Assembly (NCBI GenBank): GCA_001805845.1
Contig: MHHA01000024.1
Coordinates: 1-26,416 of the forward strand
Direction: 5' to 3'
Length of the DNA: 26,416 nucleotides
DNA from: Omnitrophica WOR_2 bacterium RIFCSPLOWO2_12_FULL_46_30
Lineage (GTDB): Bacteria > Omnitrophota > Gorgyraeia > Gygaellales > UBA12090
In this document: piece by piece, positions 1-26,416 of the stretch
How positions within the stretch are numbered: the first letter of the stretch is position 1
How the letters are laid out: each line of letters begins with the position of its first letter
The notes under the pieces: generated by a model
What the model was told of the DNA's origin: nothing
Database searches by the model: none
What the model saw: only the letters and a program-made list of their open reading frames with translations
Translations under genes and position numbers: made by a program

Positions 1-1065
1 AGGGTTAATTTTGGCTAAACGCGCCGCTAAGTGAAAATTCAGCTCCAGGCTCTCTAATAAACCTTCAAGTTTAGCGGTTTCACCGCTTACTATAATCCCG
101 CAGGGCAAATCAAACCTTTTCTGATAGCTAGCCAGGCGCGGGCCTAATCCGCTGAAAAGTCTTTTTAGTTTCTGCTCAATCACCGCGCAGACAAGCCTGC
201 GCTTAATCGGCCGGTAGGCCTGGTCTTTTTTTACTAATACCTCCTGCCCTGGATCAACGTTATCTGCCATGGCATTACCATATGAACTCTTCAAGTCTTC
301 TGCTAAATCATATGATAACTTTAATTCCTCGGCAAGGGCCTCGGTGATAGACTTTGAGCCGATAGCGCATTGCTCAAACCCTCTCAGGATGCCGTCTTTA
401 AATACCAGAAGATGGGTTTCTCCAAAGCCGATGTCAAGAAGCGCACATCCTTTACGTTTCTCTTCCTCCGAGACAACGGCTAAACTCGCGGCGTACGACG
501 ATAAAACAAATGCCTTGGCTTTAAAGCCTGCCCGGTCAATGGCGGCAACAAGATTTCCCACATCGGCGCCGAGCGCCGAAACAAGCAGGAGGTCCGCTGT
601 TAATTTATGGCCGTATAATCCGGCGGGATTCATGGCCTTTTCTTTATCATCAATGGCATACTCCTGGGGAAATTGATGCAGCAGCTGTTCCTCTAAATTA
701 AGCCCCAGGCAATACGCCTGGTGATTGACTCTGGCGATATCGCCTGAGGTGATAATCTTGTTTGAGCGTTCAGACAGCGCTATAGTAGCAGTAGAATGGT
801 TAGACTGAATGCCAGGGCCTGCGATGGAGACATACAGCGGCCTGATTTTATTTCCCGATGACAGAGAGAGTTTATTTAAGACAAGAGCAATGGACTCCGC
901 AAGCAAACCCAGATCGTATATGGCGCCGTTTCTTATACCAGAGGATGAATTCAATTCACAGGCAATATCAATTATTTCGTGCGACCTGTGGCTTACGACA
1001 GCGCAGACAGCGGCTATCTTATCTTCCCAGATATCAATAGCGTTATATAATACTCCTTTTTTCAT
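1..1065 (-). CDS. ftsA: Cell division protein FtsA (partial, 3' end runs off the window)
   Basis: Not in the ORF track (no stop in window). Manual translation from ATG 1065: MKKGVLYNAIDIWEDKIAAVC...GCALLDIGFGETHL...IGSKSITEALAEELKLSYDLAEDLKSSYG...GIIVSGETAKLEGL. Actin-like FtsA layout; ATGA overlap with the ftsQ stop; canonical position after ftsQ. Confidence 0.9.
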   Translation of the reverse strand, partial: MKKGVLYNAIDIWEDKIAAVCAVVSHRSHEIIDIACELNSSSGIRNGAIYDLGLLAESIALVLNKLSLSSGNKIRPLYVSIAGPGIQSNHSTATIALSERSNKIITSGDIARVNHQAYCLGLNLEEQLLHQFPQEYAIDDKEKAMNPAGLYGHKLTADLLLVSALGADVGNLVAAIDRAGFKAKAFVLSSYAASLAVVSEEEKRKGCALLDIGFGETHLLVFKDGILRGFEQCAIGSKSITEALAEELKLSYDLAEDLKSSYGNAMADNVDPGQEVLVKKDQAYRPIKRRLVCAVIEQKLKRLFSGLGPRLASYQKRFDLPCGIIVSGETAKLEGLLESLELNFHLAARLAKINP

Positions 1066-1922
1066 TGCTTGTTTTTCTTTTTCTCCATAACTACCGGGGA
1101 ATCGATATTCCCCAGGTCTATATATTCTATGCCCTTCAGAGGGCTTTCGCCTTCTCTGGGGTTTCCCGGCGGCTGAAGCTTATCTAAAAGTGCGCCCAAG
1201 ACCCTCACCGTCTCAGCAGGTCTTTGGAGGTCAAACTTTATTTCAATCTGCGCCAGAGGAGTGCTTTTCTTTATTAAGCCGCTGTCCGGGAAATTTTCAA
1301 CTATAAAGAATGAACTTGCTTTCTGATTTAAGATGCAAACCTTGGTTATCCGGTAATGAGTCAATGCGGGCGCATTATTTTTTTCTTTGATTAATTCCAA
1401 AGCTAAGGTTAGCGCAGCTGGCGGATAATATTGGTTAGGTTTTCCCTGGAGATTTTTCTTTTCAATGCCAAGGATAACCGGCAGATTTTCATATGCCGCG
1501 TCAGAGGCGCCGGCGATGAGAAGCCCGGCAGGATCAACAAGATGATAGCGCGTAAGCTTTAACTGGGCAAGGGGGATGCGCTTCCTTAGATTAAATACAA
1601 GTTCACCGGGCAGCCGGCGCGAAATAACAACGCACTCAATATCAGCTGATTCTTCAATTTGTTTTTTAAGGGCTTTCAGGTCCTGCGAGAAAATGTTTTT
1701 TCCTACGAGCCCCGTTAGAAACCTCTTTGTCTCTTCTGGCAGCGCTGTAGTTTCTAACGGCTGGGCACCCTCTATGGCCACCCTGGTAATCGTGAAATAC
1801 GAAGACCTGAGAAAGAAAAACCTGAATCTGTTTACAATAGCCAGCGCGCAAACCGCTGCAAGGGACAGAAGAAGGATGGACTTTCCGGGAAACTTGAGGC
1901 CTTTATTTTTTCTTTTAGGCAT
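1062..1922 (-). CDS. ftsQ: Cell division protein FtsQ/DivIB
   Basis: Basic N-tail, one TM segment, POTRA-like segment (YFTITRVAIEG...LVGKNIF...ISRRLPGELVFNLRKRIPLAQL), C-terminal YIDL; located between ddl and ftsA. Confidence 0.85.
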   Translation of the reverse strand: MPKRKNKGLKFPGKSILLLSLAAVCALAIVNRFRFFFLRSSYFTITRVAIEGAQPLETTALPEETKRFLTGLVGKNIFSQDLKALKKQIEESADIECVVISRRLPGELVFNLRKRIPLAQLKLTRYHLVDPAGLLIAGASDAAYENLPVILGIEKKNLQGKPNQYYPPAALTLALELIKEKNNAPALTHYRITKVCILNQKASSFFIVENFPDSGLIKKSTPLAQIEIKFDLQRPAETVRVLGALLDKLQPPGNPREGESPLKGIEYIDLGNIDSPVVMEKKKNKQ

Positions 1923-1943
1923 AGTTATTTAAAGTCATCTGTC

Positions 1944-2042
1944 CTTGAGGCGATTTTCTTGCGCTAACGCATTAAGTAATCTGTCAAAGACAGGGCGCGG
2001 CGGCGGTCGCAGAGAGAATGTAATCCCTCCGACTTCTTGAGG
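1944..2042. repeat. 92-bp segment bounded by 7-bp direct repeats (CTTGAGG at 1944-1950 and 2036-2042); candidate small insertion at the ddl 3' end
   Basis: Direct repeats read from the sequence; internal hairpin CTGTC-AAA-GACAG (1981-1993); removing 92 bp gives an in-frame ...FLKDR-TGA. Confidence 0.5.
1946..1961. repeat. 16-bp motif TGAGGCGATTTTCTTG, copy 1
   Basis: Exact match to 17439-17454. Confidence 0.7.
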
Positions 2043-2959
2043 AACCTATCCTGAGCCGCCTGGGCTATTACTAAAACCAATTCCTGAAACGGTATGCCTT
2101 TATGCAGGGCTGCCCTGGGAAGCAGGCTGGTTGCGGTAAAGCCAGGTATGGTATTTACTTCCAGGACATATGGTATATTTTTATTATTGAGGATAATATC
2201 CACACGGGAAAAGAAAAAGCAGCCTAATAAAGTGTGCGCCTTCAGCGCGGTATCCTTTAATAGCTGCATTGTCTTTAAAGGCACCGGCGCAGGCACGATA
2301 TAGTCGGTCTGTCCCTGTTCATACTTTGCCTTATAGTCAAAGAAACGCCGCCTTGACCTTATCTCGATTGCCTCTAAGGGGCTATCTTTAAATATGCCAA
2401 CGGTCATCTCCCTTCCTTTAATATATTCTTCAACCAAAACGCAGCTATCATATTTAAAAGCTAACCTGATAGCGTCCCTGAACTCTTCAGGATTATCGAT
2501 AACAGATAATCCGATGCTTGAGCCGCATGCTGCTGGCTTTACTACCAAAGGAAATGCAAAAGAACTGTCAATACGTCTCTCTTTCCTATTTAAAACAAAA
2601 TAACGCGGGACAGCTAAACCTGCCGCCCGGAAGATCCTGCGCGAGGAAAGCTTATCCATGCTCAAGCTGCTGGCAAAAGCGCCTGAGCCGGTATAAGGAA
2701 TACGCATCTGATCCAGAATTGCCTGAATTTTGCCGTCTTCGCCGAAACTGCCATGCAAGGCCAGGAAGGCAAGGCCAATATCGTAGGAAAGCAGTAAGTC
2801 CGTAACATAATTTTTATCTGTTTTCTTGATATCAATGGCCAGCGCGTCCTGTCCGCAAGACCGCAGCGCTCTAAGCACAGCTTTCCCTGACTTAAGCGAT
2901 ATCTCCCGCTCAGCCGATGTCCCACCCATCAATACCCCGATACGTATCTTACCAGCCAT
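1964..2959 (-). CDS. ddl: D-alanine--D-alanine ligase with an atypical ~28-aa C-terminal tail
   Basis: GGTSAEREISLKSG, LHGSFGEDG, GSSIG, FFDYKAKY, LEVNTIPGFTATSLLP motifs. Confidence 0.96.
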   Translation of the reverse strand: MAGKIRIGVLMGGTSAEREISLKSGKAVLRALRSCGQDALAIDIKKTDKNYVTDLLLSYDIGLAFLALHGSFGEDGKIQAILDQMRIPYTGSGAFASSLSMDKLSSRRIFRAAGLAVPRYFVLNRKERRIDSSFAFPLVVKPAACGSSIGLSVIDNPEEFRDAIRLAFKYDSCVLVEEYIKGREMTVGIFKDSPLEAIEIRSRRRFFDYKAKYEQGQTDYIVPAPVPLKTMQLLKDTALKAHTLLGCFFFSRVDIILNNKNIPYVLEVNTIPGFTATSLLPRAALHKGIPFQELVLVIAQAAQDRFLKKSEGLHSLCDRRRALSLTDYLMR

Positions 2960-3843
2960 TAAATCACCTCTATCTCCGGCTCTAACTTGACCTTAAATCT
3001 CTTTTTTACTTCCTCCTGAGTCAGGCGCATTAAAGCCAGGATATCATTCGGGGAGGCATCCCCTTGATTGACGATAAAATTTGCATGCTTTCTACTGATC
3101 AGCGCGTCTCCAATGCGCCTGCCTTTTAAACCGCACAAATCAATTAACCTGCCGCTGGACTCTGCGTCCGGGTTCTTAAAAATACATCCGGCTGAACGAC
3201 TTCCAGAACCCTGGGTTTTCAAGCGATAATTCCGGAATTTTTGCATTCTTGACTTAATGAACATTTTTTTTCTTTTCCCTAACCTGAATTTGACACCCAG
3301 GATAATGTAATCTTTAAGATTTGAACTACGGTAGCCAAACCTTAAATCTTTCCTGCCTAAGGTTTTCACTTTGCCATTCTTATCCATTACCTTCAGCCAG
3401 GATACAAAAGAACCAAGCTCAATTCGTTTCGGCCAGGAAACGCCGGCATTGAGCATTACCGCTCCTGCGACCGTAGCCGGTATCCCGGATAAAAATTCTA
3501 ATCCGCCTAAATTATGTTCGTAAGCGGTTCTGATCAACTTAGGCAGGGCAACTCCCGCGCCGGCAATTATATCAGTTCCCCTGGCTATGCACCTCGTAAA
3601 ATTGGCTGAACCTAAATGGATGGCTAAAGGGATTTTCTTTTTTTTGATCAGCAGCTTCGAGCCGAAACCAATAACCAGATAACCCTTTTTATTGGTTTGC
3701 GCCTTACGCAGCACGTTCCTTAGCGCCTGGACATCGTATGGCTCAATCCAGAGTCCAGCCTTTGGGCCCACCCGTAAGGTGGTATGCTTTGATAAGGGTT
3801 CATCAAAAAGTATTTTGGCTCTTAATCCGTTCTGCCAGCTCAT
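2959..3843 (-). CDS. murB: UDP-N-acetylenolpyruvoylglucosamine reductase
   Basis: EPLSKHTTLRVG, GLEFLSGIPATVAGAVMLNAG, SAGCIFKNP, HANFIVN, LEPEI motifs. Confidence 0.96.
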   Translation of the reverse strand: MSWQNGLRAKILFDEPLSKHTTLRVGPKAGLWIEPYDVQALRNVLRKAQTNKKGYLVIGFGSKLLIKKKKIPLAIHLGSANFTRCIARGTDIIAGAGVALPKLIRTAYEHNLGGLEFLSGIPATVAGAVMLNAGVSWPKRIELGSFVSWLKVMDKNGKVKTLGRKDLRFGYRSSNLKDYIILGVKFRLGKRKKMFIKSRMQKFRNYRLKTQGSGSRSAGCIFKNPDAESSGRLIDLCGLKGRRIGDALISRKHANFIVNQGDASPNDILALMRLTQEEVKKRFKVKLEPEIEVI

Positions 3844-5233
3844 CGCTTAATTTTCCTATATCGCCTGCTCCAACCGTAAGCACCAAATCTCCTGAGCCTA
3901 CTATTGAAAGGAGCCGCTCAATTACTTTTTCTTTTTTAACATAGATAACCTCGGCCTGAGGATGTTTTTCTTTTATTTTATCACGGAGAACCTCTGAAGA
4001 TACGCCCTGAATAGGTTCTTCTGAAGCGGCGTAGATATCAGTAAGAATTATGCAATCTGCCAGAGATAAGCTTTCGGCAAATTCATGCATCAGGAATTTA
4101 GTGCGGCTAAAGCGGTGCGGCTGGAAAACTACGAGCAGCCGTTTGTGCGTAATATTTCTTGCCGCCTCAAGCGTCGCCCGCAGTTCGGTAGGATGGTGTC
4201 CGTAGTCATCAATTAGCTTAATGCCATTCACCCGGGCCTTCAGTTGAAACCTGCGTTCAGTGCCTTTAAAACTATCTAAGGCCTCTTCAATCCTCCGGGG
4301 CTTGATTCCCAATTCCAGCCCCAGAGCAATTACGGCTAAGCTGTTTGAGATATTGTGCCTGCCGGCTAAAGGCAAATGCATCCTCGCGATGAATCCATCT
4401 CTATAATAGCAATCAAATATAGAGGAAAACTCATTAAGGAGTAAATTCCGTGGGTAAAAATCGTTTTCGCCGGATAAACCAAAATAGAGCATCCGTTTTT
4501 TATATCCGCGGGTGATTGAGCGGATTGCCGGGTCATCGCCGCAGCAAAAAAGACATCCGCCGTCTCTGGTATGAGAGATAAACTTTTTATAAGCGCTCAG
4601 GATGTCCTGCCAATTCTTATAAAAATCAAGATGTTCCCGGTCAATATTGGTAACGATGGAATAGTCCGGGTGGTAATATAAAAATGTTCCGTCCGATTCA
4701 TCGGCCTCAGCCACAAAAAAATTACTCTTCCCCAGGCAGGAATTATCGCCGATATTGCGCAGGATTCCGCCTATGGCAACGGTCGGAGAAAACCCTGCCT
4801 GGAGCAGGAGATGGCCGGTTAAACCGCAGGTAGTGGTCTTACCGTGAGCGCCGCTGATTGCGATAGAGGCCTTATCCCGCATCAATTGCGCCAGGGCTTC
4901 GGCCCTTTTCAAAATCCTGAGCCCTTTTGCTTTTGCCGCCTGCAATTCCGGATTATCTTCTCTGACAGCGGATGAGTATACCACGATCTCGGCATCGCTG
5001 ATATAGGATGCATCGTGGCCCAGGCGCACCTTTATCCCGAGCGAAGATAGCTTTCCGGTAATCAGGCTTTCTTTTATATCCGAGCCGCTTACGCGGTATC
5101 CCTGTTTCATCATAATCGCAGCAATACCGCTCATGCCAATTCCGCCTATGCCGACAAAATGTATCCGTTTGGAAAGTAACGCTATGGCGCCCGGGGCATT
5201 CTCTGTAAAAAAAGTTTTTCTTTGACGCATCAT
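3803..5233 (-). CDS. murC: UDP-N-acetylmuramate--L-alanine ligase
   Basis: HFVGIGGIGMSG, GAHGKTTT, EADESDGTF, DDYGHHPTE, FQPHRFSRT motifs. Confidence 0.97.
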   Translation of the reverse strand: MMRQRKTFFTENAPGAIALLSKRIHFVGIGGIGMSGIAAIMMKQGYRVSGSDIKESLITGKLSSLGIKVRLGHDASYISDAEIVVYSSAVREDNPELQAAKAKGLRILKRAEALAQLMRDKASIAISGAHGKTTTCGLTGHLLLQAGFSPTVAIGGILRNIGDNSCLGKSNFFVAEADESDGTFLYYHPDYSIVTNIDREHLDFYKNWQDILSAYKKFISHTRDGGCLFCCGDDPAIRSITRGYKKRMLYFGLSGENDFYPRNLLLNEFSSIFDCYYRDGFIARMHLPLAGRHNISNSLAVIALGLELGIKPRRIEEALDSFKGTERRFQLKARVNGIKLIDDYGHHPTELRATLEAARNITHKRLLVVFQPHRFSRTKFLMHEFAESLSLADCIILTDIYAASEEPIQGVSSEVLRDKIKEKHPQAEVIYVKKEKVIERLLSIVGSGDLVLTVGAGDIGKLSDELAERIKSQNTF

Positions 5234-6033
5234 TCCTTTATATGCCTAAGCCAGGCCTTATTCAGGTCCTCCAAATTCTTAAAAACCCTGTAGGCATCAT
5301 TGATTGCCTGGTCAAATGTCTTACGCTCTTTCAGGCGCCGGCATAATTCTACAAAATTATCCCGGCCAAACTTATTGAGCAGATAATCCACAACGCTTAA
5401 GGCCTCTGCGTAGTAAAGCTCAACTATTTCTTTGTCATTAACGAAGTTGATATTCAGCTCGGATAATTTGTTTAAAGGCGTAAGCTTTCTCTGTTCCAGC
5501 GCCTGCAGTAACTTGGTTTTAAGGTTAAACCTTTTTACCTTTTCCTGATACATCGCCACCCCCTCATCAAGCCAGAGCGGAGCATTGTTCTCTGAACCCA
5601 CAAATTCCCGAAAAATGATGTGGCCTAATTCATGGGGAAGAAGCGACTGGAAAAATCCCTGCGCCCAGGGATAGCTCTCAATCACCTTCTCATGGTAATA
5701 GGCCGCCCCTCCTGACCAGGAAGGCTTGCCGGTAGCTTTCCGGTAATCTTCGGCATCGTTATAAATGTATATTTTTGCCCGCTTGTCCCAGAGCCAGAAA
5801 TCATAGCGGGTAAATCCTAAATTCTCAGCAATGCTTTTGTAATACTCTTCGGCCTTATCAATGGCCTGCCTGATGAACTTCTCATCCGCTTCTTTGTAAT
5901 AGACAATAAAATGCGTGCTTTTTTCGGCCTTCCATCCTTTCTCATCAAAAGCTGACGCCCGCTCAAGAAAGCAAAAGAGAATGGATAAAATAATTACCGA
6001 AAAAGGCAATGAGCTGAATTTCATTTTTATCAT
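5230..6033 (-). CDS. Secreted peptidase MA-like (gluzincin) domain protein
   Basis: Signal peptide with ASA-type cleavage site; HELGH zinc motif plus downstream WLDEGVAMY third-ligand motif; YAEALSVVDYL helix typical of the family. Confidence 0.8.
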   Translation of the reverse strand: MIKMKFSSLPFSVIILSILFCFLERASAFDEKGWKAEKSTHFIVYYKEADEKFIRQAIDKAEEYYKSIAENLGFTRYDFWLWDKRAKIYIYNDAEDYRKATGKPSWSGGAAYYHEKVIESYPWAQGFFQSLLPHELGHIIFREFVGSENNAPLWLDEGVAMYQEKVKRFNLKTKLLQALEQRKLTPLNKLSELNINFVNDKEIVELYYAEALSVVDYLLNKFGRDNFVELCRRLKERKTFDQAINDAYRVFKNLEDLNKAWLRHIKE

Positions 6034-6035
6034 CT

Positions 6036-7124
6036 TTATTGCCGCGCCAAAGATATGGCCAGTTCTGCCAGCTTGCCGGCTGCATCAGGGACTGCGAATT
6101 TCTGAATATTACGCTCAAGCGCCTGACGCTGGAAAGGAGAATGGATAAGCCGCGCTATAGTCTCAGAGAGCCCCTGACATCCTAACTCTTCTTCTCTGAG
6201 GACTATGGCTGCCGCCTCTTTTCCTAAAGCATAAGCATTTTCCAATTGATGGCCTCCGGCATACGGATAGGGAATCAAGAGCGCCGCCTTTTGAAAATAA
6301 ACCAGCTCCGCTATCGTTGTCGCTCCGGCGCGGCTTACCACCAAATCCGCCAGGACATAGGCAAGATGCATCGGCTCTAAAAAATCAAAAACGCAATGCC
6401 TCATTGTAATACAAGAGTAATCTTTTTTCAAGTCATTATAATCGCTTTTGCCGGTTATATGAATAAATTGAAAATCTTCCCTCTTCTCTATCCTCTTAAC
6501 GGCATTTTTAAACTCGGTATTTATCCTATGCGAACCCTGGCTCCCGCCAAGCGTCAGGATGGTAAATTTGTCTTCTAAGCCGAAGAAGCTCCTGGCATCT
6601 TCTTTCCCAGCTCTCGTCAAAGATTTACGCAGCGGATTGCCGGTAACTATAGCTTTGTCATAAAAGTTCCTGGTTTCCCTAAAACTCACTGCTACTTTAT
6701 CCGCAAAGAAACCCAGGGCCTTATTGGCAAGGCCTAAGGAAACATTCTGCTCATGAATAACGGTTGCTTTCTTAAACAACGCGGCCTCAAGGCAGACGGG
6801 AAAACTCACGTAAGAACCGAAGCCCACGACAACATCTGGCCTGAATTTTTCAATGATTAAGAAGGACTCAAAAAATGACCTGATAAAACGGCAAAATGCA
6901 AGGAAGAACTTCTTAAATGATTTGAAACTAAACGGCAATACAGAGATAAGAAACAGCCTGAAGCCGTGAGCGCTAATCTCCTCCGCGATGCCGCCGCGCC
7001 GCGAAGAAACAAAGGCGATATCCGCCCCTGCTTCCTTCTCACGCAGCTTTTGGGCAAAGGAAAGCGCCGGGTACAAGTGCCCGGCGCTTGCTCCGGAGGC
7101 AATGAGTATTTTTACGCGATTCAT
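6036..7124 (-). CDS. murG: UDP-GlcNAc:lipid I N-acetylglucosaminyltransferase
   Basis: GHLYPA, GFGSYVS, IHEQN, TGNPLR, GGSQGS, SRAGATTIAE, HQLENA motifs. Confidence 0.96.
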   Translation of the reverse strand: MNRVKILIASGASAGHLYPALSFAQKLREKEAGADIAFVSSRRGGIAEEISAHGFRLFLISVLPFSFKSFKKFFLAFCRFIRSFFESFLIIEKFRPDVVVGFGSYVSFPVCLEAALFKKATVIHEQNVSLGLANKALGFFADKVAVSFRETRNFYDKAIVTGNPLRKSLTRAGKEDARSFFGLEDKFTILTLGGSQGSHRINTEFKNAVKRIEKREDFQFIHITGKSDYNDLKKDYSCITMRHCVFDFLEPMHLAYVLADLVVSRAGATTIAELVYFQKAALLIPYPYAGGHQLENAYALGKEAAAIVLREEELGCQGLSETIARLIHSPFQRQALERNIQKFAVPDAAGKLAELAISLARQ

Positions 7125-8215
7125 GGCTCCGCGGCGAACCTGGCGACATTAAGCAAAAGTCCGAAACTAATCATATCCACGAGCAAGGATGAACCGCCGT
7201 AGCTGATAAAAGGAAGCGGCAGGCCCTTGGTGGGAAATACTCCGATACTGACACCGATATTGAGGATTGCTTTCAACGAAAGCAGCGAAATGATTCCTAA
7301 ACTTAAAAAAACGCCAAAGGTATCCCGCGTGGATTTTACAATCTTACAGCCATTAAGAAAAAGGAGGATAAATAAACCCACCACCGCTACCGTAGCAAAA
7401 AATCCTAATTCTTCTCCGAGAATCGAAAATATAAAATCAGTATGCGCCGCCGGCAGATAGAATAATTTTTGCAGGCTTTTACCCAGGCCCCTTCCGAATA
7501 TTCCGCCGCAGCCCAGAGCAACCTGAGATTGAATAAGCTGGAATCCTGAACCTAAGGAATCAGCCCAGGGATTTAAAAAAGCCATTATCCGTAGCCGCCG
7601 ATAAGGAACGTTGAAAATCAAGAGGTACAAAAAAGGCAGGGATGGTAAAAAGATATAGCTAAGATACGCCAAGCGCGCTCCTGCGATAAAAAGCATAATG
7701 AAGACAACGATGCTCAGGGCAACCACTGTTCCCAAATCCGGCTGAATCAAAACTAAAAGGTTTACCATCCCCAAGACTACGATCACAGGCAAAAAGCCAA
7801 AGCTAAACTGCTCCATTCTGGCGATCCCTTTGCGCGAAAGGAATGAAGCCGTATAGATAATCACTGCCAAATTGGCAAATTCTGAGGGCTGAAAGCTTAA
7901 ACCCAACAGCCGGAACCACCTCTTTGCGCCGGCTATTTCACGGCTGACTCCGGGAGTTTGCAGGAGGACTAAGAAAAACAAAGAAAGCAGAACTAATTTT
8001 TTTGCATATTTACTTAAGATACGGTAATCAAAAGACATAACCGACGCGGTGCAGAGAACGCTGATGAGAATAAAGAGCAGATGGCGCTTTAGAAAATAAG
8101 CGCTATCGTTGTATTTCTGCCAGGCATAGATCGCCGTTGAACTGTAAACCATCACGATACCAATAACGATTAAGGTAAAAACAATCATTAACAGCGATAT
8201 CCTTATCTTACGCAT
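7121..8215 (-). CDS. ftsW: Lipid II polymerase FtsW (SEDS family)
   Basis: GAKRWF, FQPSEF, QPDLGT, GFQLIQS, LPAAHTDFIF, TKGLPLPFISYGGSS motifs; multi-TM; dcw position. Confidence 0.95.
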   Translation of the reverse strand: MRKIRISLLMIVFTLIVIGIVMVYSSTAIYAWQKYNDSAYFLKRHLLFILISVLCTASVMSFDYRILSKYAKKLVLLSLFFLVLLQTPGVSREIAGAKRWFRLLGLSFQPSEFANLAVIIYTASFLSRKGIARMEQFSFGFLPVIVVLGMVNLLVLIQPDLGTVVALSIVVFIMLFIAGARLAYLSYIFLPSLPFLYLLIFNVPYRRLRIMAFLNPWADSLGSGFQLIQSQVALGCGGIFGRGLGKSLQKLFYLPAAHTDFIFSILGEELGFFATVAVVGLFILLFLNGCKIVKSTRDTFGVFLSLGIISLLSLKAILNIGVSIGVFPTKGLPLPFISYGGSSLLVDMISFGLLLNVARFAAEP

Positions 8216-8216
8216 A

Positions 8217-9482
8217 TTACAACTTATTTACTATTTCCTTAAACACCCTTCCCCGCTGTTCATAATCTTCAAACATATCAAAGCTGGCGCACATCGGAGA
8301 AAGCAATACGCAGTCGCCGCCATGCGCGCGCTTAAAACTTTTTTGGGTTGCCTCTTCAAGGGATGAGGCCTCCTCAATAGACAGGAGCCCCTTAAAGGCA
8401 GTGCGGATTTTTTCTCTTGCCTCGCCTATTAACATAAGGAGCTTAACCTTTTGTTTGATTAAATCCGAAATCAGGCGATAATCGCTATTTTTATCCCTGC
8501 CGCCGGCGATAAGGATGGTTGGCTTATGCATACCCTGCAAAGCCCATACGGTGGAATCAACATTAGTTGCCTTTGAGTCATTGATGAATTCTATACCATT
8601 GATAGTGCGCACCTGTTCTAAGCGGTGTTCTACTCCCTTAAAATTCCGGAAGACCTCCATACAGCGAGCTTCGGATATACCAAAAATTTTAGCCACAGCC
8701 ATAACCGCGTAATGATTAGGATTTAAATGCGGGGCGTCTTGCGTCGCGCGTCGCGCGTTAAAGAAGATTACTTTAGCCTTGCTTTCTTTAGCCAGGCCCC
8801 TTAAGATTGGCTGGTCATAATTTAGAACTAAGTAATCGTCGCGAGACTGATTCATAAAAATACGTTTTTTTGCCGCCAGATATTCAGGCATATCCCCGTA
8901 TCTATCCAAATGGTCACGGGTAAAGTTTAATATAACCGAGACCTTCGGTTTAAAGGCAATAATTCTTTCTAATTGAAAAGAGCTGACTTCCAGAGAAACA
9001 AAATCATCGCTATGCATATTCATTACTTCTTGCGCAAAGGGTTTTCCTATGTTTCCCAGGGTCCATACCCGCCTATCGGCTGTTTCCAAAACTTTGCCCA
9101 GGAGGGTGGTTACCGTTGTTTTACCGTTAGTCCCGGTAATAGCAATAACGGTTGCCGGACAAAGCGACCAGGATAGCTCTATCTCGCTAACAACCGGAAT
9201 CTTCAATTCATCGGCCCAGAGAAGCGCTTGCGATTTATTGCTTACGCCGGGAGAGCTCACCACCAGGTCCTTATTCCTGATGAAATCAAGGGAATGCCCG
9301 CCTGTTTCAAGGTAGATACCCCGCCTTTTCAAATCTTCAGCTAAGAGCCTCAGCCTGTCATTGTCGGCGCTATCGGTAACATATACCTGAGAGCCCAAAT
9401 CCCTTAATAAACGGCTAACCGCAGCTCCGCTCCTGGCCAGGCCCACCACAGCTACCTTTTTGCCTCTGTAGTTTTTAATCAT
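8217..9482 (-). CDS. murD: UDP-MurNAc-L-Ala--D-glutamate ligase
   Basis: GLARSG, ITGTNGKTT, LEVSSFQL, DHLDRY, HRLE, NDSKATN, LLSPMCASFDMF motifs. Confidence 0.96.
   Translation of the reverse strand: MIKNYRGKKVAVVGLARSGAAVSRLLRDLGSQVYVTDSADNDRLRLLAEDLKRRGIYLETGGHSLDFIRNKDLVVSSPGVSNKSQALLWADELKIPVVSEIELSWSLCPATVIAITGTNGKTTVTTLLGKVLETADRRVWTLGNIGKPFAQEVMNMHSDDFVSLEVSSFQLERIIAFKPKVSVILNFTRDHLDRYGDMPEYLAAKKRIFMNQSRDDYLVLNYDQPILRGLAKESKAKVIFFNARRATQDAPHLNPNHYAVMAVAKIFGISEARCMEVFRNFKGVEHRLEQVRTINGIEFINDSKATNVDSTVWALQGMHKPTILIAGGRDKNSDYRLISDLIKQKVKLLMLIGEAREKIRTAFKGLLSIEEASSLEEATQKSFKRAHGGDCVLLSPMCASFDMFEDYEQRGRVFKEIVNKL
8734..8761. repeat. Degenerate 7-bp tandem repeat (GCGTCTT GCGTCGC GCGTCGC GCGTTAA) inside murD
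   Basis: Four 7-bp-period units read directly; encodes NARRATQDA. Confidence 0.6.
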
Positions 9483-9486
9483 TCAA

Positions 9487-10581
9487 CTATCGTATCTTCA
9501 GGGTTGCCAATGTCAGCACAGCCAAAATTATTCCCACAATCCAGAACCTCACGATAACCTTACTTTCCGGGCAGCCTAAAACCTGAAAATGATGATGCAG
9601 GGGCGCAACCTTGAATATTCTCTTTCCTTTCCTGAGACGGAATGACCCTACCTGAAGTATAACCGATAACGCCTCTAACACAAATATTCCCCCTACAATG
9701 ATAAGCAAAAACTCCTTCTTAACGAAGACCGCTATCGTTCCGATAGCTCCCCCCAAAGATAAGGAGCCGATATCTCCCATAAAAACACTCGCCGGAAAAC
9801 AATTAAACCATAAAAAACCCAAAGAAGCGCCCAGGATACTGGCGCAAAAAACAGTCAGTTCACCGCTTCCGGGAATAAAAGGTATCAACAAGTAATTGCT
9901 AAATACGGCATGCCCTGAAACATAGCTTAAAATAGTATAGGTAAGCGCGACCATAATTGTGCAGCCGATAGCCAGGCCGTCTAAACCATCAGTAAGATTT
10001 ACCGCATTGGATGAGCCAACCACCACTAACGCGACAAAAAGAATGTAAAAAGAACCCAAATCCAGAATAATGTTTTTAAAAAACGGCACATCCAGCCTTG
10101 GGCCCAAATTCTGGTTGAGAGATGCAAAATAGCCTATCACCAGGCCTACCGCTGCCTGAAGAATAAATTTTCCCGAAATCGTCAGTCCCCTGGAGCGTTT
10201 TTTAGAAAGCTTGATGTAATCATCAAGAAAACCTATTCCCCCCAGGCCTGAGGTTGCAAGGAGGGTAAAGAGGATATAACTATTTGTAAGGTCAGCCCAT
10301 AGCAAGACAGCGGACGCTATACTTGCCAATATCAAAATCCCTCCCATAGTGGGAGTGCCGGCTTTTGCGCTGTGGAGTTTATATAAGTCTAAGCATTCTT
10401 CAGGCGGCCTGAGCTGTTGTCCAATCTTAAATTGTGAGAGTTTCCTGATTACTAAAGGCCCAAAAATAATACTGATAAGGAATGCGCTGGTTGCCGCCAG
10501 GACCGCCCTGAAGGTGATGTATTTGAAGATATTAAAAAACGAATGGATATCTTTTAAAGAATAGAGTAAATGATATAACAT
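9487..10581 (-). CDS. mraY: Phospho-N-acetylmuramoyl-pentapeptide transferase
   Basis: GTPTMGG, GFLDDY, SNAVNLTDGLDGLA, FMGDIGS, APLHHHF motifs. Confidence 0.97.
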   Translation of the reverse strand: MLYHLLYSLKDIHSFFNIFKYITFRAVLAATSAFLISIIFGPLVIRKLSQFKIGQQLRPPEECLDLYKLHSAKAGTPTMGGILILASIASAVLLWADLTNSYILFTLLATSGLGGIGFLDDYIKLSKKRSRGLTISGKFILQAAVGLVIGYFASLNQNLGPRLDVPFFKNIILDLGSFYILFVALVVVGSSNAVNLTDGLDGLAIGCTIMVALTYTILSYVSGHAVFSNYLLIPFIPGSGELTVFCASILGASLGFLWFNCFPASVFMGDIGSLSLGGAIGTIAVFVKKEFLLIIVGGIFVLEALSVILQVGSFRLRKGKRIFKVAPLHHHFQVLGCPESKVIVRFWIVGIILAVLTLATLKIR

Positions 10582-10622
10582 TTCTTATAAGTGAGAAAGA
10601 TGTCTGTTCTCAATTATTCTTT

Positions 10623-10643
10623 TCTGGTTACTGGTTTCTGGTT
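10623..10643. repeat. 7-bp tandem repeat (TCTGGTT ACTGGTT TCTGGTT) spanning the murF stop codon
   Basis: Three units read directly; the murF TAA (10628-10630) lies within it. Confidence 0.6.
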
Positions 10644-11998
10644 TCTTTTATAAATATCTCCTCCAGCCTCATTGCCCGCGAGCCTTTCAGTAAAACAAAA
10701 TCTCCTTTTTTAAGCAGAGAGGCAACTATACCCCTGGCTTCATCGGCTGTCTCGCACTTATATATTACTTTGTGATTTAGGCTGCCTGCCTGCGCCGCAT
10801 CGCAGGCAATATGCGATAGCCCTCCCACGCCGATGAGCATATCAATAGAGGATTTACCTAACGCTCCCCCAACCTGCCTATGCAGCTCGCCGGCCTTTTG
10901 GCCTAATTCCAGCATATCGCCAATGATTGCAATTTTCCTCCCGCGGGTTCTCAAATTATTAAAGGCATCAATGGCATTATGCATTGATGCGGGATTTGCG
11001 TTGTAAGCATCATCAATTACGTAAAAGCCGTTTATTCTTTTCCTCTGGAAACGGGCTTGAGGAAACCGGAAATACTTTAATTTATTCATTATATCACCGG
11101 CGTCAATACCAAAAATTCTTGCCGCAGCATAGGCGCTCAGGGCATTGTAGACATTAACCTTAGAAACTGTTTTTAGCTCAATGGGATAATTTTTAATATA
11201 GAAGCTGAGCTTTCCGTTTTGCTGGAGTATTCTTCGCGCCATAAAATCGGCTTTATTGGCGATGCCAAAGGTAAAAAAGCTGACCCCGGCGCGGGATAAT
11301 TTTTCTTTGAGCAGGCTATCGTCAACGTTTAAAATTCCGATACGGGGAAAAGCCAACTCCTTAATCAATTCCCATTTCTCTCTCAGGACTCCCTTTTCAT
11401 CGCCAAAAAATTCAAGGTGCGCCGGGCCGATATTAGTAATCAGCCCTACCGCGGGTACGGCAATCCGGCAAAGCTCCCTGAGCTCGCCAAAATGATTCGT
11501 CCCTAATTCTAATACCGCGATTTCATGGCTTGTATCTAAGCGAAGCAGGGCCAGGGATAAACCAATGATATTATTCCGGGTTCCTTGATTTTTGAGAACC
11601 TTATACCTGGAACTTAACAGAGAAGCGAGCATCTCTTTGCAGGTAGTCTTGCCGTTTGTTCCGGTTATACCGATTACCGGTATAGAGAAACGTTTGCGCT
11701 GGTAAGAGGCCAGTGCGCTTAAGGCGGTTATGGTATTGCTAACCGCGATGGCATTGCGCGGAATTTTACTCCCTGCTCCTGCCGCTTTATCCCGGCAAAA
11801 ACAAATAGCTGCTGCGCCATTTTTTATTGCCTGGGGAATAAAATCGTGGCCGTCAAAACGCTCTCCTCTTATGCAGATGAATATATCGCCTTTTTTAATG
11901 GTGCGTGAATCTATAGAAACGCCGGCGATCTCCTCATCGGGATTTCCGGCAACAAGCTCACCCGCCGTTGCCTGCGATATTTCTCTTATAGTCCACAT
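10628..11998 (-). CDS. murF: UDP-MurNAc-tripeptide--D-Ala-D-Ala ligase
   Basis: SIDSRTI, GERFDGHDF, ITGTNGKTTCKE, ELGTNHFGE, DDAYNANPASM, GDMLELG, LKGSRAMRLE motifs. Confidence 0.96.
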   Translation of the reverse strand: MWTIREISQATAGELVAGNPDEEIAGVSIDSRTIKKGDIFICIRGERFDGHDFIPQAIKNGAAAICFCRDKAAGAGSKIPRNAIAVSNTITALSALASYQRKRFSIPVIGITGTNGKTTCKEMLASLLSSRYKVLKNQGTRNNIIGLSLALLRLDTSHEIAVLELGTNHFGELRELCRIAVPAVGLITNIGPAHLEFFGDEKGVLREKWELIKELAFPRIGILNVDDSLLKEKLSRAGVSFFTFGIANKADFMARRILQQNGKLSFYIKNYPIELKTVSKVNVYNALSAYAAARIFGIDAGDIMNKLKYFRFPQARFQRKRINGFYVIDDAYNANPASMHNAIDAFNNLRTRGRKIAIIGDMLELGQKAGELHRQVGGALGKSSIDMLIGVGGLSHIACDAAQAGSLNHKVIYKCETADEARGIVASLLKKGDFVLLKGSRAMRLEEIFIKETRNQ

Positions 11999-12005
11999 AT
12001 CTCTG

Positions 12006-13547
12006 TCATAATCCCATCTGACGCAAGAGTTGTCCTGTTACAATTGCATCGTCAAATTCAATCTTCCTGTCTTTGAGAATTTGGTAATCCTCATGGCCTT
12101 TTCCGGCAATAAGGATTGTGTCGCCGGCTTTAGACGCGGATAAGGCGCAGGCAATTGCCTCTTTGCGCTCTAAAATAACCCTGTAATTACCCCCGCGCAT
12201 CCTTAAGGTAATCTCATCGGCAATTTTTTGCGGCTCTTCACTGCGGGGATTATCAGAGGTGATAATAACCTTATCCGCATATTTCTGGGCGAGCTCTCCC
12301 ATCAGCGGCCTCTTAAAAGCATCGCGCTCTCCTCCGCAGCCAAAGACAACCGTCAGATTACCCCCGGAGAGTGCCTTGAGGGCCGCCAGGACATTCATCA
12401 GAGCATCAGGAGTATGTGCATAGTCAATAAAAACATTCCTTTCCTGCGCCCTGACCCTTTCCAGCCTTCCCTTGACGCCGTTAAAATTTTCTACGGCGCG
12501 GACAATCCGCGCTAATTCTATTTTCTGACTCAAGCCAAAGGCGATAGCAGCCAAGACATTAGAGATATTGTGCCTGCCGATAAGGCGGGTCTTGATTTTT
12601 GTCTTGCGTTTTTTCGTATGCAGGATAAATTCGCTTCCTGCCAAATCTAAGGCTAAATTTCTAGCTCTAATATCGCAGGCCGAATCTATTCCATAGGTAA
12701 TTAATTTCCCCCGGCCTACAGCCGTAAGCCTCCCGGCATAAGGGCTATCGGCATTGATTATGCTAAAGGCGTCTTTATTAAGCTCCCGGAAAAGCTTGGC
12801 TTTGGCAGAAAAATAGTTTTCTAAATTAAGATGGTAATCCAGATGGTCATGAGTCAGATTAGTAAATAGAGCGGCTTTAAAATCTATTGCCCTGGTCCTT
12901 TGCTGATCTAAGCCGTGCGAAGAAACCTCCATTACGCAGTAAGCGCATCCGGCTCTAACCATTTGCTTTAAGAACATTTGCAGGCCTAATGGTCCGGGCG
13001 TGGTATTCTGGGTAGGAATGATTTTCTCTTCAAAAGAATAACCCACGGTTCCGATTATACCGCAGGAAAAATGAGCCTCCTGGAGTATACTGCGGATGAG
13101 ATAGGTGATGGTGGTTTTTCCGTTTGTGCCGGTAACGCCAATCACTTTGAGCTTGCCGGAGGGATGGCCAAAAAATTCATCTGCCAGCACCGCCAGGGCA
13201 TAGCGGGTATCGGAAAAATGGATAACGGGCACTCTCGTTTTAGCCAATGCAGTCCTGCCATTAGCGCTAACCACGCACGAAGCGCCTTTTTTTATCGCCT
13301 CAGCGATAAAATCACTGCCTTTTACTTTTGTGCCATCAATAGCTACGAAAAGGGAGCCTTTTCTTACGGCTCGGGAATCGCAAGCGAGGCCTGAGATATC
13401 CACATTTTCTGAAAGTTTTTCAGGGCGCTTACTATGGCTGCGGCTAGTGGAAGCCGCACCATCGCCCTCTGGCCTATGGCTGCGGCTAGTGCCCCGCCGT
13501 AGGCGGGGTGGCTTATCTAGTCTTCTTAGCAATCTCGCTAATTGCAT
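12006..13547 (-). CDS. murE: UDP-MurNAc-dipeptide--meso-DAP ligase, with a 28-aa repeat-derived N-terminal insertion
   Basis: GVTGTNGKTT, TTPGP, MEVSSHGL, DHLDYH, DYAHTPDAL, DNPR (DAP-type), AGKGHEDYQ motifs; GAGGA RBS upstream of ATG 13547. Confidence 0.96.
   Translation of the reverse strand: MQLARLLRRLDKPPRLRRGTSRSHRPEGDGAASTSRSHSKRPEKLSENVDISGLACDSRAVRKGSLFVAIDGTKVKGSDFIAEAIKKGASCVVSANGRTALAKTRVPVIHFSDTRYALAVLADEFFGHPSGKLKVIGVTGTNGKTTITYLIRSILQEAHFSCGIIGTVGYSFEEKIIPTQNTTPGPLGLQMFLKQMVRAGCAYCVMEVSSHGLDQQRTRAIDFKAALFTNLTHDHLDYHLNLENYFSAKAKLFRELNKDAFSIINADSPYAGRLTAVGRGKLITYGIDSACDIRARNLALDLAGSEFILHTKKRKTKIKTRLIGRHNISNVLAAIAFGLSQKIELARIVRAVENFNGVKGRLERVRAQERNVFIDYAHTPDALMNVLAALKALSGGNLTVVFGCGGERDAFKRPLMGELAQKYADKVIITSDNPRSEEPQKIADEITLRMRGGNYRVILERKEAIACALSASKAGDTILIAGKGHEDYQILKDRKIEFDDAIVTGQLLRQMGL
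13427..13515. repeat. 84-bp palindromic repeat element inserted in frame in murE, flanked by GCTTA direct repeats
   Basis: 18-bp direct repeat CTATGGCTGCGGCTAGTG (13432-13449, 13474-13491); hairpins TGCGGCT/AGCCGCA and CCCCGCC-GTA-GGCGGGG (13492-13508); related copy at 22845-22910. Confidence 0.85.
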
Positions 13548-15222
13548 CGTTATTCCTCTCTAGTTTCAGGTATTTCACTACATCCTGGACAATCCGTTTA
13601 AATACCGGAGCCGCAACCACTCCGCCAAAATAATAAGGGCGCGGCTCGTCTACAGTGACCACGACTGCCACCAGCGGCTGATCAGCCGGCGCAAAACCGA
13701 TGAATGAAGCAATATACTTACTATGCGAATAGCTGCCGTCCGGCTCAATCTTCTGAGCAGTGCCGGTTTTTCCGGCAACCTTAAAATCAGAAACCCTGGC
13801 CAGCTTTCCGGTCCCTTCTTCAGTGGCTAAGACCAATATATCTCTGATGCGTTTTGCTGTTTTTGAGGAAATTACCCGCCTTACTTCTTCGGGTTTATAT
13901 TCCTTAATTATCTGGCCCCGGGTATCCCGGATTGCCTTTACAATGCTCGGCCTCATCAATATGCCGTCATTTGCAATGGCCGATATTGCGCAGGCAAGCT
14001 GCAGGGCGGTAACCCCGACCTCATGTCCTATGGGCACCGCGCCGATTGAGGTCTTAGACCAGGTTTTCGGCTCTTTTAATACGCCGGGGATTTCTCCCGG
14101 CATATCTAATCCTGATTCTCTGCCAAAACCAAAGGAGGCGGAGTAGCGATAGATAATATCCGGGCCTAAACTCTGGGCAATTTTGGTGGTGCCAATATTG
14201 CTTGACTCGCTAAAAACTTGGCTAAAGCTAAGCCAGCCGTGCGCATGGTGGTCGTGGAGAATATGATTAGCCACCCGGTAAGAACCGTTTTCACAAAAAA
14301 AGCGGTCTGATTCGTTAAACCTTCCTTCCTCCAATGCTGCCGAGGCGGTCACAATCTTGAAAACAGAACCCGGCTCAAACATATCACAGAGCGCCCGATT
14401 GCGCCGGAAATCCGCACTTGAGACTTGCGGATGATTCGCATCGTAGGTTGGCCGGTTGGCCAAAGCCAAGAGCTCTCCTGTCTTGGGATTAAGAATGATC
14501 ACCGATGCCCCTCTGGCTTTAAATGTCTTATAAACCCTCTCTAATTCCCTTTCCGCAATAAACTGAATAAATTCATCAATGGTTAAGATTAACTCAGAGC
14601 CGTCTCTGGGTAAGAGCAGATTCTGGCTGAGTAATTTATTCTGCTTGGCATCCCTAAGCACAACTGTCCAGCCGCTTGTTCCTTTCAGATACTCATCATA
14701 CTGCAGCTCTAATCCTTCTAAACCCACGTTATCCAGACCCGCAAAACCTATTGTCTGCGAGGCAAGATTTTTATCCGGATAGCTGCGCTTACTCTCGCGA
14801 ATAAATCCCAGTCCCTCAATTTTCAACTGCCTTATCTTCTCAGCCTGCTCCCAGGACAGCTTGCGGGCAATCCAGACAAATGCCTTATTACGATAGAGCC
14901 TGCCTTTCAGATAATTATAGTCTAAGCCCAGGGCCTCAACTAACTGCAGGATTGCTTTTTCTTTATTTTTGAACTGGCGGTTTGAGGCATAGAGTGAATC
15001 CGCGGGAAGGTTTACTGCGAGTGGTTTCAGATTGCGGTCGTAAATGGCGCCCCGTAAGGGCTCTAATTCAATATAGAGATTGTGCTGCTGGCTGGCTACA
15101 TCAGAAAGATAGCTGGACCTAAAGAGCTGAATATACAGGAGGCGTAAGACACAGAGGACAAAGAGGAATAAAAAAATAAAAATGACCGCTCGGAAGCGAC
15201 GGTGGCTGATGCCGGTATGCAC
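13513..15222 (-). CDS. ftsI: Class B penicillin-binding protein (FtsI/PBP3)
   Basis: N-terminal TM, RGAIYDRN, SVFK (SxxK), SSN (SxN), KTGTAQK; GTG start; no PASTA domain. Confidence 0.94.
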   Translation of the reverse strand: MHTGISHRRFRAVIFIFLFLFVLCVLRLLYIQLFRSSYLSDVASQQHNLYIELEPLRGAIYDRNLKPLAVNLPADSLYASNRQFKNKEKAILQLVEALGLDYNYLKGRLYRNKAFVWIARKLSWEQAEKIRQLKIEGLGFIRESKRSYPDKNLASQTIGFAGLDNVGLEGLELQYDEYLKGTSGWTVVLRDAKQNKLLSQNLLLPRDGSELILTIDEFIQFIAERELERVYKTFKARGASVIILNPKTGELLALANRPTYDANHPQVSSADFRRNRALCDMFEPGSVFKIVTASAALEEGRFNESDRFFCENGSYRVANHILHDHHAHGWLSFSQVFSESSNIGTTKIAQSLGPDIIYRYSASFGFGRESGLDMPGEIPGVLKEPKTWSKTSIGAVPIGHEVGVTALQLACAISAIANDGILMRPSIVKAIRDTRGQIIKEYKPEEVRRVISSKTAKRIRDILVLATEEGTGKLARVSDFKVAGKTGTAQKIEPDGSYSHSKYIASFIGFAPADQPLVAVVVTVDEPRPYYFGGVVAAPVFKRIVQDVVKYLKLERNNDAISEIAKKTR

Positions 15223-15239
15223 AGAAATTTTATCTATCT

Positions 15240-15357
15240 ACCCCGCTCAATCAATCCTTCAACTACGCTTAAGGATTGATGGTGAGCGCAGTCAAACCCA
15301 TCAAATGCGAGGTGAAAGCGAGAGCGGAGAATTCCTACCCGTTACAAAGGGCGGGGT
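15240..15357. repeat. 118-bp MITE/REP-like element with ACCCCGC/GCGGGGT terminal inverted repeats, between the ftsL-like gene and ftsI
   Basis: 7-bp terminal IR; perfect internal 10-bp IR ATCAATCCTT (15250-15259)/AAGGATTGAT (15271-15280); begins immediately after the ftsL-like stop. Confidence 0.75.
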
Positions 15358-15807
15358 TTAGCGGTTATTGAAATCCTGGGCCTGGGCCTGTTTGTTAATG
15401 AATGATTTGACTATCAAAAGCGGTAAGGCATTCTGCAGCTTCGCAATACTCACTACGAAAGTTTCTTGCCGCTTAAGTTTAATTCCTGCCTTTTGCGTGG
15501 AACGAAATCCATCCTGAAGCCCGCCCTGCGCATTATCAATCGCTAGCGGCAAAGTCATCACTTGTGACGGCTGAGGTATCTCAAAATTAGCAGCGCCGTC
15601 TAATAATTTATTTCCCAGGTTCAATGCGGACTTCTGACTAATCAGATTATAGCGTAAATACTGATTTCTATCAAGTAATTCTTTGCAGGCCTTATTCTTA
15701 TTATTTTCCAGATAGGCAAGCTTGATAATTTCGCTCTGCTGCCAGGTATATACCAGGCTCAAGGTAGTTAGCGCCATTAAACAGATAATAAAATATTTTA
15801 ACCTCAT
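15358..15807 (-). CDS. ftsL: FtsL-like cell division protein with a long C-terminal extension
   Basis: Short N-tail, TM helix, then coiled coil; located between rsmH and ftsI. Assignment is by architecture and position, not strong motif identity. Confidence 0.6.
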   Translation of the reverse strand: MRLKYFIICLMALTTLSLVYTWQQSEIIKLAYLENNKNKACKELLDRNQYLRYNLISQKSALNLGNKLLDGAANFEIPQPSQVMTLPLAIDNAQGGLQDGFRSTQKAGIKLKRQETFVVSIAKLQNALPLLIVKSFINKQAQAQDFNNR

Positions 15808-15823
15808 TCTAGTGCTCCCTTAA

Positions 15824-16723
15824 CTAAATTCTGACTGCCGCCCTCATCTTAGCGCTTCGCGCGCGGGGGTTCTCTTCGATTTCTTCATCCGTCGGCGCTG
15901 TCGGCTTTTTGCTCATCAGCCGGTAGATTCCCCTCTGCGCATTTTCTCTAAAATTGTGTTTTACCAGCCTGTCTTCTAAGGAATGAAAGGAGATTACGCA
16001 AACGACAGCTCCTTTTTTTAAAAATTCGGGGATATGCTCCAGAGCTTCGCTTAAAGCCTCAAGCTCGCGGTTTACCGCAATGCGCAGCGCCTGAAAGGTC
16101 CGGGTTGCCGGATGTATCCGTTGATATCCGCTGAATTTATAGGGTATGGCCCTTAAGACAATCTCTTTGAGCTGGTTAGTGGTAGAAATAGGATGCCGCG
16201 CCCTTTCTCTTACTAAATATTTAGCAATACGATTGTGCCAACGCTCCTGGCCAAAAGACCAGAGGATATCGGAAATTTCCTTTTCAGTCAGATTATTCAC
16301 TAAATCGTAAGCCAGGATATAGCTGGTTTTATCCATACGCATATCTAACGGCGCATTATAACGGAAACTAAAGCCGCGCTCTTGGGAATCAAGCTGATAG
16401 CTTGAGGCCCCCAAATCAAAAAGTATGCCGTCTATCTTCTTTAGATTAAGTCCTAACAAAATCTTATCAATACTGCGAAAGTCGGCGTGCACTAAGTCCA
16501 CGTTCTGATTAAATTCCTTCAGGCGGCCTCCGGCAATCAACAGGGATTCTGCATCGCGGTCAATCCCTATCAGCCTGCCGCCCGGAGTTATCTTTTCTAA
16601 TATTTTCATCGCGTGCCCGGCTGTGCCGATGGTAGCGTCAACAATGGTAAGGCCGGGCCTTAACTTCAAATATTCCACTGCCTCCCTGCACATAACCGGT
16701 ATATGTTCAATATTAACCGCCAT
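15824..16723 (-). CDS. rsmH: 16S rRNA (cytosine1402-N4)-methyltransferase
   Basis: HIPVM, DATIGTAGH, DLGASSYQLD, RGFSF, PLDMRMD, HPATRTFQALRIAVNREL, ISFHSLEDR, NPRARSAKMR motifs. Confidence 0.97.
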   Translation of the reverse strand: MAVNIEHIPVMCREAVEYLKLRPGLTIVDATIGTAGHAMKILEKITPGGRLIGIDRDAESLLIAGGRLKEFNQNVDLVHADFRSIDKILLGLNLKKIDGILFDLGASSYQLDSQERGFSFRYNAPLDMRMDKTSYILAYDLVNNLTEKEISDILWSFGQERWHNRIAKYLVRERARHPISTTNQLKEIVLRAIPYKFSGYQRIHPATRTFQALRIAVNRELEALSEALEHIPEFLKKGAVVCVISFHSLEDRLVKHNFRENAQRGIYRLMSKKPTAPTDEEIEENPRARSAKMRAAVRI

Positions 16724-16755
16724 ATATCTGCCGCCTTTGCTAAAACCGCCTTCGT

Positions 16756-17205
16756 CTATGATGCAGCGCCTTCCTCCAAGAGATTCTGGGCAATCTCCTC
16801 AAAAGTAGCGCTTGAGTGAGCGTAAAAATCCTGCCAGGCCGTCCTGGACCAGAGTTCAATCCGGTTTGAAACGCCGACAATCGCCACTTCTTTTTTTATA
16901 TCGGCAAAATCCTTTAAATACTGCGGAATGATAATCCTGCCCTGGCGGTCAGGGGCCACCTCGGTAGCGCCGGAAAAATATAAGCGATTAAAGGTGCGCG
17001 CCTGCTGCTTAGTAAAAGACACGGCTTTTAGCTTGGCCTCATAGTTTTTCCACTCTTCTTCGCTAAACATAAAGAGGCACTTATCTAATCCGCGAGTCAC
17101 AAAGAATTTTTCTATATAATTATTCTTGGCGGCTTCCCTGAATTTTGCCGGCAAGATAAGTCTTCCTTTGCGGTCTATAGTATGCTGATATTCTCCGTAA
17201 AACAT
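16756..17205 (-). CDS. mraZ: Division/cell-wall cluster transcriptional repressor MraZ
   Basis: MFYGEYQHTIDRKGRLILP, TRGLDKCL, DRQGRIIIP, GVSNRIELW. Start reassigned to ATG 17205; the ORF-track start at 17256 runs through the promoter and operator. Confidence 0.95.
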   Translation of the reverse strand: MFYGEYQHTIDRKGRLILPAKFREAAKNNYIEKFFVTRGLDKCLFMFSEEEWKNYEAKLKAVSFTKQQARTFNRLYFSGATEVAPDRQGRIIIPQYLKDFADIKKEVAIVGVSNRIELWSRTAWQDFYAHSSATFEEIAQNLLEEGAAS

Positions 17206-17211
17206 TTTTAG

Positions 17212-17236
17212 CCACTTTCCTCCACTTTGAGCCACT
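17212..17236 (-). promoter_or_regulatory. MraZ-binding direct repeats (three AGTGG boxes, 10-bp period)
   Basis: Minus strand AGTGG-CTCAA-AGTGG-AGGAA-AGTGG just upstream of the mraZ ATG; matches the known GTGG/TGGG 10-bp-spaced MraZ operator architecture. Confidence 0.85.
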
Positions 17237-17247
17237 CTATGGAATAA

Positions 17248-17275
17248 AGTATACACTGCATTTGGAGCTTGTCAA
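17248..17275 (-). promoter_or_regulatory. Sigma70-type promoter of the dcw operon
   Basis: TTGACA (17275-17270), 16-bp spacer, TATACT (17253-17248). Confidence 0.75.
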
Positions 17276-17301
17276 GATAAATGTTGCCTGAATTTTTCTA
17301 T

Positions 17302-17317
17302 ATACAATATCTTGTAT
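17302..17317. promoter_or_regulatory. 16-bp palindrome ATACAA-TATC-TTGTAT, NrdR-box-like
   Basis: Perfect 6-bp IR; core CAATATCTTG fits CwAtATnTwG; weak second copy 31 bp downstream (C at 17336). Confidence 0.4.
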
Positions 17318-17392
17318 CCTATTGGCGATGATATACTAAGAAATGTAGCGGCCATAAAAACCATCTCTTATATATACTGCCGCTATTAACGA

Positions 17393-17421
17393 TTGACACT
17401 ATAATAAATATATGTTATAGT
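17393..17421 (+). promoter_or_regulatory. Sigma70-type promoter of the Amt-kinase gene
   Basis: TTGACA (17393-17398), 17-bp spacer, TATAGT (17416-17421) with an extended -10 TG at 17413-17414. Confidence 0.8.
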
Positions 17422-17438
17422 TTAGTTGGAAATATTTC

Positions 17439-17454
17439 TGAGGCGATTTTCTTG
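17439..17454. repeat. 16-bp motif TGAGGCGATTTTCTTG, copy 2, in the Amt-kinase 5' leader
   Basis: Exact match to 1946-1961; flanked by the perfect 10-bp palindromes GAAATATTTC (17429-17438) and TTTAGCTAAA (17455-17464). Confidence 0.7.
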
Positions 17455-17472
17455 TTTAGCTAAAGCAAACTT

Positions 17473-19986
17473 ATGGATAAGCCTACCATTGATGCATTAT
17501 GGTTGTTAATAACAGCCGCCATGGTCTTTACCATGCAGGCAGGATTCGCCTGTTTGGAATCCGGCCTGAGCCGCGCCAAAAATACCATTAATGTAGCCAT
17601 AAAAAATCTGACTGATTTTGGCATCACTGCTCTGATATTCTGGGCGCTTGGTTTTGCCTTTATGTTTGGGGCAACCAAGGGCGGCCTGATCGGAAGCTCA
17701 GATTTTTTCTTCACCTTTAAGGATAGCGGTTTGCCTGCCGCCTTCTTCCTGTTTGAGCTGATGTTCTGCAGCACCTCAGCCACCATCATCTCGGGTGCGG
17801 TGGCAGAACGGATGCGCTTTCGGGCATACATTGCAGTAACCATAATTGTTTCCGCTTTAATCTATCCTGTGTTTGGCCATTGGGCCTGGAGCGGAATAGA
17901 TAAGAGGATATTGAGCGGCTGGTTAGGAAATTTAGGGTTTGTGGATTTTGCCGGCTCAACCGTAGTGCATAGCCTTGCCGGATGGGTGGCGCTTGCGGCC
18001 CTGCTCATTATGGGACCGCGCTCTGGGAGATTTCCTCCGAATCAATCTCCCAGAAAAATACAAGGCCACGATATTCCGGTTTCGGTCTTAGGAGTATTTT
18101 TACTCTGGTTTGGCTGGTTGGGATTTAACGGAGGCAGTACCTTAGAGTTAAATAATGCGGTCCCCCGCCTGCTCACCAATACCGTCCTGGCAGGAGCTTC
18201 CGGTATGCTCATTACTCTGGCATTGGGCTGGGTTCTCCAAAAAAGCCCAAGAGTAGATTTTGTGATTAACGGCTCGCTGGCAGGATGCGTGGCGATTACC
18301 GCGCCCTGCTATGTTGCTGACGCAAACTCCGCCATAGTTATCGGCGGCGTCGGCGGCATTGCGATGTTAGCCACTGATTGGCTGTTGGAGCGCCTGCGCA
18401 TTGACGATGCGGTGGGCGCAATTCCGGTGCACTTAGGCGCAGGTATATGGGGGACACTTTCCGTGGCCATATTCGGCGACGCAAAGCTCATAGCTACGGG
18501 CTTAAGCCGGCTGCAGCAATTAGCGGTTCAGACGTTAGGGGTGGCGGTATGTTTTATCTGGACCTTTGGAGTAAGCCTTATCCTTTTATGGATTCTTAAC
18601 CGCTTCCTTAGGCTGCGGGTTACGGCTGAGGAAGAATATGCCGGGCTAAATGTCTCTGAGCACGGGGCAACCACCGAACTGCTTGATTTTTTCAGAATAA
18701 TAGAGGACCAGGCAAGGACAGGCGACTTAAGCCAGAGGGCTCCTGTTGAACCATTCACCGAAGTGGGGCAGATTGCCGGGCGCTATAATAACCTGATGGA
18801 GAGCTTAGAGAATAAAAGCGAAGAATTAAAAATACTCTCAAATGCGGTTGAGCAGACTGCCGATTACGTTATTATCACCGATAAGGAAGGCACCATCAAA
18901 TATGTCAATGCATCTTTTGAGAAATTTACCGGCTATACAAAAGAGGAGGTAATCGGCAGGACGCCGCGGATCCTGAAATCAGGCAGGCACGATGAAATAT
19001 TTTACCGTATACTCTGGGAAACCATCCGCTCCGGTAAAATCTTCCGCGCCGAAATCATCAATAAGAAGAAAAACGGGGACCTCTATTATGAAGAAAAAAC
19101 CATTACGCCGATTAAAGATAGCGCCGGCAGAATTACCTATTTTGTTTCTACTGCCAAAGACATCAGCGAGCGTAAGCGGATGGAAGAAGAGCGCAGTCAG
19201 ATTCAGGAAGAATTAAAAAATGCCTACAGCAAGCTCAAAGAGACGCAGGGCCAGCTCATCCAGACCGCCAAGATGTCAACCCTGGGCCAGACCGCAGGCA
19301 GTATTGCCCATGAAATAAACAACCCTTTAACCGGCATCCTGAATAATGCCCAGTTAATGAAGATGCTTCTTGAGCAAAATAAGGAAGCTGTTCCTGATAA
19401 TTTTAGAGGACTGATAGAGACCATTGAAGAATCTGCTTTAAGATGCAAGAAGATAACCACGACTTTACTGGATTTTTCTCACGTCTCCCAGGGTTTCTTC
19501 GTGCCCACTTCGGTAAATGAAGCCATAGAAAAAGTAATTGCCCTGGTAGAATATGAAATTAAAATAGGCCGTTGCCTTATCCGGAAAGAACTCGCCAGCG
19601 ACCTGCCTAAAATCATGGGGGACTACCAGCTCCTTCAACAGGTGTTCCTTGATTTAATTTCCAATGCCAAATGGGCGATACTAAAAAAGCCGCAGAAGGA
19701 AAGCGGAGTAATTACCATAAGAACTCAATATACTCCGGAGAATAACAGAGTGAATATCTCTGTCTCTGATACAGGCGTAGGCATACCTCAAGAAAACCTC
19801 TCTAAGATTTTTGAGCCATTTTTTACCACCAAACCTGTGGGCGAGGGGACGGGCTTAGGCCTGGCTATTGTCCAGAACATCATTAAGGAGCACCGGGGCG
19901 CTATTACGGTAGATAGCCAGGTTGCCAGAGGCACGACTTTTAAAATTTCTTTTCCCGCATTATCCCACTCTTTTGAGGTTAAGTAA
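17473..19986 (+). CDS. amt: Ammonium transporter (Amt)-HAMP-like-PAS-histidine kinase fusion protein
   Basis: Amt signatures (ATIISGAVAER, DFAGSTVVH, WFGWLGFNGGS, DDAVGAIPVH, GLNVSEHG); linker GDLSQRAPVEPFTEVGQIA; PAS (ITDKEGTIKYVN...TGY...PRILKSG...DISERK); H-box SIAHEINNPL; N, G1 (DTGVGI), F (IFEPFFTTK) and G2 (GTGLGL) boxes. Confidence 0.93.
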   Translation: MDKPTIDALWLLITAAMVFTMQAGFACLESGLSRAKNTINVAIKNLTDFGITALIFWALGFAFMFGATKGGLIGSSDFFFTFKDSGLPAAFFLFELMFCSTSATIISGAVAERMRFRAYIAVTIIVSALIYPVFGHWAWSGIDKRILSGWLGNLGFVDFAGSTVVHSLAGWVALAALLIMGPRSGRFPPNQSPRKIQGHDIPVSVLGVFLLWFGWLGFNGGSTLELNNAVPRLLTNTVLAGASGMLITLALGWVLQKSPRVDFVINGSLAGCVAITAPCYVADANSAIVIGGVGGIAMLATDWLLERLRIDDAVGAIPVHLGAGIWGTLSVAIFGDAKLIATGLSRLQQLAVQTLGVAVCFIWTFGVSLILLWILNRFLRLRVTAEEEYAGLNVSEHGATTELLDFFRIIEDQARTGDLSQRAPVEPFTEVGQIAGRYNNLMESLENKSEELKILSNAVEQTADYVIITDKEGTIKYVNASFEKFTGYTKEEVIGRTPRILKSGRHDEIFYRILWETIRSGKIFRAEIINKKKNGDLYYEEKTITPIKDSAGRITYFVSTAKDISERKRMEEERSQIQEELKNAYSKLKETQGQLIQTAKMSTLGQTAGSIAHEINNPLTGILNNAQLMKMLLEQNKEAVPDNFRGLIETIEESALRCKKITTTLLDFSHVSQGFFVPTSVNEAIEKVIALVEYEIKIGRCLIRKELASDLPKIMGDYQLLQQVFLDLISNAKWAILKKPQKESGVITIRTQYTPENNRVNISVSDTGVGIPQENLSKIFEPFFTTKPVGEGTGLGLAIVQNIIKEHRGAITVDSQVARGTTFKISFPALSHSFEVK

Positions 19987-20883
19987 GCGCAGGGCATTGC
20001 GGCTGTCTTCTTTGAGCTGGATGGAGAGGAATGAAGGAGAGGGGAATTTCTTTTCGTCACGGAGCTTACGGATAAACTTAATCTCCATATCTTCTGCGTA
20101 AATATCCTTCCTGAAATTAAACAGATGCACCTCAATATTGAGCGGTTCCTCTTGAGAGTTGAAGGTAGGCCTTCTGCCGATATTGCAGATACCGTTATAT
20201 TCTTTTTCATTATATAAAACCTTTACCGCATAGACGCCCGGCTTTGGCAGGACTTCATGGTGGGGATCGATATTAGCTGTCCGATATCCCAAAATCCTGC
20301 CCCTGCTTTCGCCCTTTATCACGGTGCCTAAAACAGAGACCCTCCTTCCCAGCAATTCCTCGGCCTTCTTTAAGCTCCCGGCTCTAATTAAGCTGCGGAT
20401 ACGTTGGGAGCTTATCTTCTTTCTGCCGGCGCCTAATTCTCTTACCGGCCTTACCTGAAAACCGAGGAGCTTTCCCAAACGTTTTAACAATGCCACATCT
20501 CCCTGCGCTCTATAACCAAAACGAAAATTATCGCCTACAAAAACATAGAGCGGATGAAAGAATTTTACTAAGGTATCCCGGATAAAACTCTCAGGCGGGC
20601 TCTTCGCAAATTGTTGGCTAAAACGAATAACCAAGCAGGCGCTGACGCCAAGCTCTGCGATAACCTTGAGCCTGTGCGCGAGCGAGATAAGATAAGGCTG
20701 CCCTTTAGGATGAGGGTCAAAGGTGATGGCTACTGTTTTTTTATGCAGGGCCCTGGCAGCGCGGACAGCTCTTTCAATTAAATAACGGTGCCCTCTATGC
20801 ATACCGTCAAAGACACCAATCATGACGATGGTATCTTTAAATTTTTCCTTTAGATTAGATAGTCCGAATATCGTCTTCATCAA
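19960..20883 (-). CDS. ribF: Bifunctional riboflavin kinase/FAD synthetase
   Basis: GVFDGMHRGH, TFDPHP, VGDNFRFG, ISSQRIRSLI, GRILGYRTANI, NIGRRPTF, EVHL, LRDEKKF motifs. Confidence 0.96.
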   Translation of the reverse strand: MMKTIFGLSNLKEKFKDTIVMIGVFDGMHRGHRYLIERAVRAARALHKKTVAITFDPHPKGQPYLISLAHRLKVIAELGVSACLVIRFSQQFAKSPPESFIRDTLVKFFHPLYVFVGDNFRFGYRAQGDVALLKRLGKLLGFQVRPVRELGAGRKKISSQRIRSLIRAGSLKKAEELLGRRVSVLGTVIKGESRGRILGYRTANIDPHHEVLPKPGVYAVKVLYNEKEYNGICNIGRRPTFNSQEEPLNIEVHLFNFRKDIYAEDMEIKFIRKLRDEKKFPSPSFLSIQLKEDSRNALRLLNLKRVG

Positions 20884-21517
20884 AGCTGTCTATTTTCTTT
20901 GCATCCGAAACCGAATATGGACCGATTGCCGTGCGCCGTATCCAGATAATATGCCCTGCGGAATCAAGGCGCCTGGCAATTTCTTCACCCAGGCTTCGGA
21001 TGTAGGTGCCTTTGGAACACCTGATCTGGAACTCTATATCCGGCAAAGAAAACTTTAAGCATTTAAGCTGGTGGATATTGACCATCCGGGCTTTTCGTTC
21101 TATGGTGATTCCTTTACGGGCTAACACATACAGGGGCCTGCCTTTATGCTTTATGGCTGAAACCATCGGCGGGATATTCTCTATCTTTCCCTCCAGGGCT
21201 TTTAATACGGCGCTAACGCGCTCTTGGCTTATCTGTTGATAATCCGAAGTTGCGATGATTTTACCCTGCGCATCGCCGCTATCAGTTTGAGCGCCCAGCC
21301 GCAAGATTGCGATATATTCCTTATCAAAATTCACAAAGCGGCTAAAGCGCTTGGTGGCTTTATCCACTAAGATAATCAATAAACCGGTGGCGATGGGGTC
21401 AAGCGTTCCGGCATGCCCAATATGCCGGAGGTTGAATTTTTTTCGCACGATATCAACGACATCGTGGGAGGTAATGCCTTCTGGTTTATCAATAAGGAGT
21501 ATTCCGGATCGAACCAT
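20855..21517 (-). CDS. truB: tRNA pseudouridine(55) synthase, short form
   Basis: DKPEGITSHDVV, GHAGTLDPIATG, PPMVSAIKHKGRPLY, CSKGTYIRSL motifs. Confidence 0.95.
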   Translation of the reverse strand: MVRSGILLIDKPEGITSHDVVDIVRKKFNLRHIGHAGTLDPIATGLLIILVDKATKRFSRFVNFDKEYIAILRLGAQTDSGDAQGKIIATSDYQQISQERVSAVLKALEGKIENIPPMVSAIKHKGRPLYVLARKGITIERKARMVNIHQLKCLKFSLPDIEFQIRCSKGTYIRSLGEEIARRLDSAGHIIWIRRTAIGPYSVSDAKKIDSFDEDDIRTI

Positions 21518-22500
21518 TAGCGTTGCGAGAAGCTATGCATCAATTTCTTTGCGTATTGAATAACCTTTTCTTTAACTTCTGCTAAGCCGCCGGCGACTGT
21601 CGCGCCGCTTGCATTTTTATGGCCGCCGCCGCCGAAGCAAGATGCCAGCCGGTTGCAGTCAAATGCGGTCTGGGAACGAAAATTTATGCGCACCTGGTTT
21701 TTCTTACTCAGCGCCTCTTTAAAAACCATGCTCAATTCAACCCCCTTGATTGAACGCAAAAGCCCCAGGACCGACTCAGCCATATCAGCCTTGATGAGCT
21801 TTTGTTTTTGGCGCTCGCGGGGAATCTGGGCCCAGGCAATCCTGCCTGCGGCATCGCGCTCAACCGAAAGTAATATCCCGCCTAAGCATTTGATGTCATT
21901 AAATGAGCTATTCTCAAAAAGTTTATTATACACGCCTGAAACGGATATGCCTTTTTCAATCAGAGAAGCGGCTATACGGTGGGTTAACGCAGTAGTATTG
22001 CTATAATGAAAAGAGCCGGTATCAACGGTTATGCCCGCATAAAGCATAATCGCCGCCTCTTTATCTACGGGCACCTTCAGCGCCTGATAAAGCCGATAGA
22101 CCATCTCGCAGGCTGAAGACGCCTTAGGGTCAACCCAGTTCACGCTGGCAAACCTTGTATTTGACCTGTGGTGGTCTATGTTTAAGAGCGGCCTTCCTTT
22201 AGTTAATTCTGCTACTCTGGGTGAGCGCCGGCCTTCGGAGCAATCAAGGAATACGCCGCAGTCAAACTTCTTTCTTTTTGTTTTCCCTGATAATGGCTGT
22301 ATATACTCTGTCCCGGGCAGAAATTCGCATTCAACAGGCACTTTGCTTTCATTGATAACGAAACCGCTCTTTCCTAATTTTCTTAGCAGATGGAAGAATG
22401 CCAATTCCGCGCCGATACCGTCTGCCTCGGGATTTACGTGGGTGGTAATTAAAAAAACCTCATGTTTTTTTATCAATTCCTCTGTCTTTTTTAGACTCAT
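21517..22500 (-). CDS. nrnA: DHH/DHHA1 family phosphoesterase (NrnA-like oligoribonuclease/pAp phosphatase)
   Basis: HVNPEADGIG, IDHH, DTGSF, GGGGHKNASG. Start reassigned to ATG 22500 (AAGGA RBS upstream). Confidence 0.88.
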   Translation of the reverse strand: MSLKKTEELIKKHEVFLITTHVNPEADGIGAELAFFHLLRKLGKSGFVINESKVPVECEFLPGTEYIQPLSGKTKRKKFDCGVFLDCSEGRRSPRVAELTKGRPLLNIDHHRSNTRFASVNWVDPKASSACEMVYRLYQALKVPVDKEAAIMLYAGITVDTGSFHYSNTTALTHRIAASLIEKGISVSGVYNKLFENSSFNDIKCLGGILLSVERDAAGRIAWAQIPRERQKQKLIKADMAESVLGLLRSIKGVELSMVFKEALSKKNQVRINFRSQTAFDCNRLASCFGGGGHKNASGATVAGGLAEVKEKVIQYAKKLMHSFSQR

Positions 22501-22831
22501 CCTTAATCCTTTCAATTGCCTCGGCAATCTCAATGCTGTAATCAACCGATTTATCTAATTTAAAAACTAATTCGGGGGATAAGCGCAGCTTAAGCCGCTC
22601 GCTCAAAAGCCGCCGGATAAAACCCCGGGCCGACTCTAATCCTTCCATAGCCTTGTCTTTTTTATCCTCACTGCCCATAATGCTGCAATAAATCCTGGCT
22701 AACTGCAAATCCTTGGTTAGCTCAACGCGCATTACGGTAATAAAACCTAAGCGCGGATCCTTAAGCTCATTCGCAATGATATTGCCTGCCTCTTCTTTTA
22801 TTGCCTGCGCTACCCTTTCCACCCTGCTCAT
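22460..22831 (-). CDS. rbfA: 30S ribosome-binding factor A
   Basis: MSRVERVAQAIKEE, LKDPRLGFITV, DLQLARIY, ARGFIR, SPELVFKLDKS. Start reassigned to ATG 22831 (GGGGGA RBS); the ORF-track N-extension is read through a repeat. Confidence 0.94.
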   Translation of the reverse strand: MSRVERVAQAIKEEAGNIIANELKDPRLGFITVMRVELTKDLQLARIYCSIMGSEDKKDKAMEGLESARGFIRRLLSERLKLRLSPELVFKLDKSVDYSIEIAEAIERIKDESKKDRGIDKKT

Positions 22832-22844
22832 TTCATCCCCCTGG

Positions 22845-22910
22845 TTATGGCTGCGGCTATGGGAAGCCGCACCCTGCCTGCTCAGCAGGCAGGCATTGCC
22901 CTCTGGCTTA
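22845..22910. repeat. Second copy of the murE-type element, carrying a nested CCTGCCTGC-TCA-GCAGGCAGG hairpin, between cca and rbfA
   Basis: Shares TATGGCTGCGGCTA, GGAAGCCGCAC and GCCCTCTGGC with 13432-13473; bounded by TTA at 22845-22847 and 22908-22910; 9-bp perfect stem at 22873-22893. Confidence 0.85.
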
Positions 22911-24272
22911 TCTCTTTGCCAGAATGACATTCTGCAAATAGGACAGTTCTTCTTCTTTGGTATGGAACTTTTTATCTAATTTTGCATAGAGAAGTGTTTT
23001 AAGAATTTCTTTAAAATGAGGCCCGGGCTGGACGCCTAATGCTTTAAGCTCATGGCCGCTGGTAAAGATGCGGCTTCCGTTGTAAAGACGCAGGAAATCT
23101 ATGAGCTTATTCTTAATCCTTGCTTCATTGGTTTTCGCTAAGGCGAGAATGATAACTTCGTAACGAAGCGGCTCCAGAATCTTATAGATTGAACTTGGCG
23201 AAACGGCTCCTTTCAGTTTCAAGCTTATTCTCTGCGCATCGGATTTATAAGAGAGGACAATCTTAGATTCTGACTTATGGAAGGCAAACTCCATTAGGAC
23301 TTTCCGCAGCGTAAGGGAAGGCAGGCCTTCTAATAACACCGCTAAATAAAGCACCCAGAGCTCTAATCTACGCTTGTGCGGGAAGTTATTCTTAAACCAC
23401 ATATGAGTTTCATTTGCTTTCTTAAGCATGGCAAGCATTTTACTGCTCAGGCGCAGGCCCGGATGGATGAATTCAAAACCGCATAAAGCATAAACCCGCT
23501 TGATACAGCGAACTGTCTGCGGCTCTTTAAAAATCAAAATAAGCTCATCGCGCAGGCGATGCTTATGCACCTTCTGGAGCATCTTTAGGTTTACCGCCTC
23601 TTTCAGAAGCCGTAACGTTGTTTTCTCTAAGCTAAAATTAAAGCGCTGCTCAAAACGGATTATGCGCAAGAGCCGCGTGGGGTCATCAATAAAGCTCAAG
23701 GAGTGCAAAACTCTGATTCTTCTATTCCTGAGGTCCTCTCTGCTATCATAAAAATCTACTAATTGCCCAAAGGCGCCTTCTGAGATACTTACCGCCATCG
23801 CGTTAATGGAAAAATCCCGCCTTCCTAAATCATCCTTAATCGTTCCCGGGCTTACCCTGGGAAGAGCCGCCGGCTGCTCGTAGATTTCCTTTCGCGCGGT
23901 GGCTATATCGATTTTTGTGCCGATACTGAAAAATCTGCCGCCAGCCCCGCTTGACGGCTTTACAGCCGCGGCTTCCTGCGGAGCGGGGTGAGGATGCGTC
24001 TTATCTTTAATCACTATAGTCGCTGTTTGAAATCTTCTATGCTTGATAAAATCAGCTTTTAATCTATGGGAGAGCTCTTTGGCGAAATGTATGCCATCCC
24101 CTTCTATGACGATATCCAGATCAAAATCTTCAACTCCCAGGATAAGGTCTCTGACAAATCCTCCGACAATATATACGGGATAATTGAACTCCCCGGCAAG
24201 CGCTGCGATGAACTTTAAACGCGCCAGGATTTCTGATGAGCACGATTTTAGCTTCTCAGTTAAGTTTTCCAT
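22908..24272 (-). CDS. cca: Class II tRNA nucleotidyltransferase/poly(A) polymerase family (DDPTR type), with a 27-aa in-frame insertion
   Basis: YIVGGFVRDLILG, DLDIV, DIATARKEIY, DLGRRDFSINAMA, FIDDPTRLLR motifs. CCA- versus A-only-adding specificity cannot be decided from sequence alone. Confidence 0.85.
   Translation of the reverse strand: MENLTEKLKSCSSEILARLKFIAALAGEFNYPVYIVGGFVRDLILGVEDFDLDIVIEGDGIHFAKELSHRLKADFIKHRRFQTATIVIKDKTHPHPAPQEAAAVKPSSGAGGRFFSIGTKIDIATARKEIYEQPAALPRVSPGTIKDDLGRRDFSINAMAVSISEGAFGQLVDFYDSREDLRNRRIRVLHSLSFIDDPTRLLRIIRFEQRFNFSLEKTTLRLLKEAVNLKMLQKVHKHRLRDELILIFKEPQTVRCIKRVYALCGFEFIHPGLRLSSKMLAMLKKANETHMWFKNNFPHKRRLELWVLYLAVLLEGLPSLTLRKVLMEFAFHKSESKIVLSYKSDAQRISLKLKGAVSPSSIYKILEPLRYEVIILALAKTNEARIKNKLIDFLRLYNGSRIFTSGHELKALGVQPGPHFKEILKTLLYAKLDKKFHTKEEELSYLQNVILAKR
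23922..24002. repeat. 81-bp in-frame insertion in cca containing a CCCCGCT...AGCGGGG-bounded palindromic element
   Basis: IR at 23945-23951/23982-23988; inner hairpin CGGCT-TTAC-AGCCG; interrupts the expected ...IKD-G-TKIDIATAR segment. Confidence 0.75.
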
Positions 24273-24279
24273 TATTTAT

Positions 24280-24308
24280 ACGCGGATTATCCGTGCCTAT
24301 CCGTGTTA
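24280..24308. repeat. ATCCGTG-type 10-bp tandem plus inverted repeat filling the xerD-cca gap
   Basis: ATCCGTGCCT ATCCGTGTTA (24289-24308) preceded by the inverted copy ACGCGGAT (24280-24287). Confidence 0.6.
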
Positions 24309-25196
24309 AGGACGGGGATGATATGTCTTGTGTATCAATTTCAGCCTGTTTTTATCAATATGGGTATAGATTTGAGTCGTTGAAATATCCGCATGCCCTA
24401 ACATCTCCTGAACGCTTCTTAGGTCTGCTCCCCGGGATAAAAGATGCGTGGCAAAAGAATGGCGAAGCGTATGAGGCTTGAGCTCTTTTTTAAGCTGCGC
24501 CCTGCGGGCATAATATTTAACCAATTTCCAGAAGGACTGCCGGGATATCCGCTTACCGAGCCGGCTCAAGAATAAAATTGAATCATCGCTTGCATTTTTG
24601 GCCAATTTAGGGCGCGCCTTTTCTAAGTATCTCTTCACTGAAATAATCGCCTCCCTGCCCAAGGGGACAATTCTTTCTTTAGAGCCTTTTCCAATACAAC
24701 GTAAAAAACCCGCATCAAAATTAACATCCTGAACTTTTAGATTCACTGCTTCCGAAACCCTCAATCCGGTTGCGTAGAGTAACTCTAAAATTGCCCGGTC
24801 TCTTACCCCCCGCGTTTGATGGAGGTCGCAGGCGCGCAGCAAATCCTCCACCTCTTCAATTGAAAGGACATCGGGTATCTTCTTCCATAATTTAGGTGAT
24901 TCCAGAAGGACTGAGGGGTCTGTCTTAAGGATTCTTTCACGCAGCAAAAAGCGATAAAAGACCTTAATTGCCGCCAGATTCCTGGCAACAGAACTCGCTG
25001 ACAAGCCTTTGTCCTTAAGGGTAAACATAAAATCGCTGATGTTTTTTCTTGATGTTTCAGATAAAGAATCAATCCTACAATTTTTAAGGTAGCCGATATA
25101 TTTTCCCAGGTCCCTTTTATAGGAGATAATGGTATTCCTACTGAGCGACCTTTCCACCGCCAGATAATTTAAAAAACTTTCAACGAATTCTTGCAT
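24306..25196 (-). CDS. xerD: Site-specific tyrosine recombinase XerD
   Basis: LAVERSLSRNTIISYKRDL, LYATGLRVSE, GKGSKER, HTLRHSFATHL, QEMLGHADISTTQIYTH: complete catalytic set. Confidence 0.92.
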   Translation of the reverse strand: MQEFVESFLNYLAVERSLSRNTIISYKRDLGKYIGYLKNCRIDSLSETSRKNISDFMFTLKDKGLSASSVARNLAAIKVFYRFLLRERILKTDPSVLLESPKLWKKIPDVLSIEEVEDLLRACDLHQTRGVRDRAILELLYATGLRVSEAVNLKVQDVNFDAGFLRCIGKGSKERIVPLGREAIISVKRYLEKARPKLAKNASDDSILFLSRLGKRISRQSFWKLVKYYARRAQLKKELKPHTLRHSFATHLLSRGADLRSVQEMLGHADISTTQIYTHIDKNRLKLIHKTYHPRP

Positions 25197-25797
25197 AAGG
25201 ATTGCTCCTTTTCTCCTTGCCGATAGTCGAAGAAGGACCGTGGCCGGGGTAAATTACCGTCTCATCAGGCAGGACTAATAATTTATCTTGAATGGACTTC
25301 ATTAGCTGTTCATAGGATGCTCCCGGAAAATCAGTCCTGCCGATGCCGCCGGCAAAGAGCGTATCTCCGGTAAAAACAACCTGAGCGCTTCTTAAACATA
25401 TCCCGCCCGGGGTATGCCCCGGAGTATGGATAACCTCTAAAGACAAATCATCCAGCTCTATTATCTGAGAATCCTCTAATTGCCTGATATCAAGCTTCAC
25501 CTTAAAAGGAAGGCTTAAGAAATTAGAGAGATTTCTCTCGGGGTCTTTAAGCAGTTCAACATCCAAGCTATGCGCATATACCGGAAGATTGAATTCGTTG
25601 TCAGCCTGAATGTGGTCAATATGGCCGTGAGTGTGCACAATAAATTCGGGCTTGAGCTTATGTTTATCTAAGCAGGCCTTTATCCTGGGATATTCATCCC
25701 CGGGGTCAAGGAGGATGGCATTTTTAGTGGTTTTACTTGAGAGAATATAACAATTAACCTGCATCTGGCCTACTGCCAGCGTATCAATGCGCATCAT
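25180..25797 (-). CDS. MBL-fold metallo-hydrolase (glyoxalase II/YcbL-like)
   Basis: HTHGHIDH, HTPGHTPG, FTGDTLF, YPGHG motifs. Confidence 0.9.
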   Translation of the reverse strand: MMRIDTLAVGQMQVNCYILSSKTTKNAILLDPGDEYPRIKACLDKHKLKPEFIVHTHGHIDHIQADNEFNLPVYAHSLDVELLKDPERNLSNFLSLPFKVKLDIRQLEDSQIIELDDLSLEVIHTPGHTPGGICLRSAQVVFTGDTLFAGGIGRTDFPGASYEQLMKSIQDKLLVLPDETVIYPGHGPSSTIGKEKRSNPYARIR

Positions 25798-26324
25798 TTT
25801 AAATCCTTTTTTATTCTGGAATAAGCAAAATTTCTGCGCACCCTGCCCTTGGTTCTTTCTATCTTGTTTTTTAAGTACTGGTGGTCTGCGCTGTTGAGGC
25901 GGCCTGCAAAAATTATATCTTTAATAGTGGTCCATTCGTTTATCAAAGGCTCCAGGCCTTTTGCCTTTTCTTCATTAAGCAGTCCCCGCATCTTCATTAA
26001 GCTATCCAATGCTTCATAGGCGCATTCTCTCTGTTTTTTAAAATTGGCCTTCTCATTTAAGAATTCCATAAGCTCAGCGCTCCATCCCTCCCAGAAAGTA
26101 AAATAATCCTTATAGAGCTCATCCTTAGCTGCCGCAGCCTCAGGATAAACCTCAGGTTGAATTACCGGCTCTTCTTTCTTTGGCTCTCCCTTTGGCTTGC
26201 GGGTGAATTTACGCACGAAGGCAGCGCAGCCAATTAAAGTAAAGAGAAAAGAGCAGCTAACAGACACTCCAATAATCTGCGTCCATCTATGTTTTATTTT
26301 AGCTGCGTTTAGCTGCGTTTTCAT
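25794..26324 (-). CDS. Hypothetical lipoprotein
   Basis: Hydrophobic stretch ending in lipobox LIG-C (Cys33); helical, charged mature part; ATGA overlaps with both neighbours. Confidence 0.75.
   Translation of the reverse strand: MKTQLNAAKIKHRWTQIIGVSVSCSFLFTLIGCAAFVRKFTRKPKGEPKKEEPVIQPEVYPEAAAAKDELYKDYFTFWEGWSAELMEFLNEKANFKKQRECAYEALDSLMKMRGLLNEEKAKGLEPLINEWTTIKDIIFAGRLNSADHQYLKNKIERTKGRVRRNFAYSRIKKDLK
26275..26320. repeat. 10-bp-period ATCTGCGT/AGCTGCGT repeats encoding the lipoprotein N-terminus
   Basis: AGCTGCGTTT twice (26301-26320) and the degenerate units ATCTGCGTCC ATCTATGTTT (26275-26294). Confidence 0.6.
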
Positions 26325-26416
26325 CTAATCATCTCCATAAATTCTTTCTCATCAATAATCTTGACGCCCAATTTCTTTGCCCGCTCATACTTTGAGCCGG
26401 GATTTCTACCCGCTAC
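26321..26416 (-). CDS. ligA: NAD-dependent DNA ligase, C-terminal BRCT end (partial)
   Basis: Manual translation VAGRNPGSKYERAKKLGVKIIDEKEFMEMIR-stop matches the LigA BRCT terminus pattern (GxxPGSKxxKAxxLGVxIIxE). Confidence 0.85.
   Translation of the reverse strand, partial: VAGRNPGSKYERAKKLGVKIIDEKEFMEMIR

Follow-up and report, generated by a model that had tools for sequence, protein, structure and literature searches.

A predicted ammonium receptor histidine kinase with an added PAS domain in an uncultured Omnitrophota bacterium

What does a protein do when it joins an ammonium transporter (Amt) module to a histidine kinase in a single chain: does it conduct ammonium and report the flux, or does it bind ammonium and signal? 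The question is raised by one gene in the window, by which we mean the whole stretch of DNA that was analysed (26,416 nucleotides; contig MHHA01000024.1 of assembly GCA_001805845.1, Omnitrophica WOR_2 bacterium RIFCSPLOWO2_12_FULL_46_30). Only two Amt-derived ammonium receptors, Ks-Amt5 and Sd-Amt1, have been characterised, and the receptor class is common in sequence databases and little studied. The source organism is an uncultured groundwater bacterium of the Omnitrophota with a small genome, represented by a metagenome bin of 79 contigs that is 77% complete.

The gene occupies positions 17473–19986 of the forward strand, and its translation in the window contig is one unbroken open reading frame (ORF) of 837 amino acids that joins an Amt-like receptor, a HAMP-like linker, a PAS domain and a histidine kinase. 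The Amt-like ammonium receptor module (residues 1–400, 17473–18672) was delimited by profile matches and structure alignment. Residues 9–400 matched the Pfam family Ammonium_transp (PF00909) with an E-value of 1e-119 and 400.3 bits against a cut-off of 23.2, covering the whole 11-helix core at profile positions 1–397 of 399, and TIGR00836 was matched at 418.1 bits (cut-off 343.3). Next comes the HAMP-like linker (residues 401–446, 18673–18810), recognised from the pattern GDLxxR...E(V/I)GxIAxxYNxLM and from alignment to the linker of Sd-Amt1, followed by a PAS domain of the MmoS PAS-A/NifL type (residues 447–575, 18811–19197), assigned from profile and structure matches (Pfam PAS at residues 456–566, E = 1e-16). 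The kinase part consists of a signalling helix and DHp (HisKA) domain at 19198–19491 and the catalytic ATP-binding domain (HATPase_c) at 19618–19959. Pfam placed HisKA at residues 605–673 (E = 9e-13, 48.6 bits against a cut-off of 26.9) and HATPase_c at residues 716–829 (E = 3e-25, 89.3 bits against 26.4). All of the H, N, G1, F and G2 boxes were found in the translation: His613 (codon 19309) in HEINNPL, N731, DTGVG (D766–G770), FEPFFTTK and GTGLGL. Both the domain order and the completeness of the kinase given in a preliminary description of this DNA are borne out by Pfam and the translation, and the kinase part is a predicted class I (HisKA) sensor histidine kinase. Upstream of the gene is a sigma-70-type promoter-like site on the same strand (17393–17421), called from its consensus match alone (11/12); it consists of TTGACA and TATAGT separated by 17 nt, with a TG preceding the -10, and the start codon lies 52 nt downstream. 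An Rfam scan of the gene's leader gave zero family matches, and no sigma-54 type promoter was apparent in the leader when the sequence was judged by eye.

The pore residues of the Amt module are intact (F98, W139, H166, F218, S222 and H320). They match exactly what had been described before, namely the twin histidines (H166, codon 17968; H320, codon 18430), the Phe gate formed by F98 and F218, the tryptophan of HWAW (W139) and the serine of FNGGS (S222). Alignment also revealed the ligands of the N1/N2 site, E29 (codon 17557), N45, D48 (codon 17614), T104 and S107, together with the access residue F25, the switch pair K44/Y119 and the exit-plug residue N266. The roles of the N1/N2, switch and exit residues were defined for Sd-Amt1 (PMC11152129). 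In a family alignment of 83 relatives, E29, N45, D48 and T104 were invariant, and the N1/N2, switch and exit residues were mostly invariant or nearly so. The best solved relative was Sd-Amt1 (8qj3, E = 1e-122) and the next characterised receptor was Ks-Amt5 (6eu6, E = 1e-99), structure matches that support the comparison drawn earlier with Ks-Amt5 and with Amt-diguanylate cyclase fusions. Transporters matched less well (Af-Amt1, 1e-55; AmtB, 1e-35), and Af-Amt1 differs where E29 and D48 stand. Fused C-terminally in the same ORF is the cytoplasmic transducer, comprising the HAMP-like linker, PAS, HisKA and HATPase_c. Taken together, we conclude that the product of the gene is probably a membrane-bound histidine kinase belonging to the AmR class of ammonium receptors (Ks-Amt5, Sd-Amt1), a reading to which we give a probability of roughly 75%; the putative receptor function is read from about 15 aligned residues.

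Coupling between the two halves of such a receptor would run through the linker. When scanned alone, the linker matched HAMP (PF00672) at 19.4 bits against a Pfam cut-off of 25, over profile positions 21–52 of 53. HAMP matches were obtained for 14 of 22 family linkers, every one below threshold. The Sd-Amt1 alignment spans residues 8–459 of the window protein and runs through the HAMP region, and the HAMP assignment in Sd-Amt1 was made by its authors from an AlphaFold2 model (PMC11152129).

The divergent neighbour of the gene is mraZ, the first gene of the dcw cluster (16756–17256, reverse strand; likely true start M18, at about 17205). Its convergent neighbour is ribF, coding for FAD synthetase/riboflavin kinase (19960–20883, reverse strand), the 3' end of which overlaps the kinase gene by 27 bases. 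We conclude that the kinase gene entered the ribF-mraZ junction as a lineage-specific insertion. In a genome of the same genus (G001) the contig stops within ribF, so absence of the gene there is not established. GC content gave no sign of a recent foreign origin. The genes of the window's contig include no receiver, P-II or glutamine synthetase, in agreement with the earlier remark that no response regulator, GlnK or glutamine synthetase lies nearby. A canonical glnB-amt-glnK-glnA cluster is found elsewhere in the genome, on contig C7; the Amt of this cluster shares 39% identity with the receptor module. Ammonium uptake itself is probably left to this canonical amt, flanked by two P-II genes and then glnA.

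This exact architecture abounds in databases, where Amt-PAS-kinase proteins account for about nine-tenths of the best 120 relatives, with cyanobacteria and planctomycetes as the main sources. The "orphan" state is likewise frequent in the family, a receiver being absent nearby at 17 of the 39 named family loci. The preliminary description knew of no characterised example of this architecture. This held insofar as our literature search found no paper characterising a PAS-containing member, although a domain-architecture check showed the architecture itself to be abundant. The nearest relatives without a PAS, of Omnitrophota type, differ from the window protein by a clean 129-aa indel and are 67–74% identical to it in the Amt module and 54–60% in the kinase. 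Each of them carries a divergent single-domain receiver. Identity between the two receivers is 79%, and one as close as this was found only in the single relative genome that carries the fusion. In the tree, the window protein falls into a strongly supported separate clade of eight sequences, five of which are without PAS. We interpret the PAS as a module added to an Amt-HAMP-kinase core. That the domain was gained independently was considered but does not follow from the tree, in which the branching within this clade fits a single gain as well as one to three losses.

Could the ORF be an artefact or a relic, that is, an amt gene wrongly assembled onto a PAS-kinase gene, or a functionless gene in decay? 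The fragmented state of the bin and the position of the gene as a lone opposite-strand insertion between two conserved operons would be in keeping with this, but three Logan contigs (2735, 2735 and 2281 bases), drawn from three runs in as many studies, span all junctions. They cover 17460–20100 (the third to 19740) with 6–7 differences, zero joints and zero indels, and they exclude the chimeric assembly at a domain junction that the preliminary description had raised against itself. The same protein with the same synteny is present in one ENA and one Logan assembly, two orthologues of 87–88% identity repeat the architecture, and ribF-truB-nrnA-rbfA come next after an orthologue of 88% identity, as in the window. 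The gene contains no stops or frameshifts, its catalytic and ligand residues are all intact, and its predicted promoter is near consensus, which leaves an artefact or relic extremely improbable. The label "transceptor", used in the preliminary description, implies a different protein, one whose Amt module still conducts ammonium to a useful extent, with the kinase responding to that flux and not to pocket occupancy. The canonical pore, intact at W139, S222, F98, F218, H166 and H320, is consistent with conduction. However, the module also shares the complete N1/N2 pocket and the exit Asn with the non-transporting receptors, a canonical amt lies elsewhere in the genome together with two P-II genes and glnA, and no P-II gene stands beside the window gene. 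Moreover, both characterised relatives, Ks-Amt5 and Sd-Amt1, gave currents of the binding type and not of the transport type (PMC5764959, PMC11152129). Because the full Sd-Amt1/Ks-Amt5 receptor signature is present, a binding receptor is more likely than a transporting transceptor, which we consider very unlikely; with E29, K44, N45, D48, T104, S107, Y119 and N266 all kept, "receptor kinase" fits better.

A further possibility concerns the PAS domain. Among solved structures it is most like PAS-A of MmoS, which binds FAD (PDB 3ewk; domain E = 5e-21, residues 466–579). The cofactor-free PAS-B of MmoS is a far weaker match (1e-08), the NifL PAS matched at 2e-17, many LOV domains also matched, and the NifL model TIGR02938 aligned over residues 454–575. 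In the alignment to 3ewk, the flavin-pocket positions T469, G473, W515 and N530 are kept, and these Thr, Gly, Trp and Asn residues are common to MmoS PAS-A and NifL PAS1 (2gj3). In addition, R499 aligned to the Arg directly after the LOV Cys, an Arg that binds the flavin phosphate. In MmoS, FAD is contacted by Thr103, Gly107, Asn164 and an adenine-stacking Trp, and a His and an Arg near flavin N5 are the sensing residues in MmoS/Aer (PMC9668731). In place of these N5-near residues, the window PAS has Pro498 at the position of MmoS His132, Aer His53 and the LOV Cys, and Ala561 at the position of MmoS Arg195 and the LOV Gln. The earlier assignment to flavin PAS domains of the NifL/Aer type is upheld by the likeness to MmoS PAS-A and NifL and by the four pocket residues, but not at the two positions near N5. 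If the PAS bound flavin (FAD, as in MmoS PAS-A, NifL and Aer), the kinase would read both ammonium and redox state. The closeness to MmoS PAS-A, then to NifL and LOV domains, the FAD-contacting residues and R499 all favour such a dual-input sensor. Nevertheless, both N5-proximal sensing residues are replaced, the nearest relatives manage without any PAS, and the adjacency of ribF is accounted for by insertion of the gene into an older ribF-mraZ junction. We regard dual input of this kind as possible though doubtful. The proposal that the PAS, gained or retained in this small Omnitrophota lineage, binds flavin or another small ligand, and that the partner is phosphorylated only if a particular redox or metabolic state accompanies external ammonium, appears rather unlikely; if true, it would be the first signal integration within an Amt-derived receptor. 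FixL-like heme binding was also considered and rejected, as His506 is not diagnostic of heme because flavin PAS domains share it at the same position.

For the ammonium receptor kinase that we favour, the mechanism that we propose is predicted by homology, including that ammonium is bound and not transported, in which direction the kinase is controlled and what kind of partner it has. The trimeric Amt-like module would select NH4+ via the normal recruitment site, the Phe gate and the twin-His pair, and two cations would then be diverted into the lateral N1/N2 pocket (E29, N45, D48, T104 and S107) instead of being passed on. Filling of the pocket would flip the K44/Y119 switch at the cytoplasmic face, and the change would be relayed through the HAMP-like two-helix linker and the PAS to the DHp helices. 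There it would alter autophosphorylation of His613, performed by the complete ATP-binding domain. In this model the PAS may serve either as a module for both transmission and dimerisation or as a second input. The acceptor of the phosphoryl group would be a receiver from another locus, most likely of the single-domain (CheY-like) kind seen in the nearest PAS-less relatives.

We searched the 77%-complete genome for this partner, using as queries the three receivers that flank the PAS-less relatives. No orthologue of the relatives' divergent receiver was found in that genome, the best matches being 34–40% identical. The relatives' convergent receiver has a 78% orthologue on contig C68, which was rejected as the partner: it is not specific to this gene because it is located after another kinase operon. 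An NtrC-type partner was rejected as well, since the sole long receiver ORF lacking an adjacent kinase (contig C9) is a REC-PAS-HD_5 protein and not a sigma-54 activator. Other receivers of this genome that lack a neighbouring kinase lie on contigs C39 (120 aa), C50, C77, C30, C16 and C71. The conserved single-domain receiver carried by the PAS-less relatives could be a lead to the partner of the window protein, and the natural pair of forms with and without PAS could reveal what a PAS contributes to transmembrane ammonium signalling.

Among known systems, the domain order of the window protein is common to Amt-PAS-HisKA-HATPase_c proteins annotated as "ammonium transporter" in Lyngbya PCC 8106, Planktothrix, Spirulina, Leptolyngbya PCC 6406, planctomycetes and others. 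These cyanobacterial and planctomycete proteins are about 850–900 aa long, 41–48% identical over their full length and often without an adjoining receiver; compared with the window protein, identity is only about 30% in the PAS, which occupies the same position, and about 34% in the kinase. The abundance of the architecture in cultured cyanobacteria and planctomycetes offers better experimental systems.

Sd-Amt1 of Shewanella denitrificans (Amt-HAMP-GGDEF; 8qj3, 8qj4, 8qpf; PMC11152129) has F25, E29, K44, N45, D48, T104, S107 and Y119 under the same numbers, its N269 corresponds to N266 of the window protein, and its H169/H323 correspond to H166/H320. The output of Sd-Amt1 is a diguanylate cyclase, whereas that of the window protein is PAS plus a HisKA/HATPase_c kinase, so the window protein would signal by phosphotransfer and not by c-di-GMP synthesis. 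A break in symmetry from trimer to dimer has been proposed for Sd-Amt1. Ks-Amt5 (kuste_3690) of Ca. Kuenenia stuttgartiensis (6eu6; PMC5764959) likewise joins an Amt-like receptor to a histidine kinase and, as with the window protein, is without an identified cognate regulator. Glutamate E31 and aspartate D50 of its two-ammonium site correspond to E29 and D48. Its Amt module (E = 1e-99) is less like that of the window protein than is the module of Sd-Amt1: the switch is Arg/Asn in Ks-Amt5 (PMC11152129) but Lys/Tyr in the window protein and Sd-Amt1, and Ks-Amt5 has Thr at the position of their exit Asn. According to its published description, Ks-Amt5 has neither HAMP nor PAS, and its kinase is directly coupled (PMC5764959). 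The window protein would combine HAMP coupling like that of Sd-Amt1 and a kinase output like that of Ks-Amt5 with an added PAS.

The ORF at 17473-19986 on the plus strand is uninterrupted and encodes a protein of 837 amino acids. Pfam matches divide this product into Ammonium_transp (residues 9-400, E 1e-119), PAS (456-566), HisKA (605-673) and HATPase_c (716-829), and with the NCBIfam amt model TIGR00836 it reaches 418 bits (cut-off 343). The Amt residues listed in the preliminary description all proved exact: the twin-His pair is H166 (VVH, codon 17968) and H320 (PVH, codon 18430), the Phe gate is F98 and F218, HWAW contains W139, and FNGGS contains S222. The kinase is complete, as had been claimed, with both Pfam matches and every box present (H613 in HEINNPL, N731, DTGVG, FEPFFTTK and GTGLGL).

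A chimeric assembly, a possibility raised in the preliminary description, is contradicted by contigs that cross the gene. Three Logan contigs (2735, 2735 and 2281 bases), drawn from three runs in three studies of groundwater and soil metagenomes, span 17460-20100 (the third to 19740) with 6-7 base differences from the window, zero indels and zero joints. One ENA and one Logan assembly contain a near-identical protein in the order mraZ, gene, ribF. Two orthologues, 88% and 87% identical, share this architecture, and the 88% orthologue is followed by the same seven downstream genes as in the window. We conclude that the Amt-PAS-kinase fusion is not an assembly artefact. Four base differences fall within 15 bases of the PAS (18909-18923, codons 479-484) and are common to the contigs of all three runs; they coincide with the two residues at which the near-identical database protein differs, and therefore represent strain variation concentrated in the PAS.

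The best solved relative of the Amt module is the characterised ammonium receptor Sd-Amt1 of Shewanella denitrificans (8qj3, E 1e-122), and a second characterised receptor, Ks-Amt5 of Ca. Kuenenia stuttgartiensis (6eu6; PMC5764959), matches at E 1e-99. The transporters Af-Amt1 and E. coli AmtB match at E 1e-55 and 1e-35. In Sd-Amt1, F25 and E29 open a lateral pocket beneath the twin-His pair, a first ammonium is liganded by E29, N45, T104 and S107 and a second by N45, D48 and T104, K44 and Y119 form the switch, and N269 narrows the exit (PMC11152129). Like Sd-Amt1, the window protein has F25, E29, K44, N45, D48, T104, S107, Y119 and N266 at the corresponding places in the alignment, and E29, K44, N45, D48 and T104 do not vary across 83 relatives. 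Af-Amt1, unlike the window protein, has different residues at the E29 and D48 positions.

The alignment to Sd-Amt1 spans residues 8-459 and therefore extends through its HAMP region. Residues 401-446 bear the pattern GDLxxR...E(V/I)GxIAxxYNxLM and align with the stretch that the Sd-Amt1 authors termed HAMP in an AlphaFold2 model. The linker scores 19.4 bits against Pfam HAMP, under the cut-off of 25, and 14 of 22 family linkers match HAMP, every one below threshold; "HAMP-like" was thus an apt description.

The name "transceptor" fared less well. All receptor-site residues are present, the closest solved structures are receptors, and the genome has a separate amt, so that "receptor kinase" appears to fit better. 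The Amt module may still conduct some ammonium, which is conceivable because even for Sd-Amt1 its authors stop short of claiming a full transport block (PMC11152129). The separate amt (444 aa) is 39% identical to the receptor module and belongs to a canonical nitrogen cluster of P-II, amt, P-II and glnA on another contig of the same genome, C7, at about 11500-15200 (stretch L121:3523-7193). Ammonium uptake and sensing are therefore probably divided between the two Amt paralogues. Genes for a GerE-type regulator and an HD-domain protein lie upstream of this cluster. Taken together, we conclude that the 837-aa protein is a real, intact and well-supported predicted ammonium receptor histidine kinase.

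The PAS had been likened to flavin-binding domains. Residues 466-579 best match the FAD-binding PAS-A of MmoS (domain E 5e-21), with NifL PAS1 at 2e-17 and the cofactor-free PAS-B of MmoS at 1e-08; many LOV domains also match. We compared pocket positions using the MmoS and Aer residues in PMC9668731, with 3ewk numbering checked against the alignment. MmoS T103, G107, the adenine-stacking Trp and N164 are kept as T469, G473, W515 and N530, whereas His132 (the LOV Cys position) is replaced by Pro498 and Arg195 (the LOV Gln position) by Ala561. The likeness to NifL and the four kept residues uphold part of the claim, and the two replacements speak against the rest. Judged by these residues, the domain has the scaffold of a flavin pocket but lacks the residues that read flavin state, and flavin binding seems rather unlikely.

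Upstream of the kinase gene lie the divergent mraZ and then the dcw cluster (rsmH, ftsI, murE, murF, mraY, murD, ftsW, murG, murC), and downstream are the convergent genes ribF, truB, DHH phosphoesterase, rbfA, CCA-adding enzyme and xerC-like recombinase. G003, which belongs to the same family, has mraZ and rsmH immediately after ribF, all on one strand and with a 300-base spacer (contig C27, L129); its mraZ and rsmH are 82% and 69% identical to those of the window. The kinase gene fills this spacer in the window's lineage, on the opposite strand. From this comparison with G003 (the contig of a same-genus genome stops inside ribF), we conclude that the gene is a lineage-specific insertion into an old ribF-mraZ junction. 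Because the junction is older than the insertion, the adjacency of ribF and a flavin-type PAS is most likely a coincidence.

Several further observations concern this region. The 3' ends of the kinase gene and ribF overlap by 27 bases (19960-19986), as they also do in the 88% orthologue, and a Peptidase_MA_2 protein is encoded at 5230-6033 between murG and murC. A near-consensus promoter-like site, TTGACA-17-TATAGT, lies at 17393-17421, and the leader matched no Rfam family. A 16-nt word in the leader (17440-17455) has a second copy with one mismatch at 1947-1962, upstream of an ftsQ-side ORF; no such recurrence is expected by chance. At 17396-17489 the assembly graph forks into two short variants in three runs, with a summed depth ~2.5x that of the flanks. 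This points to a short element that is either repeated or polymorphic.

The preliminary description had reported no response regulator, GlnK or glutamine synthetase nearby, and indeed the whole contig encodes neither a receiver nor a P-II protein nor glutamine synthetase. The window's MurC shares 90% identity with its counterpart in an "Omnitrophica WOR_2" aquifer bacterium, and additional matches are to Omnitrophota. The bin consists of 79 contigs totalling 866 kb, with a completeness of 77%, and genome sizes in its order range from 1.0 to 2.5 Mb. The fusion protein is most closely related to five proteins from metagenomes and to one encoded in a same-family genome. Beside each of two relatives that lack the PAS is a divergent single-domain receiver; the two receivers are 79% identical, and in a set of 41 related genomes only the one with the fusion has a receiver this similar. 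By analogy, these receivers point to the type of partner. No orthologue was found in the assembled 77% of the window's genome (best 34-40%). The genome has 18 receiver domains, several without an adjacent kinase. One of the latter, on C39, is a 120-aa receiver surrounded by housekeeping genes; another, on C9 (L120:3336-4766, minus strand), is a response regulator whose domains are REC, PAS and HD_5 (HD-GYP-like) and is a candidate output. The receiver convergent with the PAS-less relative on metagenome contig L122 has a 78% orthologue at C68:3254-3688, which ends a kinase / REC-protein / REC operon and probably belongs with that operon, not with the Amt kinase.

In the closest relatives residues 447-575 are missing as a clean indel, making the PAS a clean module; the identity of these PAS-less proteins to the window protein is 67-74% for Amt, 72-80% for the linker and 54-60% for the kinase. 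In an Amt+linker tree, the three proteins with a PAS group in a single clade with full support, inside a fully supported group of eight that also contains five PAS-less proteins. The tree does not order the branches inside this group, and it fits gain as well as loss of the PAS. The window PAS shares only ~30% identity with the equivalently placed PAS of the cyanobacterial group, 48-50% with the second PAS in Amt kinases that have several, and 57% with a PAS from a non-Amt kinase encoded by a related genome.

Among the 120 top-ranking database relatives, about nine in ten have Amt, PAS and kinase domains together, with named carriers in Lyngbya, Planktothrix, Spirulina, Leptolyngbya, planctomycetes, Nitrospinota, an anammox bacterium and others. 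We also surveyed 39 named-genome loci in which the Amt ORF holds a related kinase: a receiver was fused in 10, encoded separately within 2.5 kb in 12, and neither fused nor nearby in 17. Therefore, neither this precise architecture nor being an orphan is out of the ordinary for the Amt-kinase family. The receptor type is rare within Omnitrophota, where 5 of 401 sampled genomes, the window's included, have a match at E 1e-115 or better, all five being long fusion ORFs. The architecture, for which the preliminary description knew of no characterised example, is thus common in databases, and the searchable literature yielded no paper on a PAS-containing member, describing only Ks-Amt5 and Sd-Amt1. 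We conclude that the window protein adds one more member, with a modular PAS, to a known receptor class; it is a sensible subject for study but would not surprise a specialist. It differs from Ks-Amt5, which is stated to be without HAMP and PAS, and from Sd-Amt1, whose output is HAMP-GGDEF rather than PAS-kinase.
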